Below, piece by piece: positions 1 through 64,000 of a stretch of 64,000 bases of DNA. The stretch covers positions 8,684 through 72,683 of the forward strand of contig CAYPBJ010000007.1 in assembly GCA_964408945.1 (NCBI GenBank). Direction: 5' to 3'. The position numbers were made by a program, and so were the translations under genes. Position 1 is the stretch's first letter; each line of letters opens with the position of its first letter. The notes under the pieces were generated by a model, which was not told where the DNA came from, did no database searches, and worked only from the letters and a program-made list of their open reading frames with translations. Source of the DNA: an uncultured Rhizobium sp. (GTDB lineage: Bacteria > Bacteroidota > Bacteroidia > NS11-12g > UBA955).

Positions 1-2564
1 TTCTCATTTGAGGATGCCTCTCTACCGGTAAACACCAATTCAAAGCGATCAGATTTCTTTTCATCGGTGTTGGATGCATTGAAATTGTAGGTGGTACCAT
101 CTTCGATGGTTGTGGTTTTTTGAGTGAGCTTGTCAACTAGTTTGACATCGTATTTGTAATTACCGGAAGGGCAATAATCAAAGCTGATTTCCATAGCGGT
201 TGGGGCATCTTTAGGATAAGCCACCTTCAATGGAATTGATTTGCTTTCGCCGGGGTTGGCGATCTTGTCGCGACGGTCAATAGTGAGCCATGAATTATTT
301 GCAGTTATTGGACCATAAGCCAAATAAGCCCACATTTTGGTTACGTCAAAAACATCGCCGTCCTGACTCATCCCGGTGTTATCAAACTCGATAGTAAAAC
401 CATCTGATTCTGGTTGAATATTGTTCTGAAATCTTATTTCACTTCTTAATACATTGCATTCATTCGAAGGTTCTTCTTGAATTCCACTTGAAAAATGTTT
501 TGTAGTTGAGCGAGCCCCGGAGAATTTGTGATTTTCGTTAAATGTCAATGTGGTTGAGCTGCCATTGGGATCCAATACAAAGAATACAGCTCCACCTGCC
601 GCTAAAAGTTTGGTTTTATTTCGGTTGCCGTTATTTTTAAAGTTTGTTGTGCCGTCCAAACTCGGAGCCTGGTTTGAGCCTTTTCCAACACTATCCCAAG
701 TATTGTAACGTCTTCCAATTGCATCATAGAGGTAAAATCTAGGTAGAATTGTGTTTTTATTACTTTCATACACTTCTCTGAGGTCAATTGTGCATGGGTA
801 AGGGTTGCCAATTAAGTTATATCCTTTGATAGTTCCGGTTCCGTTGTTTGCCAAAGTGAAATTATATGTACCTTGAGCAACCGTTCCTTTAAAAGTTAGA
901 ACTTTGTCGTTGGCAACAACAGTCGTATCTCCTAATCCATTGCCTTTTGCTCCTCTAAAAAATATTAGCATACCAGAACCGTGAGGAATAGTGGTTACCG
1001 AACTGCCTGAAGTATATGGACTCCAAGTACTTGTAGTTTCATTCCATGAAAATAAAGAGTGAGTGCACCAACTGCAAGTGGTGGTAAATTCATTCGCATT
1101 GGTTCCACTGACATTTCCTGTTACATCAATGTCATCAGTAAATTGTGGTATAATGATACCGTTTGAAAGTGGTAAACCAAGCGCACGATAAGCTCTTTGT
1201 TTGTTGTTGTACAATTCAAATAAAACACCACCAGTAATTGACGATGTTGAAGGTATAGCTAAAATTTGTCCGTGTGCAGATGAATTTGCTTTAGGAGTGG
1301 ACTTTATTTGAAGGAAAGGTTCAAAAGCATTCACATTGGTTGATGTTGAATAATTCGTGGGTGAGTTGGATGAAATGGTAGTATTCGCGGCAACGGTCAA
1401 ATTGGAGATAATGGGTAGCACACGTTGCAATGTATAAGTTGAAGTAGAACCATTACCTATGCTAACATCCATATTGGAATCAATATACAAATTTCCTCCT
1501 GTTCCTGTAAGTTTGGTGTTATTACCCCTGAGAAGTAAAGTATTAATGCCTGAGGCGGGTTGAAATCTCAAAGATCCACCGGGAATATTAATATCTCTAT
1601 GAAATGTGTGTCTTCCTTGTCCATTAAAGTTCAAAGTGCCGGAGTAAACGGTAAGATTGCTTTTGAATAGGGCTTGATTATTATTTAAGACATTGAGATT
1701 TAAAGTACCACCGTTATAAATCATCCCTGCAAATGTGTCTAGTCTGAATTCGTTATCATTTAGTTGATTGGTTTTTGGCCCTACAAACCAATTGCCTGAG
1801 TTAGATGAGGTAGAACATTTGAAAGTTACATTGTTGTAAGGATAAATGATAAATTGAGAAATTGAATCACTGACTCCATCCATGTAAATGGTTGTATTTC
1901 TTGTTGATCCTTGAGCCAAATCAACAACCAAAACGTCTGACGATTTTGGCGATGTTCTTGTGGGAGTCCAGTTAGCCGCAATTTTATATGAACTATCTAC
2001 TCCAGTTGGAGGTTCACTCCAGGTAAATATGCCAGAATTAGCGTCAACAATATTTACAGTAGCTTGAATGGTTATGGATGTTGTGAAGCTACCACATCCA
2101 GAACCAATACCAAAGGTGATTAAATTGCTGAACGTTCCCTTGGTGGTTAAAGAGTTACGTATGTAAACTGTTGCTGTTGTAGTATTGTTTCCAGGCTTAA
2201 ACGGCATGGGTGCTCCTGGTCCTGCATTCCCTGGGCAAAACTCTTTCCAGGCGTTAGAGCCTACACTTCCATATTGTAATTCCCAAGTGGATTGTGAGCT
2301 AGTGTCAGCAAACCAAATTTCAGTATTACCGCCGAATCCAGTTAAACTCAATGTTATTTCTTTGTACTGTGCATTTGCCCCAGCTACAGATGTCCAAGTT
2401 ATGCTGTAGTTAGAACCTGAAGCGTTCACAATTGCGCCCGTAGCTGATATACCCGTAATTGACTGAGATTTTAAATTGGTTAGAAATAAAAGGGGAGCGA
2501 TTAAAGCGCAAGAACGTGAAAATTTTCGAACGGATTTCAAAAGAGAATTTAAGTTATTTTTCAT
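1..2564 (-). CDS. Large secreted repeat-rich protein (N-terminal 854 aa; C-terminus beyond left edge), adhesin/beta-helix-like, possible T9SS cargo
   Basis: Absent from the ORF track because it has no in-window stop. My reverse-strand translation from ATG c(2562..2564) reads MKNNLNSLLKSVRKFSRSCALIAPLLFLTNLKSQSITG... (signal-peptide-like). It stays open to base 1 (...KKSDRFELVFTGREASSNE). N/S/T/G-rich; no catalytic motif recognised. Confidence 0.6.
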   Translation of the reverse strand, partial: MKNNLNSLLKSVRKFSRSCALIAPLLFLTNLKSQSITGISATGAIVNASGSNYSITWTSVAGANAQYKEITLSLTGFGGNTEIWFADTSSQSTWELQYGSVGSNAWKEFCPGNAGPGAPMPFKPGNNTTTATVYIRNSLTTKGTFSNLITFGIGSGCGSFTTSITIQATVNIVDANSGIFTWSEPPTGVDSSYKIAANWTPTRTSPKSSDVLVVDLAQGSTRNTTIYMDGVSDSISQFIIYPYNNVTFKCSTSSNSGNWFVGPKTNQLNDNEFRLDTFAGMIYNGGTLNLNVLNNNQALFKSNLTVYSGTLNFNGQGRHTFHRDINIPGGSLRFQPASGINTLLLRGNNTKLTGTGGNLYIDSNMDVSIGNGSTSTYTLQRVLPIISNLTVAANTTISSNSPTNYSTSTNVNAFEPFLQIKSTPKANSSAHGQILAIPSTSSITGGVLFELYNNKQRAYRALGLPLSNGIIIPQFTDDIDVTGNVSGTNANEFTTTCSWCTHSLFSWNETTSTWSPYTSGSSVTTIPHGSGMLIFFRGAKGNGLGDTTVVANDKVLTFKGTVAQGTYNFTLANNGTGTIKGYNLIGNPYPCTIDLREVYESNKNTILPRFYLYDAIGRRYNTWDSVGKGSNQAPSLDGTTNFKNNGNRNKTKLLAAGGAVFFVLDPNGSSTTLTFNENHKFSGARSTTKHFSSGIQEEPSNECNVLRSEIRFQNNIQPESDGFTIEFDNTGMSQDGDVFDVTKMWAYLAYGPITANNSWLTIDRRDKIANPGESKSIPLKVAYPKDAPTAMEISFDYCPSGNYKYDVKLVDKLTQKTTTIEDGTTYNFNASNTDEKKSDRFELVFTGREASSNE

Positions 2565-2592
2565 TTTAAAGTTATCAGACTGACTAGTATTG

Positions 2593-2600
2593 CAAAATTA
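2593..2600 (-). promoter_or_regulatory. Bacteroidota-type -7 box TAATTTTG, 28 nt upstream of ATG c(2562..2564)
   Basis: Reverse complement of caaaatta gives a perfect TAnnTTTG match. Confidence 0.35.
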
Positions 2601-2733
2601 CTATTATAAAGAGTTAAATACAAGATATCTTGCTCCGTAACTGTAGGTATTTTTCTGTATTGTGACATAACTTAGATTAAAAATGGAGTAATATGCCGAG
2701 TTTGTGCATCGGAGTTTAATTTTTTTAAAATAA

Positions 2734-2764
2734 TTTGCAAATTCCGTGTTAATGCCTATTTTTG
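2734..2764 (+). promoter_or_regulatory. tRNA-Phe promoter: -33 TTTG (2734..2737), 19-nt spacer, -7 TATTTTTG (2757..2764)
   Basis: Both Bacteroidota sigma-A consensus elements are present with canonical spacing. The box ends 11 nt before the mature tRNA 5' end. Confidence 0.55.
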
Positions 2765-2775
2765 CAGTCCCGTTT

Positions 2776-2848
2776 GGTATCGTAGCTCAGTTGGTAGAGC
2801 AAAGGACTGAAAATCCTTGTGTCGACGGTTCGATTCCGCCCGATACCA
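2776..2848 (+). tRNA. tRNA-Phe (anticodon GAA)
   Basis: Cloverleaf read by eye. Acceptor GGTATCG/CGATACC. D arm GCTC-AGTTGGTA-GAGC. Anticodon arm AAGGA-CTGAAAA-TCCTT (GAA). T arm GACGG-TTCGATT-CCGCC. Discriminator A; CCA not encoded. Confidence 0.95.
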
Positions 2849-2858
2849 CATAAACGTC

Positions 2859-2887
2859 AAGCCTCGCGAAAGCGGGGCTTTTTTTAT
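2859..2887 (+). terminator. Rho-independent terminator after tRNA-Phe
   Basis: AAGCCTCGC-GAAA-GCGGGGCTT stem (one G-U pair) followed by a T-run. Confidence 0.75.
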
Positions 2888-2937
2888 TGTTAGTTCCCTA
2901 TGCAGAAATAGAATTGCCAATAGAAAATAATCCACAT

Positions 2938-2945
2938 TATATTTG
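2938..2945 (+). promoter_or_regulatory. -7 box TATATTTG, 6 nt upstream of ATG 2952
   Basis: Perfect TAnnTTTG match. Confidence 0.45.
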
Positions 2946-2951
2946 CCGCCA

Positions 2952-3620
2952 ATGAAATCTTTAGGATTTTTGGCGGCTTTTTTTATGCTTATAACTTTGG
3001 TAGTAGGGCAACCAAATAAACTTCCTCCCATAGAAGAATCCCCAAGCGGAGGTAATATTTCGGCTCAAGCAGAATCTCCGGCTCCTTTGCTGCAAATGAA
3101 ATCGGTGCATCCACACATTCAAATAGTCAATCAAGTGAATCCGAGAGGGTATTTTTTCAAACACAAAAGCAAAGGTGTAAACGATTTTGATGCTCAAGCA
3201 ACGCACTTCGAAATGAGAATTTATTATCCTGTGCCGCGCACGTGGAGCGATGCAACCCACGCTCAATTTTTAAAAGACATTAAGAGCGATACCATTTCCA
3301 ACATCGTGTTTAAATTTGGCGCTGACAGTCAGGCTAAGCACATGGCGGCCCTTCAAAATGCCTATAAAAATGTTGAACTCGGCTTTTTAGAATGCGACAG
3401 TCTTTGGGGACGACCAGCGCTGAGTTACACCGTCAAGTGCGAAATTTACAATAACGACATGCTCAAATTGGTCAAGAAAACCGTCATCACCGGTCGCAGA
3501 TACATTGTTTTTTACCAGGGACACATGATTGATTTATGGTGGCACGCCACCCCCGATGAGCACCTCTGGAACGATATTGCCAGGGAACAACTGAAGTTGA
3601 TGTCGGTACTTGGTACCTAG
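2952..3620 (+). CDS. Hypothetical secreted protein
   Basis: ORF-track frame 2943..3620. I prefer ATG 2952 (MKSLGFLAAFFMLITLVVGQ, signal-like) because the -7 box overlaps the TTG at 2943. No domain recognised. The last 5 codons are built from heptad-array units. Confidence 0.6.
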   Translation: MKSLGFLAAFFMLITLVVGQPNKLPPIEESPSGGNISAQAESPAPLLQMKSVHPHIQIVNQVNPRGYFFKHKSKGVNDFDAQATHFEMRIYYPVPRTWSDATHAQFLKDIKSDTISNIVFKFGADSQAKHMAALQNAYKNVELGFLECDSLWGRPALSYTVKCEIYNNDMLKLVKKTVITGRRYIVFYQGHMIDLWWHATPDEHLWNDIAREQLKLMSVLGT

Positions 3621-3700
3621 TCTTTGGTACCTGGTCTATGGTACCCGATCCCCGGAACCTGGTACCCGATCCCCGGAACCCGGAACCCGGAACCCGCTAC
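3603..3700. repeat. Heptanucleotide-register array A (14 units)
   Basis: tcggtac ttggtac ctagtct ttggtac ctggtct atggtac ccgatcc ccggaac ctggtac ccgatcc ccggaac ccggaac ccggaac ccgctac. No phase slip. Contains a 21-nt super-repeat and four GGTACC palindromes. Confidence 0.9.
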
Positions 3701-3732
3701 AAACTTAACTATATCTAGTTTGTTATATAAAT

Positions 3733-4185
3733 GTGAGAAAACTACAATCAGTGCAGATATTGCCCATCAGTTTAGATTTGGCTTGGGACTTCTTTTCATC
3801 CCCAAAAAACTTGAATGAAATTACGCCAGACGACATGGTTTTTAAGATTACCTCTGATGTGCCTGAGAAAATGTATGAGGGCTTGTTTATTACGTATAAA
3901 ATCAGTCCGCTTTTAGGAATTCAATTAGACTGGTGTACAGAAATTACACACGTCAAGGAAAAACAGTTTTTTGTAGATGAACAACGCAAAGGCCCTTACA
4001 ATATTTGGCACCATGAGCATCATTTTGAAGCCGTTGAGGGTGGGGTCAAAATGACCGATATTCTTCACTACGATATTGGGAAAAGTATCTTGGGAGATAT
4101 TGCTGGGGCATTGTTTGTACATGGCAAAGTCAAGAATATTTTTGATTACCGCTATAAAAAATTGCAAGAGTTATTTCCTGGTTAG
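3733..4185 (+). CDS. SRPBCC (START/Bet v1-like) ligand-binding family protein
   Basis: 150-aa ORF with GTG start. Size and sequence pattern (..GPYNIWHHEHHFE..) recall the small SRPBCC family. Family assignment is from memory. Confidence 0.6.
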   Translation: MRKLQSVQILPISLDLAWDFFSSPKNLNEITPDDMVFKITSDVPEKMYEGLFITYKISPLLGIQLDWCTEITHVKEKQFFVDEQRKGPYNIWHHEHHFEAVEGGVKMTDILHYDIGKSILGDIAGALFVHGKVKNIFDYRYKKLQELFPG

Positions 4186-4186
4186 G

Positions 4187-4194
4187 TAACTTTG
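4187..4194 (+). promoter_or_regulatory. -7 box TAACTTTG, 6 nt upstream of ATG 4201
   Basis: Perfect TAnnTTTG match. Confidence 0.4.
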
Positions 4195-4200
4195 CCTGAA

Positions 4201-4731
4201 ATGGCCCTTCTGAAAAGTCTTCCTCAACTTTCGAGAGAACAAAAATTATTTCTGCGCAATGCCATCATTGCTATTTTAGGATGGATCTTCATTGCTGACC
4301 ATTACGAAATACATAATTTCTTTACCCGTATATTGGCGTCGGCTAGCGGACGAGTGTCTGCTTTCATTTCTGGTGAGCCTTCCAAAATTTACGGTGAACA
4401 TTATGCAGCAACGAATTACATTTGTTATAACGTCAAAGATTCCGTTGGTAGGATTTTTATTGGTTGGCCCTGTAACGGTTGGGATATATTCTATCTATAC
4501 GTAGCATTTATTCTGGTGTTCCCAGACATACCTTGGAAAAGAAAAGCACTGTACTCATCAATAGGGGTGATAATTTTATTTGGAACCAATGTTTTGAGGG
4601 TGTCATTGCTGCTTCAAATCATCACTTGGGATCCTAAGAGTTTCGAGTTTTTTCATAAAACCGTCTTTCAAGTGGTTGTTTATTTAATCATGTTTACCTT
4701 ATGGCTGATTTACCTCAAGAGAAGAGCCTGA
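4201..4731 (+). CDS. xrtF: Exosortase family protein, XrtF-like
   Basis: Short polytopic membrane protein carrying the exosortase catalytic pattern in order: Cys (GWPCNGWD), Asn/Arg (TNVLRVSLL) and His (FFHKTV). The short XrtF form is typical of Flavobacteriia. ATG 4201 preferred over TTG 4192. Confidence 0.7.
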   Translation: MALLKSLPQLSREQKLFLRNAIIAILGWIFIADHYEIHNFFTRILASASGRVSAFISGEPSKIYGEHYAATNYICYNVKDSVGRIFIGWPCNGWDIFYLYVAFILVFPDIPWKRKALYSSIGVIILFGTNVLRVSLLLQIITWDPKSFEFFHKTVFQVVVYLIMFTLWLIYLKRRA

Positions 4732-5144
4732 CCCAAAAGTTTTTACGCTACTTTCCCTGGTTTGCGGCCTCTTGGGGAATATATGTGGCATATTACTACT
4801 TCAACCAAAAATTCATATTGCAATCACTTTGGAATGACGGTATTTTTAAATCAGGACCCATCCGATTTGCAGTTAGAGAAGTGGCGGTTTATTCCATTGC
4901 TTTTGTTAATTTCATTCACTTAAAAAAGACCCTTAAAGGCACTTATCCTGTGCAATTCTGGATTTTTTTAGCAACTTTAGATATTGTCTGCCTTTTACTT
5001 GGATTTTTTAGGGAATTTGCATTTGAAGTTTCAGTTTTCAAAGCTATCTACAATAATATAATCGGGTTGATCGCTTCGCCGCTGTATTCGGTTTTTTTCT
5101 TTCTTTATGCTAATTATTTTGCCGATAAAGAAAGTCAATTATGA
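4701..5144 (+). CDS. Exosortase F system-associated membrane protein (candidate)
   Basis: 147-aa multi-TM protein. It overlaps the xrtF 3' end by 31 nt, matching the invariant XrtF-partner gene arrangement as I recall it. Confidence 0.55.
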   Translation: MADLPQEKSLTQKFLRYFPWFAASWGIYVAYYYFNQKFILQSLWNDGIFKSGPIRFAVREVAVYSIAFVNFIHLKKTLKGTYPVQFWIFLATLDIVCLLLGFFREFAFEVSVFKAIYNNIIGLIASPLYSVFFFLYANYFADKESQL

Positions 5145-6154
5145 AGCCTTTTGCTACTCTTATTTTATTCTTTCTGGGGATGTTTTTACGCCTCAACGCT
5201 CAACGTGATCTATTTGCAAATGTAGCCGCCTCATCCGGAAATTCTGCCGCAATTAAGTTGGGAGCAGATTGGGAAGTCTTCCTAGAAAGGCAACAAGGCT
5301 TTTTCAAAAAGAAAAAACGCTTTCCTACTGCATATATTGGGGTAGAGCTCGGTTATGGCACTTATTTTAATTTTTTAACCCCATTAACAATTGCGCATGT
5401 TGCTCCCCGTTTTGGGGTTACCTATGCTTTCGCCGATCTTTTTGGTGTTTACGGACATCTAAGTTACGGTTGGGCCTCAAAATCTTGTGTCAGAACCGAA
5501 GCTGAATTAGGCGTTCGACTTGGAATTTCATCTTCTTTGGGAATTCAAGCGGGATACAGATTGTTTAACTTCAATACCGCCAACAGTAAATTTCCCAATT
5601 TGAATTTCAATCAAGGAATGGGTTTCGCTGGCTTGGTTTTTTCGCCACACTCCAAAAAAATACAGCCCATTTACAGAGTAAAAAAGAAGTTCTTCGCATA
5701 CCCGTATAGTTTGGGTCTAAAACTCGGACTAAGGAAGCACAGTTTACTTTATGATCGCACTCATTTGGTTTGGAATCTGGATGCTTCTTATCGCTTCCAA
5801 AAATCCAATCGACGCGCTTGGGATGTGGGATTAGAATGGATCACAGATCCTACTTATTTCTATAAACTAGATGGGAAGCCTACTGAGCTCAAATATCCTC
5901 AAAACTCAGAGGTAACCCTAAGGGCTGGTAATTTAATTCTCATGGGACGAATGGCCCTGCGAACCGATTTGGGTTTCTATGTTTTACGTCCAATTACCTC
6001 TACTAAACCCATGTTTTATCAAGGTATAGGGCTTGATTATAGATTGTCGCAAAATTGGGAATTCAGAACGAGATTCAAAACGCACTTCCAACGCAAGTTC
6101 ATCTTTGATTCACCAGATTTTGTTGAAATGGGGGTAGTTTTAAGAATTCAATAA
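5141..6154 (+). CDS. Hypothetical outer-membrane beta-barrel-like protein
   Basis: ATGA start/stop overlap with the upstream gene. Signal peptide MKPFATLILFFLGMFLRLNAQ. Alternating G/Y/F-rich strand-like segments. Confidence 0.55.
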   Translation: MKPFATLILFFLGMFLRLNAQRDLFANVAASSGNSAAIKLGADWEVFLERQQGFFKKKKRFPTAYIGVELGYGTYFNFLTPLTIAHVAPRFGVTYAFADLFGVYGHLSYGWASKSCVRTEAELGVRLGISSSLGIQAGYRLFNFNTANSKFPNLNFNQGMGFAGLVFSPHSKKIQPIYRVKKKFFAYPYSLGLKLGLRKHSLLYDRTHLVWNLDASYRFQKSNRRAWDVGLEWITDPTYFYKLDGKPTELKYPQNSEVTLRAGNLILMGRMALRTDLGFYVLRPITSTKPMFYQGIGLDYRLSQNWEFRTRFKTHFQRKFIFDSPDFVEMGVVLRIQ

Positions 6155-6155
6155 C

Positions 6156-6190
6156 CAGGTACCTGGTACCTGCTACCTAGTACATAGTAT
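6156..6190. repeat. Heptanucleotide-register array B (5 units)
   Basis: caggtac ctggtac ctgctac ctagtac atagtat. Fills the 35-nt convergent spacer between stops at 6154 and c6190. Confidence 0.8.
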
Positions 6191-6864
6191 CAAAATCTTA
6201 CGCCCAACCTTACGCCTGGACTGACTGCAATGCCGAGTCCGATGGTCGTTGTTAGTTGAGATTCGGTGCTACTATTTGATTGGTTGTTCCAGTTGAGTTG
6301 GTAACCGTTGAATTGGTAGGTGTATCCACAGGAAATTTCGCTACCTAAATATACGTTTTTAGTGAAATAGTAATCTGCACCAAACACGCCTAAAACTCCA
6401 AATCCAAATCCTCCAGAAACAGAGTTTTTAAACTCACCTCCAGAAACGTAGGTGAATCCATTGATGGTATTGGTCCCGCTAAATTTACCTCCTCCAGTGG
6501 CAAACATGAGCTGACCTCCCAAGTATACGCTGAGTTTTTCGGTGGATTTGATGTGTTTTTCAGCGCCTACTCCCACGTTGAAATTCCAGTTGCTTTGCGT
6601 AGTCAAACCGAAGTTAGCACGATTACCTGGATCATAAATTCGGTCAGAATTGGAAAAGGTCGAAACGGCGACAAGTGCTCTTAGAGCAAGGTCGTCTTTG
6701 ATGAATCGTCTAAGTCGAAGACTTGGAGCTTCAAAACTAATGGGGCTACTTCCTGTTTGAAGGTTGACGTTTACTTCCAGTGTGTTTTTTGAATCTATAT
6801 TATAGTTCTGCGCCGCAGTTGTTCCCGCAATGGCCAAGGCCATACCCATTAGAATTTTTCTCAT
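6190..6864 (-). CDS. Outer-membrane beta-barrel protein (porin-family-like)
   Basis: Signal peptide (MRKILMGMALAIAGTTAAQ). C-terminus ...SPGVRLGVRF ends in an aromatic residue. Paralogous to 6884..7753. ATG at c6864 preferred over the adjacent GTG. Confidence 0.65.
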   Translation of the reverse strand: MRKILMGMALAIAGTTAAQNYNIDSKNTLEVNVNLQTGSSPISFEAPSLRLRRFIKDDLALRALVAVSTFSNSDRIYDPGNRANFGLTTQSNWNFNVGVGAEKHIKSTEKLSVYLGGQLMFATGGGKFSGTNTINGFTYVSGGEFKNSVSGGFGFGVLGVFGADYYFTKNVYLGSEISCGYTYQFNGYQLNWNNQSNSSTESQLTTTIGLGIAVSPGVRLGVRF

Positions 6865-6883
6865 CACTTGGCGAAATTAGGGA

Positions 6884-7753
6884 TTAAAATTTATATCCTA
6901 TACGAATTCCAGGAGAATAACTGAATCGAAGACTCATTTCATTTCCAGAGTAAAAGCCAACTTGGGAAACTACCCCATTTCCAACTGATACTGATTTTCC
7001 AGAATTTCTGATATTTAATGCATAGAAACCACCTTGAATTTCAGTGCCTATGTAAAAGTCTGAATTTAAGTAGTAATCGAGACCGGCAAATCCGCCGGCA
7101 TATATACCGGTACGGTTGATGGTTTCATTGTATGAATATTGAAATTTATAGGTGCGACCATCATCGGTGTTGGTGCCCTTGATTCCTTGTGTGCGCATGA
7201 TGAGCATTGCTTCAGCACCGTAATAGGGTGATAGGTGTTTGTTTTTAGATTTAAGATGAAACTCAACGCCTAATGCTCCATGAATGTCTTGGTCTGTGAT
7301 TTTAACTTCAACTGTTTGTCCACGTGATTCCTCAAAGGTGCGATTTTCAGTGGTAGTATTGATGATGCCGCGTACTCTGTAAACGCGATTGTCTTCGTTG
7401 AATAAACGGAGTTTGATATCGTCAAATCGAATCATCATTGGGTCGTTTCCAAAACTGATTTGGGCGAGCCCTTCAATCAAAAGGTCACCCTTTTTGGGTT
7501 TGTTGATGATGATTTCCTTTCTTTCGGAATTTTGTTGGATGATGATGGGTTGCTGTGCTGGCTGAGCCGCGTTATTGTTTGCATTTTCTGCAGGTGCTGT
7601 TGAATTAGCTCCTGGAGTCACCGTTTTCTGAAAATTTGGGGTGGCTGGTTGCCCATTCAAGTCTGGGGTGATAGGTTTTCGTCCAATTTGTGCTTGGACT
7701 TGGATAGCGAAGAGAAGGAAAAATCCCCCGAAAAGAAACCTCGAATTATTCAT
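6884..7753 (-). CDS. Outer-membrane beta-barrel protein with low-complexity N-terminal extension
   Basis: ATG c7753 (MNNSRFLFGGFFLLFAIQVQAQ, signal-like) is preferred over TTG c7780. A/N/Q/P-rich linker. C-terminus ...SPGIRIGYKF. Confidence 0.6.
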   Translation of the reverse strand: MNNSRFLFGGFFLLFAIQVQAQIGRKPITPDLNGQPATPNFQKTVTPGANSTAPAENANNNAAQPAQQPIIIQQNSERKEIIINKPKKGDLLIEGLAQISFGNDPMMIRFDDIKLRLFNEDNRVYRVRGIINTTTENRTFEESRGQTVEVKITDQDIHGALGVEFHLKSKNKHLSPYYGAEAMLIMRTQGIKGTNTDDGRTYKFQYSYNETINRTGIYAGGFAGLDYYLNSDFYIGTEIQGGFYALNIRNSGKSVSVGNGVVSQVGFYSGNEMSLRFSYSPGIRIGYKF

Positions 7754-7767
7754 ATTCTTAGAATGTG

Positions 7768-7775
7768 CAAAGTTA
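7768..7775 (-). promoter_or_regulatory. -7 box TAACTTTG, 14 nt upstream of ATG c7753
   Basis: Perfect TAnnTTTG match on the reverse strand. Confidence 0.4.
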
Positions 7776-7792
7776 AGCAATCGAAATTAAAC

Positions 7793-7800
7793 TAATTTTG
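7793..7800 (+). promoter_or_regulatory. -7 box TAATTTTG, 7 nt upstream of ATG 7808
   Basis: Perfect TAnnTTTG match. Confidence 0.45.
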
Positions 7801-7807
7801 CCGGAGT

Positions 7808-8410
7808 ATGAAGCAAAAGTTTGCATTTTTATTGGGAGTTAGTTGTTTGATATTTAATGGTTTATTGGGTCAAAAGTGGTCAATGAAAGACAGTATTTTG
7901 TTGAGTTTGAAGAATAAACCAGAGTTTTCCGGCAGTTTAGATGGCCGACAATCATACGTTCTTGCTCAACCCGTAAATATTTTTGGAATCAGAGCAGGTA
8001 TGGATTACAAGAAGACGGCTTTATATGGCGGAATTTATGCAACCGCCTTCACTGATGCTTTGGCACAGAATTCATACAAGTATTTTTATTTGAGTGCTAC
8101 TGGGGAATACCGTTGGTATCATACTTACCGTTGGCAAGTGAATCAAACGGTTCAGTTGGGTATAGGAAGCGCTGATATTAAACGCACGGTTGACGGAGAA
8201 GAACAATATTATTCCAAGATGATAGTACCTGTTGAGACAGGTGTCTATGCTTCTTACCGAGTTTGGAAGTTTATTGGGGTAGCTGCGGGAGTAGGAATTC
8301 GTATTTCTGCTACTCCCGGAACCTATTTTTCGGGATCTTATTATTCTGGTGGACTTACTTTTTATGCTGACGAGCTGATGAAGATTTTACCTCGTCTAAA
8401 TGGGCAATAA
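7808..8410 (+). CDS. Hypothetical secreted/outer-membrane protein
   Basis: Signal peptide MKQKFAFLLGVSCLIFNGLLGQ. Y/G-rich beta-strand-like sequence. The 3' end overlaps the convergent gene by 56 nt. Confidence 0.55.
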   Translation: MKQKFAFLLGVSCLIFNGLLGQKWSMKDSILLSLKNKPEFSGSLDGRQSYVLAQPVNIFGIRAGMDYKKTALYGGIYATAFTDALAQNSYKYFYLSATGEYRWYHTYRWQVNQTVQLGIGSADIKRTVDGEEQYYSKMIVPVETGVYASYRVWKFIGVAAGVGIRISATPGTYFSGSYYSGGLTFYADELMKILPRLNGQ

Positions 8411-9938
8411 ATTCTTCGATTTTGTCAACGTCAATGCGGTTGGCTACAATTTTCTTGTTCTCATCAAGAATGTACAAAGTGGGACTTGATATCACGTAAT
8501 AAGAAGAAAGAGCATCTGCATATTTCTGTGACATAACTTCACCGCGAATCAAGTTGGTGAACTCACTGATTTCAGGGTGTTTTGCAAGATAATCATACCA
8601 TTCTTTCTTTTTGTCTCCGGAAGCCAAAGTAATTACCTTCCAGCCTTTTGATTTATTTTTTTCATAAAGTTTAGCAACTTTTGGCATTATTTCTTTGCAG
8701 TGCCCACAAGTGGGATCCCAGAACATCAAAATGGTGTAAGGACCTTTGATACTGTTAGTGTTAATCCAAACAGAGTCTTGGTTTTTAAGTTGCATATCTG
8801 CGCCCTTTTCTCCAATGAGAGAGGTTTGGCGGCGGTAAGCATTGTCACACATGCTTTTAACTAAAGCACTGTCAACCCACCAAGCTCTTCCTTGACAATA
8901 TTGAGAAATGGCCATGTAAACAAATGCTTTATCTAATCCCATGATGTTGCTAGATTCAAATCGATTGGTTAGGTACCAAATGATATATTTTTCGTTTTCA
9001 ATTGAATTCCGTGTTTTTTCGAGAAGGAAATTAGAGGCTTGAATGCATGTATCTGCATCAGGAACAATGACTTTGTCAAAGAAAGCATCCAATTTTTGTT
9101 TCAAACTATTCACTGGCATTCGCACCAAAGCATCTTCGTTTAGGTCAACATTATCCCAGTAATGTGCACGGTAGTAGCGATAGGCAAAGGTGCTGTCTTT
9201 TGAACCATCGGGCAAGGTAGGGGTTTCAGGGATTCTAACGGGTATCATGGAGTTCAGGAAACGAGCCAACATGCTGCTTGGGTTTTTAGCAATAAAAATG
9301 CTGTCAAACTTATTTTTATTGTCTAAATATTCATTCCTAAGTGGATTGAGTTTGGCATAATTTTCATCGCTAGAATCTGCTTTAAGCTGTTGATCAATTT
9401 CAATAATTTTTTCTACGATGCCTGATTTTCCTAGTTGGTATTCAACAAACCTTTGATTTTCTTCAGAGCCTTCTACTTTCATTTTTTTGTAGTACAGATG
9501 CTCATAATAGGAAGTATCTGTTGAGATGGTAAAATCTTGGTCATCGTCAACAAGAAATTCAAAATAATCTTTCTTTTCAGGTAATACAAAAAGGTACATG
9601 CCGCGTTGTAGAATTTTAGTACCATCAAACGTAGCCATTCCTTTTTTGTCAACTACAGTGGTATCACGAAGGTATTTGCCACCAATATGATGGTCTGCGA
9701 GATATACCGTTTCGCCGGGTTTAAGTCCTTTTACTTTAAATCGAATGTTGTACGTTCCAGGAATTCTGCCGTCCCAAGTGGTATTTCTTTGTTTTGGAAA
9801 AACGCCAGTTTCTTTGGTGCGTTTTGCTTTGTATTCAAGTCGCTCAGCAGGAGCAGAATACGGAATCATTTGAGCGTATGTCTGATTAAAAATAAATGAG
9901 GCAATAAAGCTAAAAAATGCGATTTTCTTCATCTTCAT
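8355..9938 (-). CDS. TlpA-like thioredoxin-fold thiol:disulfide oxidoreductase with N-terminal accessory domain
   Basis: CxxC motif WDPTCGHCKE in the C-terminal domain. Signal peptide MKMKKIAFFSFIASFIFNQTYAQ. Start moved from TTG c9995 to ATG c9938. Confidence 0.7.
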   Translation of the reverse strand: MKMKKIAFFSFIASFIFNQTYAQMIPYSAPAERLEYKAKRTKETGVFPKQRNTTWDGRIPGTYNIRFKVKGLKPGETVYLADHHIGGKYLRDTTVVDKKGMATFDGTKILQRGMYLFVLPEKKDYFEFLVDDDQDFTISTDTSYYEHLYYKKMKVEGSEENQRFVEYQLGKSGIVEKIIEIDQQLKADSSDENYAKLNPLRNEYLDNKNKFDSIFIAKNPSSMLARFLNSMIPVRIPETPTLPDGSKDSTFAYRYYRAHYWDNVDLNEDALVRMPVNSLKQKLDAFFDKVIVPDADTCIQASNFLLEKTRNSIENEKYIIWYLTNRFESSNIMGLDKAFVYMAISQYCQGRAWWVDSALVKSMCDNAYRRQTSLIGEKGADMQLKNQDSVWINTNSIKGPYTILMFWDPTCGHCKEIMPKVAKLYEKNKSKGWKVITLASGDKKKEWYDYLAKHPEISEFTNLIRGEVMSQKYADALSSYYVISSPTLYILDENKKIVANRIDVDKIEEFIAHLDEVKSSSARQHKK

Positions 9939-9986
9939 TAAAGTTTGCGTAAATTTAAGACAAAAATCAAGCCAAAGGGTTGCTTT

Positions 9987-10322
9987 ATGACGCAAAAGAA
10001 TTCATTTTATTTGAGAGTTTTCGACGTAGTTCGGTTGATTCCCCATGGAAGAGTTACATCTTATGGTGCAATAGCAGCTTATTTGGGTGCACGTAGCAGC
10101 TCAAGATTGGTGGGATGGGCCATGAATGCAAGTCACGGTGAACTTCCGCCGGTGCCGGCACACCGAGTGGTTAATAGGAATGGTGATTTGAGTGGTAAAG
10201 CACATTTTTCATCCCCCGAAAGAATGAAAGAATTGCTCGAAAAAGAGGGAATTCAGGTGGTAAACGACCGAGTGGTTAATTTCGACGAGGTTTTTTGGGA
10301 CCCCGTTTCTCTGGGGTATTGA
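9987..10322 (+). CDS. MGMT-family DNA-binding protein lacking the acceptor cysteine (alkyltransferase-like, ATL)
   Basis: Has HGRVTSYGAIA...PAHRVVN where active methyltransferases have PCHRV. Only ~111 aa, with no N-terminal domain. ATG 9987 preferred. Confidence 0.75.
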   Translation: MTQKNSFYLRVFDVVRLIPHGRVTSYGAIAAYLGARSSSRLVGWAMNASHGELPPVPAHRVVNRNGDLSGKAHFSSPERMKELLEKEGIQVVNDRVVNFDEVFWDPVSLGY

Positions 10323-10986
10323 ATAGCTGCCACCATTGGGTTTTTGGGTATGGGGCAATGACGCTCACATCGGGATTGGTTTTTACTGGGTGTGGCGTTA
10401 TCAGTTGGCGGGAGTGCAGACCAATGCTGCGGTCAGGCAGTGCGTTGGGTGCGCCGTATTTGAGATCTCCCAAAATAGGTGAACCCATTTTAGACATTTG
10501 GGCCCGAATTTGATGAAAACGGCCTGTTTCTAAAGTTATTTCATACAAATATTTTCCAGCCAAATTTCCTAAAAGTTTGTAATGCAATACTGAACGTTTG
10601 GCATCTCCTCTCGCTTTGTTGTAGGCATGCGCCTTGTGAGTAACGCTGTCTTTTGATAGGTAATGCTCCAAAGTACCGGACTCTTCAGAAAGCTGGGTTT
10701 CTGTAAGGCAATGGTAGATTTTCTTGTTTAGTTTGTTTTTAAAAATCTCATTAAGTCGGGTTAGGGCTTTAGATGTTTTTGCTAAAATCACGGTACCACT
10801 AACAGGTCTATCTATTCGGTGTGCAAGGCCAACATAAGCGGCTCCTGGTTTTTTGTATTTGGTTCTAATGTATTCTTCTGCAAGTTCCAAAAGGTGTGTA
10901 TCTCCAGTGGTATCGCCTTGTACGGGCAGTCCCGCAGGTTTATTTACTATTAACAAGTGATTATCTTCGTAGAGTACATCAATCAT
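10276..10986 (-). CDS. RluA-family pseudouridine synthase
   Basis: LIVNKPAGLPVQ and the catalytic-Asp motif HRIDRPVSG. Confidence 0.85.
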   Translation of the reverse strand: MIDVLYEDNHLLIVNKPAGLPVQGDTTGDTHLLELAEEYIRTKYKKPGAAYVGLAHRIDRPVSGTVILAKTSKALTRLNEIFKNKLNKKIYHCLTETQLSEESGTLEHYLSKDSVTHKAHAYNKARGDAKRSVLHYKLLGNLAGKYLYEITLETGRFHQIRAQMSKMGSPILGDLKYGAPNALPDRSIGLHSRQLITPHPVKTNPDVSVIAPYPKTQWWQLFNTPEKRGPKKPRRN

Positions 10987-10990
10987 AATG

Positions 10991-10998
10991 CAAAGGTA
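10991..10998 (-). promoter_or_regulatory. -7 box TACCTTTG, 4 nt upstream of ATG c10986
   Basis: Perfect TAnnTTTG match on the reverse strand. Confidence 0.45.
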
Positions 10999-11012
10999 CG
11001 ACGAACTTCGCC

Positions 11013-11020
11013 TATTTTTG
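11013..11020 (+). promoter_or_regulatory. -7 box TATTTTTG, 11 nt upstream of ATG 11032
   Basis: Perfect TAnnTTTG match. Confidence 0.45.
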
Positions 11021-11031
11021 CTCCCATTTTC

Positions 11032-12399
11032 ATGTTAGGTAAGTTATTGAGTCGCATTTCCAAAGCGGAGGTTAAGTTAATCACAAAGTTGGCATATCCC
11101 ATAGTATTGGGTCATTTAGGTATAGTTTTAATGGGGGTTGCGGATACAGTGATGGTGGGGAAATTGGGAAAAGTAGCCCTTGCAGGGGTCAATCAAGCGA
11201 ATAATATATTTTTCCTTTTTAGCGGACTCACTTTTGGAGTGTTGTTTGCTGTAAGTACTCTTGTCAGTATTAAAGTAGGCGAAAAGCGACCGGATTTGGG
11301 CTTTATTACTTACAGAGCGGGCTTGTTAGTCTCAGTACTTCTGTTCGTATTTCAATATTTGATACTTTGGGTGTTGATTGAGAATTTTCATTGGCTGAAA
11401 CAGTCGCCTGAAATAGATGCAATCGCTCCAGGATTTTTGAAAATTATTGCTTGGTCGGTTTTGCCAATGTTGATTTTTACCAATTGCAGGCAATTTACCG
11501 ATGGGTTGGGCCATACTAAAATCTCTATGGTCTTAAACTTAGGTGGGTTGGGACTGAATGTTTTATTGAACGCCATCATGATTTATGGTTGGTGGGGATT
11601 CCCTGCTTTAGGTGCAAATGGTGCAGCTTGGGCAACATTGATTACTCGGATATTGATGGCTGTAGCTGCATTGTGGTACGTTCGATATTCAAAATTGATG
11701 AAGCAATATCTACCAGTTAAAATGCCCGATTTTAAAGCTATTTGGAGAGAGACCTTCGAAATTTGGAAGATTGGAACTCCAATTGCGCTTCAAACCTTTG
11801 CTGAATGGGCTTGTTTTGCCATTTCTGGAATCATGATTGGTTGGTATGGCTCTGTACAACTGGCGGCGCATGCTGTAGCCTTAAACGCTGCATCGCTAAC
11901 GTATATGGTGGCTTCTGGACTTTCCATGGCAGGAAGTATCAGAGTGGGAAATGCATATGGAGAGCAATCTTTGTCAAGCATAAGAAGGATTGCCAATATG
12001 ACCTTTTTCATGGTTGTTGTTTTTGAGATTTTTAATGCTTTAATTTTTATTGTTTTCAGCAAGCAGATTGCTGGATTGTACGGGGTTGAATCGGATGTTA
12101 TGCCGTATATATTGCCTTTGTTCTTTTTGGCTGCCTTTTTTCAAATTAGCGATGGACTGCAAGCTGCGGCAATGTCTGTTTTGCGTGGAATCAAAGATGT
12201 GGTTTGGGCTTCTATCATATCGATTATAGCCTATTGGGTAGTTTCACTGCCTCTTTCTTATTTATTTGGCGAAATATTACAAAAGGGTGTTTATGGTGTT
12301 TGGTTGGGATTCTCGGCGGGCTTATTTTTGGCAGCAATATTAGGGGTGTATAGATTTTATTTTCAATGGAAACGAATCAAGTTTTTACCGGAAAATTAG
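11032..12399 (+). CDS. MATE-family multidrug/toxin efflux transporter
   Basis: About 455 aa and 12 TM-like segments, with a typical MATE N-terminus (KLAYPIVLGHLGIVLMGVADTVMVG). ATG 11032 preferred over GTG 10957. Confidence 0.8.
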   Translation: MLGKLLSRISKAEVKLITKLAYPIVLGHLGIVLMGVADTVMVGKLGKVALAGVNQANNIFFLFSGLTFGVLFAVSTLVSIKVGEKRPDLGFITYRAGLLVSVLLFVFQYLILWVLIENFHWLKQSPEIDAIAPGFLKIIAWSVLPMLIFTNCRQFTDGLGHTKISMVLNLGGLGLNVLLNAIMIYGWWGFPALGANGAAWATLITRILMAVAALWYVRYSKLMKQYLPVKMPDFKAIWRETFEIWKIGTPIALQTFAEWACFAISGIMIGWYGSVQLAAHAVALNAASLTYMVASGLSMAGSIRVGNAYGEQSLSSIRRIANMTFFMVVVFEIFNALIFIVFSKQIAGLYGVESDVMPYILPLFFLAAFFQISDGLQAAAMSVLRGIKDVVWASIISIIAYWVVSLPLSYLFGEILQKGVYGVWLGFSAGLFLAAILGVYRFYFQWKRIKFLPEN

Positions 12400-13214
12400 T
12401 GAGAAGAAGCATTTGTTGTCTTCTATTGGTTGCATTTATTCCTTTTTTGAGTGCTCAATCTAGGGGAGTTTGGAAAAAAAGTTATGACCTAAAAATTGGT
12501 TTAGGACAAGGTTCAAGATTGTTGTGGTCAACCACACCGGCTATGCGAACAACCTATACTTCACAAGGTCTTGCTGATTCGTTTCGAACTCATGATCAAT
12601 GGACCAATCTTATGAGTTATGGAATCTCTGTCAATTTCTCCCAGTCTGATAAAAAGATATTAGGAGTTGGATTGTCTTATAGTGAGTGGGGATTTGATCG
12701 TGTAAAAACAGGTGGAATGTTTGCCTATCAGCCACACCCTGATTTAGAAGTTTACCGACATTTGGTTCAAGGACCAGCACAAGAATTGACTTATAATTTT
12801 CAGCAGAAGTATTTAACGTTTGATTTTCAATATATGCAACGTCTTGATGGCCTAAAGCTTCAGCTGGAAAATGTTAAACTGTATTTTCTAGGTTCATTTA
12901 GCCCTTCGCTGTTGATTTCGGATGCCTTGGTATTAAAGACTGCAGGTTTTGCACTTGCAGAGGGTAAGAATGTCAAGGTTTATGATTACTACATTACACC
13001 GGCACCGGACGATAGACCGATTGTGAATAGAGTGGTAAATCCTAGGATAAATGCATTTGTGGGCGTGGGTTTAAGGGCCGAATATATCATGGCCGAAGGA
13101 ATGACTGTTTTACTACAACCCAGATTGCAAACAGCAGTGTTGCCCAATCACACCGGCGTTCAAACCGCATCTGGAGTGAACGCCGGCGTTGAGCTCGGAT
13201 TTATTTTCCGTTAA
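12366..13214 (+). CDS. Hypothetical outer-membrane/secreted protein
   Basis: Signal-like [16 protein letters not shown]. Beta-strand-rich. Overlaps the MATE gene's 3' end by 34 nt and the sdhB 3' end by 14 nt. Confidence 0.5.
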
Positions 13215-13953
13215 GTTTCGCTTTGTAATATTCGCGGTTTAGGTTCGCGATAACCGATAGAGGAATCTGCTTTGGGCATTCAGCTGCACAAGCACCTGTG
13301 TTGGTACATGCTCCAAATCCTTCAGCATCCATTTGATTTACCATGGCAACAACACGAGCTTGACGCTCAGGTTGACCTTGTGGTAACATAGATAACTGAG
13401 TTACTTTTGCACCTACAAACAGCATAGCAGAGGCGTTTTTGCATGCACTCACACATGCTCCGCAACCAATGCAAGTTGCAGCTTCAAAAGCTTCATCAGC
13501 TACCTCCTTTGGAATCAAGATGCTGTTCGCATCAACGGCGTTACCGGTGTTTACAGAAACATATCCGCCTGAAGCAATGATACGGTCAAACGCACCGCGG
13601 TTTACGCTCAAATCTTTGATCACAGGAAACGCATTGGCTCTCCAAGGTTCAACTACAATTGTGTCACCTTCGCTGAAGCTTCTCATGTGAAGCTGGCAAG
13701 TGGTTACACCTTGCTTTGGACCGTGAGGACGACCATTGATTACCATGCTGCACATACCACAGATACCTTCACGGCAATCATGGTCAAACGCGATAGGATC
13801 ATTACCGTCTTCAATGAGTTGCTCATTAAGAACGTCAAACATTTCCAAGAAACTCATATCGGGGCTCGCTTGAACTTTGTATTCTTCGAAACGACCTTCA
13901 GAGTTTTGATTTCTTTGACGCCAAACCTTCAGATTAATATTCATTGTTGCCAT
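13201..13953 (-). CDS. sdhB: Succinate dehydrogenase/fumarate reductase iron-sulfur subunit
   Basis: Cys clusters [20 protein letters not shown] and [12 protein letters not shown]. Sits at the end of the sdhCAB order. Confidence 0.95.
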
Positions 13954-13955
13954 GA

Positions 13956-15935
13956 TTATTTGTAACTTCTTTGTTGAATTTTAATGTTTTCGTAGTTGAG
14001 TTCTTCTTTGTGAAGTTCCCATTGATTGTTCTCTTTGTATTCCCAAGCAAATACGTTTTTGAAATTTTCGTCGTCGCGCAATGCTTCACCTTCTTCGGTT
14101 TGATATTCCTCGCGGAAGTGTCCACCGCAACTTTCGTTTCTATTCAATGCATCCCAGCACATCAATTCACCAAGTTCTAGGAAGTCAGCAACACGACCCG
14201 CTTTGTCCAATTCTGGGTTGAACTCATCAACGCTTCCTGGGATTCTCACGTTCTTGTAGAAATCTTCACGTAGGGCGCGAATTTCGTCAATGGCTTCTTT
14301 CAAGCCTTTTTCGTTTCTTGCCATTCCGCATTTATCCCACATGATTTTACCCAATTCACGATGGTAACTTTCAACAGTACGTTTACCCTGAATTCCCATC
14401 AATTGGTTGATGCGATCTGAAACTTTTTTCTCAGCCTCAACAAACGCTTCGTGGTCAGTAGAGATAGGCTTAGTATGAATTTCCTTGCTCAAATAGCTGC
14501 CTAAAGTGTAAGGAATGATGAAATATCCATCGGCAAGACCCTGCATCAAAGCTGATGCTCCCAAACGGTTTGCCCCATGATCAGAGAAGTTAGCTTCACC
14601 TAAAGCGTAAAGGCCAGGAACAGTGGTTTGCAATTCATAATCTACCCAAAGTCCACCCATGGTGTAATGTACTGCAGGGTAAATCTTCATGGGTACTTCG
14701 TATGGATCTTCGGCGGTAATTTGCTTGTACATGTCAAACAAGTTGCCGTATTTTTCTTTAGCAATTTCTTTACCTAATTCCAACAATACGTCTTCGCTCG
14801 GATTTTGAATGCCACGTTTACTTGCTTCAGTGCGACCGTATTTGTTGATCATGTTGTATTTGAAGTCCAAATAAACAGCCATTTTAGTAGTACCAACTCC
14901 GTATCCCGCATCGCAACGCTCTTTTGCCGCGCGGCTCGCGATATCACGAGGAACAAGGTTACCGAAAGCAGGATATCTGCGTTCCAAATAGTAATCACGC
15001 TCATCTTCTGGGATATCGTTGGGGTGACGGTCGTCGTCTTTTTTCTTGGGGACCCAAATACGTCCATCGTTTCTCAATGACTCACTCATCAAAGTTAGTT
15101 TGGACTGATAATGTCCTGAAACGGGGATACAAGTGGGGTGAATTTGGGTAAAGCAAGGGTTTCCGAACAATGCACCCGCTCTGTGAGCTTTCCAAGCAGC
15201 AGTTACGTTAGAGCCCATTGCATTGGTTGACAAATAGAAAACGTTTCCGTAACCACCTGTGCAAAGCAATACGGCGTGTCCAAAGTGGCGCTCTAATTTT
15301 CCGGAAACCAAGTCACGGGCAATGATTCCGCGTGCTTTTCCGTCAATTTTAACAACTTCAACCATTTCGTGACGACTGTACATGGTCACGTTTCCAAGTC
15401 CAACCTGACGCTCAAGTGCAGAATAAGCACCCAAGAGAAGTTGTTGGCCGGTTTGTCCGGCAGCATAAAACGTACGTTGCACTTGAGTACCACCGAAAGA
15501 ACGGTTGCTCAATGTTCCACCGTATTCACGCGCAAAAGGTACACCTTGGGCTACACATTGGTCAATTATATTGGTTGAAACCTCAGCCAAACGGTGAACG
15601 TTTGCTTCACGAGCGCGGTAATCACCGCCCTTAATGGTATCGTAAAATAGGCGGTAAACGCTGTCTCCGTCATTTTGATAGTTTTTTGCAGCATTGATAC
15701 CTCCTTGAGCGGCAATAGAATGTGCTCTGCGAGGAGAATCTTGAAAACAAAATGCTGAAACTTTGTAGCCCATTTCTGCTAAGGTGGCTGCGGCGCTGGC
15801 ACCAGCTAACCCAGTACCTACTACAATAACATGCAAACTTCTTTTGTTTGCAGGATTCACCAATGAAACACTGCTTTTATACTGTGTCCACTTAGCATCT
15901 ACTGAACCTTGTGGAATTTTAGAATCTAATTTCAT
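13956..15935 (-). CDS. sdhA: Succinate dehydrogenase/fumarate reductase flavoprotein subunit
   Basis: FAD-binding [21 protein letters not shown] and typical length (659 aa). Confidence 0.95.
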
Positions 15936-15949
15936 ACGTTTTCAATCAA

Positions 15950-16648
15950 TTATTTAATGATACCAAAATGCATTACTACGGGAATAATGGCAAAAATTAG
16001 AGGAACGATGATAGAGAAAGCGGCACCAACCGATGCAATGATGGGGGTGTAAGATTTGTGATTGATTCCAAATGTTTGGAATGCGCTGGAAAAACCATGA
16101 AGCAGGTGGTAAGCCAAAGAAAAACAACCTAAAACGTAGATAATTACAGCAATAGGATTTGTGAAAACACTAGACATTTCTAGGAACAAGTTTTCCATTG
16201 TATCGCCGTTAGCGTAAGTTATTTCTCCTAAGGCATGGGGCGCGTGGAATCTACTAACTACCCAAAAATGTTTAAGGTGAAGAACCAAAAAGATTAAAAT
16301 GATGGTTCCCAAGAAGCCCATTGAGCGTGAGTACCATTTGGAGTTAGCGTTCCCTGGGTTTCCAGTGTATTTGGCAGCACGGCGTTTACGGTTGTCAAAC
16401 GTAAGGTACAAACCTTGTGCAATGTGAAGCAGAAAACCAACAAACAATAGAACTTCTGAAATTCTAATGAACGGATTTTCGGCCATGAATCGTGCAGCTT
16501 CGTTGAAGGTCTGACCCCCATCGTTAAGCAAAACCATGGCATTAATTAGGCAGTGAACTAATAAAAAGGCGATTAAAGCAATCCCTGTCACGGCCATAAC
16601 GAGTTTTCTACCAAGGCTGGATGAAAACAAGAATGACAATACTCCCAT
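15950..16648 (-). CDS. sdhC: Succinate dehydrogenase cytochrome b subunit (b558-type)
   Basis: 232 aa with 5 TM segments. N-terminus SSSLGRKLVMAVTGIALIAFLLVH is typical of the Bacteroidota b558 family. First gene of sdhCAB. Confidence 0.9.
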   Translation of the reverse strand: MGVLSFLFSSSLGRKLVMAVTGIALIAFLLVHCLINAMVLLNDGGQTFNEAARFMAENPFIRISEVLLFVGFLLHIAQGLYLTFDNRKRRAAKYTGNPGNANSKWYSRSMGFLGTIILIFLVLHLKHFWVVSRFHAPHALGEITYANGDTMENLFLEMSSVFTNPIAVIIYVLGCFSLAYHLLHGFSSAFQTFGINHKSYTPIIASVGAAFSIIVPLIFAIIPVVMHFGIIK

Positions 16649-16674
16649 AAATGATATTAAATATTTGTGTTTGG

Positions 16675-16682
16675 CAAATTTA
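16675..16682 (-). promoter_or_regulatory. -7 box TAAATTTG, 26 nt upstream of the sdhC ATG
   Basis: Perfect TAnnTTTG match on the reverse strand. Confidence 0.45.
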
Positions 16683-16754
16683 CAAAATATAGGTACTCAC
16701 TGCACACAGGCTTTGTTTTTGAGTACTATTTAGAATCTATCTATTGAACAAAAG

Positions 16755-17351
16755 TTAAGCATTACGCAATTTCTCAAGGCGTTGTAGGTATTTTCCTACG
16801 ACATCAAATTCTAAATTGACTGGGTCGCTAGCCTGGAGGAATTTGAGGTTGGTGTGTTCCCAAGTGTAAGGAATTATTGCAACACTGAAGGCATCGGGAA
16901 AACTATCAACTACGGTTAAACTAATACCATTGATGCAAATACTGCCTTTATTTACGGTAATTCCAGCTTCGGGTGGATGTGAGATAAAGAGCATATACGA
17001 ACCATCTAAGTCATGCACCTCATCCAAAACTCCTACACAATCAACATGACCTTGAACAATATGTCCGTCAAATCTTCCGGTAGCCGGCATGCAACGTTCT
17101 GTATTGATGAGGTCACCAATTTTCCAAGATTTTATGCTGGTTACATTTTGCGTTTCAGCAATGGCTGTTACTTTATAGGTAGAATCAGCAATATTGATGT
17201 TTGTTACTGTGAGACAAATACCATTGTGAGATACACTTTGGTCTACTTTTAATTCAGGTGTAAAAATGGATTTAAAAGTAATATGTAAATTCGTCTGCTC
17301 CTCTTCTACATCAAGGATTTCAGACATGCCTTCAATAATGCCCGTGAACAT
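16755..17351 (-). CDS. ribE: Riboflavin synthase alpha chain
   Basis: Canonical N-terminus MFTGIIE at ATG c17351 (the track extends to a TTG at c17384). Internal duplication of the lumazine-binding domain (..GHVDCVG..). Confidence 0.9.
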   Translation of the reverse strand: MFTGIIEGMSEILDVEEEQTNLHITFKSIFTPELKVDQSVSHNGICLTVTNINIADSTYKVTAIAETQNVTSIKSWKIGDLINTERCMPATGRFDGHIVQGHVDCVGVLDEVHDLDGSYMLFISHPPEAGITVNKGSICINGISLTVVDSFPDAFSVAIIPYTWEHTNLKFLQASDPVNLEFDVVGKYLQRLEKLRNA

Positions 17352-17427
17352 GTCATAAAAGTAGGATTTAATTCTGACAATCAAAAAAATTTTAGTCTAT
17401 AAACTGACAAATTGACAATAATGTGTA

Positions 17428-18045
17428 ATGGCAAGCATTTTGATGTATAAAGAAATCGTTATGGCAAGCAAAAAATCCACCGAAAAAGAAAAAGAGCAAT
17501 CTCAACAACCTGAAAATATGACTGAACATACAGTCAACCAAGAACAAGTAGAAAACAATGAATCAGTTGTCGATTCAATCAACCCTGAAGATGTTGCAGG
17601 CGATGGCACAAATGATGCCGAAAGCATTCAATCTGAAAAGGAAAAATATTTAAGGTTATACAGCGAGTTTGAAAACTTCCGCAGAAGAACTACAAAAGAG
17701 CGTTTGGAATGGATGCAAAATGCCAGCAAAGATATGATTGAAGCGGTTTTGCCAGTGGTAGATGATATGGAAAGAGCGTTGAATGCTCTTAAAAATTCTG
17801 GAGATTCAACGGCGTCTGAAGGGATGGAATTGATCTTCAAAAAATTGTATGGAATTTTAGAGCGTAAAGGGTTGAAACCTATGAACGCCAAAGGCGAAGA
17901 TTTTAATCCTGATTTACATGAGGCAGTTACTCAATTTGCGGCTCCTTCACCTGAACTAGTTGGCAAAGTAATTGATGAGGTAGAAAAAGGTTATTTTTTA
18001 AATGATAAAGTACTGAGATTTGCCAAAGTTGTAGTTGGTAACTAA
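17428..18045 (+). CDS. grpE: Nucleotide exchange factor GrpE
   Basis: [18 protein letters not shown] and a GrpE-type C-terminus. Start is uncertain (ATG 17428, 17443 or 17461). Confidence 0.9.
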
Positions 18046-18050
18046 TATAT

Positions 18051-19166
18051 ATGAGTAAAAGAGATTATTACGATATACTGGGCGTGCCCAAGTCGGCTTC
18101 CGCTGATGAGCTGAAGAAAGCATACCGAAAATTAGCAATCAAATTTCACCCAGATAAAAATCCGGGCGATAAAGAAGCAGAAGAAAAATTCAAAGAAGCT
18201 GCTGAAGCATATGATGTGTTAAGCAATCCAGAAAAGAAAAGCAGGTACGATCAGTTTGGTCATGCTGGAATGGGTGGCGCTGGCGGATTTGGCGGCGGTG
18301 GATTCAGCATGGATGACATCTTCAGTCAGTTTGGAGATGTGTTTGGTGATGATAGTATCTTTGGTTCTTTCTTCGGTGGTGGAGGACGCGGAAGAGGTGG
18401 TTCAAGAAGAACTGTTGGTTCTAACATAAGAATAAAAATGAAACTCACCCTTTCAGAAATGAAGAATGGGGTAGAGAAGAAGGTTAAATACCGCAGAATG
18501 GTTGCCGCAGAAGGTGTAAAATTTGGCACTTGTAGGCATTGCAACGGTAGCGGCGTTGTAAAGCAAGTAACCAATACTTTCCTAGGACAAATGGCTACTC
18601 AAAGTGCTTGTCCCGTTTGTCAAGGAATGGGTAAGGTCATTGAGAGTAAACCAGCCGATGCCAATGAACACGGACTCATAGCTAAAGAATTTGAAACCAG
18701 TATCAAAATACCGGGAGGGGTTGCAGAAGGCATGCAGCTCAACGTGAATGGCAAAGGAAATGACGGTCCGGGAGGCGGATCACCCGGTGATTTGATTGTA
18801 TTGATTGAAGAAATTGCTCACGAAGAATTATCGAGAGAAGGCAATAACGTTCATTACAATTTATGGTTGAGTTTTCCGGAGGCTGCAATGGGATCAAACG
18901 TAGAAGTTCCAACCCTAGACGGCAAAGCAAAAATTAAAATAGATGCAGGAACCCAGCCGGGTAAGGTTCTCCGTTTAAAAGGCAAAGGATTTCCGGAAAT
19001 AAACGGATATGGAACTGGTGATCAATTGGTAATTGTTAATATTTATGTACCAACTAAGTTGTCAGCTGAGGAAAAGGAGTTGTTAAATCAACTTCAAGAA
19101 AGCAAGAATTTTAGACCTGATCAGAAGGAAAAATCATTCTTTGATAGAATGAGAGACTTTTTCTAA
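18051..19166 (+). CDS. dnaJ: Molecular chaperone DnaJ
   Basis: J domain with HPD (KFHPDKNP), a G/F-rich region, and zinc-finger repeats CRHCNGSG and CPVCQGMG. Confidence 0.95.
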
Positions 19167-19188
19167 ATTTTATCGCATTTTTGCTGCG

Positions 19189-21459
19189 ATGAATTCTATC
19201 AGCAAGGTTATTGCTTTATTCCTGTTTTTCGGTGCCATTCATGATTTGACTTTTGCTCAATCTAATGGTTCATCCAATATTGATTTTAATAATTATCAGC
19301 CTATTTATTGTTCTGGAGAAGTTCCGTATAATCTCAAGAAATTATCTAGTGCAAAAGCTCAAGAGGAAGTGCGAAGAATTAGATCTTCCAAGTCTTCGGG
19401 TAGGGATCGAAAGCGCGAATTGGAATTTGCCATTCAATCTAATTTCTTGGAAGATCAAATTTTAACTTCAGGGCAAATTCTCTATGGTGATCCAATGACG
19501 AATTACATAGAAAAGGTGGGCCTAAAAGTGTTAGCTTCTAAGCCTGAATTACAAAGCCAAGTTCAATTTTTCGTGCTTCGTTCTCATGTACCAAATGCTT
19601 ATGTAACTCATCATGGGCTGGTTTTTGTGAGTTTAGGATTATTAGCTAGATTGGATAACGAAGCTCAGTTAGCCGTAATACTTGCTCACGAGTTGCAGCA
19701 TTATATATTGAAACACTCCTTGATTGCATACAAAGAAGCTAAATATGTAAGTGGTTATTCTCGAGGGTCTGATTTAGACGAAAGAATCAAAGCATTTTAC
19801 AAATTCAACGTTGGGCAAGAAGAGGAGGCTGACAAAAAGGGTTTTGAAATGTTGAGTCAAACAGAATATGACTTTTCTGAAGGGATCAATGTGTTCGAAA
19901 ATTTAAAGTACCAAGACCATCCATTTTTAGAAGCTCAATGGAGCATAGACTCCTTTGAAACCAGATATTACCGTTTTCCTGAAAAACTAAAATTAAGTGT
20001 AACTTCACTTTTAGAGGAAGCTGAAAAAAAGGATAGAAAACGTATGGAAGAAGAGCTAAACGATGCATATTCTTCTCATCCCAACCTCGATAAAAGAATC
20101 ATGGCATTGCAGGGTGACGTTAAAAGCGTAAATCTTTCTGGAAAAAAGAAATTTCTATTTTCTAAGGAAGAATTTGAATTGGTTCGCAGAATATCGCGTT
20201 ATGAACTTATTCTACTTTATGTGCGCCGAGGTGATCACGGTCGGTCGTTATATTTGACCCGTGTTTTTGAATTGTTGTACGGTCCATCACCTTTTATCTC
20301 TAGGGTAAAAGCTATGAATGCCTACGCTTTGGCAGAACATAGATGGAAACTTAAAGATTTAAATGCCTACGGTTGTTCAGTGTTAGATAATAGAGGCGGT
20401 TGGCGCCCTTTGAGTGCAGCACTCCTTAAGTTAGATGCAAAAGAGTTGAATTCATTGGCTTTAAAAGTGGTTTTAGAAGAAAAACTACGTTATCCTTCTG
20501 ATGTTTTCATTGATCAACTGGGTGCAAAGTTGTTAAATATCACCCAATCCATTGGGGTGATAAACCTTGATGAATACCTGAAATTCAGTCTTGACTCATC
20601 TATTAAAAGCGAAGTTCAGCTAACAACGGGTGGTGGACTAGTTAAGCCAGGTCAAATTTCCAGTAATCCTGGTGTGAAACCATATCATTATGGCTCTATT
20701 TATCATCTTCTTAAACAAAAGAATATTGCCAATTATGTAGATATCAATAGAATAACCTCTAACTCTCAGAATGCATCACCGCGCAAAGGGTTTCGTGAAA
20801 GAATGGCGGAGTTAGATCAAGTGAACCGCAAGAGATATCAAAAAAGCCTCAACGAATCACAGAAAATTTTTGTACTTCAACCCAACTTCAGTTACTATTC
20901 TTCCAGCTTTGGTGGTGTAAATAAGCGAAATTATTTTGGCGAAGAAACCAAGAAAATTGAATTGTTGAAATCTTGGAATTGGGTTATCAGAAACTCCCAA
21001 ATACCAGCCGAAATCGTTGAAAATATCGCCCGAGAGGGCTACAAAACCGAACAATTGGTTAAATACAGTCAACTCAACGATTGGCTAACTGAGCGATTGA
21101 ACAATGATACTCAAGAAATGATTTTGTTTTACTCTCAATTTGTCGATCAGTTTACAGAGACCCAAAAGGAACCCTTAATTTGTTGGGAAGGGTATGAATA
21201 TAAATCTACTAAACGCCCTTTCTTAATCAATGATTTTCTTTACGCACTGATGTTCCCCATTTATACCCCCATTTATTTGTACAGTCAATTTAAAATAGAT
21301 TACTACACCGAAGAAACAACGGTGGTTTATAATATGCGCACTTCACGATCAGTGATGAATCGGGTTAAACGCAAGAATTACCGTATGATTGATGATTATA
21401 ACAAGGCCCAAATTTATGAGACACTTTATGAAATTTCACATTTACCAAGCAATCGTTAA
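19189..21459 (+). CDS. M48-family zinc metallopeptidase with long C-terminal extension
   Basis: Signal peptide. HELQHY (HExxH) with a downstream EEEADKKG Glu ligand region. Confidence 0.7.
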   Translation: MNSISKVIALFLFFGAIHDLTFAQSNGSSNIDFNNYQPIYCSGEVPYNLKKLSSAKAQEEVRRIRSSKSSGRDRKRELEFAIQSNFLEDQILTSGQILYGDPMTNYIEKVGLKVLASKPELQSQVQFFVLRSHVPNAYVTHHGLVFVSLGLLARLDNEAQLAVILAHELQHYILKHSLIAYKEAKYVSGYSRGSDLDERIKAFYKFNVGQEEEADKKGFEMLSQTEYDFSEGINVFENLKYQDHPFLEAQWSIDSFETRYYRFPEKLKLSVTSLLEEAEKKDRKRMEEELNDAYSSHPNLDKRIMALQGDVKSVNLSGKKKFLFSKEEFELVRRISRYELILLYVRRGDHGRSLYLTRVFELLYGPSPFISRVKAMNAYALAEHRWKLKDLNAYGCSVLDNRGGWRPLSAALLKLDAKELNSLALKVVLEEKLRYPSDVFIDQLGAKLLNITQSIGVINLDEYLKFSLDSSIKSEVQLTTGGGLVKPGQISSNPGVKPYHYGSIYHLLKQKNIANYVDINRITSNSQNASPRKGFRERMAELDQVNRKRYQKSLNESQKIFVLQPNFSYYSSSFGGVNKRNYFGEETKKIELLKSWNWVIRNSQIPAEIVENIAREGYKTEQLVKYSQLNDWLTERLNNDTQEMILFYSQFVDQFTETQKEPLICWEGYEYKSTKRPFLINDFLYALMFPIYTPIYLYSQFKIDYYTEETTVVYNMRTSRSVMNRVKRKNYRMIDDYNKAQIYETLYEISHLPSNR

Positions 21460-22213
21460 GCGCTTCATTTTATTGGGCACTTTGTGTGGGATGTTTTTCG
21501 CTCCCGCGGATATTTTTTCTCAGTCTAACCCCGGATTTTTAGGCGCCCGACACGGATTATCTGTAGGATATAGTTTGCATACAGGAGGTCTGCTCCGCGC
21601 AATGGTAGGAAATGGCAATGAAACCACTAAGTTATTAAATTCGGGTTTTAGGGTGGATTATGAAATGGCTAAAAGTCAAGGATTCGCTTGGCTCTTTAGC
21701 TATCGTAATCGGAGCGACGTTGTAGAAAGCGATAATTATGGTGGGGTTTATTATGTTGAATCAACAGGAGGCATCCAACTAATCAGTTTTGAATCGGGGT
21801 CGTTAAATTACTCTGTAAATGAGTTCGCTGCCGAAGCGCGATTCTACAGCGAACGAAAAGGAGCAGTGGCCCCTTTTGGGTCTTATGTAGGTTTAGAATT
21901 GAGTGCATCAAACTGTTCACCAACGAGCGAAGACGTTGTTTGGACAGCTGGTATGAATTTTCCAAAATATTCTGGCAGTTTAACTTCTATCGCTACATCT
22001 TTGAACTTTGGGGTAAAGCGCATGATCACTAAGGAAATAGGAATCAATGCTCATTACGGTTTTGGCTTCACCGTATATCAAACGGGAAATGTCAAATTGG
22101 GTTCAGAAGATGTGGCTACCAACTCAAAAGATTTTTACGACTACGCAATTGCTCGCCGAGAGTTAAATGCCAAGCTGCTGCAAGGCTCAATTTCTGTGAG
22201 TTATTTGTTTTAA
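21428..22213 (+). CDS. Hypothetical outer-membrane/secreted protein
   Basis: Signal-like MKFHIYQAIVKRFILLGTLCGMFFAPADIFSQ. Start uncertain (21389, 21416 or 21428). Overlaps the upstream gene. Confidence 0.5.
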   Translation: MKFHIYQAIVKRFILLGTLCGMFFAPADIFSQSNPGFLGARHGLSVGYSLHTGGLLRAMVGNGNETTKLLNSGFRVDYEMAKSQGFAWLFSYRNRSDVVESDNYGGVYYVESTGGIQLISFESGSLNYSVNEFAAEARFYSERKGAVAPFGSYVGLELSASNCSPTSEDVVWTAGMNFPKYSGSLTSIATSLNFGVKRMITKEIGINAHYGFGFTVYQTGNVKLGSEDVATNSKDFYDYAIARRELNAKLLQGSISVSYLF

Positions 22214-22216
22214 TAT

Positions 22217-22342
22217 CTGGTACATGGTACATGGTACATGGTAGCAGGTCGAGGGACCAAATACCTGTGACCTGTGACCCGCTACCAACTACCCGCTACC
22301 AACTACCAACTACCAGCTACCAACTACCAACTACCAACTACT
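22217..22342. repeat. Heptanucleotide-register array C (18 units)
   Basis: ctggtac atggtac x2 atggtag caggtcg agggacc aaatacc tgtgacc x2 cgctacc aactacc cgctacc aactacc x2 agctacc aactacc x2 aactact. No phase slip. Fills the convergent spacer. Confidence 0.9.
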
Positions 22343-23162
22343 ATGGAAATTTAGGGTATTTTTGGAAGTCTGGTTTGCGCTTTTCTAAGAATGCGTGTTT
22401 GCCTTCTTGAGCTTCTTCGGTGAGATAATAAAGTAGGGTTGCGTCACCGGCGAGTTCCATGAGTCCATGTTGACCGTCTAATTCAGCATTGAAAGAGCGT
22501 TTGAGCATTCTGATGGCCATTGGACTGCGTTCCATGATGGTGTTGCACCAATCTACGGTTTCATCTTCGAGTTGGGCGAGCGGTACTACTTTATTGACAA
22601 GTCCCATTTTCTCGCATTCGTCTGCTGTGTATTGTCTGCACAAGAACCATATTTCACGGGCTTTCTTTTGTCCAACGTGGCGAGCAAGATAACTGCTTCC
22701 AAATCCGCCGTCAAAACTTCCCACTTTAGGGCCAGTTTGGCCAAATTTAGCATGGTCAGCGGCAATGGTTAGGTCACAAACTACGTGAAGAACATGTCCT
22801 CCGCCAATAGCATACCCATTCACCATGGCAATCACGGGTTTTGGTAGAGATCTGATTTTCTTGTGCAAATCAAGAACGTTTAGACGTGGAATTCCAGAAT
22901 CATCAACGTAACCACCAATGCCTTTTACGTTTTGGTCACCGCCAGAGCAAAATGCCTTGTCTCCAATTCCGGTAAGAATTACCACTGAGATTTGTTGGTT
23001 TTCGCGGCAATGATCCATAGCATCAAGCATATCGGTTACGGTTTGAGGACGAAATGCATTGTAAACTTCGGGACGATTGATGGTTATTTTGGCAATTCCT
23101 TCATGGAATTGAAATAGGATGTCAGAATAGTCTTTGATGGTTTCCCAATTTCTTTGGCTCAT
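22341..23162 (-). CDS. menB: 1,4-dihydroxy-2-naphthoyl-CoA synthase
   Basis: Crotonase fold with a typical MenB N-terminus ([28 protein letters not shown]) and GGDQ/GGG motifs. Confidence 0.9.
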
Positions 23163-23166
23163 GGTG

Positions 23167-23174
23167 CAAATTTA
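23167..23174 (-). promoter_or_regulatory. -7 box TAAATTTG, 4 nt upstream of the menB ATG
   Basis: Perfect TAnnTTTG match on the reverse strand. Confidence 0.45.
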
Positions 23175-23206
23175 CAATTAGAAGTTGAACCAATTGTTGA
23201 GATTTA

Positions 23207-24349
23207 TCAATCCAAATTTAGAGCAACCCCAATAACCATATTCTTTTGATAATCTGCACCTTGATTGGGTTTGAATAAGGAAGTTAGGGCATATTTTGCA
23301 AATATGGCTATGTCTTCATATTGGAAATGAATGGTGGGTTGAACCACAAAGTCATTGAGATTGAAATCATCAAAGACTTTGTTGGTTTGGTCGTTGTTAT
23401 GAACAATTTTAGTATGTGCACGCACCAAATAACCCGCTTCAATACCCAAGTTTAATTTGAATCTGTAATTATCATTGGCTTTGTCTTGGAATCCAATGGA
23501 GATGGGAATTCCTATGTAATTGGATACCAATTTTGATTTCTTTTGTGGTACTAGGGCAAATTGAGATTCAAATTCTGGGGCATTGGGTGTCAGAGTTACT
23601 TGTGAATTGCTGAAGCGGTAATTATTGATTGAGTATGATAAGCCATACCAAAATCTGATTTTCCCTCTGAATAAATTGAGCCCCCAATTCTGGTCAATGC
23701 AGAAATTTAAACTTTTCCCGTTTTGGAGTTCTGTCATTTCATAGGGTCTCAATACTGTGGTTGTAGGACCTTGTAGAGGCTGAAGCATTAAGTGTCCGCC
23801 ATGCAATCGAAAGTTGGTAATCACCAATTCTGGTTTTCTTTTGCGGTGATTTCTTAATGACTTTGAATCTTCATCACTCCATTCAAAATTGTCGTTAAAC
23901 TCAAATTCAAATTCTTTAGGCGCTTCTGTTGAATCAAAAGCGGCTGGATCAATTGCAATTGGATCAATTTCATCATCCAGTTGGGCTTCCGCTGATGTTT
24001 CTTCTAATTCAAAAATTCGCGAAGTTGAACGATCGCCTTTTTTACGAACTTTGAGTTTAACAACAGTTGAATCTTGATTTTTCAAAATGTTGACATCCAA
24101 ATTAAAAAGATCCTCTAAACCAGAAATGGCTGGTGGTGGAATTTCAATGTTTGGGTTGTCTGATTTTGTTAAAATTTGGATTGTGTCAGCCCAAGCTTTT
24201 AGAGCTTCAGCATTTTTCTTCCAGTACAAAGATGAACTGTAGGTAGTATCCGTATAAAAGATGATTTTATGGGATTTTTGCTGGCCTAAAACAGGCTTAA
24301 GCGAAAAGAGGGCTCCAATCAGAATGATGATATGATGTATGTTTTTCAT
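23207..24349 (-). CDS. Outer-membrane beta-barrel protein with acidic N-terminal region
   Basis: Signal peptide. D/E-rich segment (EFEFEFNDNFEWSDEDSK). The C-terminal half looks like a PorT/OmpA-like beta-barrel. Third gene of the ECF sigma operon. Confidence 0.55.
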   Translation of the reverse strand: MKNIHHIIILIGALFSLKPVLGQQKSHKIIFYTDTTYSSSLYWKKNAEALKAWADTIQILTKSDNPNIEIPPPAISGLEDLFNLDVNILKNQDSTVVKLKVRKKGDRSTSRIFELEETSAEAQLDDEIDPIAIDPAAFDSTEAPKEFEFEFNDNFEWSDEDSKSLRNHRKRKPELVITNFRLHGGHLMLQPLQGPTTTVLRPYEMTELQNGKSLNFCIDQNWGLNLFRGKIRFWYGLSYSINNYRFSNSQVTLTPNAPEFESQFALVPQKKSKLVSNYIGIPISIGFQDKANDNYRFKLNLGIEAGYLVRAHTKIVHNNDQTNKVFDDFNLNDFVVQPTIHFQYEDIAIFAKYALTSLFKPNQGADYQKNMVIGVALNLD

Positions 24350-24351
24350 AA

Positions 24352-25200
24352 TTATTGAATTAAAGTAGTTTGAATGAATCGGGTATTGGTTCCTAGGCGC
24401 ATGTCTACTTGCGGAATCAAATGGTTTTGTCTTTTCCTAGGTAGCAACTGCATTTTGGGTAATCTTCCATAGCGAAGGTTTTGGGCAACGTCTAATAGAA
24501 ACTCAGTTTGATCTGCCTCCGTAAGTTCAGTTTCGTCGTCTTCAAAACCAGTATATACAATTTGAATTTCTGGTTCAGAATTCACTTTTGCAAATTCAGA
24601 ATGGGTATTTGTGCTGGGGGACGTAAAATCCTGAGAAGCATCATCTATGATGGGAATAACCCTAAATGGTTTGTTTTTAGATGCATCAACCTTTGCAATT
24701 AGAGTTGAAGCTTCAGCAGTGGTAAGTGCTTGACTATCTTTTTGATGTTGAAGGATATAGGCGTTTATTTCTGAGTTCGCTAGTGGTTTGACTCTTGTGG
24801 TTGAAGCAATTTTTAAAGTTGACTCGGTCTGCAAGGGTTTGTTTTCTGAAACGGTTAACAGGGATTTTGAAGGGAGAGCATTGTTAGTTGCATGGGGAGA
24901 TTCATAATTGGTGAAGATGAATAGGGCAATGGCAGCAGCGGAGCTCAAAATCAAGGTTAAATTTCTCCAGACTTTAAAATTTACTGCAGAAGTTTTTAGA
25001 AGTATTGATTTGTTGGGGTATTCGGCTGGTTCTGGTTTTAGATAGGTTAGGCTTAATTCGCGATAAAAAGAATGGTAATTTGCATTTGACTCAATGATTT
25101 TGAGTGTTTGTTCGCTTTCTTTTTCGGAAAGATTGCCTTCCAAAAGTTCGAAAATTTGCCATTGAATTTCTTCGGGGATGTGGTTCTGTGTGTTCATCAT
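24352..25200 (-). CDS. Putative anti-sigma factor (single-pass membrane protein)
   Basis: ATGA overlap with the ECF sigma gene. N-terminal cytoplasmic segment, one TM (LTLILSSAAAIALFIF), and a periplasmic S/T-rich region. Confidence 0.55.
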   Translation of the reverse strand: MMNTQNHIPEEIQWQIFELLEGNLSEKESEQTLKIIESNANYHSFYRELSLTYLKPEPAEYPNKSILLKTSAVNFKVWRNLTLILSSAAAIALFIFTNYESPHATNNALPSKSLLTVSENKPLQTESTLKIASTTRVKPLANSEINAYILQHQKDSQALTTAEASTLIAKVDASKNKPFRVIPIIDDASQDFTSPSTNTHSEFAKVNSEPEIQIVYTGFEDDETELTEADQTEFLLDVAQNLRYGRLPKMQLLPRKRQNHLIPQVDMRLGTNTRFIQTTLIQ

Positions 25201-25685
25201 AGGTAGTCCTCCATGCTTCCTAGGTGTTCTTGTAGTTGTTTTCTTCCTCTGAAAATATTGATTTTTACTTGGGCCTCCGTGATACTCAAAATATCTCCGA
25301 TTTCCTGATAACTATATCCTTCATAATCTCTGAGCAATATCACGTTGCGCTGAATGTCGGAGAGTTTGGAAAGAGCACGCTCAAGAACGCGCTTTAAGTC
25401 TTTGAAGTCCGCCCCCTCCGATGATGGTTCCTTGAATTTTGTTGTTTCCATATCTGCTTCTTTACGCTGTTTTCGAATCATATCGATGGTGAAGTTATAC
25501 GCCACACGGAAGAGAAAAGCTTTGCTCTTCTCTGGGTCAACGGTATTCCTGTTAATCCATAATCTTTCGAATGCAGTTTGGACAATTTCTTGGGCATCTT
25601 CAGCGACTTTGATATTTTTGAGAGCAAATCGATAAAGAGCATCGCTATGTGCTTCCACAATACGGTTGAACTCTTTATAATCCAT
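25197..25685 (-). CDS. ECF-type RNA polymerase sigma-70 factor
   Basis: 162 aa. Region 2 (FRVAYNFTIDMIRK) and region 4 (YEGYSYQEIGDILSITEAQVKINIFRGRK). Confidence 0.9.
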   Translation of the reverse strand: MDYKEFNRIVEAHSDALYRFALKNIKVAEDAQEIVQTAFERLWINRNTVDPEKSKAFLFRVAYNFTIDMIRKQRKEADMETTKFKEPSSEGADFKDLKRVLERALSKLSDIQRNVILLRDYEGYSYQEIGDILSITEAQVKINIFRGRKQLQEHLGSMEDYL

Positions 25686-25697
25686 TCTCTTTTATAA

Positions 25698-25724
25698 AAC
25701 GATTGGCTAGGTCGATTAGTTACA
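25698..25724 (-). promoter_or_regulatory. Candidate ECF-type autoregulatory promoter TGTAAC-N17-CGTT
   Basis: Reverse strand reads tGTAACtaatcgacctagccaatCGTTttataaaagagaATG. This resembles AAC/CGT-type ECF promoters. There is no TAnnTTTG box upstream of this gene. Confidence 0.25.
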
Positions 25725-25725
25725 A

Positions 25726-25733
25726 TAACTTTG
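25726..25733 (+). promoter_or_regulatory. -7 box TAACTTTG, 6 nt upstream of ATG 25740
   Basis: Perfect TAnnTTTG match. Confidence 0.45.
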
Positions 25734-25739
25734 AAGAAA

Positions 25740-26480
25740 ATGAACACGGAACAGAAACAATGGTTCGAATCTTGGTTTGATACAGCGTATTATCATGCTT
25801 TGTATCAACACCGAAATGACGAAGAGGCCCGTATGTTTATTGCTACCATGGTCATGTATCTAAAGTTACAACCGCATCAACGTGTGTTAGATGTGGCCTG
25901 TGGCAAAGGTAGGCACAGCAGGGTGTTGCATGAGCACGGACTGAAAGTTCTAGGATTTGATCTATCAGAGAACAGCATAAATGAAGCCAATATTTATTCT
26001 TCAGATGAACTTCAATTCAAGGTTCACGATATGCGTGAGCCCTTAAACGAAAGTCTATTCGATGCTGCACTCAATCTTTTTACCAGTTTCGGATATTTCG
26101 ATAGAAGCGAGCACGATTTGATTAGCCTCCGAAATATCTATAATTCCTTGTCTGATGGTGGGCATTTTGTGCAAGATTATTTGAATGCTGAACCTGTACT
26201 GAAGGAACTTCCATCGAAAGGAAACACAGAAATTGGAGGGGTGCATTACTCATGGACCAAGCATTTTCATCAAGGGCAGATAATTAAAGATATTGAAGTA
26301 AAGGACGGCGGAAAGATTCTCAATTTTCAAGAAAAAGTAAAAGCCTATTCTTTAGATGAATTGAAATTTTTACACGAACAGGCGGGCTTTGAGGTTCAAC
26401 AAATATTCGGTAACTATAACTTGGATAATTTTGATCCAGTAACTTCACCCAGATTGATATTGATATCTCAAAAAAAATAA
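25740..26480 (+). CDS. Class I SAM-dependent methyltransferase
   Basis: Motif I VLDVACGKGRHS. ATG 25740 preferred over TTG 25731. Confidence 0.8.
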   Translation: MNTEQKQWFESWFDTAYYHALYQHRNDEEARMFIATMVMYLKLQPHQRVLDVACGKGRHSRVLHEHGLKVLGFDLSENSINEANIYSSDELQFKVHDMREPLNESLFDAALNLFTSFGYFDRSEHDLISLRNIYNSLSDGGHFVQDYLNAEPVLKELPSKGNTEIGGVHYSWTKHFHQGQIIKDIEVKDGGKILNFQEKVKAYSLDELKFLHEQAGFEVQQIFGNYNLDNFDPVTSPRLILISQKK

Positions 26481-26484
26481 GGGC

Positions 26485-27057
26485 ATGCTTGATTTTCTAC
26501 AGAGTATAGATGAGCAGATTTTTATTAAGATAAATCAAGATTGGGCCTGTCAGTGGATGGATCCCATAATGATTATTTTGAGTTCAAGTAAAACATTCAT
26601 TTTTTTGTACGTTTGGGCACTCATCGCTGCCATAAGAAAATTTAAAAAACGCGCTCTGATTCCCATTGCCGCCATGATTTTGAGCTTTGGTTTGGCCGAT
26701 TCAATAAGTTCTAGGGTGCTTAAGCCCACATTCAAAAGGGTTCGTCCAGCCTTTGAAGAGCATTTGCATGCCCGTTTTCCTGATGGTCAAGGGCATAATA
26801 GTTATGGATTTGTAAGCAGTCATTCAGCGAACTCTTTTGCCCTATATCCGTTGATTATTTTAATTTTGGTGGAAGAGGTAAAGTGGAGAAAGCCTTTGTT
26901 TTTCTTGATGATTTTTACCGCTGCAGCAATTGCTTATTCAAGAGTGTATTTAGGAAGGCATTATTTTGGGGATGTTTTTTTCGGGGGACTTTTGGGCGCT
27001 TTAATTGGATGGGGAATTTGGACCATTTATAAACGGTATTTTCTACCCAAGTTATAA
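26485..27057 (+). CDS. PAP2-family phosphatase
   Basis: PAP2 motifs KPTFKRVRP, SSHSAN and SRVYLGRHYFGDV. Membrane protein. Confidence 0.85.
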   Translation: MLDFLQSIDEQIFIKINQDWACQWMDPIMIILSSSKTFIFLYVWALIAAIRKFKKRALIPIAAMILSFGLADSISSRVLKPTFKRVRPAFEEHLHARFPDGQGHNSYGFVSSHSANSFALYPLIILILVEEVKWRKPLFFLMIFTAAAIAYSRVYLGRHYFGDVFFGGLLGALIGWGIWTIYKRYFLPKL

Positions 27058-27062
27058 TCTTG

Positions 27063-27070
27063 TACTTTTG
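27063..27070 (+). promoter_or_regulatory. -7 box TACTTTTG, 4 nt upstream of ATG 27075
   Basis: Perfect TAnnTTTG match. Confidence 0.45.
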
Positions 27071-27074
27071 TGGC

Positions 27075-27854
27075 ATGTCGTATGAATTTATTTTAACGCA
27101 TGCTGAGCTGGCCCCACAGGTTGCGGGCATTCAGTTAAATCGTCCGAAAGAATTAAATGCATTGAATCTTCAATTGATGGGCGAAATAAAAGCTGCCTTA
27201 GAGCATTTTGACTCAGACGATTCTATCAGAGCCATTGTGATTTTTGGAAATGAGCGCGCTTTTGCTGCGGGTGCGGATATCAAGCAAATGGCAGGTAGAA
27301 CTGCTGTTGACATGCTCAAAATTGATCAATTTTCAACCTGGGATAGTATCAGACGCACTAAGAAACCCATTATTGCAGCTGTAAGCGGCTTCGCCTTGGG
27401 TGGTGGATGTGAGTTGGCGATGCTTTGCGATATGATAGTGGCGAGTGAAACTGCCCAATTTGGTCAACCCGAAATCAATATAGGTGTCATGCCTGGTGCT
27501 GGTGGTACTCAGCGTTTGACTCGCGCGGTAGGAAAAGCACGTGCCATGGAGATGGTTTTGACGGGTAATTTTATTTCTGCCGAGGAAGCTCGTGAAGCGG
27601 GATTGATTAACAAAGTGGTGCCTGTTGACTTATACTTAGATGAAGCCATCAAATTGGCGCGTAAAGCGGCTGAAAAATCACCCATTGCCATACAATTGGC
27701 CAAGGAGAGTGTATTGAAAGCGTTTGATACCGGATTGCAGGAAGGCTTGTACTTTGAAAGGAAGAACTTTTACATGTTATTCGCAACTGAAGATCAGAAG
27801 GAAGGCATGAGTGCTTTTGTAGAGAAGCGCAAACCAGATTTTAAAAACAGATAA
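27075..27854 (+). CDS. Enoyl-CoA hydratase (crotonase family)
   Basis: AFAAGADI, GFALGGGCELAMLCD and QPEINIGVMPGAGGTQRL. ATG 27075 preferred over TTG 27060. Confidence 0.9.
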   Translation: MSYEFILTHAELAPQVAGIQLNRPKELNALNLQLMGEIKAALEHFDSDDSIRAIVIFGNERAFAAGADIKQMAGRTAVDMLKIDQFSTWDSIRRTKKPIIAAVSGFALGGGCELAMLCDMIVASETAQFGQPEINIGVMPGAGGTQRLTRAVGKARAMEMVLTGNFISAEEAREAGLINKVVPVDLYLDEAIKLARKAAEKSPIAIQLAKESVLKAFDTGLQEGLYFERKNFYMLFATEDQKEGMSAFVEKRKPDFKNR

Positions 27855-27871
27855 TTAAAAGTTGAAATCAT

Positions 27872-27903
27872 AAAAAAAGGCTGCCCTTGGGCAGCCTTTT
27901 TTA
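27872..27903. terminator. Bidirectional rho-independent terminator
   Basis: A-run, AGGCTGCC-cttg-GGCAGCCT stem, then T-run, located between convergent genes. Confidence 0.8.
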
Positions 27904-27920
27904 TATTGCTTGTTTATTTA

Positions 27921-28886
27921 TTACTTAACGTCAGCGTAAGCAGAGTTAACATAGAACCAAGAAGTACCTTCTTTTTTCCAAACAATGGCAACTACAGCAG
28001 TATTGCTCTTGTTGAAGTTCCACCATCCGAAACCAAACCCACCAATTTGTGGCTTGATTTGACCATCCAACATGTCTTTGAAACCTTGAGAAGGGGCTTT
28101 GAATGTGTATTTCGCGGTTTTCTCAATTTCAGTTCCGTTGGTTGGATTGCTCATCTCAACATCACCAAAAGCAACTGGAGCATTTGTCCATGGTGTTGTG
28201 GTAGTATTTACACTGCTGTATTTAGCAGAACCACGAACAATGTTCTTGTGTTCTACTGAAGTATTACCTACACCAGATACGTTCTGATAAGCATTTACTG
28301 ATTTCTCTATAACAACTAAAGAAGTGTAATAATCACCACCATCAGCGTTCAAAGCTTTCATTTTGTATTTGATGTTGATGTCATTGCCGCTAGCAGTTGC
28401 GTTTAATGCAACACCAATTTGTGGAGCTACGTTAGCATTATAGCTGGTTGCAAAATCCTTAATTTGTTGATCAGTTACACCGCTGTTACCCAAAACTGAG
28501 TTATCACAATAGAAATGTGGGATGTATCCGTTAGGCAAACATGCGCCATAAAGTTGACTTGAGAATGGAGCAAAGAAAACTGAGTCAGCAGGCTTGTCGT
28601 CACGCAATCCAATGGGAGTCAACATGGATAATGAACCTAATGCTGGGTGTAAATCTAAGCAAATCAAATCATCTGTTCCCATAGATGCCATAGCTTTCTT
28701 GAAAACTGGTCCACCTGAAGCACCGCAAGGTCCGCACCAAGTAGCAGTACTATAAATTAAAAGTGAACGTTGCTTATTGGCAACAGTCAATGGTTGGTCT
28801 CCACCACTTGGAGTTTCGTCTTTACAGCTCTGCATGAAACCTGCAGCACCTACTGAAATCAGAGCGATAAATAATAATTTTTTCAT
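27921..28886 (-). CDS. Thioredoxin-motif lipoprotein (possibly Omp28-related)
   Basis: Lipoprotein signal ...GFMQSC. WCGPCG motif 30 residues after the lipidated Cys. Beta-rich C-terminal domain. Confidence 0.55.
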   Translation of the reverse strand: MKKLLFIALISVGAAGFMQSCKDETPSGGDQPLTVANKQRSLLIYSTATWCGPCGASGGPVFKKAMASMGTDDLICLDLHPALGSLSMLTPIGLRDDKPADSVFFAPFSSQLYGACLPNGYIPHFYCDNSVLGNSGVTDQQIKDFATSYNANVAPQIGVALNATASGNDINIKYKMKALNADGGDYYTSLVVIEKSVNAYQNVSGVGNTSVEHKNIVRGSAKYSSVNTTTTPWTNAPVAFGDVEMSNPTNGTEIEKTAKYTFKAPSQGFKDMLDGQIKPQIGGFGFGWWNFNKSNTAVVAIVWKKEGTSWFYVNSAYADVK

Positions 28887-29007
28887 TGTGTTACGATTGT
28901 TATTTTACGAAATAACGGATAATTCCTCTCATCACAAAAAAAATCAATGCGATTTTTCATTTTAATTCCCATAGAATTATCTTTTACTTTGCAGCGTCAA
29001 ACAAGCT

Positions 29008-29583
29008 ATGCTAAATCTCATCTTATTTGGACCTCCAGGTGCTGGTAAAGGAACACAAAGCGAAAAGTTAATTTCAACCTATAATTTGAAGCACATTTCT
29101 ACTGGAGATTTGCTTCGTGCAGAACGTCAAGCAGGCACCGAATTGGGAAATCAAGCCAATGAATATATTTCTAAAGGCGAATTGGTTCCAGATGCGGTTG
29201 TAATTGGTATGGTTCGAAATTATATGCAATCACACACCGAAGCAGCTGGATTTATTTTCGATGGATTTCCAAGAACCATTCCTCAAGCCGAAGCTCTAGA
29301 TCAAATGTTGAACGAATTCAATACTTCCATCTCTATGGTGTTGGGTCTTGAAGTGAATGAAGATGAATTAGTGAAAAGATTACTATTAAGAGGACAAACC
29401 AGCGGGAGGGTTGACGATCAAAATGAAGAGACCATCAGAAACCGTTTCCACGAATATTTGAATAAAACCTTGCCTATCCAAGGATTTTATGCTGGACAAG
29501 ATAAATACCACGGTATTAACGGCCTTGGCGAAATTGATCAAATCAATGCAGAGCTCTGCAAATGGATTGACTCGGTAAACTAA
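29008..29583 (+). CDS. adk: Adenylate kinase
   Basis: P-loop GPPGAGKGTQ, TGDLLR and GFPRT motifs. Short LID without a zinc cluster. Confidence 0.95.
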   Translation: MLNLILFGPPGAGKGTQSEKLISTYNLKHISTGDLLRAERQAGTELGNQANEYISKGELVPDAVVIGMVRNYMQSHTEAAGFIFDGFPRTIPQAEALDQMLNEFNTSISMVLGLEVNEDELVKRLLLRGQTSGRVDDQNEETIRNRFHEYLNKTLPIQGFYAGQDKYHGINGLGEIDQINAELCKWIDSVN

Positions 29584-29594
29584 TCCATTTTTAA

Positions 29595-30326
29595 ATGAAC
29601 AATCTCAAGTGGGTATTTTTTGATTTAGACAATACCCTATGGGATTTTGATGCCAATGCCAGGGAGGCCTTAAAAGTACTTTTTGAACGTCATCAACTTC
29701 ACTTACATTCAGATTATCACGTAGATCAATTTATTTCTCTGTATGAAGACGTAAACAAAGCGTATTGGAAGAAATACGAAAGCGGAGAAGTCTCAAAAGA
29801 GATTCTTCGAACTAAACGTTTTTCTGATACGTTTGATTTAATGGGTATTCAACCCGCTTTACAACCATCGAATGTTTGGGAAGAATATTTAGAAATATGT
29901 CCTTACATGCCCATATTGATTCCCGGAGCATTGGAATGCCTGTCACTTGTTAGTCAGAAATTCAAAGTTGGAATACTCACCAACGGATTTGAAGAGACCC
30001 AACAAATAAAACTTAAGTCCTCTGGCATTGGAGCATTTATTGATTTTATGCAATCTTCTGAGCGAGTTGGATTTCCTAAGCCCACCTCTGAATTTTTCTC
30101 TTATGTATTTGAAAGTCTTTCTATTGGGCCCACTGAATGTGTTTATATTGGAGATAATTTAGATACCGATGTATGGGGTGGCATAAATGCCGGAATTAAG
30201 ACAGCCTTTTTTGATAAGGATAAGAATTTCCAAGATGTAACATTGCCTTCTGATTTGGAGTCAAATAAATTATTCGCAGGCAAGTTTTCTAATTTGGATG
30301 ATTTTGCCCGTATTTTTGTAATATGA
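29595..30326 (+). CDS. HAD-superfamily hydrolase (YjjG-like nucleotidase type)
   Basis: Motif I FFDLDNTLWDF, TNG, and IGDNLDTD. Confidence 0.75.
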   Translation: MNNLKWVFFDLDNTLWDFDANAREALKVLFERHQLHLHSDYHVDQFISLYEDVNKAYWKKYESGEVSKEILRTKRFSDTFDLMGIQPALQPSNVWEEYLEICPYMPILIPGALECLSLVSQKFKVGILTNGFEETQQIKLKSSGIGAFIDFMQSSERVGFPKPTSEFFSYVFESLSIGPTECVYIGDNLDTDVWGGINAGIKTAFFDKDKNFQDVTLPSDLESNKLFAGKFSNLDDFARIFVI

Positions 30327-30970
30327 GAATTTTATTAACCTTGGCCTTGGGCCTATTTTCAATCGGGACGAATGCTCAGTCTTTTCAAGCAGTTGAAGGT
30401 ACCGATGTTCAATATTATCCCAGCGCGAATGGATTTATGGATTGTGCTATTCACCTGAAGAATTTAACTCAGGCTCCAGTAGTGCTTCAATATAAAAAAG
30501 TAAGTGTCGATTTTCCTTCTACTTGGGACATCAGTTTTTGCGACAATCGCAATTGTTTTGGTGGATTTGTAGACGAAGATACCATGAGTGCAATCGCTCC
30601 TGATGATGAGAAAAATTCACTCAAATTAACGGTTTATCCAAACGGTAAATCAGATACGGCGGTTGTGGTTTATGAAGTTTGGAATAAATATTCACCCACA
30701 GATAAAATCACCTTAACGTTTACAATTATGGTTCGCTGGGGCGCATCGACTGAAAGTTATGAAATAGTAACTAGGGTATCTCCAAATCCCGCGAATGATT
30801 TTGTACAATTGCCAGTTGCTGATGCTCAGTTGTTAGACGTTCAAGGTAGAATTGTGTTAAATACGAGTAAGGGTTGTTTGAGCCTTTCTGAAGTGCCTAA
30901 TGGCATCTATTTTGTTCGTTTTGTGCAAAATAATTCTTGGGTAAATCAACGGTTGGTTGTTAAACACTAA
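30323..30970 (+). CDS. Small secreted protein with T9SS type-A C-terminal sorting domain
   Basis: ATGA overlap with the HAD gene. Signal peptide. C-terminus SPNPANDFVQL...VPNGIYFVRFVQ...RLVVKH. Confidence 0.7.
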   Translation: MRILLTLALGLFSIGTNAQSFQAVEGTDVQYYPSANGFMDCAIHLKNLTQAPVVLQYKKVSVDFPSTWDISFCDNRNCFGGFVDEDTMSAIAPDDEKNSLKLTVYPNGKSDTAVVVYEVWNKYSPTDKITLTFTIMVRWGASTESYEIVTRVSPNPANDFVQLPVADAQLLDVQGRIVLNTSKGCLSLSEVPNGIYFVRFVQNNSWVNQRLVVKH

Positions 30971-32952
30971 TGGTTAACTGGTACGCCTGGCCTGTGGCCC
31001 TTGGCGGGGCCGTAGCAGTTACATTTCTCGTTTACGGAAACCAATGGAAGTCTATAAAAGCTCTTCTCAGGTTTTTTGCCACATTTTTGCTCCTTTTTTT
31101 ACTATTTAGTCCTTCTTGGAACGCTGAGAAATCATTTCAACGCAAACCAATTATTTCCCTGTTTATTGACGCGAGTGAATCAGCCCGCAAAGAAAGTATC
31201 CCTCTTTCCAAAGATTTTAAAAGGGAACTTACTGAAAAATTTGGTGATGATATTCAATTGAATGAATTTTTCTTTGGGTCTGAGGTTGCTGATGACATTA
31301 ATGACTCTATTGGATTTTCCACTCGATTAGATAAGGTAACAGAGTTTATCAAGCAAGAGGCGGTGCAACCTGAAGCTTGTATATTGATTTCCGATGGTAT
31401 TGTAAACAGAGGCGGAAGTCCGCTGTTGAATCAAGTAAAAAGCCCCATTTTCGCTCTTGGAATAGGTGATCCAAAAATATACCCAGATGCAATTGTTTCA
31501 TCTTTAACAGTGAATGAATCTGTTTTTAAAGGAAATGATTTTGAAGTTGAAGCAGCCATCCAAACAGAATTGTTGAAAGGCTCAAAAGTGGTTGTCGATT
31601 TTTTTCAGAAAGGAAAATTAGTGGAATCTATTTCGCTCACTTCTCAAAGTGACCTCGATATGCAAAGAGTTGTTTTCAGAGGAAAAGGTGAAGTTGAAGG
31701 TTTGAATGATCTTCTAGTCAAAGCTCGGCCCATTAACACTCAGGAAAAGAATACCTACAACAATATTAAAACGTCTGTGATTGAAGTGGTATCGCTGAAA
31801 AAGAAGATAGCCCTTTTGTACAATACGGTTCATCCCGATCTCGGTGCCATAAGAAATGCTTTAAAAGGAGTAGAACAATTTGAATTGATCGAATCAAAGA
31901 GTATTTCAGAACTGCCTCCAAATACCCATGCAGTTATAGCGTTTAATATAAAAAATGACGCTTTTAATGAATTGAAAAAGAGCGGTTTGCCTTTTTGGTT
32001 GTTTTCAGACGCAACCAGTCAATTATCTTTAGAGACTTCTATCTTAAACAGAGCAATTCCTGCCAAAAATCAGTCAGTCACTCCAGAAGTGAATAAGGAT
32101 TTTGAACTGTTTTCATTAGAGGCACTTCCATTTCCGTTTAAAAGTGTTGATATTCCCTTGCTGAAATTAAATATCCCCCGAGAAAAAATCCAAATATTTC
32201 AGCAATGGAATCGAGTAAATACAAATTTGCCACTCTCTTTTGCCGATGATTCTGAGGGGAGGAAGTTGTATTTTGTGGGATTTGGAATTTGGAAGTGGCG
32301 TATTCAAGAGTTGAAACAGACTAGCGAAAGTAAATGGTTTGATCAATGGGTAAGAAGCAATGTTGATTGGTTAAGTAACCAAAATTTGAAAGGAAAGAAT
32401 ATTGAGTGGAGTCTAAGTAAGAGTAATTGGATCGTAGGATTGCAGGGGAAATTCAAGTTTAGTCTTTATGATGGCGCTTCAAAAAAGGTTGATAATGCAA
32501 ATGTATCATGCACTATTACAGATAAAGTTGGTAAATCTCAAAACATTGGTTTAACCACTAATTTAGCCTTATTTACTGGGGTTTTTAGGCCGAGTATTGG
32601 TGGAAGACATACCCTAAAAGTGCAACTTAAAACACCTATTCCTGGGGTAAATCAAAGAGAGTTCACTCAATTTATTGAGGTAGACACAGTTTCTTTGGAA
32701 TTGCAAACCATGAAAGCCAATCATGATCTGCTTAACGATTTGAGCCATAAATCTGAGGGTGGATTTTATCTAGCAAAAAACAAAGGAATAGACTCTGTAA
32801 TGGCCCAATTAATAAAAAGAGAACTCGATAAACCTCGAATTGAAATTTTGCAAAGCAGAATTTTTGCAACTGACGAAGTCTTATTTTTGTGTCTCATTGT
32901 TTTACTTTTTGGTGCAGAATGGTTTTTAAGGAAATGGGAAGGCAAGATTTAA
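30970..32952 (+). CDS. Membrane-anchored VWA-like domain protein
   Basis: TAATG overlap with the upstream gene. Two N-terminal TM segments and one C-terminal TM. MIDAS-like FIDASES and ILISDG. Confidence 0.5.
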
Positions 32953-34172
32953 ATTACAAACCAAAGGTAGTCGTAGGGCTTTCAGGTGGGGTGGATAGCT
33001 CAGTAGCAGCTTATCTTCTTCAGCAGCAAGGGTACGAAGTCATTGGTCTTTTTATGCGTAATTGGAACGATGCTTCAGTAACTTTAGAAGATGAATGTCC
33101 GTGGATTGATGATTCTAGAGACGCCCTTATGGTTGCTGAGAAATTAGGCATCCCTTTTCAAGTGATTGATTTAAGTGAAACATATAAAGAACGCATAGTT
33201 GATTATATGTTCAATGAATATGAATTAGGACGAACTCCGAATCCCGACGTACTTTGCAATAGAGAAATTAAGTTTGATGTATTCCTAAAAGCGGCCATGG
33301 GATTGGGCGCTGATTTTGTAGCTACTGGACATTATGTTCGAAAAGATTCCTTGATAAATGATGAAGGGGATGAAGTTTTTCGATTGCTCAGAGGGGTGGA
33401 CCCAAATAAGGATCAAAGTTATTTTTTATGTCAACTCAATCAATATCAGCTTTCCAAAGCATTGTTTCCTATCGGTGAACTATTAAAGCCTAAAGTTCGA
33501 GAGATTGCGCATGAAATTGATTTGTCAACTGCTGCAAAGAAAGATTCTCAAGGACTATGTTTTATCGGGAAAGTAAGTTTGCCTGATTTTCTCCAACAGA
33601 AGTTATCTATCAAGAAAGGTTTAGTTAAAGAAATTGACGTAAACGATTCAGCGGTTCAGAATTATTTCAATAAGATCAGTGAACACGTAACTCCAGATGC
33701 CGCTGTTTTAAGGTTCAATCCGGCTTTAAGTTCATCAAAAACTGTAGGCGAGCACAAGGGGGCACATTTTTACACTTGGGGTCAACGTAAAGGACTCCAA
33801 ATTGGGGGTAAACCTATGCCTTTGTTTGTTTTGGCTACGGACGTTGATGAAAATATCATTTATGTTGGACAAGGAGAGGAGCATGGAGCGATGTATTATC
33901 GGGGATTGTATGTAAATACTACTGAAATTCAATGGATTAGACCTGATTTAGCGTCTGATTTTTTGCAAGATTCATCAGTTATTACTCCAAATTTCAATTT
34001 GAAATGCCAAATTAGATACAGACAAACTGCATTTGATTGTGCTTTAGTGTCTAGCCCTGAAGGTGGGGTAGTAGTTGTATTTAAAGAATTACAAAAAAAT
34101 GCAACTCCCGGTCAATTTGTAGCTGTCTATTGTGATGAAGAGTTGATTTTTAGCGGAGTAATTTCACTATAG
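32934..34172 (+). CDS. mnmA: tRNA 2-thiouridine(34) synthase MnmA
   Basis: PP-loop GLSGGVDSS and a typical MnmA body. The track's GTG 32889 adds a non-homologous extension, so ATG 32934 (or 32919) is preferred. It still overlaps the upstream gene. Confidence 0.9.
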
Positions 34173-34341
34173 ATTTTTTTAGTAGCTGTCAATAAATTGT
34201 AATCATTGATTTTTCAGGCTTCATTTAAAGTGTTTTTTGTGTCTTAAGCCTGTAAGGCTTGGCAATAAACCTTGGGTTTTTTCGTTGTTGTCGTGAAACG
34301 ACAAACGGGGTTTGATTGTTATATAAAAAGACACAGTTAAA

Positions 34342-37300
34342 ATGAAACATAAATACAAAGGTATTTTAAAAGGAATCTTGACGTTCTGGATGATTTTCTT
34401 GGCGTCCGAAGGAAAGGCACAAATCAGTTCAACGGGAAAGGAATTTTACATGTCATTCATGGAAATGGAGACACGGAATGGCGGGTTTCCAGACACCTTG
34501 TTGATCTTTGTAACCTCACCTATAAACACCACTTTAGTTTTAGATAACCCACGCTTAACTGGCTCTTCGGCATCGTATACTATCCAGGCAAATAAAGTCA
34601 ATCGTATTTCAGTAGACGTAAACTTTTATTATCCAGTTGGGTCTGAATTCGCCTCAACTGATGTTAACAGTCGACGTGGATTGCGCATAGTTGCCAAAGA
34701 CCCTGTCAACGTTTATTGTATGAATTTGGAGCTGAATCGTTCGGATGGAACTTTCGTTTTGCCTTATGAATCCATTCCTGCGGCTCCCGAGTTTTACGTA
34801 GTTTCATTTCCTCCAAACGCTCCAACCGGATCTTTTCCTAATGTAACTTCCTCTTATGGTGAGAGTGAGTTTGTAATTATTGCCATGGATAATAACGTGA
34901 CTGTTGAAATAACACCTACAGCCCCTACCAAAGGCGGTAAAGCTGCAGGTACTGCCTTCACAATTACGATGCAAAAAGGACAAATTTATCAAGTCCAGTC
35001 TGTGAAAGCTACGGGAACGAATAATACAGATCCAGCTGCAACTTCATGGGCAGCAACAGGCGCAAAAGCAGGTGATTTGACGGGTACAAGAGTCAGAGTA
35101 ATCAATGGATGCGGTAAAATAAACGTTTTTTCAGGAAATAGATCAGCTCACGTGACTAAAGGTAATTGCGGGGGTGGTGTTAACGGGAGAGACCATTTAT
35201 ACACGCAAGTTCTACCAACAAATGCTTTAGGAAAAGATTATGTATTGATGCCGTTTAGGAATCAAACGGGTGGATATGCTGTGAAAATTGTAGCTGCCTC
35301 TGATAATACCGTTGTAACCATTAATGGCACTGTGGTTGCTACTATCGCAAAAGCTGGAGAATGGGTTTATCGTCATGTGACTACAAGTGCTGCTACTTGT
35401 ATTAATACATCAAAGCCGGCCTACGTAGTTCAGTACATGAAAAATGGGGTTTGTTCAGGTTTGACGGGTAACAATGGAGATCCTGCAATTTTCATTTCTC
35501 CAGATGTGAATCAACGTTTAATTAAAACCATTGTAGGAACTGCAACTACCTCAAATATGAATCAACATTGGGTAAACGTTTTGGTTGACCAATCAGCAAA
35601 GAATGCAGTATTCTTGAATGGTACAAAAGTGGCAGCAACGAGTTTTACTGATTACACTTGTAGTGGTAAAAATTATTCATATGCCCAACTAAGCGTAGCA
35701 AATCCAAGTTCCAATACATTGCAATGTGATAGTGGAATGATTGTAGTGGCATACGGTGTTGGCCCTTACGAAAGTTATTCCTATTCAGCGGGAGCTTTAT
35801 TTGAGAACATTGAATATGATTATGACATCAAACGAAAAGGTAAATGTCCAAGTGAGCCCGTTAAACTAGTATCTAAAAATAAAAATTCAAAAATCAAAGG
35901 TACAAAGTGGAATTTTGGCGACGGTTCTCCCGAAGAGTGGGGAGACTCAGTTACGCATAAATTTTCAAAAATCGGAACTTACTATGTTCTGATGAAAGTG
36001 GTGGTTCCAAATGCTTGTAATAAGGACGATACCATCATCAGAAGTAAAATTATCAACGTTTTACCTGGACCCGTTTTCAATTTTCCTGATACAACTACTC
36101 AATGTGCGAACACTTTAAATGTGGAATTGAAAGTTCCTTCATCCTCTAAATTTACTTATAAGTGGCATGATAACTCAACAAAAAATACTTACACCGCTAC
36201 TAAAGATGGGTTTGCCTGGGTAAGAGTTTTAGATACATCTACTAATTGCGCTGCAGCTGATACTACTTATGTGAGAAGAGCCAATGTGATTTATGCAGGC
36301 ATTAAATACGATACTTTGAACCAATGTTACAAGCAAAATGTATTTGATATGACTGATGGTAGCAAATACAACGGTGATGGTTGGAAACTTTCTTGGTGGT
36401 CTGCAGAATATCAGCACACCAAAGCAATTACAAAAAAAGATAGCGTTAGAGATTTTAAAATATCTTTCGATTCATTGAGTACAAACAATCTAAGGTATAT
36501 AGTTCAATCGAGAAAAGGGTGTCGAGATACTTTAGATACAACGTTAATAGTACATCCTTATCCAATCGCAAAAATCAATTTCCCAGTTACTCATTTCTGC
36601 CAAAATGCAATTGCAAATGTCATAGACAGCAGCAGTAGTCCTTTGGGCGTGGGAAGGTCGTTTTGGGATTTTGGTGATGGATCTGCAAAAGACACCAGCA
36701 GCGATAGAAAGGGCAGGCATGTTTTCAAGTATGCAGATACATTCAATATAAGACTTATTACTCAAACTCCATATTTCTGCCATGACACGATTGATTCACT
36801 GTTTATTGTTTATCCTGTAGCCAAAACAACCATTGGCAGTAAGATCTTTGACCAATGTAAGAAAACCAATAAGTTTGAATTTTACGATAATACAACCATT
36901 GCAATTGGTTCATTTACTGATGAATGGCAAATAGCTGGTAAGTCATATCCAAATCAGGGTACATTGACCAATATCAAGTTCTCCGACACTGGAACTCAAA
37001 AGATATTGTTGATCACTGAAACAGATAAGGGTTGCAGAGATAGCGCCCGTTCAACGGTATTTGTAGCGCCCGAGCCCAAAGCCATCTTGACTGTTACCGA
37101 TAGTTCAAATTGTTTTCAAGGGCATTTTTTCGATTTAGAGTGCAGAAGTACCGTGCCTTCGAATAGCCAGTTAACTTCTAGAAGTGATTGGAAATATAGC
37201 GACGGCACAACCAATTATGCTAAGGTGATTACTTCCAAAAAGTTTAATACTGAAGGAGTTTATTGGGTTCGTTTAATAGCTACAACCGTTCATGGTTGTA

Positions 37301-38889
37301 TGGATTCGGTTCAGAAGAACCTTACTGTTTACAAAGTACCGGATGCATCGATTAGCCCAGATAATGCTATTGGTTGTTTGGTAGGTAATAGATTTAATTT
37401 CAAAAGCGCGAATACTTGGAACGCCGGAGGAAAGTTATTTCATGATTGGACATTTGGAGATGGTTCTAGCTCCTCAAACGATTCATTTGTAAAGATTTAT
37501 GCTGCAGTTGGAATATACAATGTGAAGCATGTGGTGACCTCTAATCAAAGTTGTAAAGATTCTGCGGTGACTACTGTTACGGTGGTTAATACTCCTACTG
37601 CTAATTTTACTGTAAATAAAGATACTGCTTGCTTTTATTCGCAAGATTTTGACTTCGTAGATAAGACTAATTTCTCAGGCACATATACTGTTTTGTGGGA
37701 CTTTAATGATGGAAACAAAGCAAATGGTTCTACTTATTTAAATAAAACATTTACCACCACAGGTAAGTATCCCGTGAAAATGGTCATCACATCTAGTCAA
37801 GGCTGTAAGGATTCTATGACTAAAGATGTGAGAATTTTCGCCGTTCCAGTAGCTAAATTTACTGTGAATGACGATGAACAATGTGTTCAAAATAATAGTT
37901 TCGTCTTTACGAATTCATCTAATGAGAATGGAGCTACTGTTCCAGTGATGTATGGTTGGCAAATTGCAGGCGGTAGTGGAACACCCATACAAGTTTTGCA
38001 GAAAAATATACCAACCCAAACTTTGACTGATACTGGTTTCAAAGTGGTTACTTTGGGTGTTGCATCAGCTGAAGGATGTTTGTCAACTCAATCTCTAAGC
38101 ATATATGTAGCTGAGACACCATTGGTGTCAATTACTGGTAAAGATGCTTGTGCAAGTGAAGAAATACAATTTGGTAGTTTGCTCCTGCTCAATAAAGGCA
38201 CTGCATCGTATTCATGGGACTTTGGCAATGGCGGTACATCCACATCTTCAAGTCCTAAATACACTTACACCACTGCAGGAGCTTATTTAGTCAATTTGAA
38301 TGTAACTAGTTCGTACGGTTGCATAGGCAAGGCAACAGCTTATCCAGTCAATATATATGTTAAGCCCAAAGCCAGTTTTACTTCTGAGTATTTATTGAGT
38401 AAAGGCTTGGAAACTGATTGGAGATTTGACTTTACGGGTTCAGGGGCGACTGATTTGGAATGGATATTCCAAGATGGGCAAGTAGATTACGGAATGGGTC
38501 CAATAAATAAAACTTTCAGTGCTACAGGAGATTTTAAAGTGAGACTAATGGCATCTACACCTGCAGGATGTAAAGACAGTGCTTCTGCAGTGATTTTCTT
38601 GAAGCCTGAATTACTGATGTGGCTACCAACAGCTTTCAGTCCAAATATTGACGGATTGAATGAAGGATTTGGTCCTTACACGACTTTTGGATTGGAACGA
38701 TACGAATTTATGATTTTTGATCGTTGGGGAAATATCATGTGGAAGACTACTAAGCCAGATGAGAAGTGGTTAGGAATTGACAGCGAAGGGGTTAAAGTGC
38801 CAGAAGGTGTTTATGGTTACTCCATGGTATTCAGATATGTTGACAACCAATTGTATACTTACAAAGGAACTGTAACATTGTTGAATTAG
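34342..38889 (+). CDS. Giant (1515 aa) cell-surface protein with PKD-like repeats and T9SS type-B (gliding-associated) C-terminal domain
   Basis: Signal peptide. Repeated W(N/D/T)FGDGS-type PKD signatures (WNFGDGS, WDFGDGS, WTFGDGS, WDFNDGN, WDFGNGG). C-terminus LPTAFSPNIDGLNEGF...IFDRWGN...GVYGY...GTVTLLN. Confidence 0.85.
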   Translation: MKHKYKGILKGILTFWMIFLASEGKAQISSTGKEFYMSFMEMETRNGGFPDTLLIFVTSPINTTLVLDNPRLTGSSASYTIQANKVNRISVDVNFYYPVGSEFASTDVNSRRGLRIVAKDPVNVYCMNLELNRSDGTFVLPYESIPAAPEFYVVSFPPNAPTGSFPNVTSSYGESEFVIIAMDNNVTVEITPTAPTKGGKAAGTAFTITMQKGQIYQVQSVKATGTNNTDPAATSWAATGAKAGDLTGTRVRVINGCGKINVFSGNRSAHVTKGNCGGGVNGRDHLYTQVLPTNALGKDYVLMPFRNQTGGYAVKIVAASDNTVVTINGTVVATIAKAGEWVYRHVTTSAATCINTSKPAYVVQYMKNGVCSGLTGNNGDPAIFISPDVNQRLIKTIVGTATTSNMNQHWVNVLVDQSAKNAVFLNGTKVAATSFTDYTCSGKNYSYAQLSVANPSSNTLQCDSGMIVVAYGVGPYESYSYSAGALFENIEYDYDIKRKGKCPSEPVKLVSKNKNSKIKGTKWNFGDGSPEEWGDSVTHKFSKIGTYYVLMKVVVPNACNKDDTIIRSKIINVLPGPVFNFPDTTTQCANTLNVELKVPSSSKFTYKWHDNSTKNTYTATKDGFAWVRVLDTSTNCAAADTTYVRRANVIYAGIKYDTLNQCYKQNVFDMTDGSKYNGDGWKLSWWSAEYQHTKAITKKDSVRDFKISFDSLSTNNLRYIVQSRKGCRDTLDTTLIVHPYPIAKINFPVTHFCQNAIANVIDSSSSPLGVGRSFWDFGDGSAKDTSSDRKGRHVFKYADTFNIRLITQTPYFCHDTIDSLFIVYPVAKTTIGSKIFDQCKKTNKFEFYDNTTIAIGSFTDEWQIAGKSYPNQGTLTNIKFSDTGTQKILLITETDKGCRDSARSTVFVAPEPKAILTVTDSSNCFQGHFFDLECRSTVPSNSQLTSRSDWKYSDGTTNYAKVITSKKFNTEGVYWVRLIATTVHGCMDSVQKNLTVYKVPDASISPDNAIGCLVGNRFNFKSANTWNAGGKLFHDWTFGDGSSSSNDSFVKIYAAVGIYNVKHVVTSNQSCKDSAVTTVTVVNTPTANFTVNKDTACFYSQDFDFVDKTNFSGTYTVLWDFNDGNKANGSTYLNKTFTTTGKYPVKMVITSSQGCKDSMTKDVRIFAVPVAKFTVNDDEQCVQNNSFVFTNSSNENGATVPVMYGWQIAGGSGTPIQVLQKNIPTQTLTDTGFKVVTLGVASAEGCLSTQSLSIYVAETPLVSITGKDACASEEIQFGSLLLLNKGTASYSWDFGNGGTSTSSSPKYTYTTAGAYLVNLNVTSSYGCIGKATAYPVNIYVKPKASFTSEYLLSKGLETDWRFDFTGSGATDLEWIFQDGQVDYGMGPINKTFSATGDFKVRLMASTPAGCKDSASAVIFLKPELLMWLPTAFSPNIDGLNEGFGPYTTFGLERYEFMIFDRWGNIMWKTTKPDEKWLGIDSEGVKVPEGVYGYSMVFRYVDNQLYTYKGTVTLLN

Positions 38890-38912
38890 AATATTAAGAT
38901 TTGGTAAACAAT

Positions 38913-38945
38913 AAAAAGGGCCGTCGCAAGACGGCCCTTTTTATT
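38913..38945. terminator. Bidirectional rho-independent terminator
   Basis: A-run, GGGCCGTC-gcaa-GACGGCCC stem, then T-run, between the adhesin gene and rpoD. Confidence 0.85.
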
Positions 38946-38970
38946 GTTGGGCATGTAAATAATCAGATGA

Positions 38971-39834
38971 TTAACCCAAATAGCTTTTCAGAATTTTGCT
39001 TTTGCTTGATTTTCTCAAACGACGTAACGCCTTTTCCTTGATTTGACGTACTCTTTCTCTGGTTAGACCTACTTTGTCTGAAATGTCTTCTAAGGTATGC
39101 GCGGCGTTGCCGTCAAGACCAAAGTAATACTTCAAGACATCGCGTTCTTTGTCGCTAAGAGTGGAGATTACCCTATTGATTTCATTTTGCAATGATTCAT
39201 TCAAAAGGGGCATGTCTGGATTGGGCTCATCGTTGTTGTCAAGAACACCAAGCAGTGTGTTGTCTTCGCCTTCTGCCAAGGGAGCATCAATGCTTAGGTG
39301 TCTTCCTGAAGAACGCAGTGCGTTTTCTACTTCAGTAAGAGGGATTTCTAAAGAGTCAGCAATTTCTTGTGGTGTTGGTTCTCTTTCAAGTTCTTGTTCC
39401 AAACGAGCTGCAGCTTGAGTGATACGCCCTAAACTTCCTACTTTATTTAAAGGAAGACGAACAATACGACTCTGGTCTGCTAATGCTTGAAGAATGGATT
39501 GTCTGATCCACCATACTGCATAAGAAATAAATTTGAATCCGCGGGTTTCATCAAAGCGTTTTGCAGCTTTAATGAGGCCCATGTTCCCCTCATTGATGAG
39601 GTCACCCAAGGTAAGTCCTTGGTTTTGGTACTGCTTTGATACAGATACCACAAATCTTAAGTTGGCGTTAACCAGTTTTTCCAACGCAGCTTGGTCACCT
39701 TCTCTAATTCGCTGTGCGAGTTGAACTTCTTCTTGTGCATCAATCATTGGCACTTTTGAGATTTCGTTCAAGTACTTGTCAAGGGACTTGTTTTCGCGGT
39801 TGGTAAACTGTTTTGAAATTTTTAACTGCCTCAT
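38971..39834 (-). CDS. rpoD: Primary RNA polymerase sigma factor (Bacteroidota sigma-A)
   Basis: 287 aa. Regions 2-4 present ([46 protein letters not shown]). Confidence 0.95.
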
Positions 39835-39860
39835 GTATAAAAACGATAAAATTAGCCGTG

Positions 39861-39868
39861 CAAAATTA
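39861..39868 (-). promoter_or_regulatory. -7 box TAATTTTG, 26 nt upstream of the rpoD ATG
   Basis: Perfect TAnnTTTG match on the reverse strand. Confidence 0.45.
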
Positions 39869-39909
39869 CAATTTTTGCAACTAAAAAACCGATAAATTAA
39901 TAACTTGTT

Positions 39910-41868
39910 TTAAGTTAATGATTGATATGCGATGAACGCTGAGAAATATGCGATGAAACCATAGAGTAAGAACAAAATAATAGACCATTTCCAGGTTCCA
40001 GTTTCCTTTTTTAATACCGCAACGGTGCTTACACATTGTAATGCGAAAGCATAAAATAGCATTAAGCTAATAGCATAAGCCGGTGTATATTGAGCTAAGC
40101 CTGTGGTTGGATTGATTTGGGCTTGCATTTTTTGCCTAATTCCTACTACATCTTCTTCCTCATTTGATTGAAAAAGGGTACTCATGGTTCCCACAAAAAC
40201 TTCACGTGCGGCGAAAGATGAAATCAATGCAATGCCCGTTTTCCAATCATATCCTAAAGGTCTAATTGCAGGTTCAATGAATTTTCCGAGATGTCCTGCA
40301 TAACTGGCTTCTAATTTTAGGGAGTTTTTGATTTGAAGACTATCTGGGTTGCCTTGGGCTGTTTCAATTTGTGCAAGTTTCTCAGCATTTAACATAGCTT
40401 TGGATGGGCCATAATTAGAGAGAGCCCATAACACCATAGATATGATGATGATGACTTTACCTGCTTCCCTAAGAAAAGATTTGCACTTGATCCAAGCGTT
40501 GTTCAAAACGGTTTGTAAACGAGGGGCTTGATAGGTGGGAAGTTCTAATACAAATTCAGAGGTTTCTCTGTTTTTTAGGAATATTTTAAGAACAATGGCC
40601 ATGATAATGGCTACGAAAATTCCGGCAAAATAGGCTGAGGTCATCAAGACGGTTTGTGCGTGAAATGGTCCCCAAAAAACGCCCACAGGCACTACCAAGG
40701 AAATCAGTAAGATGTATACTGGTAAACGCGCGCTGCAGCTCATGAGGGGGACAATCAACATCGTCACCAAACGCTCGGTTTTGTTTCGGATGTTTCTCGT
40801 GGCCATGATCGATGGGATGGCGCAGGCAAATCCTCCAACAAGTGGAATGATAGAACGGCCGTTAAGTCCCAATTTGCGCATGATTCTGTCAGTTAAGAAA
40901 CTGGCGCGAACCATGTAACCGCTATCTTCTAAAATTCCAATTAGGAAAAAGAGGATGAAAATCTGTGGTACGAAAATGATGACTCCTTCTAGTCCGCTGA
41001 TGATACCATTGCTCACAAAGTTCCCAAGGGTAGTTGTTGATGGTAACCATTGATCAATTTGAGATCTTATTGCTGAAAATGCCCATTCAATTCCCTGCAT
41101 GGGGAATTCTGCGAGCATAAAAACGCTTTGGAATAGGGCGAGCATCACCAATATGAAGGCCATAATTCCTGTAATAGGGTGGATGAGCACTTTGTCAATT
41201 TTTAGTGTATTGACAGCGCTGAATTTGGTTTTTCGCTTAACACTTTTCTTGATGATACCATCAATTTGGTTATATCTAAGCAGTGTTTCAGCCGATATTC
41301 CTTCGGGCTGGGTACCTTGAATGAACCATTTTAATCGATCTGTAAAGTTGGGTGTGTTTTGGATTTTTTGTCCTACAAATGGGTTCAGATTTAATACTTG
41401 GGTTATATCTTTATCTTTTCTAGGATTGAATGTAATGATGGGAATTCCCAGTTCCTTTGAGAGTTCGTGAATATCAATTTCAATGTTTCGTCGAAGTGCC
41501 GTATCGTGCATGGTGAGAATGCCCGCAGTGGGTATACCCAATTCAGCGACTTGTGAAAGCAACAACAAGTTACGGCGTAAGTTTGAGGCATCTAAGATGA
41601 AAAACAGAGCTTCAGGTGCTTGTGTATCTATACCTAAAAGATTTTTCACTACCACCTTCTCATAGTCGGTATTGGTAAATAAACTGTAAATTCCAGGTAG
41701 ATCAACTAAGGTAGTTTCTGTATTGTGGAGCTTTCCTTCGAAAGAATCTACAGTAGTTCCGGGTAAGTTGCTGGTTTTCTGAGACAGGCCCGTGAGCCTA
41801 TTGAAAAGCGTGGACTTTCCGCAATTGGGATTTCCTATCAAGGCAATGCGCTTCCACTTCATGCGCAA
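39910..41868 (-). CDS. feoB: Ferrous iron transporter FeoB
   Basis: N-terminal G domain GNPNCGKSTLFN and DLPG, followed by a polytopic membrane domain. Confidence 0.95.
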   Translation of the reverse strand: MRMKWKRIALIGNPNCGKSTLFNRLTGLSQKTSNLPGTTVDSFEGKLHNTETTLVDLPGIYSLFTNTDYEKVVVKNLLGIDTQAPEALFFILDASNLRRNLLLLSQVAELGIPTAGILTMHDTALRRNIEIDIHELSKELGIPIITFNPRKDKDITQVLNLNPFVGQKIQNTPNFTDRLKWFIQGTQPEGISAETLLRYNQIDGIIKKSVKRKTKFSAVNTLKIDKVLIHPITGIMAFILVMLALFQSVFMLAEFPMQGIEWAFSAIRSQIDQWLPSTTTLGNFVSNGIISGLEGVIIFVPQIFILFFLIGILEDSGYMVRASFLTDRIMRKLGLNGRSIIPLVGGFACAIPSIMATRNIRNKTERLVTMLIVPLMSCSARLPVYILLISLVVPVGVFWGPFHAQTVLMTSAYFAGIFVAIIMAIVLKIFLKNRETSEFVLELPTYQAPRLQTVLNNAWIKCKSFLREAGKVIIIISMVLWALSNYGPSKAMLNAEKLAQIETAQGNPDSLQIKNSLKLEASYAGHLGKFIEPAIRPLGYDWKTGIALISSFAAREVFVGTMSTLFQSNEEEDVVGIRQKMQAQINPTTGLAQYTPAYAISLMLFYAFALQCVSTVAVLKKETGTWKWSIILFLLYGFIAYFSAFIAYQSLT

Positions 41869-42099
41869 TTATTTAACGCGTTTAACCATGATTTGTGAAG
41901 CTTCAGCTAGGCGAAGTCCTAAGATGTAGGAGTCAATTCGATAGGCAACAGGGTCGCCCCCAGGAGCAGCAAATAGTTTTTCTATTTCCGTTCCGGGAAT
42001 GCAGCCCATTTCTGAAAGTTTTTGATGCAAACTGCCTTCATTGAGCGACTCTATTTCGTAAGTGCTTTCCAGTTCAATTTCTGCCGCGTTTGTGCTCAT
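41869..42099 (-). CDS. feoA: FeoA-family protein
   Basis: 76-aa SH3-like FeoA pattern. Its stop abuts the feoB start. Confidence 0.85.
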   Translation of the reverse strand: MSTNAAEIELESTYEIESLNEGSLHQKLSEMGCIPGTEIEKLFAAPGGDPVAYRIDSYILGLRLAEASQIMVKRVK

Positions 42100-42106
42100 C
42101 CTCCCA

Positions 42107-42114
42107 CAAATTTA
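42107..42114 (-). promoter_or_regulatory. -7 box TAAATTTG, 7 nt upstream of the feoA ATG
   Basis: Perfect TAnnTTTG match on the reverse strand. Confidence 0.45.
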
Positions 42115-42131
42115 GAATGATTTTAAATAAC
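42113..42131 (-). promoter_or_regulatory. Weak Fur-box-like element overlapping the feoAB -7 box
   Basis: The reverse strand reads gttatttaaaatcattcta. By my manual alignment it matches GATAATGATAATCATTATC at 13 of 19 positions, including the AATCATT core. Confidence 0.2.
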
Positions 42132-42160
42132 AACCAAGTGTAAACACAAAGTTCTTAAAA

Positions 42161-45022
42161 TCACTCTACATTTTGTATGACTTTTATCAGTTTATAACGG
42201 TCTTTGGTGCTTGATTTGATGATTTCTTTCTCTGAGGGATATTCATTCAACAAATTTTCCCATTCTTTAGATGTGGCCTTTTTGAGCATGCGTTTGAAAA
42301 GCAATGAATTTTTAACAACTTCAGAATTCCACATTTTTTGTAAGAATTGAGTATTCTCCATTCCAGTGGTTTCGTCTGCAAACGGAATGGCTCTATCGCA
42401 AATCTTGAATTGATATTCCTTGTGTAGGTTGCTATTGAATACAGCCAACATCAAGTCGTATTTTTTCTGGGGATTAGTCAATCTAGAGAATTGCACTAAA
42501 GCTAGATCTCTTCGCACTTTGGCGTTGATATCAGAATTACCAATAGTGTTCAATGTAAATTGATAAAGCAAATCGTTGTTTGAAATGCCTTTAACTTTGT
42601 TTAAATCATAAAAAATACGGGCATATAAAACGGCTAAATGTGAATTACCCATTTTTGCAGCACTTTCTATGTCTTCAATGCCTTTCTTTGGATTGCTGTA
42701 ATAAGGGAAGGCAACATCCATTTTACTCTCTATTTCTGCTGGAACGAAATTGTAGAACTGCAATTTAGTTTGAGCGCTGATGTTTGGATTTTGATAGTAT
42801 GAAGTAATCCAATCCATGAATTTTTTCTGAGTTGCTTCATTTGCTGGGAACAGATCTAACATGGTAAATTTCTCTTCCACAGGTTCTTCCGGTTTAAATA
42901 CAAAGTCATTTGCAAGTGGTAACCAAACACTGCTTATGTTGCTATCTTGAAGTCCGTTTAGTGTTTCGGTGATGAATCTTTCCTGGGTTTTGGCTTTCAG
43001 TGAAGGCCAATCAGGACTTTTAGGCTGATTCACGCCAAACTGAACGTAACTCTTCAACCAATCAACATACATTTGTTTTTGAATGATGTGTGAAGCTTTG
43101 ATTTCTTGTGAGAATTTCAAATTTTGATAATGGGTTTCAATTTCATCTGGGTCAATATCAGCATTTTTGTCTCTTATAAAACTTTTACCTTTGATAATAA
43201 GCGCGTTTGAATAGAATGGGTCTACAAGGTATTGCACCAATGTTTCATTGGGGAAATTGATTTCATTCAATTCTTGGTAAACGCTAGTGGTAATGGTGGT
43301 GTCTATTTTACGGCCTTTATCGGTACGAGCAAGAATTTGTAATTTTAAATATTTAGATTTTCCGTAACTCAATTGGGTGGGTTCTCCATTGTCTGTAGAA
43401 TTGATGATGTTCAATACCGAAGAACCGGTGCTGTTGTCAAGTGTAACGTACAAGTCTGGTTGGCCTTTAGAGAAATACCAAGTATTGAAAAAGTGATCCA
43501 TATTGGTTCCGGTAACCGTTTCTACGCATTTTTTCCAATCGTAAACGTTGGCATTTTTGTAGGCATAGCTAGATAGATATAACTTCATAGAAGCTTTGAA
43601 AGCATCTGTACCAATATGGTTTCTCAAGCGGTGTAATATACCAGCGCCTTTATTGTATCTAATATCATCGAATTGATCATCAATCAGGGAGTAATGATGA
43701 TTTACCAAGGCATTTTTATTGGAAGATTCAGCATCAATATCTAAATTTTCAAACATCCAGGCATCAGCATTGGCTTTGCCGTATTTGTATTCTCTCCAAA
43801 GGTATTCTGAGTAATTGGCGAAACTTTCGTTTAGAGTAAGGTGAGCCCAGCTTTCGCAAGTAACATAATCTCCAAACCAGTGATGGAACAACTCATGAGC
43901 AACGTAATCTTCCATGTCGTTGTCAGGGTCATGAAGTCTTTCATTGTGAATCACTGCGGTGGTGTTTTCCATTGCGCCGCTCACAAAATCACGAGCAACA
44001 ATTTGGTCGTACTTTGCCCACATAAAAGGTACACCTGTGAAAGAACTGAAGAACTCAATCATTTCAGGAGTGTTACCAAAAACAGCTTTGGCATCGGAAG
44101 AATAAACATCTTCTACAAAATACTGAACAGGAATTTCTTTATCGAATTTAACTGAGCGATCTTTTACTATTTTCCAATCGCCAATGGCCAACATGGTGAG
44201 GTAAACAGCATGCGGTTGGTTCATTTCCCATACATCGGTTTTAGTAGGTTTTGCTGGTGCTCCTGCGTTTGCTGGAAACTGTTCAGTTTGTGATGAAATC
44301 TTTGAACCGTTGCTAATGCATGTGAGTTGGGCAGGATATTTTACTTTGATTCGGTGGGTGTGTTTTTGATTTGGGACATCAATAGTAGGAAACCAACAAG
44401 AATTAGCTTGTGGTTCGCCTTGTGTCCACATTTGCATTGGACTAACAGGGTCTTTCCCGTCGGTATTGATGAAGTAAGCACCCTTATCGCTTTTTATGGC
44501 TGTTCCGGTTGTTTCTCCCAATTGAAATACTTTTCTATCAGGGTTTGCCTGGTAATCAATGCTTATTTTAATTTTCTGATTAGCAGTGTAATTTTCTTTA
44601 AACTTGATGATTAGGTGTAAAGAATCTGTGTATCTGAAGTTTAATTTTTCAGGTGCGGGTCCATTTGAAGTGCCATTTTGGCCAGTTAAACGTACATCAG
44701 AAATGTCCATCTTTTTTGCATCCAATACTAGGCTATCTTGAGAATAGTAATACGGTTGAAGGGTTAATGTAGCCGTTCCGTTGATGGTGTGTTTTTCAAA
44801 ATCAACAGATATATCGAGATCTGTATGGTTTAATGTCCAAGGTTTATCGGCTGGAGCTTGGTAGGGAAGATTCTTGCCTCCTGCGTATAAGATATTGTTT
44901 ATAATTTCGCCAACTTCTTGACGGGTGAAGATTTGTTGTTCTCCGTCAACTACTTTTTTGGGGCCGCCACAAGCAACAAAAAGTGTCGCTAAAGAGAAGG
45001 CGAGGATGTATTTTGTTTTCAT
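42161..45022 (-). CDS. M1-family aminopeptidase with long C-terminal extension (lipoprotein)
   Basis: GAMEN motif (SGAMENT). HELFHHWFGD...NESFANY (HExxH-18-E). Lipoprotein signal LFVAC. Confidence 0.9.
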   Translation of the reverse strand: MKTKYILAFSLATLFVACGGPKKVVDGEQQIFTRQEVGEIINNILYAGGKNLPYQAPADKPWTLNHTDLDISVDFEKHTINGTATLTLQPYYYSQDSLVLDAKKMDISDVRLTGQNGTSNGPAPEKLNFRYTDSLHLIIKFKENYTANQKIKISIDYQANPDRKVFQLGETTGTAIKSDKGAYFINTDGKDPVSPMQMWTQGEPQANSCWFPTIDVPNQKHTHRIKVKYPAQLTCISNGSKISSQTEQFPANAGAPAKPTKTDVWEMNQPHAVYLTMLAIGDWKIVKDRSVKFDKEIPVQYFVEDVYSSDAKAVFGNTPEMIEFFSSFTGVPFMWAKYDQIVARDFVSGAMENTTAVIHNERLHDPDNDMEDYVAHELFHHWFGDYVTCESWAHLTLNESFANYSEYLWREYKYGKANADAWMFENLDIDAESSNKNALVNHHYSLIDDQFDDIRYNKGAGILHRLRNHIGTDAFKASMKLYLSSYAYKNANVYDWKKCVETVTGTNMDHFFNTWYFSKGQPDLYVTLDNSTGSSVLNIINSTDNGEPTQLSYGKSKYLKLQILARTDKGRKIDTTITTSVYQELNEINFPNETLVQYLVDPFYSNALIIKGKSFIRDKNADIDPDEIETHYQNLKFSQEIKASHIIQKQMYVDWLKSYVQFGVNQPKSPDWPSLKAKTQERFITETLNGLQDSNISSVWLPLANDFVFKPEEPVEEKFTMLDLFPANEATQKKFMDWITSYYQNPNISAQTKLQFYNFVPAEIESKMDVAFPYYSNPKKGIEDIESAAKMGNSHLAVLYARIFYDLNKVKGISNNDLLYQFTLNTIGNSDINAKVRRDLALVQFSRLTNPQKKYDLMLAVFNSNLHKEYQFKICDRAIPFADETTGMENTQFLQKMWNSEVVKNSLLFKRMLKKATSKEWENLLNEYPSEKEIIKSSTKDRYKLIKVIQNVE

Positions 45023-45024
45023 TT

Positions 45025-45765
45025 TTAAGATTTAAATATTTCCCATGCTTTTTCAGCCTGGATTTGCAACATATATTTCCCGTTCATCGTTTTAATGCCG
45101 TAAGCTTGAGCCATGGCCATTAATTCGGTGGTAGTAGGATTGTAAATTAAGTCAATTAAGGAACAAGAAGAATCGAATTTTCTCAAGGAATGCAGAGGAG
45201 AAGCGTCTGTGTCTGGCCACATGCCTACCGGGGTGCAGTTTACCAATAATGTTTCGGTAAAGTGCTGATCAGGTAGAGTTAAGCCCATGCTCCTACTAAC
45301 GTAAATAAATGGAATTTCGTGTGTGTTTAATACAGCTTTTATTGCTTTCGATGATCCACCAGTGCCGATGATAATGGCTTGTTTTGGTTTCCGGGGAAGT
45401 AAATTTAAGGATTCTTCGAAGCCAAAATAATCGGTATTGTGACCGTAAAGGTGGGTTTGGTTGTCAATTCGTTCAATTTTAACGGTATTGACAGCGCCTA
45501 TGGCTTTTGCTTGAGGTGAAATATGGGTTAATAAAGGAATGATGTCTGTTTTAAAAGGAATTGTGACATTGAACCCTATTAAGTTAGATTGGGAGTGAAT
45601 GAGTGAGGTAACCGAATTTATATGGTCTAAGGGAAACAGTGAATATTGACCGTGTAAATATCCTTCGGAAGAAAAAAAATCAGAAAAAATTTGGGGCGAA
45701 CGGGAGTGTTCAACCGGATTTCCAATGAGTCCGAGCAAAAAAGGCTGGAGTTTGGAAATGGGCAT
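45025..45765 (-). CDS. aroE: Shikimate dehydrogenase
   Basis: GLIGNPVEHSRSP, NVTIPFK, and GTGGSSKA NADP-binding site. Confidence 0.9.
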   Translation of the reverse strand: MPISKLQPFLLGLIGNPVEHSRSPQIFSDFFSSEGYLHGQYSLFPLDHINSVTSLIHSQSNLIGFNVTIPFKTDIIPLLTHISPQAKAIGAVNTVKIERIDNQTHLYGHNTDYFGFEESLNLLPRKPKQAIIIGTGGSSKAIKAVLNTHEIPFIYVSRSMGLTLPDQHFTETLLVNCTPVGMWPDTDASPLHSLRKFDSSCSLIDLIYNPTTTELMAMAQAYGIKTMNGKYMLQIQAEKAWEIFKS

Positions 45766-45768
45766 GGT

Positions 45769-46416
45769 TTATTTTTTGAATTTGGATTTCAGTGCCTGAT
45801 AGATCATGGGCAACACAGAGATTCCAATGATGCCGAAGACCACAGTTTCAAAATGTTCTTTAACCCAAGGATGGTTTCCAAGGGCGTATCCCAAGGAAGT
45901 AATAGAGGTCACCCAAAGAACGGCGCCGGCAATGCAATAGGTCAAAAATTTTCCGTAGGTCATGGAACCCATGCCAGCTGCGAAAGGTGCGAAAGTTCTT
46001 ACGATGGGAACAAAACGCGCCATGATGAGGGTGTATCCGCCGTGTTTGGCATAAAATTCTTCGGTTTGAGTGAGGTATTCGCGTTTGAGCAATTTCCAAT
46101 TGAGGTCAAAAACCCTGGTTCCAAAGCGAGAACCAATGAAATAATTGGTGTTATCACCCAAAAGGGCCGCGACAATTAGTAGAGGAATGAGTACAAAAAT
46201 ATTCAACGTATTGTCAAGAGCAGCGATAGAACCAGCCGCAAAGAGCAAAGAGTCTCCCGGCAATAATGGCATTACTACAAGGCCGGTTTCAGTGAAAACA
46301 ATGGCAAAAAGAATGAGGTAGGTTAAATTTTTATAGGTGCCTACCAAATAAGTGAGTTTCTCGTCTAAATGCAGGAGCCAATCGCTGAAAAAGTCTAAGA
46401 TGCTAAGAATAGTCAT
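45769..46416 (-). CDS. DedA-family membrane protein
   Basis: Typical DedA core (PGDSLLFAAG, ARFVPIVRTFAPFAAG). Confidence 0.85.
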   Translation of the reverse strand: MTILSILDFFSDWLLHLDEKLTYLVGTYKNLTYLILFAIVFTETGLVVMPLLPGDSLLFAAGSIAALDNTLNIFVLIPLLIVAALLGDNTNYFIGSRFGTRVFDLNWKLLKREYLTQTEEFYAKHGGYTLIMARFVPIVRTFAPFAAGMGSMTYGKFLTYCIAGAVLWVTSITSLGYALGNHPWVKEHFETVVFGIIGISVLPMIYQALKSKFKK

Positions 46417-46429
46417 GAAGCAAAGTTCA

Positions 46430-46448
46430 GTGATTTACTTGAAATCAC
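46430..46448. promoter_or_regulatory. Perfect inverted repeat GTGATTT-N5-AAATCAC (candidate operator)
   Basis: 7-bp arms, located in the divergent spacer between dedA and the small ORF/ahcY. Confidence 0.25.
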
Positions 46449-46464
46449 CTTATATTCGCGATGT

Positions 46465-46581
46465 ATGATGCGAAAATTCTTGTTGACAGTGGCTTGTTTT
46501 TTGGTGATTGGAACCATCGTTTCTTGCGGAACTCCTCGTCCTCGCACCCAGAAGAAGGGTGGGTGCAATTGCGGATTTTGA
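46465..46581 (+). CDS. Candidate 38-aa small lipoprotein
   Basis: Below the ORF-track size cutoff. Translation: [38 protein letters not shown]. It has a basic n-region, a hydrophobic core, a (V)SC lipobox-like site, and a basic/Cys-rich mature peptide. All three forward frames are open here, which lowers confidence. Confidence 0.4.
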
Positions 46582-46583
46582 AC

Positions 46584-46591
46584 TATCTTTG
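46584..46591 (+). promoter_or_regulatory. -7 box TATCTTTG, 18 nt upstream of the ahcY ATG
   Basis: Perfect TAnnTTTG match. Confidence 0.4.
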
Positions 46592-46609
46592 CAGTTCGAA
46601 AGTTCGAAC

Positions 46610-47923
46610 ATGTCTACAGCATCAACCTATATTCCTTACAAAGTAAAAGATATCTCACTTGCAGAGTGGGGTAGAAAAGAAATTAAATTGGCCGAAGCCG
46701 AAATGCCTGGATTGATGGCATTGCGCGATGAATTCGGTGCATCAAAACCATTAGCAGGGGCTCGCATTGCGGGTTGCCTTCACATGACCATTCAAACTGC
46801 CGTTTTGATTGAAACGTTGGTTGAATTGGGAGCAGATGTTACTTGGAGTTCTTGTAACATTTTCTCAACTCAAGATCACGCTGCTGCTGCTATTGCCGCT
46901 GCAGGTATTCCTGTATATGCTTGGAAAGGCATGACAGAAGAAGAATTTGATTGGTGTATTGAGCAAACCTTATTCTTTGGAGAAGATCGTCAACCTTTGA
47001 ATATGATTTTGGATGATGGAGGTGATTTGACCAACATGTGTCTAGATCGTTATCCTGAATTGGTTGCTGGTATTCGCGGAATTTCAGAAGAAACCACAAC
47101 CGGTGTTCACCGTTTGTACGAGCGCATGGTAAAAGGTACTTTGCCTTTGCCAGCGATCAACATCAACGACTCAGTTACTAAGAGCAAATTTGACAACAAA
47201 TACGGTTGTAAAGAAAGTTTGGTGGATGCGATTCGTCGTGCTACCGACACTATGATGGCCGGTAAAGTTGCTGTTGTTTGTGGATACGGTGACGTGGGTA
47301 AAGGTTCTGCGGAAAGTTTGCGCGGAGCTGGTGCTCGTGTCATTGTGACTGAAGTAGATCCTATCTGTGCACTTCAAGCTGCTATGGATGGTTTCCAGGT
47401 ATTGCGTCTTGAAACTGCTATTCCTTTGGTTGATATCGTGGTTACTGCAACTGGTAACTGCAATATCGTTACTGATAAGCATTTTAAAGCGATGAAAGAC
47501 AAAACCATCGTTTGTAATATTGGTCATTTCGACAATGAAATTGATATGGCTTGGTTGAATAAAAACTACGGTTCAGCGAAATACACTGTGAAGCCTCAAG
47601 TTGATATTTTCAATGTTGACGGACGTGAAGTGATTGTATTAGCTGAAGGTCGTTTGGTGAATTTGGGTTGCGCAATGGGTCACCCAAGTTTTGTGATGAG
47701 TAACAGTTTCACCAACCAAACTTTGGCTCAAATGGAATTGTGGATGAACCACGGCAAATACAAAAACGAAGTTTATGTGTTGCCTAAGCACCTAGATGAG
47801 AAAGTGGCAAAATTGCACTTGGCGAAGATTGGTGTTGAATTGACTGAATTGACTCCTGAGCAAGCTGATTACATTGGCGTGTCTTTGAGTGGTCCATTCA
47901 AGCGCGACGAATACCGTTACTAA
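46610..47923 (+). CDS. ahcY: Adenosylhomocysteinase
   Basis: Canonical N-terminus from ATG 46610 ([25 protein letters not shown]). NAD site [10 protein letters not shown]. The track's TTG 46508 extension is non-homologous. Confidence 0.95.
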
Positions 47924-47930
47924 TCAGTTT

Positions 47931-49226
47931 TCATTGGATGCGGTAAGCATCTTTTGAAAGACCAGAAAAATACCGTTGATTGAGTTGATGATTCTTCAAC
48001 GGATAAGCAAAAGAAGCCCCTCGGAATTCATTTTTTCCCAGGGGCTTTTTGTTGCTGTTGGATTTTAAATCGTATAGCGTAGCGCTATCAGATAAGCAAA
48101 AGGTAACGGGTTTTGATGAGTTAAGGTGGGTGCTGTAAATTAAGGATTCGTAAGGAATGGCCCATGCTATTCCAAAAACATCGGGGTGAAACTCGTTGTA
48201 CGATGTGATTATTTTGAGCCCATTTTTAGAAAGGTCTTGAGCAGTTTGAATTTTTGTTGTTAATTCTTGCAGTCGATGTCTATGGAAATTGGCTTGCTTG
48301 ACGAGGAAAAAACATCCCCAGAAAAAAACAACCGCAACCGAATATTGTAGGCGTGTGCTTTTATCAGAATTTATTAGCGGCAGCGCGATAATGAGCCAGA
48401 GTGGAGCGTAACTTTTCTGCATCATCATACCGGAGTCGCCGTCTTGATAAAGATGGGTGATGAAAAATGTGGTAAGCAAAACAGCCGCCATATAAGTATA
48501 TCGTTGTTTGCCTTGAAAAACGACGATTCCCCCAATAAAAACGATGAGATAAGGCAACGCCCATCCCCCAAAAATAGACGTGTAAAAATAGTGCCATCCC
48601 CAGCTTTGAAACACGTTTTGAAGGTGAAAGAACTTGCCAAGAATTTCTGATTCGTAGCCAGAAGCAGGAATGAGTGTTAATTTAATCAAGGCGGTGGCGA
48701 CTAGGCTGAAAATGTGAAATGGCTTCTGAAAAAGAGAAACAGCAATCAGGGCAGGGAGTATTCCAGGGTGTGCCAAATACGCGGTGGTGGCCCATAGGAA
48801 AATTAGGGGTTTTCGGGTTTCTAGGGTGAAAAGTCCCCCGAAAATCAATGCCAAAATCATTTCGGCGGTGCCTAAAAATTGGAATTCAGGGCCAGTAATG
48901 AGAAAGATTCCCAAGAAATAAAAACTCCATTGGGGCTTTTTGAATTGTGCAGTTGAATACCAACTAGCAGCGAACGCCCATGCCAATGGAGTGAGAGACA
49001 GTAACGACGCCACGGCTTGAATGGGTAAATGTATATAAACCGCGATTTGGGCCGGGAATAAGTTCAAATATTGGGAAAAACGGAAATGTTCTACCGCCGG
49101 AAAACGGTTGAGCACATTGAAAAGGGTAAAGGCACTGTCGGCGTACAGAGTGCGTTCCCAGGTGAAAATGAATGCCAGTAGGAATAGCGATAACCAGACG
49201 CTGACGTTAAACTTCCACGAGGTCAT
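47931..49226 (-). CDS. Hypothetical polytopic membrane protein with C-terminal soluble domain
   Basis: About 10 TM-like segments; no motif recognised. Start uncertain (c49226 or c49250). Overlaps the parE 3' end. Confidence 0.5.
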
Positions 49227-51066
49227 TTTTCTCAATGTAAAGATTGTCAATGATGAACTCTTGACGTTCAGGGGTGTTTTTGCCCATGTAATATTTCAAT
49301 AGTTTTTCAATGTTTGCATCTTCTTTGAGAATGACCGGTTCTAACCTGATGTCGTTGCCAATGAATTTACCAAATTCGTCGGGTGAGATTTCTCCCAATC
49401 CTTTGAATCGGGTGATTTCGGGCTTAGGACCTAACTTTTTAATGGCATCTTGCCTTTCTCTGTCTGAAAAACAATAAATGGTTTCTTTTTTATTTCTAAC
49501 CCTGAAAAGGGGAGTTTGTAAAATGTATAGATGTCCATTTCTTACCAAATCAGGGAAGAATTGCAGAAAGAAAGTCATCATCAACAACCTGATGTGCATT
49601 CCGTCAACGTCGGCATCGGTAGCGATAACAATGTTGTTGTACCTCAGGTTTTCAAGCGACTCTTCGATATCTAGTGCGTGTTGAAGAAGATTGAATTCTT
49701 CGTTTTCGTAAACAATTTTCTTTTTTAGTCCGTAGCAGTTCAACGGTTTACCTCTCAGAGAAAATACCGCTTGAAGATCAGGATTACGGCTCTTGGTGAT
49801 GCTTCCGCTTGCTGAATCTCCCTCGGTGATGAACAAAGTAGACTCGTATCGTTCTTCCTTTTTGTGGTCAGGAAGGTGGGTTCGGCAATCGCGCAACTTT
49901 TTGTTGTGGAGGTTGGCTCTTTTGGCTCTTTCCTTGGCCAGCTTTTGAACGCCTGCCATGTCTTTTCTTTCTCTTTCGTTCTGAAGGATTTTCTTGATCA
50001 GGGCGTCTGCGGTTGCTGGATTTTGGTGGAGATAGTCGTCTAGTTGTTTTTTGACAAATTCAAAAACGGCAGATTTTAGGGATTGTCCGCCGGGCTCCAT
50101 TTCTTGGCTACCCAATTTGGTTTTGGTTTGACTCTCAAAAACGGGTTCTACCACGCGTAAACTCACTGCCGCCGTAATGGAACTTCTGATGTCAGCGGCA
50201 TCATAATCTTTCTTGTAAAACTCACGAATGGTTCTGACATAAGCTTCTCTGAATGCCTGTAGGTGAGTTCCACCTTGAGTAGTATACTGTCCGTTGACAA
50301 AAGAGTAGTATTCTTCGCCGTAAGCCTCTGTATGGGTCATTGCAATTTCAAAGTCTTCGCCCTTAAGATGAATGACGGGATATAATGCACTTTCCGGTGG
50401 TACTTTGGTTTCTAATAGGTCTAAAAGTCCTCTTCGAGAAGCAAAATTCTCACCGTTGTATTTTATGGTCAGTTGACTGTTGAGATAGGTATAGTTTTTA
50501 ACCTGCTCTCTGATGAAATCTTGAATGAACCGGTAATTTTTAAAAATGGTATTGTCGGGTTCAAAAACCAACAACGTTCCGTTGGGTTGATCAGAAGATT
50601 CTTCATGGTGATCACCGGTCAGTTCACCTCGATTGAATTCAGCTCGTTTTGATTTTCCGTCTCTGAAACTTTGTACTAGGAAATAGCTGCTGAGAGCGTT
50701 TACAGCTTTCAGACCCACCCCGTTAAGTCCCACAGATTTTTGGAAGGCACGGCTGTCGTATTTACCACCGGTATTGATTTTGGAAACCACGTCAACTACC
50801 TTCCCCAAGGGAATTCCTCGTCCAAAGTCTCTGACGGTTACTTTTTCATCAGTGATGTTCACTTCTATGCGTTTTCCATTGCCCATCACGTGCTCATCAA
50901 TGGAGTTGTCAATAACCTCTTTAATGAGAACGTAAATGCCGTCATCGGGCGATTTTCCGTCGCCCAATTTGCCAATGTACATACCTGGTCTCAGTCGGAT
51001 ATGTTCTTTCCAATCCAGACTACGAATTTCGTTTTCGGTATATTGTGGTTGCAGTTGGTCACTCAT
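49207..51066 (-). CDS. parE: DNA topoisomerase IV subunit B
   Basis: GHKL ATPase and TOPRIM motifs ([34 protein letters not shown]). The 619-aa length is typical of Bacteroidota ParE rather than GyrB. Confidence 0.85.
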
Positions 51067-51146
51067 TGTAGCAATTTTAACTCAATAATTGCAAATGCTG
51101 TTCGCAAGTTTTTCACAACTGCGATGGTAATGCCTATTTTCGCAGT

Positions 51147-51707
51147 ATGAAAAGGTTTCAGCGATTGTTTTTTTTCGGGGGATTTTTAATCTTCTTAGGA
51201 TTTCTAGCATCTTGCCAATCTGAAATTGACCGTGACCTCAAAGCGGTAAATGAATTGAAAGCACTTCTTCCTGAGGATGTCAACAAACTCAACATTGATA
51301 GTTTGCCTCGCAACGCTGATTCAATCTTGGAAGCCTTTATAACGAAATATCCTAAACACGCCGAAAGCGAATTTTTGTGTTTTCAATTGGTCAATGTAAC
51401 CGGAAAGCGTGGCGAGACGGAGAAGTTAAAATCGGCACAATGGGCAGACTTCTATTTGAAAAATTATTCATCAAACAAGGCCCGCAGGCTAGATATGGCG
51501 TTATACGCCGCCTATTATTTTGAGAAATTCGGTGTTTACGATGAGGCTTTGAGGCTTTACGAAATGATTAGAGATAGTTTTCCTGATAATCCGTTGAGTC
51601 AAGGTGCAGCTCAGTCCGCCAAAATGATTCGCAGCGGTTTGGTGACTCCTGAGCAACAATTAGAGGCGTTGTTGAAACAACAGGGCGATTCTGTGAAATC
51701 TAAATAA
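51147..51707 (+). CDS. Hypothetical lipoprotein (helical/TPR-like)
   Basis: Lipoprotein signal FLGFLASC. Confidence 0.5.
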   Translation: MKRFQRLFFFGGFLIFLGFLASCQSEIDRDLKAVNELKALLPEDVNKLNIDSLPRNADSILEAFITKYPKHAESEFLCFQLVNVTGKRGETEKLKSAQWADFYLKNYSSNKARRLDMALYAAYYFEKFGVYDEALRLYEMIRDSFPDNPLSQGAAQSAKMIRSGLVTPEQQLEALLKQQGDSVKSK

Positions 51708-51708
51708 T

Positions 51709-52752
51709 ATGAAGATTTTAGTCACTGGTGCCACCGGATTTATTGGCAGTCATGTAGTTCAGCAATTGCAACGAGCAGGCCATGATTTGGTATTGTGCCA
51801 TCGTGAAGGCAAGTCTAGTTGGAAGTTATTTGATTCTGTTGCCCGTATTTACAATGCATCTCCAAATGGACAAGGTCATTCTGTTCACGATGAGGGGATG
51901 TTGCGCTTTAAGGGTTCTTTGAAAGAATATGCGGAAAGATTGATTCCGTATGAATTTTCAGATACAGAATTGTATTTGAGTGAGGGTTTTGAAAAGGTAT
52001 CGGTTGACTTGATAGATTACGATGAAGTTTTAGAGTCGGTGAGTTCTTCAGATTTTGATGCGGTGGTTCACTGTGCAGCGATCATTTCTTTCCATCCAAA
52101 AGACAGAGAAAAAATGCTTCGAGACAATGTTGAAGGCACCCGTAATTTGGTCAATGCGTGTTTAAAAAAAGGCGTGAAAAACTTCCTACATGTGAGTTCA
52201 ATTGCCGCATTAGGAAGACCTGTTGAAGAGGGCCCCATCACCCTTGACACACCCTGGGAAGAAGATTCGCCGTACAATACTGATTATGCGTTAAGCAAAT
52301 ACTATGCTGAATTAGAAGTTTGGAGGGGAAAGGAAGAGGGACTGAATGTGAAGGTATTTTACCCTGGTGTGGTTTTGGGACAAGGAGATGGAAATACCAG
52401 TTCAAAGCAAGTGATTGATGTGGTGAAAAATGGCAATCCACTTTATCCAGTGGGCTCCAACGGTTTCGTATTTGTTGAGGACCTCGCCAAAAAGATCACT
52501 GATGAATTGCCATTTAGATTGGAAAATGAAAAACAACGATTCTTGTGTGTTTCACACAACCTCACCTTCGAGAAATTAATAATTTCAGTGGCTGATGCCT
52601 ATGGTTACAAGCCGGCTAAATGGCCGTTGAAGGGCACTATATATGGATTAGTTTACGGAGTTGCTCAGTTCTGTGAATGGTTTGGGATACGCATTCCCAT
52701 CACCACGGAGTTGATGAAAAGTACCAGTAAGGCTTCTGTGTATAAAGACTAA
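51709..52752 (+). CDS. NAD-dependent epimerase/dehydratase (extended SDR)
   Basis: GATGFIGSHVV Rossmann motif and YxxxK (YALSK). Confidence 0.8.
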   Translation: MKILVTGATGFIGSHVVQQLQRAGHDLVLCHREGKSSWKLFDSVARIYNASPNGQGHSVHDEGMLRFKGSLKEYAERLIPYEFSDTELYLSEGFEKVSVDLIDYDEVLESVSSSDFDAVVHCAAIISFHPKDREKMLRDNVEGTRNLVNACLKKGVKNFLHVSSIAALGRPVEEGPITLDTPWEEDSPYNTDYALSKYYAELEVWRGKEEGLNVKVFYPGVVLGQGDGNTSSKQVIDVVKNGNPLYPVGSNGFVFVEDLAKKITDELPFRLENEKQRFLCVSHNLTFEKLIISVADAYGYKPAKWPLKGTIYGLVYGVAQFCEWFGIRIPITTELMKSTSKASVYKD

Positions 52753-52762
52753 ATTTCGGAAA

Positions 52763-53458
52763 TTAACGAGTAGGTGAATAAGGGCTAACGTAAGTGCTCT
52801 TTTTGGTGGTTTTTTTCTTGAAATCACCGCGTTTCCAAGCTTCAAAGAATTGCATCCAAGCGGTTGGACTTAAATACCTCTGGGGAGGGACTTGATTGTA
52901 GTAATATAACTGTTCGGCTCTATTTCGAGCAAGCAACGCTTGAGCTTGAGATGCATCTGCGGGTCGTTGACGGAGTTCTTCCTTGACAGCTTCATTTTCA
53001 AGGTTTTTACGGGCTCTTTCAAGTGGGTCATCAGGAATATCTCTATTGACAAATTCGTGATTGAATAAGGTTTTCAGTGGAAGTGCTTTAATGAAGATTG
53101 CAGACAAATGGATGGTGTCTTGGGTCATTAATTTTACTACAGAATAGCGGTTACTTGAAAGAGTATCGGGAATGACGTGATATGAACTGACTTTTTCAAC
53201 TTGTACAAAATACACAGTATCGCCTTTTCTAACAACAACATCAAAGAATCCATTGTCATCTGAGTAGCCTATGAGTCCACGCCTAGAGCTTTTGATGCTT
53301 ACCAATGGAATTGGTTTTAAGCTATCAGAGGTGAGTACCAAGCCGGTGAACAAGATGTAAGGATTATTGTTTTGGGGTTTGCGTTGAGCAAATAGGTGAT
53401 TGCTAAGAAGAAGGAATACAAAGAGAGCGAATATCCCCCGAAAAGCCCCGAAACTCAT
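52763..53458 (-). CDS. Carboxypeptidase-regulatory-like domain protein
   Basis: Signal peptide. FTGLVLTSDSLKPIPLVSI...DDNGFFDVVVRKGD pattern. Confidence 0.5.
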   Translation of the reverse strand: MSFGAFRGIFALFVFLLLSNHLFAQRKPQNNNPYILFTGLVLTSDSLKPIPLVSIKSSRRGLIGYSDDNGFFDVVVRKGDTVYFVQVEKVSSYHVIPDTLSSNRYSVVKLMTQDTIHLSAIFIKALPLKTLFNHEFVNRDIPDDPLERARKNLENEAVKEELRQRPADASQAQALLARNRAEQLYYYNQVPPQRYLSPTAWMQFFEAWKRGDFKKKTTKKSTYVSPYSPTR

Positions 53459-53484
53459 ATTTACGAAGATAATGAAAAATTAAC

Positions 53485-54723
53485 TTAGGGCATCAACCAA
53501 CCTACGAGGATGGAGAATAATACGACCAAGGGAGTAGAGATTTTCTTAGAATAAAGCATGATCACGGTGGTGGTAAGGACAAAAAGATGTGTAGATATTT
53601 TTGACGAAGGAAGATTTTGAATATTGATTAATAGTTGTTCGCAAAGAATGAGTGATGCGGCCAAGATGAAGCCAACGGAAACGGCAAATATTCCGGGTAT
53701 AGATCTTTGCAAACCGGAGTAATTTTGCAATATGGACCAAATGGGATAGGCAAAAAGTACGAGAAGTATTCCGGGTAGAAAAACAGCAATAAGTCCAATG
53801 AACCCACCTAAAATTTGGCCCGATTCCTGATAGCCTGCATTTCTCATGGCTACGGCGTTGGTATAAACTGCTAGGTTGAAATTGGGTCCTGGTGTAGCTT
53901 GAATAGCTCCAATACCGGTATTCAATTCATCGAGGGTTAGTCTCTTTTTATGGTGCACGTACTGCTCCATTGTCATAGCTGCCAGCACGTTTCCCCCTCC
54001 AAAGGATAGGGCGCCCATTCGGTAGGTATTTTCAAAATAAACCACGGGTTGGAGCCATTTTGATTGAGTTTTATACTTGCTCAGCAATAAGCCACCCACA
54101 CCTACAACTGTAAAGATGATGAAAAAAACAGTGAGGTTTCGCCATTTGATTTGAGATTTGGGAAGAATGGTTTTAGGGCCGGAGTATTTTCCAAATTTTG
54201 CGCTAATTAGGGCAGCCAAAACTACCCCAATGGGAAATATCAAAGGAGTATGTATGGCAAAGCCAAGAATACCAGAAACTATAAGTATGCCCCAATTTAG
54301 AGGTGTTTTTTCCATCCATTGGCTCATGCTTAGGAAGCCGTAAACCATGAATCCCACAACGGTTGCAGAAATGTATTGCAGTTGATGTGCTGACAAAAAC
54401 TTGGGAGATAGGGCGAGCATTAACATGAGGGCTGCACCGGGTAATGCCCAAAAAAGAACGGTAATTATGGCTAGTTTAGGGCCACCCAATTTTAATCCAA
54501 CCGTAGTAATGGTTTGGGTGGTGGTAGGACCAGGTAACAAATTACAAAATGCCGTGATTTCAATAAGGTCATCTTGACTGATGAAACGTTTGCGTTCAAT
54601 CAACCGTTTTTTAAAATGAGGAAGGTGCATTTGCGGCCCACCGAAGGCAGTTAAACCGAGCCACAAAACCGTTTTCAGAAACTGAAATTGCTTGCCTTTT
54701 TGTATGTTTGTGGACTCATGCAT
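53485..54723 (-). CDS. chrA: Chromate transporter ChrA family
   Basis: Duplicated CHR domains (LGLTAFGGPQMHL and GALSFGGGNVLAAM). ATG c54723 preferred over TTG c54747. Confidence 0.8.
   Translation of the reverse strand: MHESTNIQKGKQFQFLKTVLWLGLTAFGGPQMHLPHFKKRLIERKRFISQDDLIEITAFCNLLPGPTTTQTITTVGLKLGGPKLAIITVLFWALPGAALMLMLALSPKFLSAHQLQYISATVVGFMVYGFLSMSQWMEKTPLNWGILIVSGILGFAIHTPLIFPIGVVLAALISAKFGKYSGPKTILPKSQIKWRNLTVFFIIFTVVGVGGLLLSKYKTQSKWLQPVVYFENTYRMGALSFGGGNVLAAMTMEQYVHHKKRLTLDELNTGIGAIQATPGPNFNLAVYTNAVAMRNAGYQESGQILGGFIGLIAVFLPGILLVLFAYPIWSILQNYSGLQRSIPGIFAVSVGFILAASLILCEQLLINIQNLPSSKISTHLFVLTTTVIMLYSKKISTPLVVLFSILVGWLMP
54703..54710 (+). promoter_or_regulatory. -7 box TATGTTTG, 7 nt upstream of ATG 54718
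   Basis: Perfect TAnnTTTG match. It lies inside the chrA 5' coding region. Confidence 0.4.
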
Positions 54724-55341
54724 AATTTCGACACTAAAATAGTCCAAAAATCACGAAACCCTTTGATTTTGTTGGGTTTTTTGTCAATTATTTTGACTCT
54801 AGGTTTAGTTGCTTGTACAAGTAATGGCAATTCTGGATCTGATTCAAAATTAGAACTTCGCAATGCCATGCAATTGAAATTGGATTCTGCTTGGTCACAA
54901 TTGAATGATATTCGAGGTCAATTTCATTTCGAAATTGATGAGTTCGAAGAACGTAAAACAGAAATGGCGGCCCAAAGAATCAGAGCTAATTTCATACCTG
55001 GCAATGCTCTTACTGAAGATGATAAACTTCAATTCAACATATATAACGAAACATTCAGGGTTTATAAAACCGCAGCCAACCAATATAAGAATGCGGTATT
55101 AATGGCAGAAAATGCTTTTTACAACCTAAAAGGGCTTGAGACCCGTGTAAAGAAAGGAGATTTTGATCAAGATTTAGAGGGCTTCAAAGAGGAAATGAAG
55201 GGTTTGCAAAAAGAACTTGATGAGTGTGAGTTGAAAACTATTGATATTACTGATAGACTTGATACTGTAGAGCCCTCATATCAAAGGGTAAATGAACATG
55301 TGAATCAGTTGCTAGATCGACTGGTTCCTGAGAAACAATAG
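54718..55341 (+). CDS. Hypothetical coiled-coil lipoprotein
   Basis: ATG 54718. Lipoprotein signal ILTLGLVAC. E/K/L-rich helical body. Confidence 0.55.
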   Translation: MHNFDTKIVQKSRNPLILLGFLSIILTLGLVACTSNGNSGSDSKLELRNAMQLKLDSAWSQLNDIRGQFHFEIDEFEERKTEMAAQRIRANFIPGNALTEDDKLQFNIYNETFRVYKTAANQYKNAVLMAENAFYNLKGLETRVKKGDFDQDLEGFKEEMKGLQKELDECELKTIDITDRLDTVEPSYQRVNEHVNQLLDRLVPEKQ

Positions 55342-56057
55342 GTCTCTTTAAATCGTTCAAACACCACGTTGATGGCTTCATCTGTGGGGTGTGCTTGGTC
55401 GGGTTTGTAAAATTTCAGGTCTTTAAGTTCTTCTGTAACTATTTCATAACTAGGAAAATACTCTATTTGACCATTAGATTCCACGCAAATTTCATACAGC
55501 GCAGCTCTCAGAAGGGCTTTGCTAACTGAATTTGTTAATAGTCCATCTCTCAAATGTCTCACCGGCGAAACGGTAAAAATGAGTTTTGCCTTGGGATTTA
55601 TTTTGGGGACGGTGTTTTTTATTTTTTCGAGGGATGTTTTGATTTCAGCTATGGTTAACTGCCGTTTGCTGAACTGATTTTGCGGCAGTTTTTGACAATT
55701 CCCAACCCATTGATTGTAACTTGTGTGTTCGTAAATGGTTGCTGTGCCTAATGTGATAAAAACGTGAGTGGCGTTGATTAGGTGTGATTTTGATTCAATC
55801 AGTTGATTCCTGATTTGTTCGGTAAGTGCAGATTTAGAGGTATTTTGAAACCGATTAGCAAACAGCAGACAATGAAAGTTCTGTTGATATTCAAAAAAGG
55901 GTGGAACCTCTGATTTGTAGAGGTATTCAATGGTTTCGGCCAATGCTGTAGGCGAAAAAATGGTGCCAAACGGATTGGAATAGGAAGGGATTTCTAACTG
56001 CAGGGCTCGTTGATGCATTTCTGCTGAAAAACAAGACCCCATGAAAAACAGATTCAC
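55305..56057 (-). CDS. GSCFA-domain protein (N-terminally short)
   Basis: The eponymous motif FMGSCFSAEM sits at residues 5-14. GTG start, with an in-frame TAA 4 codons upstream. Confidence 0.65.
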   Translation of the reverse strand: MNLFFMGSCFSAEMHQRALQLEIPSYSNPFGTIFSPTALAETIEYLYKSEVPPFFEYQQNFHCLLFANRFQNTSKSALTEQIRNQLIESKSHLINATHVFITLGTATIYEHTSYNQWVGNCQKLPQNQFSKRQLTIAEIKTSLEKIKNTVPKINPKAKLIFTVSPVRHLRDGLLTNSVSKALLRAALYEICVESNGQIEYFPSYEIVTEELKDLKFYKPDQAHPTDEAINVVFERFKETYCFSGTSRSSN

Positions 56058-56073
56058 GCATGCAAATTAGTCC

Positions 56074-56081
56074 TATTTTTG
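56074..56081 (+). promoter_or_regulatory. -7 box TATTTTTG, 5 nt upstream of ATG 56087
   Basis: Perfect TAnnTTTG match. Confidence 0.4.
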
Positions 56082-56086
56082 CTGAT

Positions 56087-56425
56087 ATGCACGCTTTGCG
56101 CAAGAAAGAGAACTTCCACATTGTGTTGTGGTTAGTGAAAGATTTTGCTTGGATTATGGATTACAAGATCTTGGGACTTTCCATGGCTATTCCTACGGTG
56201 TTGTTGGCCATTTATTTAACATGGTATTCAAGAGCGGATAAGACCGAGTTTGCGCACAATCTTGCGGTTATGTTTTGGATATGCGCCAATGTCATTTGGA
56301 TGTTTGGAGAATTTTATTTGAATGATACCACGCGTTCAATTGCTCAGCCATTTTTTATAGCAGGTTTGGCTGTGCTTGGAATTCACTACATAACGAAAAT
56401 CCCGCGAATGCGGGATCTCCGTTAA
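56087..56425 (+). CDS. Small hypothetical membrane protein
   Basis: 3-4 TM segments. ATG 56087 is favoured by the -7 box (the track starts at 56060). Confidence 0.5.
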   Translation: MHALRKKENFHIVLWLVKDFAWIMDYKILGLSMAIPTVLLAIYLTWYSRADKTEFAHNLAVMFWICANVIWMFGEFYLNDTTRSIAQPFFIAGLAVLGIHYITKIPRMRDLR

Positions 56426-56607
56426 CCAAACTAAACCAATAAAAAATAACAACTACAAGACGCTGAATTCAATAGAATGTTTTCTGAGTGTTCGTCATAC
56501 TTGAGTCACAATCGGTAAAAAACATCTTCTAAAGAACGAGCTATAGTCTCTAAACACAAAAAGGGTGTTTATCCCCCAAAAAAAGATTGAAAAAGACCAA
56601 TTTGGGT

Positions 56608-56615
56608 TAAATTTG
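56608..56615 (+). promoter_or_regulatory. -7 box TAAATTTG, 5 nt upstream of the icmF ATG
   Basis: Perfect TAnnTTTG match. Confidence 0.45.
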
Positions 56616-56620
56616 CGGCT

Positions 56621-59600
56621 ATGTTGGAGCAACAAGTCTATGTTCCGGTAAACAAGGTACGCATTGTAACGGCGGCTAGTTTATTCGACGGACACGACGC
56701 AGCGATTAACGTTATGCGTAGAATCATCCAGTCAACAGGATGCGAAGTGATTCATTTAGGTCATGATAGAAGCGTTTTGGAAGTGGTAGATACTGCCATC
56801 CAAGAAGATGCAAATGCCATTGCCATGACTAGTTACCAAGGCGGTCATATTGAATACTTTAAGTATATGTATGACTTGCTAAAGGAGCGCGGGGCTTCCC
56901 ACATCAAGATTTTTGGCGGCGGTGGCGGAGTTATCCTTCCTGAAGAAATCAAAGAATTGATGGATTACGGCATCACTCGCATTTACTCGCCAGATGACGG
57001 AAGAGAGATGGGACTTCAAGGCATGATCAACGATTTGGTTCAGAAAAGTGATTTCCCCACCGGTCATAAGCTCAATGGTGAAGTCAAAAAGGTAATAGAT
57101 CGTGACGGAGACTCTATGTCAATTGCAAGAATCATCACGGCGGCTGAAAATTATTCTGAGTTGCATGCATCGGTATTGGCCGAAATGCGCGACAAAGCGG
57201 CAGATATTAAAGTTCCAGTGTTGGGCATAACTGGAACGGGTGGTGCTGGTAAAAGCAGTTTGATTGACGAGGTTGTTCGCAGGTTCTTATTGGATTTTTC
57301 TGATAAGAAAATGGCCATCATTTCAATAGATCCCTCTAAGAGAAAAACAGGTGGAGCTTTGTTAGGAGATAGAATTCGCATGAATTCCATCAATCATCCT
57401 AGGGTATATATGCGCTCAATGGCTACGCGTCAAGCGAATTTGGCCATGAGTTCACACATTGATGATGCCGTTGACATTTTAAAGGTAGCGGGTTATGATT
57501 TAATCATTGTTGAAACCAGCGGTATAGGACAAAGCGATACGCAAATTACTGAGCATTGCGATGTAGCTCTTTACGTGATGACCCCTGAATACGGAGCAGC
57601 AACCCAACTTGAAAAAATTGATATGTTGGATTATGCTGACGTGGTTGCTCTCAATAAATTTGATAAACGCGGTGCATTGGATGCATTGCGTGACGTTCGT
57701 AAGCAGTTCCAACGAAATCATAAATTGTTTGAAGCTGACGTTGATACCATGCCCGTTTTTGGAACCATTGCATCTCAATTCAATGATCCAGGCATGAACA
57801 GTTTGTACCGTTGTTTGATGGATACAATTTCAGCTAAAACCGGTGCTAATATTGGAAGCAACTGGAAGTCAGACAATGAATTGAGTGAAAAAATATTCAT
57901 CATCCCTCCGGCTAGAAATCGTTATCTTTCTGAGATTTCAGAAAACAATAGAGCTTACAACGCCACCGGTAAGGCTCAACAAAAGATTGCTCAACGAATG
58001 TATGCGATCAACGAAACGTTGAAGCAGATTACAGAGAGCGGAACTTCGTCAGATGTTTTAACTGTTGAGTTGAACCGGTTGTACGAACAATTGAACGATC
58101 AATTATCCCCAGAAAACAAGAAACTCATTTCGGATTGGGCAGAAGAGGCTCAAAAGTACCGCAATGAAGATTACATTTTCAAAGTGCGTGACAAGGAATT
58201 GCGCATTAAAACGCATACCGAAAGTTTGAGTCATTCGCAAATTCCAAAAGTTTCTACTCCGAAGTACGAAGCATGGGGAGATATTTTGCATTGGCGTTTG
58301 CAGGAGAATTTGCCGGGTCAATTCCCTTACACAGCTGGAATTTACCCATTCAAACGCGAAGGCGAAGATCCCACGCGAATGTTTGCCGGTGAAGGCAGTC
58401 CCGAAAGAACCAATCGTCGTTTTCACTATGTGAGTCAGGATATGCCCGCTAAACGCTTGAGTACGGCATTTGATTCAGTGACTTTATACGGTAGAAATCC
58501 AGATCTCAGACCAGATATTTACGGTAAAATTGGAAACTCAGGGGTGAGCATTTGTTGTTTGGATGACGCAAAAAAGCTTTACAGTGGATTCAATTTGGCT
58601 GACCCCATGACATCAGTATCGATGACCATTAATGGTCCGGCGCCCATGTTGCTGGGATATTTTATGAATGCTGCCATTGATCAACAATGTGAATTATACA
58701 TCAGAAAAAATGGCTTAGAGTCGGAGATTAATGCTAAAATTGATGCCATTTATGCGGCTAAAGGACTTTCCCGCCCGGTTTACCATGGCGATTTACCTAA
58801 GGGTAATGACGGCTTGGGTTTGATGCTTTTAGGTGTAACTGGTGATCAAGTTCTTTCAGCAGATGTCTACAATGAAATTAAAAATTGGACCTTATCTCAA
58901 GTGAGAGGTACCGTTCAAGCCGATATTTTAAAGGAAGATCAAGCGCAAAATACCTGTATTTTTTCTACTGAATTCGCTTTGCGATTGATGGGAGATGTAC
59001 AAGAATATTTCATTCACAATAAGGTTCGTAATTTTTACTCTGTGAGTATTAGCGGATACCACATCGCTGAAGCGGGAGCGAATCCTATTTCTCAATTGGC
59101 ATTCACTTTGGCTAACGGATTCACTTATGTTGAATATTACTTAAGTCGTGGAATGCACATTGATGATTTTGCACCCAACTTGAGTTTCTTCTTTAGCAAT
59201 GGAGTAGATCCTGAATACGCAGTTATTGGTCGTGTTGCTCGAAGAATTTGGGCCAAAGCCATGAAGAATAAATACGGTGGAAACGCTCGTTCACAGATGT
59301 TGAAATACCACATTCAAACATCGGGAAGAAGTTTGCACGCGCAAGAAATTGACTTTAACGATATCCGTACCACATTACAAGCATTGTATGCAATCTACGA
59401 TAACTGTAATTCTCTGCATACCAATGCTTATGATGAAGCTATCACTACTCCTACAGAAGAAAGCGTTCGTCGTGCAATGGCCATTCAGTTGATTATAAAC
59501 AAGGAATTGGGATTGGCAAAGAATGAGAATCCAATTCAAGGTTCATTTATCATTGAAGAATTGACTGATTTGGTAGAGGAGGCGGTATTGTCAGAATTTG

Positions 59601-60004
59601 ACCGCATCACAGAACGTGGCGGTGTTCTTGGAGCCATGGAGACCATGTATCAACGCGGCAAAATCCAAGAAGAAAGCCTTTATTATGAAACCCTAAAACA
59701 TACGGGTGAATATCCTATCATTGGAGTTAATACATTCTTGAGCAGCAAAGGTTCACCAACAGTTAGACCAGGCGAGGTTATTCGAAGCACTGAGGAAGAA
59801 AAGCAACAGCAAATTGACACCGTACACTTGGTAAAGAGGATGTACGGTGAGAATGCAGAACGCAATTTCAAAGACCTCCAGATAGCGGCTATTCGCAACG
59901 AGAATATGTTTGCTCAAATCATGGAAGCCGCGAAATTCTGCACCCTTGGTCAGCTCACAGAATCCATGTTTGAGGTTGGTGGGCAGTACCGGAGAAATAT
60001 GTGA
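56621..60004 (+). CDS. icmF: Fused isobutyryl-CoA mutase (B12-binding domain, MeaB-like G-protein, mutase barrel)
   Basis: The N-terminal B12 domain has [13 protein letters not shown]. The central P-loop is [13 protein letters not shown], with NKFD. The C-terminal ~550 aa look like a methylmalonyl/isobutyryl-CoA mutase substrate domain. 1127 aa in total. Confidence 0.85.
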
Positions 60005-60200
60005 TTATAGTCCATAGTCTGTAGCCCGAAGCCCGAAGACCAAAGACCAAAGACCAAAGTCCATAGTCGATAGTCGATAGTCGATAGTCGATAGTAAGGG
60101 ACTACAGACAACAGACTTTGGACTGCAGACTACAGACTACAGACTAGTGACCAGAGTCCCGGTACCCGTTACCCGTTACCTGCTACCCGGTAGATGGTAC
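60005..60200. repeat. Heptanucleotide-register array D (28 units, 196 nt)
   Basis: Parses without a phase slip from the base after the icmF stop to the base before the rhodanese stop. The two halves are approximately reverse-complementary (see findings). Confidence 0.95.
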
Positions 60201-60605
60201 CTATTTACATGGTGCGTTTTGCCAAGGACCGGCGTTGCTTACGTCTTTGAAGCCTTTTGATTCAAGCAACTCTTTTGCCTTGCCTGCACGTCCGCCGCTG
60301 CGGCACACTAAAACAATTTTATCATAGCCGCGGAGCGATTCCATTTTGCTTTCAAGTTCGTTGAGGGGGATCAGTGTGGTGCAATCTGCGTGACCGTCGT
60401 TGGTCCATTCTTCGGGGGTGCGAACATCTACAATGATGGTTTTTCCAGTTTTAGTGGTGTCATTAGGATTTGCAGTTTCTGAAATGACTGAAGCGGTGTT
60501 GGAATTTGGGGTTTCTGAGTTTGCAGAATTTGTGGTTGTTGAGCTACAGCTGATGGCGTATAATGAGGAAGCCATCATTAAAAGTGCGAATGCGATTTTT
60601 TTCAT
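60201..60605 (-). CDS. Rhodanese-domain lipoprotein
   Basis: Lipoprotein signal SLYAISC. Active-site loop CRSGGRAGKA. ATG c60605 preferred over c60620. Confidence 0.8.
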   Translation of the reverse strand: MKKIAFALLMMASSLYAISCSSTTTNSANSETPNSNTASVISETANPNDTTKTGKTIIVDVRTPEEWTNDGHADCTTLIPLNELESKMESLRGYDKIVLVCRSGGRAGKAKELLESKGFKDVSNAGPWQNAPCK

Positions 60606-60687
60606 AATGGCGAAGTTCATCTTTTTTTTGTGGATTTGCGGTGACTAAAATCACTTAACAATATAATTAGTCGCAGGTGTGGCCACC

Positions 60688-60695
60688 TATATTTG
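60688..60695 (+). promoter_or_regulatory. -7 box TATATTTG, 1 nt upstream of the tex ATG
   Basis: Perfect TAnnTTTG match. The spacing is too tight for a standard transcription start, so either the promoter call or the start codon is uncertain. Confidence 0.3.
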
Positions 60696-60696
60696 T

Positions 60697-62835
60697 ATGG
60701 TGGAACTAAGAATATCAGAATTGTTGGGATTAAAGCCTTGGCAGGTAAAGGCTGTGTTGGATTTGATTTCGGAAGGGGCAACGGTACCGTTTATGGCCCG
60801 ATATAGAAAAGAGAAAACGGGGAACTTAGACGAGGTTGAAATTGGTAAGATCAAAGATGAAGCCGAACGTATTGATGTCCTCGAGAAAAGAAAACAAACC
60901 GTTTTAGATAAAATTGAGGAGCTTGGAAAGTTGACTCCAGAATTGAAGTCAGCCATTGAAAATTGTATAGATATTAGTCAGGTAGAGGATTTGTATTTGC
61001 CTTATAAAGCAAGGAGAAAGACGCGGGCAGATGTTGCTCGAGAAAAGGGGCTGGAACCTTTGGCGAAGGAGGTTTTTGAACAAAAAAATCAGAGAATTCT
61101 GCAACAACTTGATCAATTTATCAATGATCAGGTAGCCTCAGAGGAAGATGCTTTGGCTGGTGCTCGAGATATTATTGCGGAATGGATCAATGAAGATGTA
61201 GAGGTTAGGGCGCAGTTGAGGGACTTGTTTGAGAGCCAAGCAACGATTTCCTGTAAGGCGGCAAGAGGTAAAAAAGATGATGATGAAGCTCAGAAATTTA
61301 GGGACTATTTTGAACATAGCGAACTTTTGAAAAGATGTCCATCGCATCGGTTTTTGGCCATGAATAGAGGCGTTGATTTAGGGTTTTTGAAGGTCAGTGT
61401 AGAGCCCGATGAAGAGTGTGCAATTGCGCTTTTGAAAAGAAAGTTTTTGAAGGGATATTCAGATTTGACAGATCATGTGAAGACCGCCATGATTGATGCT
61501 TATTCGCGTTTGTTGCAACCCAGTTTGGAAAACGAAATGATATCTTTATTGAAGGAGAAATCAGATGAAGATGCGATTTCGGTATTTGCGTTGAATGCGC
61601 AGCAATTGCTGTTGGCATCGCCAGTTGGGCAAAAACCCCTGTTGGCCTTGGATCCGGGATTTAGAACGGGCTGCAAGTTGGTTTGCCTATCTGCGACGGG
61701 TGATTTGGTATTTAATTCAACGATTTATCCGCATGAACCTCAAAGGGAAGTGGTGAAATCCAAACAGATATTATTTGAAGCGATTAAAAAATACGGAGTT
61801 GAGGCTATTGCAATCGGAAATGGAACGGCCGGAAGAGAAACCTTATCTTTTGTGAATGAAGCATTGGGCGAGGCAAAGATGTCATCGGAGGTTTCGGTCT
61901 ATATGGTTAATGAGGCAGGGGCGAGTATATACAGTGCATCGGAAGTTGCTAGAGAGGAGTTTCCGAATCAAGATGTAACGGTGCGCGGTGCTATAAGTAT
62001 TGGTAGAAGATTGATGGATCCGTTGGCTGAATTGGTAAAGATTGATCCTAAAAGCATAGGAGTTGGTCAATACCAACACGATGTGAATCAAGCGTTGTTA
62101 ACCAAACGTTTGCAGTCTGTAGTTGAGTCGGCAGTGAATAAAGTAGGAGTGAATTTGAATACAGCGAGCAAACATTTGCTATCTTATGTGAGTGGCTTGG
62201 GACCTTCGTTGGCGCAGAATATTGTGAATTACAGAAAGGAGAATGGAGCGTTTAAGAGCCGAGCTGAATTGAAGAAAGTACCTCGTTTGGGCGATAAAGC
62301 CTTTGAACAATGTGCAGGATTTTTGCGTGTAAGAGATGGTAAAAATCCGTTAGACAATTCATCGGTTCACCCAGAAAGATATGCGGTTGTTGAACAGATG
62401 AGTAAGGACATGGGTGTGAAGGTAAATGAGTTGATTGGACGCGAAGAGTTGGTGTCGAAAATAGAGGCTAAGAACTATGTTAATGAAAAGGAAAGTTTGG
62501 GGTTGTTGACGCTTCAAGATATCCTTCAGGAGCTAAAAAAACCTGGTTTAGATCCACGGGGAGAAGCGCAGAATATAGTGTTTGAAGACGGGGTGAAGTC
62601 TATCAATGACCTGGAGATTGGAATGGAACTTAACGGAATAGTTACCAATGTAACCAACTTCGGAGCATTCGTAGATATTGGTGTGAAACAAGATGGGTTG
62701 GTTCATATCAGTCAACTTTCAAAGCAGTTTATCAAGCATCCATCGGAGGCGGTTTCTTTAGGACAGCAGATTAAAGTGCGGGTTACTGAGGTTGATTTGC
62801 AGCGCAAGAGAATCGGGCTTACGGCGAAGTTTTAG
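60697..62835 (+). CDS. tex: Tex-family transcription accessory protein (S1 RNA-binding domain)
   Basis: N-terminal EGATVPFMARYRKE, a YqgF-like middle region, HhH motifs, and a C-terminal S1 domain (GIVTNVTNFGAFVDIG). Confidence 0.9.
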   Translation: MVELRISELLGLKPWQVKAVLDLISEGATVPFMARYRKEKTGNLDEVEIGKIKDEAERIDVLEKRKQTVLDKIEELGKLTPELKSAIENCIDISQVEDLYLPYKARRKTRADVAREKGLEPLAKEVFEQKNQRILQQLDQFINDQVASEEDALAGARDIIAEWINEDVEVRAQLRDLFESQATISCKAARGKKDDDEAQKFRDYFEHSELLKRCPSHRFLAMNRGVDLGFLKVSVEPDEECAIALLKRKFLKGYSDLTDHVKTAMIDAYSRLLQPSLENEMISLLKEKSDEDAISVFALNAQQLLLASPVGQKPLLALDPGFRTGCKLVCLSATGDLVFNSTIYPHEPQREVVKSKQILFEAIKKYGVEAIAIGNGTAGRETLSFVNEALGEAKMSSEVSVYMVNEAGASIYSASEVAREEFPNQDVTVRGAISIGRRLMDPLAELVKIDPKSIGVGQYQHDVNQALLTKRLQSVVESAVNKVGVNLNTASKHLLSYVSGLGPSLAQNIVNYRKENGAFKSRAELKKVPRLGDKAFEQCAGFLRVRDGKNPLDNSSVHPERYAVVEQMSKDMGVKVNELIGREELVSKIEAKNYVNEKESLGLLTLQDILQELKKPGLDPRGEAQNIVFEDGVKSINDLEIGMELNGIVTNVTNFGAFVDIGVKQDGLVHISQLSKQFIKHPSEAVSLGQQIKVRVTEVDLQRKRIGLTAKF

Positions 62836-62843
62836 TACCTTTG
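62836..62843 (+). promoter_or_regulatory. -7 box TACCTTTG, 4 nt upstream of the hutU ATG
   Basis: Perfect TAnnTTTG match, immediately after the tex stop. Confidence 0.45.
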
Positions 62844-62847
62844 TATT

Positions 62848-64000
62848 ATGTCAAGCGAAAAGATATCAGGTCCAAGGCCGGTGAAATCGCCAACCGGCAA
62901 TCAGTTGGTTTGCAAAGGCTGGGTTCAAGAGGCGGCATATAGAATGTTGCACAATAATTTAGATCCAGATGTAGCCGAGCGTCCCGAAGATTTGATTGTT
63001 TACGGTGGATTGGGAAAAGCGGCCCGCAACTGGGAGGCTTTTGACAATATTTGTAAGGCATTGATTGATTTGAACGACAATGAAACATTGATGATTCAAA
63101 GCGGTAAGCCGGTAGCGATTTTACCGACGCATAAAGATGCTCCTAGGGTATTGATTAGCAATAGTCAGTTGGTTCCTAATTGGGCTAATTGGGATCATTT
63201 CAGAGAGTTAGAGGCCAAAGGATTGATGATGTACGGTCAAATGACGGCCGGTAGTTGGATTTATATTGGTTCTCAGGGAATAGTTCAGGGCACTTATGAA
63301 ACCTATGCTGAATGTGCGCGCCAACATTTTGGTGGTACGTTAAAGGGTACATTGAATGTGACCGCAGGATTGGGAGGTATGGGTGGAGCTCAACCTTTGG
63401 CAATCACCATGAATGAAGGTGTGGCTTTGGTTGCGGAAGTGGAAGAATGGCGCATTAGAAAGCGTTTGGAAACCCGTTACTTAGACGTCATGTGTCGGGA
63501 AATTGATGATGCCATTGATAAAGCTTTGATAGCTAAGAAGGAAGGTGCAGGTGTGAGTATTGGGGTTTTATGCAATGCGGTTGATTTGCTCTCGAGGATG
63601 TTGGAACGCGGAATTATTCCAGATACATTAACTGATCAGACATCGGCGCACGATCCTTTAATTGGTTATTATCCCGAAGGGATGGACGTTGAAGCCGCTG
63701 ATAGATTGAGAAAAAATGACCCTGAAAAATACGTTGATTTGAGTTACAACACCATGGCGAGACACGTTGAGCTGATGTTGGAAATGCAACAAAAAGGCGC
63801 AATCGTATTTGACTACGGGAATAATTTGAGAGGTAGAGCTTTGGAGCGTGGAGTGAAAAATGCCTTTGATTTTCCCGGATTTGTACCTGCTTATATTCGT
63901 CCGTTGTTCTGCCAAGGTAAAGGTCCATTTAGGTGGGTTGCTTTGAGCGGTGATCCTGAGGATATTTACAAGACAGATAAGAAAATTTTAGAGTTGTTTC
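62848..64000 (+). CDS. hutU: Urocanate hydratase (N-terminal 384 aa; continues beyond right edge)
   Basis: Not in the ORF track (no in-window stop). My translation reads [54 protein letters not shown]...[12 protein letters not shown]...DQTSAHDPL..., which is canonical urocanase. Confidence 0.9.

Follow-up and report, generated by a model that had tools for sequence, protein, structure and literature searches.

The 18 heptads lying between menB and its convergent neighbour (array C, positions 22217–22342 of the window; by 'the window' we mean the whole 64,000-nucleotide stretch of DNA analysed here) are an ordinary member of the known class of heptameric long SSRs (Mrazek 2007; Rehm 2015), having the tandem units, the excess of period 7, the variation in unit number and the G-rich strand beside the 5′ ORF that characterise the class. 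Array C is one of 128 arrays, mainly non-coding and each 49 nt or longer, found in the same genome (G000; 2.43 Mb, 72 contigs, 39% GC; an uncultured member of the Bacteroidota, judging by its menB relatives). Its two opposed arms are both rich in G and T, around a T(A/G)GT core, when read on the strand running out of the gene beside them. On balance, we believe the arrays are best explained as a lineage-specific bloom of heptads, driven by slippage and filtered by orientation, with the periodic hairpin that can be drawn for array C arising as a by-product.

Exact parsing of array C gives 18 x 7 = 126 nt, reading ctggtac atggtac atggtac atggtag caggtcg agggacc aaatacc tgtgacc tgtgacc for heptads 1–9 and cgctacc aactacc cgctacc aactacc aactacc agctacc aactacc aactacc aactact for heptads 10–18, with a single 7-nt phase running unbroken across the centre. 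The original prediction had described 18 phased heptads at this position, starting 3 nt past the TAA of the upstream gene (which ends at 22213), finishing 2 nt into the stop codon of menB (CTA on the + strand, i.e. TAG) and switching from GGTAC-type to TACC-type units. All of this is borne out, the heptads themselves by exact coordinates, by Tandem Repeats Finder (TRF), which returns three period-7 blocks (Table 1), and by a shuffle-controlled pattern search, in which (ACC N4)x5 gives nine matches in the window, every one of them within array C (0.00 expected; 100 shuffles).

The 261-aa protein encoded upstream has no Pfam match, and nor does its counterpart on the strain contigs, where the gene is called at 265 aa; judging from its barrel-like C-terminus, the product may be an outer-membrane barrel. 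No ORF is found inside the menB spacer in any allele examined. Array C sits 3′ of both genes and not in a coding sequence or promoter, thus lacking the placement of a phase-variation contingency locus, and whole-unit changes within it leave both coding frames unaltered. Its units hold GG only (GGTAC, GGTAG), short of the four or more GGG tracts required for a G-quadruplex.

Table 1. Features of the menB spacer and its flanking genes, other heptad arrays of the window and the TIGR02436 cassette of G000 (positions are those of the window unless a contig is given).
Feature	Position	Strand	Description
Upstream convergent gene	21428..22213	+	261 aa; stop TAA 22211-22213; C-terminus ..SVSYLF
Left arm, RGT-type (F)	22217..22246	+	CTGGTAC ATGGTAC ATGGTAC ATGGTAG CA; proximal 3′ region of + gene
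TRF block	22218-22243		TGGTACA x3.7, 100%
Centre	22247..22258		GGTCGAGGGACC; GGTC/GACC mini-palindrome; sole part kept across strain and species alleles
Right arm	22259..22343	-	+ strand ACY-type (..CTACCAA..); menB sense strand RGT-type, TAG TAGTTGG TAGTTGG..
TRF block	22263-22279		ACCTGTG x2.4
TRF block	22282-22341		CTACCAA x8.6, 88%
menB	22341..23162	-	1,4-dihydroxy-2-naphthoyl-CoA synthase family, ECH_1; stop TAG 22341-22343, in phase with array
Other three heptad arrays of window	3605-3696; 6154-6183; 60007-60192
TIGR02436 cassette	C14:49915-50773		G000; locus L164:1124-1982

Looking across the whole of G000, tandem repeats of period 7, 14 and 21 predominate, with 244 merged loci amounting to ~20 kb; period 7 itself covers 17.8 kb, compared with ~1.4 and ~1.5 kb for its neighbours, periods 6 and 8. 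Read on their G/T-rich strand the heptads have a common core, T(A/G)GT(A/C), and are highly diverse, numbering 181 distinct GT-anchored heptamers (AGTCCGT, AGTCTGT, GGTAGTT, GGTACAT and GGGTTTC being examples); units of the form GGGNNNN are present in arrays other than array C. Of the 27 genomes in the genus, only those of a single clade show the bloom: with an 8-unit GT-phased pattern there are 952, 705, 333 and 135 matches in its four members, versus 0–37 in the other 23 genomes. No core or termini common to the array copies, as would be expected of REP or MITE elements, could be found in G000, arm families differing and centres being heterogeneous; a MITE-like conserved central core was accordingly rejected. 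The arrays are also a main cause of breaks in the assembly—31 of the 128 sit at a contig end, the assembly having 144 such ends—so that their true number is probably higher than the one counted. As an independent test, 400 kb of contiguous sequence from the relative G024 yielded only seven arrays, too few for the purpose.

Arms were classified by scoring 21-nt windows for RGT (F) versus ACY (R) trinucleotides, G–C skew having been dropped as a classifier since it misassigned units of the AGTCC type, and were related to gene calls that are crude, consisting of longest ORFs only. Within the arrays of G000 there are 48 switches from F to R and one from R to F (p = 2e-13), the sole exception being a small block in array D; the architecture thus lies beyond chance, as had been argued for array C from its resemblance to array D. 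An F-to-R arrangement is its own reverse complement, hence the 5′ arm is G/T-rich on whichever strand the array is read. Two-armed arrays in tandem and divergent spacers are likewise F-to-R, and the distal arm there meets no stop codon.

With respect to placement, convergent spacers hold 33 of the 97 classified arrays (34%) vs 13% of all spacers (p = 8e-8), and divergent spacers are depleted. Where an array abuts a stop codon, the offset lies between −12 and +13 nt; in tandem spacers the complete two-armed array is found against the stop of the upstream gene, not against the next start. Single arms show the same preference: of those touching a stop, 14 are sense-F and 4 sense-R, and of those no more than 25 nt from their nearest gene, 19 lie on the expected side and 7 on the other.

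The two strands of an arm differ markedly in their content of stop triplets, at 7.1 per 100 nt on the F strand (992 TAG, accounting for almost all) versus 1.6 on the R strand. Of 170 arms, 114 leave none of the three frames open when read as F, but only 25 do so when read as R. TAG serves as the stop of 47 of the 76 genes abutted by an array (62%), compared with 255 of 1896 genome-wide (13%; p = 3e-21), and where the stop is overlapped by the array it is TAG in 30 of 33 cases. In about 30 genes the stop is the first TAG of the array, suggesting that arrays have run over native stops and taken their place. On the sense strand of menB we read ..TTT CCA TAG TAG TTG GTA GTT GG.., the stop being supplied in the phase of the array; in most array-free congeners, MenB ends in TAA. 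The richness of the F strand in TAG, and its closing of frames, explain in concrete terms why a coding end can be adjoined or overrun in the F-sense orientation only. This argument cannot be the whole or general cause of the polarity, because the GGGAATC repeats of Xanthomonas are stop-free yet obey the rule (PMC4692102), and because the far arm of an array in a tandem spacer faces no stop. G/T-richness and stop-richness are, moreover, confounded as causes.

Strain variation in the menB spacer was examined in ten metagenome contigs with identical MenB, three of which have a scaffold gap within the array. Spacer lengths are 127 (this genome), 120, 120, 113, 113, 106, 141 and 51 nt; the series 127/120/113/106 nt, with MenB unchanged, indicates that the array changes in 7-nt steps, in keeping with the slippery, length-variable structure that had been proposed. 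One allele, with ~98% identity across both genes and the spacer, is missing exactly three right-arm units, and another has one unit fewer and a few substitutions. Arm families differ among the alleles of 51–141 nt, with the centre (GGTCGAGGGACC) conserved.

The sister species G005, G013 and G024, whose MenB is 98.5–100% identical, also carry heptad arrays in the menB spacer, made of different units; orthologues of the window arrays A, B and D, again with other units, are found in G005 and/or G013 and G024 wherever the sites could be located. The presence of an array is therefore kept at each site, and its sequence is not. Among these close relatives the 7-nt phase and the inversion of the arms are retained in the orthologous menB spacers, and unit sequence and unit count change, the outcome that the original prediction had proposed looking for. 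Further afield in the genus, G001 and G017 have menB-spacer heptads of other families in which the G-to-C order is retained, in G002 and G021 this spacer contains a bidirectional terminator of the classical kind (a hairpin with T/A tracts), and other distant congeners have nearly no spacer or different neighbours. In 80 more distant Bacteroidota loci no period-7 array was seen in the menB spacer, with the exception of L044, where one follows menB immediately, at the end of a contig.

Folding array C with RNAfold reproduces the ladder of 5-bp helices and 2x2 loops originally drawn for it, and both strands fold beyond their shuffles (−40.7 kcal/mol, z −3.6, for the + strand; −54.7 kcal/mol, z −4.3, for the − strand). 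The ensemble is diffuse, the MFE structure of the + strand having a frequency of 0.014, which is consistent with many alternative registers. One may ask whether array C is a selected, periodic RNA hairpin—a bidirectional terminator without U-tracts, or a protector of 3′ ends, that replaces the canonical terminator for both convergent transcripts. Like a bidirectional intrinsic terminator, it lies between convergent genes and has hairpin-capable inverted symmetry; a search of 21900–22700 for GC-rich stem-loops followed by a U tract gives no terminator-like site; Rfam covariance models identify no family in the menB spacer (the sole match being at chance level and outside array C); and at the equivalent spacer, G002 and G021 have the classical terminator described above. 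Unlike such a terminator, array C has no uninterrupted GC-rich stem and no U/A tracts, and its pairing is weak and register-ambiguous, with 4 units facing 11 and a + strand centroid from which most helices drop out. Alleles that range from 51 to 141 nt, with differing arm families, also speak against selection for a hairpin, and we consider this reading unlikely.

The relationship between the two arms of an array bears on the question. Had they been shaped for mutual pairing, as was suggested for array C, or had one been copied from the other, an arm should match its own partner best; instead, genome-wide, complementarity is lower between the arms of one array than between arms exchanged among arrays, both by the 5-mer cosine of the left arm with the reverse complement of the right (0.074 for own, 0.191 for swapped) and by duplex energy (−0.55 versus −0.77 kcal/mol per nt; P < 5e-5). 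Among 47 arrays the own arm is never the best partner (P < 5e-5). The deficit persists in arrays of up to 130 nt, for which assembly bias is unlikely (P about 0.01–0.02), and array C is itself no more than average, ranking 10th of 48 with −0.80 kcal/mol per nt. Own arms not being the best matched, the z-scores of the folds reflect the RGT/ACY core common to any F and R arm; pairing follows from this core together with the orientation rule, and is not specific to the menB spacer. The periodic hairpin accordingly looks like a by-product of two opposed G/T-rich arms rather than a selected feature. Of the earlier interpretation, then, the geometry, the variability and the non-chance architecture stand, and what finds no support is the idea of arms shaped for mutual pairing, which weakens the reading of a selected hairpin.

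As single RNA strands, arms fold on themselves more stably when read as F (−0.28 kcal/mol per nt) than as R (−0.14), this being so in 152 of 165 arms; the left arm of array C self-folds at −10.3 kcal/mol over 39 nt. Cleavage by SbcCD was considered as the cause of the non-complementarity of arms and rejected: SbcD (TIGR00619) gives no match above cut-off in any of the 27 genus genomes, array-rich and array-free species alike (the Bacteroides thetaiotaomicron control was positive), and so SbcCD offers no explanation of arm avoidance; this hairpin nuclease may be missing from the lineage.

With regard to termination more broadly, terminator-like sites (a hairpin plus T-tract) occur in 6 of 29 convergent spacers with an array versus 47 of 89 without (p = 0.003), a partial exclusion that makes terminator substitution possible at convergent sites such as the menB spacer. 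Of 50 arrays in tandem spacers, 22 are accompanied by such sites, which may come before, inside or after the array. Replacement of terminators is thus not a general property of the arrays, and a minor role for array C as a 3′-end structure is possible.

In the slippage-driven bloom that we favour, replication slippage would both add and remove 7-nt units. Mismatch repair of the MutS type handles 7-nt loops poorly. Arrays would then expand until coding sequence is met; at the 3′ end of a gene, the orientation tolerated would be the one that places G/T-rich, TAG-carrying units on the sense strand only, as a sense-F strand would close all three frames and could furnish the stop codon, in the manner of menB. 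The interrupted hairpin would result from the opposition of two arms with a common RGT/ACY core, and might add some 3′-end structure or termination at sites where relatives have a normal terminator, although it is not optimised for pairing.

Several other routes to such a bloom were rejected. Loss of mismatch repair is contradicted by the presence of MutS1 in G000 and of matches to it in 27 of 27 genomes (above the family cut-off in 21, the rest being fragments in incomplete assemblies). Addition of units by a reverse transcriptase, in a telomerase-like fashion, finds no RVT_1 domain to perform it in G000, G005 or G013. Growth by extension at the central break is at odds with a conserved centre and variable arms. 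For polar outward growth, period-7 identity in the outer halves is 0.84 as against 0.76, a test biased by the setting of array boundaries, and the menB allele of G005 has an identity gradient opposite to that of outward growth.

A different possibility is raised by TIGR02436 (PF05635), the 23S rRNA intervening-sequence (IVS) protein, an Avd-like four-helix bundle; Avd belongs to diversity-generating retroelements, and a 23S rRNA IVS consists of a long inverted-arm stem with the four-helix-bundle gene in its loop. The family is represented in 18 of the 27 genus genomes, with a copy of 118 aa in G000 (C14:50280-50636, within the cassette of Table 1). Nearly every copy in the genus with intact flanks is bracketed by inverted tandem-repeat arms, array-poor species included; around the copy G021:C120 there are none. 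The period of the bracketing arms is 7 in ten genomes (array-poor ones again among them), 9 (GGATTAGAC) in three, 10 (GGTTTATRAA) in three and ~16 in one, and their polarity is constant, with a G/T-type left arm and its complement on the right irrespective of the strand of the gene. Bracketed loci were drawn from L161–L186 and L192–L221, the phylum sample being 30 loci from many Bacteroidota families; here, an inverted-repeat score of at least 30 is reached by 15 of 29 gene-centred windows versus 0 of 116 shifted controls (p = 1e-13), and the arms are mostly of period 7–8 with an AGT core, the left arm having G>C in 26 of 28.

It follows to ask whether array C is the cargo-less stem of such an IVS-like cassette, either descended from or produced by that system. 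In Bacteroidota the stems around TIGR02436 genes are built of tandem heptads, and they share with array C both the G/T-left polarity and the AGT-type core. At one orthologous site, G005 (L188, C17) and G013 (L187, C14) keep the TIGR02436 gene, which in G024 (L189, C1:~635200-635440) has been lost, its leader and heptad arrays remaining. Gene and arrays also co-occur across genomes (2 x 2 counts of 13, 5 and 1, 8; p = 0.004, with kin genomes not independent of one another). Set against this, G000 has one TIGR02436 gene for at least 128 arrays; no allele or relative of the menB spacer has been found with the gene; and array centres have, as noted above, no conserved core or termini, nor is there a reverse transcriptase. 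Many arrays of G000 flank housekeeping genes, and the idea that they bracket special cargo was rejected on finding truA, rnhB, purQ and pdxH between them. Array C itself has inverted arms with a G/T-rich left, but no four-helix-bundle gene between them, and it differs from IVS and Avd elements further in lying outside rRNA. We therefore regard a cassette origin for array C as distinctly unlikely. That bacterial heptamer repeats in general are the stems of IVS-like elements, the autonomous form of which carries a TIGR02436/Avd-like gene in its loop, is similarly a long shot; were it true, orphan two-armed arrays would be cargo-less derivatives or products made in trans, G/T-left polarity would be their signature, and heptamer repeats would have in the TIGR02436 protein the partner that has long been missing. 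We found no published account of tandem-repeat bracketing of TIGR02436 genes in the searchable literature, and see this link as the most interesting open possibility.

Lastly, it is highly improbable that the array provides sites for a single-strand binder with a 7-nt footprint of the cold-shock-domain type (B. subtilis CspB binds heptamers, with the consensus GTCTTTG/T (PMC1904285), sister species have (GGTCTTT)n arrays, G000 has one CSD gene, and arms avoiding mutual pairing would leave such sites single-stranded), or else a loading site for Rho in the right arm of the + transcript (C-rich, G-poor and unstructured at −0.4 kcal/mol over 87 nt, compared with −18.4 kcal/mol for the − strand), given, for the former, 181 different heptamers that turn over between strains and, for the latter, an argument that serves only one of the two transcripts.

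Scattered lineages of bacteria are rich in intergenic heptamer repeats, for which neither origin nor function has been explained in decades. The STRR heptamers (STRR1–3), reportedly described by Mazel and colleagues in 1990, are said to be intergenic tandems of heterocystous cyanobacteria; read on one strand, their units share an RGTC-like core, and array C resembles them without being a member. The TAACTGA repeats of Beggiatoaceae, Cyanobacteria and some Bacteroidetes (MacGregor 2015; PMC4679880) take an AC-type orientation before start codons and the reverse after a stop, which agrees with our orientation rule. Both differ from the present arrays in units and hosts, and are usually described as runs of single orientation.

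The G-rich heptamers of Xanthomonas (GGGAATC) and Nostoc (GGGGAYT) have their G-rich strand near the 5′ neighbouring ORF, whatever the orientation of that ORF, and immediately past stops it is the coding strand that is G-rich (Rehm et al. 2015; PMC4692102). In common with the arrays of G000, they are intergenic, genome-wide 7-nt tandems that are depleted between divergent genes and variable among close relatives at conserved sites, with inverted pairs having been reported (PMC4692102). Unlike theirs, the units here have a T(A/G)GT core and are mostly without GGG tracts, so that G-quadruplex formation is not general; the arrays are also far longer and typically two-armed, in a low-GC Bacteroidota host. 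Long SSRs with units of 5–11 nt, heptanucleotides dominant, were described by Mrazek, Guo and Shah (2007), with a sporadic phylogenetic distribution and polymerase slippage as the proposed origin, and it is from this account, as relayed in PMC4679880, that arm inversion, avoidance of self-complementarity and capture of stop codons set the present arrays apart.

The genus lends itself to a natural comparison, in that it offers array-rich and array-free species, many strain alleles, a candidate protein partner in TIGR02436 and sites with an array in place of a canonical terminator. The rules seen here—near-absolute orientation, arms that avoid matching each other, and arrays that furnish TAG stops—are testable.

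Two further repeats were seen in the menB spacers of relatives. In G013 (L083) and G024 (L084), a GC-rich unit of ~91 nt (..CTTCGCCGGAGACTTTGTGACGTAGAGACTTACGCTTCGCGTTGCTTTGCGCCTTTGGCGTTGC..) is positioned between the heptad arms; it is duplicated in G013, is present also in the G013 orthologue of window array A, and may represent a small element inserting at the centres of arrays. In G010 (L095, 1056-1499), a 38-nt tandem repeat (CGTCCCACCGCGACCGAAGGGAGCTCCCACCAGCGAAG; 11.7 copies, 91% identity) follows directly after menB, occupying the spacer that in G000 is held by heptads.

What the first reader, a model, noticed from the sequence alone, without database searches (positions are those of the whole stretch)
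60005..60200. 28 phased heptanucleotide units fill the icmF/rhodanese convergent spacer exactly; flagship of a four-member STRR-like array family
The spacer runs from the base after the icmF stop (TGA 60002-60004) to the base before the rhodanese stop (c60201-60203). It parses with no register slip into 28 x 7 nt: ttatagt ccatagt ctgtagc ccgaagc ccgaaga ccaaaga ccaaaga ccaaagt ccatagt cgatagt x4 aagggac tacagac aacagac tttggac tgcagac tacagac x2 tagtgac cagagtc ccggtac ccgttac x2 ctgctac ccggtag atggtac. The unit sequence drifts in blocks, as if by local slippage, but the 7-nt phase is kept. The left (..AGTC..) and right (..GACT..) halves are approximate reverse complements. TAGTCTGTAG (60015-60024) is exactly complementary to CTACAGACTA (60137-60146, and also 60130-60139). 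CCAAAGTC (60054-60061) is exactly complementary to GACTTTGG (60114-60121). The (cgatagt)n and (tacagac)n runs pair at 5 of every 7 positions, which would give a long hairpin of 5-bp helices broken by 2x2 internal loops. Identical units recur in the other arrays: ctggtac in arrays A, B and C; atggtac in A, C and D; ctgctac in B and D. This is therefore a dispersed family rather than a single microsatellite. The window has 11 convergent gene junctions. Every convergent spacer longer than about 30 nt holds either a classical GC hairpin plus T-run (27872-27903, 38913-38945) or one of these arrays (three cases). The remaining junctions overlap or are 10 nt or shorter. That distribution suggests a terminator or 3'-end stabiliser role. 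The nearest precedent I know is the STRR heptanucleotide repeats of heterocystous cyanobacteria (as I recall, CCCCAGT, TTGGTCA, CAACAGT; function unknown). I am not aware of a description in Bacteroidota. The cgaUAGU x4 run also gives UAG-N4-UAG-N4-UAG. That is the spacing bound by the ring-shaped protein HutP in Bacillus. A periodic RNA- or DNA-binding oligomer is therefore an alternative hypothesis.
Basis: partly seen in the sequence, partly recalled or inferred. Interest (0 to 1): 0.8.

Follow-up and report, generated by a model that had tools for sequence, protein, structure and literature searches.

The report
Hypervariable 7-base repeat arrays between genes
The spacer between two tail-to-tail genes is filled by a fast-changing array of 7-base repeats, a known kind of bacterial repeat that has multiplied in one uncultured Bacteroidia lineage; here it sits where relatives carry an ordinary transcription terminator, so it may do that job, but this is untested.

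Summary
Window 60005-60200 is 28 x 7 nt, exactly filling the icmF/rhodanese convergent spacer. It is one of four heptanucleotide arrays in the window.

All four arrays differ by whole 7-nt units between assemblies whose flanking proteins are identical, which points to replication slippage.

The rhodanese/icmF junction carries an array in every relative down to 73% rhodanese identity (19-59 units, with the unit sequences turning over). More distant syntenic relatives have a canonical bidirectional intrinsic terminator or a spacer under 10 nt. No array spacer holds a canonical terminator.

All junction variants fold far better than shuffles (z -3 to -13), because blocks are arranged as inverted complements.

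Arrays are about 12 times denser in this clade than in other Bacteroidota. They also appear de novo at junctions that had no terminator, and in 21-nt steps inside a protein linker.

Heptamer repeats next to stop codons, with inverted pairs and 7-nt indels, are already described in Xanthomonas, Nostoc, Beggiatoaceae and a few Bacteroidetes.

Verdict: a new member of a known kind. It is generated by slippage and plausibly serves as a surrogate 3'-end hairpin or terminator. A neutral origin is not excluded.

The parts
60005..60200 (.). Array D: a compound heptanucleotide array of 28 units that fills the icmF/rhodanese convergent spacer
   Evidence: Folding: RNA MFE -61.1 kcal/mol (z -4.2) on the + strand and -85.5 (z -6.9) on the - strand. 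DNA fold z -3.5. No terminator-like site.
60005..60095 (+). icmF-proximal arm: 13 units (TTATAGT, CCATAGT, CTGTAGC, CCGAAGC, CCGAAGA, CCAAAGA x2, CCAAAGT, CCATAGT, CGATAGT x4)
   Evidence: Period 7 with 0% indels. Copy number of the CCAAAGA, CCATAGT and CGATAGT units differs between strains.
60096..60100 (.). Apex of the dyad (AAGGG), flanked by TAGT/ACTA
   Evidence: MFE and centroid structures. Read directly from the sequence.
60101..60151 (+). Distal arm: GACTACA-type units (TACAGAC, AACAGAC, TTTGGAC, TGCAGAC, TACAGAC x2, TAGTGAC). It is the imperfect reverse complement of the left arm.
   Evidence: Exact 10-nt and 8-nt complementarities confirmed. A long outer stem forms in the - strand fold.
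60152..60200 (-). Rhodanese-proximal block. Read in the rhodanese sense it is GTACCAT CTACCGG GTAGCAG GTAACGG GTAACGG GTACCGG GACTCTG, that is GGTA-type units with G3 tracts at 7-nt spacing.
   Evidence: A relaxed G4 motif lies at 60158-60188 on the - strand. The block expands to (GGGTASC) x at least 10 in strain L226.
56621..60004 (+). icmF-type fused isobutyryl-CoA mutase gene. Its stop codon TGA abuts the array.
   Evidence: Pfam B12-binding, MeaB and MM_CoA_mutase. ORF list.
60201..60620 (-). Rhodanese-domain gene. Its stop codon TAG abuts the array.
   Evidence: Pfam Rhodanese. ORF list. In strain L227 array variation removes this stop, giving a 146-aa ORF.
3605..3702 (+). Array A. It lies in a co-directional spacer and starts inside the last codons of ORF 2943-3620. 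Units are GGTACNN followed by CCCGGAA/CCCGATC.
   Evidence: Strain lengths are 104, 97 and 90 nt. No excess folding. The only strict G4 motif in the window lies at 3665-3695 on the - strand.
6155..6189 (.). Array B: a convergent spacer of 5 units of GGTACCT/GCTACCT type
   Evidence: Strain lengths are 41 and 34 nt between fixed anchors.
22214..22340 (.). Array C: the convergent spacer downstream of menB. In the window's + orientation the architecture is (GGTACAT)n, then GGTCGAGGGACC, then (CTACCAA)n.
   Evidence: Strain variants run from 51 to 141 nt and keep the same architecture. It beats unit-order and phase-column shuffles, z -2.2 to -5.1.
27872..27902 (.). Comparator, not part of the arrays: a canonical bidirectional intrinsic terminator in an array-free convergent spacer
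   Evidence: AAAAAAAGGCTGCCCTTGGGCAGCCTTTTTT
38913..38942 (.). Comparator, not part of the arrays: a canonical bidirectional intrinsic terminator in an array-free convergent spacer
   Evidence: AAAAAGGGCCGTCGCAAGACGGCCCTTTTT

Best explanation
Array D is a compound heptanucleotide simple-sequence repeat of the STRR/LSSR kind.

**Shown**
- It is built and continually remodelled by gain and loss of whole 7-nt units, the signature of replication slippage.
- It is one of many such arrays in a single uncultured Bacteroidia clade. There they survive almost only in 3'-end spacers, above all between convergent genes. Inside one protein linker they occur only in frame-preserving 21-nt steps.
- Its blocks are laid out as inverted complements, so a single strand of either polarity can fold into a long imperfect hairpin.
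- In this clade it occupies the position where syntenic sister lineages have a canonical bidirectional intrinsic terminator, and no canonical terminator remains.

**Inferred**
- The array is transcribed as the 3' untranslated tail of both genes.
- Its hairpin acts as a surrogate 3'-end structure. It would impede read-through into the opposing gene and protect the mRNA 3' end from exonucleases, much as REP hairpins do in E. coli.
- Only the dyad-symmetric core would matter. Unit sequence and copy number would drift freely.
For: **Slippage.** Spacer D is 161, 182, 189, 196 or 252 nt in contigs whose rhodanese is 100% identical. Arrays A, B and C also vary by whole units.

**Persistence with turnover.** Every relative with rhodanese identity of 73% or more has an array at this junction: L225-L232 and L005, with about 19 to 59 units and different unit sequences. 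The parC 3' array likewise persists in a second species with different units.

**Replacement.**
- Syntenic relatives with 60% identity or less have A-run/GC-hairpin/T-run terminators or spacers under 10 nt.
- My scan finds a bidirectional terminator in 13 of 14 array-free convergent spacers.
- It finds none in 17 of 19 array spacers. The two hits are a weak one in array B and a hairpin plus T-rich tail built from the array's own units in L231.

**Structure.**
- All ten variants of junction D fold better than dinucleotide shuffles on both strands, z -3.1 to -12.8. This is similar to the canonical terminators, which score z -2.8 to -9.1.
- Arrays C and D, and the two L005 arrays, beat unit-order and phase-preserving column shuffles on at least one strand.
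- In L005 and L231 the giant hairpin is followed, in the rhodanese sense, by heptamer-phased U-rich units (AGCTTTT AGCTTTT GACTTTTT).

**Position.**
- Four of five classifiable intergenic array loci in the clade are convergent, against 19% of junctions in the background sample.
- None of 13 arrays in 1.79 Mb of other Bacteroidota is coding.

**Precedent.** In Xanthomonas, transcripts start or stop at G4-forming heptamer repeats more often than at non-G4 control repeats (PMC4692102).
Against: - No array has the U-tract that canonical intrinsic termination requires.
- Arrays arise where no terminator existed. The epimerase/231-aa junction is 10 nt in the window and 213 nt of array in L005. The menB junction is 1-22 nt, or a plain 120-nt spacer, in outgroups.
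- Arms are unequal, and large blocks have no partner: (GACAGCC) x about 25 in L005 and (ACTATSG) x 26 in L228.
- Arrays A and B show no excess folding.
- Same-locus arms do not pair systematically better than cross-locus arms: -44.9 against -39.6 kcal/mol, sd 18.7. Hairpin potential may therefore be a generic result of a G/T-rich block followed by a C/A-rich block. Gene-sense GC skew just after the stop is positive at 14 of 18 gene ends.
- The same units occur inside a coding linker, which shows a genome-wide mutational process.
- There are no transcript data.
- Copy numbers come from short-read metagenome assemblies, which often break at the arrays.
Confidence: 0.45

Rival explanations
1. Neutral or selfish by-product. 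A lineage-specific tendency to slip on 7-nt units seeds arrays near stop codons. They persist only where nothing is disrupted, which means 3' spacers and disordered linkers in triplets of units. Hairpin potential is incidental: two gene-sense-oriented G/T-rich arrays meet head-on, or the arms of a former terminator expanded. Termination is left to Rho or to polymerase collision.
For: - De novo gain at junctions with spacers of 22 nt or less.
- A coding array of the same CTACC unit family that varies in 21-nt steps.
- Unequal arms and large unpaired blocks.
- Cross-locus arms pair about as well as same-locus arms.
- Arrays A and B have no excess structure.
- Heptamer SSRs are common in unrelated contigs: at least 120 GGTA-phased arrays in IMG/VR.
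- Sense-strand G excess after stop codons.
Against: - An array is present at the rhodanese/icmF junction in all five species-level lineages of the clade despite complete unit turnover.
- Arrays and canonical terminators are mutually exclusive.
- Dyad symmetry survives the turnover: TTTGGTC against AAGGACC in L005, ATAGTC against GACTA in the window.
- Bacterial deletion bias should erode 200-400 nt of useless DNA. This point rests on established knowledge and was not tested here.
Confidence: 0.38
2. G-quadruplex element. Blocks with G3 tracts every 7 nt on the gene-sense strand just after the stop codon form DNA or RNA quadruplexes that modulate 3'-end formation, as proposed for GGGNATC repeats in Xanthomonas and Nostoc.
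For: - The only strict G4 motif in the window is in array A (3665-3695, - strand). A relaxed one lies in D (60158-60188, - strand).
- Strain and species variants carry long runs: (GGGTAGC/GGGTACC) x at least 10 in L226, (GGGGATC)n in L099 and (GGGTTAC)n after parC in L233.
- Published precedent (PMC4692102).
Against: Most units have no G3 tract, including ATAGTCN, GACTACA, GGTAGTT, ACCAACT, GACAGCC and TTTGGTC. The window copy of D has only four G3 tracts, with an 11-nt loop. In array A the G-rich strand is antisense to the flanking genes.
Confidence: 0.07
3. Periodic binding array for an oligomeric RNA- or DNA-binding protein (HutP-like, UAG-N4 spacing).
For: (CGAUAGU)4 gives UAG every 7 nt. 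A hutU (urocanase) gene lies 2.6 kb away, which may be coincidence.
Against: - Unit sequences differ between arrays, strains and species. The orthologous arrays in L005 and L231 contain no TAG-bearing units.
- Copy number ranges from 3 to 26.
- To my knowledge HutP is restricted to Bacillus-type hut operons. No HutP search of this genome was possible.
Confidence: 0.04
4. Contingency (phase-variation) locus: changes in unit number switch expression of a flanking gene.
For: Hypervariable copy number. In L227 the array variant removes the rhodanese stop and extends the ORF to 146 aa.
Against: The arrays lie downstream of stop codons, not in promoters or 5' coding regions. The flanking genes are housekeeping metabolic genes (icmF, menB, parC). 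Unit indels leave both ORFs intact in all other variants.
Confidence: 0.03

Closest known systems
Heptameric G-rich SSRs (GGGAATC / GGGGAYT) of Xanthomonas and Nostoc (Rehm et al. 2015, PMC4692102)
   Same: - Tandem 7-nt units, dispersed and mostly intergenic.
- Concentrated within 50 bp of stop codons with the G-rich strand on the coding strand.
- 70-75 inverted pairs per Xanthomonas genome that could form stem-loops.
- Variable copy number.
- Transcripts start or stop at the G4-forming repeats more often than at control repeats.
- GGGGATC and GGGTAGC-type blocks occur here too.
   Different: - There, one consensus unit per genome with a preference for 4 units. Here, many unit types drift in blocks and arrays reach 59 units.
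- There, only 11-16% lie between convergent ORFs. Here, the majority do.
- Most units here cannot form G4.
STRR (short tandemly repeated repetitive) heptanucleotides of heterocystous cyanobacteria
   Same: Dispersed intergenic tandem heptamers, several unit families per genome, lineage-specific abundance. The description is from my own recollection. PMC4692102 cites three tandem heptanucleotides in Calothrix PCC 7601.
   Different: The phylum differs. No shared ancestry is shown.
TAACTGA and associated heptamer repeats in Beggiatoaceae, Cyanobacteria and five Bacteroidetes (MacGregor 2015, PMC4679880)
   Same: - Heptamer direct repeats occur in Bacteroidetes intergenic regions: Gramella forsetii and Aequorivita sublithincola, where long arrays are mixed with other heptamers.
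- They are absent at the orthologous spacers of close relatives.
- Indels come in 7-nt increments between strains.
   Different: TAACTGA itself is not repeated here. In Beggiatoaceae the repeats sit just upstream of start codons, which suggests translational control, whereas here they sit after stop codons.
Long simple sequence repeats (LSSR) of prokaryotes (Mrazek et al. 2007, as summarised in PMC4679880 and PMC4692102)
   Same: Heptanucleotide units are the most abundant class among 5-11-nt repeats. Distribution is sporadic and lineage-specific. Origin is attributed to polymerase slippage.
   Different: That survey did not describe dyad-symmetric compound arrays or the replacement of terminators.
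Bidirectional intrinsic (Rho-independent) terminators at convergent junctions
   Same: Same genomic position. Relatives carry one at the orthologous junction. Both are dyad-symmetric, with folding z-scores in the same range.
   Different: The arrays have no short GC-rich stem and no flanking A-run or T-run. They are 5-10 times longer, imperfectly paired and hypervariable.
REP/BIME elements of enterobacteria
   Same: Dispersed imperfect palindromes in 3' intergenic regions, often between convergent genes. They can stabilise upstream mRNA. This is from my own knowledge.
   Different: REPs share a conserved consensus of about 35 nt and are mobilised by a RAYT transposase. Here there is no conserved element, only a 7-nt period. 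No RAYT gene was looked for.

Membership tests
Heptanucleotide SSR / LSSR (STRR-like arrays) | Head-to-tail tandem copies of a 7-nt unit, well beyond chance | tested here: met
   TRF finds period 7 with 0% indels. Only lags 7 and 14 exceed threshold anywhere in the 64 kb.
Heptanucleotide SSR / LSSR (STRR-like arrays) | Copy number varies between close strains by whole units (slippage) | tested here: met
   Array D is 161/182/189/196/252 nt, A is 104/97/90, B is 41/34 and C is 51-141, all next to identical flanking proteins. Caveat: these are short-read assemblies.
Heptanucleotide SSR / LSSR (STRR-like arrays) | Dispersed at many loci, predominantly non-coding, abundance specific to a lineage | tested here: met
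   - Four loci in 64 kb, with further arrays in L001 and L005.
- Only 13 arrays in 1.79 Mb of other Bacteroidota, all intergenic.
- None in about 110 kb of menB-linked outgroup loci.
   No tandem dimer of any of them in the window, and no rotation of them inside the arrays.
G4-forming heptamer repeats (GGGNATC type) | At least four G3 tracts at 7-nt spacing | tested here: inconclusive
Intrinsic (Rho-independent) terminator | Stable stem-loop in the transcript | tested here: met
   MFE -54 to -85 kcal/mol, z -3.5 to -6.9.
Intrinsic (Rho-independent) terminator | Short GC-rich stem followed immediately by a U-tract | tested here: not met
   No terminator-like site in 60005-60200. The scan detects 13 of 14 control terminators.
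Intrinsic (Rho-independent) terminator | Transcripts end there | not testable with these tools
   No transcriptome data are available.
REP/BIME-type extragenic palindromes | Conserved consensus sequence of about 35 nt shared by all copies | tested here: not met
   Arrays share only 7-nt units. Units turn over completely between species.
HutP-type binding site | Three or more UAG triplets separated by 4 nt | tested here: met
   (CGAUAGU)4 at 60068-60095. This follows trivially from any TAG-containing heptamer.
HutP-type binding site | Motif conserved at orthologous sites, with the cognate protein present | tested here: not met
   The orthologous arrays in L005 and L231 lack TAG-bearing units. 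Presence of a HutP gene was not tested, because no whole genome was available.
Phase-variable contingency SSR | Repeat lies in a promoter or reading frame, so that unit changes switch expression | tested here: not met
   All four window arrays lie downstream of stop codons. There is one exception among strains, L227.

The most novel reading that the evidence does not exclude
In this Bacteroidia clade, slippage-maintained heptamer arrays have become a distinct class of transcription boundary. It would be a self-renewing, U-tract-less, dyad-symmetric terminator or insulator that has displaced canonical bidirectional terminators at convergent junctions. It would stay functional through constant sequence turnover because only the 7-nt-phased inverted-block architecture is selected. 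This would finally give STRR-like heptamer repeats a function.
Probability: 0.2. Interest if true: 0.65.

Novelty: new member of a known kind. Interest (0 to 1): 0.4.

Why it matters
Heptanucleotide repeats (STRR, LSSR) have been known since about 1990 and still have no agreed function.

This locus offers a clean natural comparison. The same syntenic convergent junction carries a textbook bidirectional terminator in some lineages. In a sister clade it carries a hypervariable, dyad-symmetric heptamer array with no terminator, and the array persists through complete turnover of its unit sequence. That makes the question of whether these repeats act as 3'-end or terminator structures directly testable with Term-seq or reporter constructs.

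Practically, the arrays are strain-level markers. They also break short-read assemblies, and they can alter gene ends and protein linkers.

Tried and rejected
- **Rfam at gathering thresholds.** The only match in the window is a tRNA at 2776-2848. Nothing matches at the arrays.
- **Restriction-modification idea.** The idea was that GGTACC is avoided elsewhere and tolerated in arrays. Rejected: 7 sites outside the arrays against 9 expected.
- **Arm co-evolution test.** I compared duplex energy of same-locus and cross-locus arms. The result is inconclusive: -44.9 against -39.6 kcal/mol, sd 18.7. The window's C and D arms are locus-specific (-41 and -32 against -13), but G/T-rich arms pair promiscuously through G-U.
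- **Gene-sense polarity.** GC skew is positive at 14 of 18 gene ends, but these are not independent, and only 4 of 7 are positive in the window. This is suggestive only.
- **Orthologous menB junction (array C).** MenB is too conserved to mark the clade. Relatives at 89-95% identity are outgroups with different or short spacers and no arrays. The terminator-replacement pattern could therefore be tested only at the rhodanese/icmF junction. At the parC junction I could only show that the array is present in a second clade species (L233) and absent from a distant relative (L239); I did not examine what L239 has there.
- **Technical notes.** The first folding script timed out. The first terminator scanner missed bidirectional terminators because stems ran into the A/T runs; it was fixed.
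- **Covariation analysis.** RNAalifold-type analysis was not attempted, because repeat arrays cannot be aligned unambiguously.
- **Assembly artefact.** Rejected as a full explanation. The arrays recur in independent NCBI, ENA and JGI assemblies with consistent architecture.
Full report
**Observation**

Window 60005-60200 reads exactly as transcribed and is 196 nt = 28 x 7. It lies between the TGA stop of a 1127-aa ORF and the TAG stop of a 139-aa ORF.
- The 1127-aa ORF (56621-60004, +) has B12-binding, MeaB GTPase and methylmalonyl-CoA-mutase domains, which is the IcmF architecture.
- The 139-aa ORF (60201-60620, -) is a rhodanese-domain protein.

Tandem Repeats Finder reports period-7 blocks with no indels. 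In a scan of lags 1-15, only lags 7 and 14 reach 0.66 identity in 42-nt windows anywhere in the 64 kb. They do so at four loci only:
- A, 3605-3702
- B, 6155-6189
- C, 22214-22340
- D, 60005-60200

The quoted exact complementarities and the shared units are correct. The junction census is also correct. There are 11 convergent junctions. Three hold arrays, two hold textbook A-run/GC-hairpin/T-run terminators, and the rest overlap or are 10 nt or shorter. Array A sits in a co-directional spacer. Rfam finds nothing at the arrays.

**Organism**

The flanking genes point to an uncultured member of the Bacteroidota.
- All close IcmF relatives are Bacteroidota.
- The best hit is a 'Bacteroidia bacterium' MAG with 96% amino-acid identity (L005).
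- A neighbouring gene has a T9SS Por_Secre_tail domain.

**The arrays are hypervariable in whole units**

These comparisons are between contigs from independent NCBI, ENA and JGI assemblies that encode 100%-identical flanking proteins.

| Array | Lengths seen (nt) |
|---|---|
| D (stop to stop) | 161, 182, 189, 196, 252 |
| A (between fixed anchors) | 104, 97, 90 |
| B (between fixed anchors) | 41, 34 |
| C (stop to stop) | 51 to 141 |

All differences are gains, losses or substitutions of whole heptamers within blocks. Several contigs end in the arrays, and several scaffolds have N-gaps there (L003, L004, L096, L101, L103, L233). This fits population heterogeneity. It also means that copy numbers from short-read assemblies need caution.

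**Evolution of the junction**

The rhodanese-to-icmF convergent arrangement is syntenic in more than 20 fetched loci.

| Rhodanese identity to window | Loci | What fills the spacer |
|---|---|---|
| 99-100% | window, L001, L002, L225-L227 | array, 23-36 units |
| 91% | L228 | array, 59 units |
| 81% | L229, L230 | array, 19-23 units |
| 73-74% | L231, L232, L005 | array, about 21 and 47 units |
| 60% or less | L234-L241, L244, L247, L006 | A-run/GC-hairpin/T-run terminator |
| about 50% | L242, L243, L246 | spacer under 10 nt |

The array data are, and the terminator data. L020, a syntenically unrelated convergent junction downstream of icmF, also carries a canonical bidirectional terminator.

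The array units turn over with divergence. The window has ATAGTCN, GACTACA and GGTASNN units. L005 has TTTGGTC, GACAGCC and AAGGACC units.

A terminator scan validated on controls finds bidirectional terminators in 13 of 14 array-free convergent spacers. It finds none in 17 of 19 array spacers. The two hits are a weak one in B and, in L231, a hairpin plus T-rich tail built from the array's own units.

A second junction behaves similarly. The parC 3' end, just beyond the window, carries a 34-unit array in this species and (GGGTTAC/GGGCTTC) x 11 in the 80% species. A distant relative has no array there.

**Structure**

Array D folds at -61.1 kcal/mol on the + strand (z -4.2) and -85.5 on the - strand (z -6.9). 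As DNA the z-score is -3.5.

All ten variants of this junction beat dinucleotide shuffles on both strands, z -3.1 to -12.8. Canonical terminators score z -2.8 to -9.1.

- C, D and the two L005 arrays still beat the controls on at least one strand, z -2.1 to -7.3.
- A (co-directional spacer) and B (35 nt) do not.

The architecture is a 5' block, a short apex and a 3' block of roughly complementary units. In the window the arms pair through TAGTC/GACTA. In array C they pair through GGTA/TACC, and in L005 through GGTC/GACC.

The arms are unequal, and some very long blocks have no partner. Same-locus arms do not pair systematically better than cross-locus arms. Part of the hairpin potential may therefore follow simply from a G/T-rich block meeting a C/A-rich one. 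Gene-sense GC skew just after the stop is positive at 14 of 18 gene ends, which are not independent.

**The process is genome-wide and lineage-specific**
- Density is about 1 array per 12 kb in the clade: window, L005 and the extra part of L001.
- It is 13 arrays in 1.79 Mb of other Bacteroidota loci. All 13 are intergenic, with convergent spacers about threefold enriched per nucleotide.
- There are none in about 110 kb of menB-linked outgroup loci.
- Arrays also arise de novo. The epimerase/231-aa junction is 10 nt in the window and 213 nt of array in L005.
- Just beyond the window, a 309-aa protein has a PLPPTQD-repeat linker encoded by CTACC-type heptamers. Its length is 309, 302 or 288 aa between strains, which is steps of 21 nt or three units. 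Slippage evidently acts everywhere, and selection decides where its products survive.

**Interpretation**

That the arrays are slippage-generated heptanucleotide SSRs is well supported.

What they do is inferred. I favour, at about 0.45, that the dyad-symmetric core serves as a surrogate 3'-end hairpin or transcription barrier between the convergent genes. The reasons are:
- the array replaces, and is mutually exclusive with, a canonical bidirectional terminator at a conserved junction;
- it persists through complete sequence turnover;
- it keeps terminator-like folding z-scores.

The main rival, at about 0.38, is a neutral or selfish by-product tolerated at 3' ends. That view is supported by:
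- de novo gains at junctions that had no terminator;
- the coding array;
- unequal arms;
- the absence of any U-tract.

A G-quadruplex role fits only some blocks. A HutP-like periodic binder is contradicted by unit turnover. Phase variation does not fit a position after the stop codon.

**Comparison with what is known**

Heptamer SSRs are a described class.
- Mrazek's survey found 7-nt units to be the commonest long SSR class (as summarised in PMC4679880 and PMC4692102).
- MacGregor 2015 reported heptamer arrays in five Bacteroidetes, indels in 7-nt steps, and absence at orthologous spacers of relatives.
- Rehm 2015 reported, for Xanthomonas and Nostoc, proximity to stop codons on the coding strand, 70-75 inverted pairs per Xanthomonas genome, and transcripts that start or stop at the G4-forming repeats more often than at control repeats.
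- Geobacter metallireducens has 49 GGGACCG x 4 elements.

The finding is therefore a new member of a known kind. Its added value is the natural experiment of terminator against array at one syntenic junction, and the conservation of dyad symmetry despite unit turnover.

Noticed in passing
L001:4817-5746 (+), about 4-5 kb beyond the window's right end; ortholog at L005:18386-19324 (-): A 309-aa protein between lptE and secG has a PLPPTQD-repeat linker encoded by CTACC-type heptamers (lag-7 identity 0.60, lag-21 identity 0.78). Its length is 309, 302 or 288 aa in different strains, which is steps of 21 nt or three units. L005 uses TCACCGA/CCACCGA units at the same place.
   Followed up: partly
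L001:1-236 and L226:1-243 (3' end of a parC/gyrA-like gene, beyond the window's right end); L233:150-274: A 34-unit heptamer array lies downstream of parC. Its outer units are perfect reverse complements (TAGCTGG ... CCAGCTA). The 80%-identity species has (GGGTTAC/GGGCTTC) x 11 there, and a distant relative (L239) has no array. Contigs end inside the array.
   Followed up: partly
window 52753-52762 versus L005:5927-6139: The epimerase/231-aa convergent junction is a 10-nt spacer in the window species, and about 20 nt in L237. In L005 it is a 213-nt heptamer array, a clear lineage-specific gain.
   Followed up: yes
L227:7153-7590: In one strain the rhodanese ORF is 146 aa instead of 139 aa, because the array variant removes the usual stop codon and the frame runs six codons into the array.
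   Followed up: no
L005:13385-13410 and L231:1490-1517 (distal end of the array in the rhodanese sense): In the L005/L231 lineage the giant array hairpin is followed by heptamer-phased T-rich units (AGCTTTT AGCTTTT GACTTTTT). This is a terminator-like hairpin plus U-tract built entirely from repeat units. The window's array has no such tail.
   Followed up: partly
window 3665-3695 (- strand) and 60158-60188 (- strand): The only strict G-quadruplex motif (G3+ with loops of 7 nt or less, x4) in the whole 64-kb window lies inside array A. A relaxed motif (loop of 12 nt or less) lies in the rhodanese-proximal block of array D.
   Followed up: partly
L022:11845-12071, L030:13454-13728, L031:13418-13791, L032:6504-6683: Several other loci (L030 is a Flavobacterium, L031 a Dokdonia, L032 an uncultured Flavobacteriaceae MAG, and L022 a MAG labelled Chitinophaga pinensis) carry two to four tandem copies of a structured repeat of about 75 nt immediately downstream of icmF (GCAGAGAACCACTTTTTGC.TCGCAAAAAGTG.GTGAATCGCTTATCCCGCTTT..GCGGGAT). 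It is unrelated to the heptamer arrays.
   Followed up: no
L245:748-790: A distant relative (rhodanese 50% identical) has a four-unit heptamer seed (TTGTTAA TTGTCAA TGGTTAA TGGTCAA) right after the rhodanese stop, followed by an ordinary hairpin. This is possibly how such arrays begin.
   Followed up: no
window 22341-23162 (-): The 'enoyl-CoA hydratase' gene next to array C is MenB (1,4-dihydroxy-2-naphthoyl-CoA synthase), according to source annotations of homologues at 88-93% identity. Its TAG stop codon is itself the first TAG of the (TAGTTGG)n array.
   Followed up: partly
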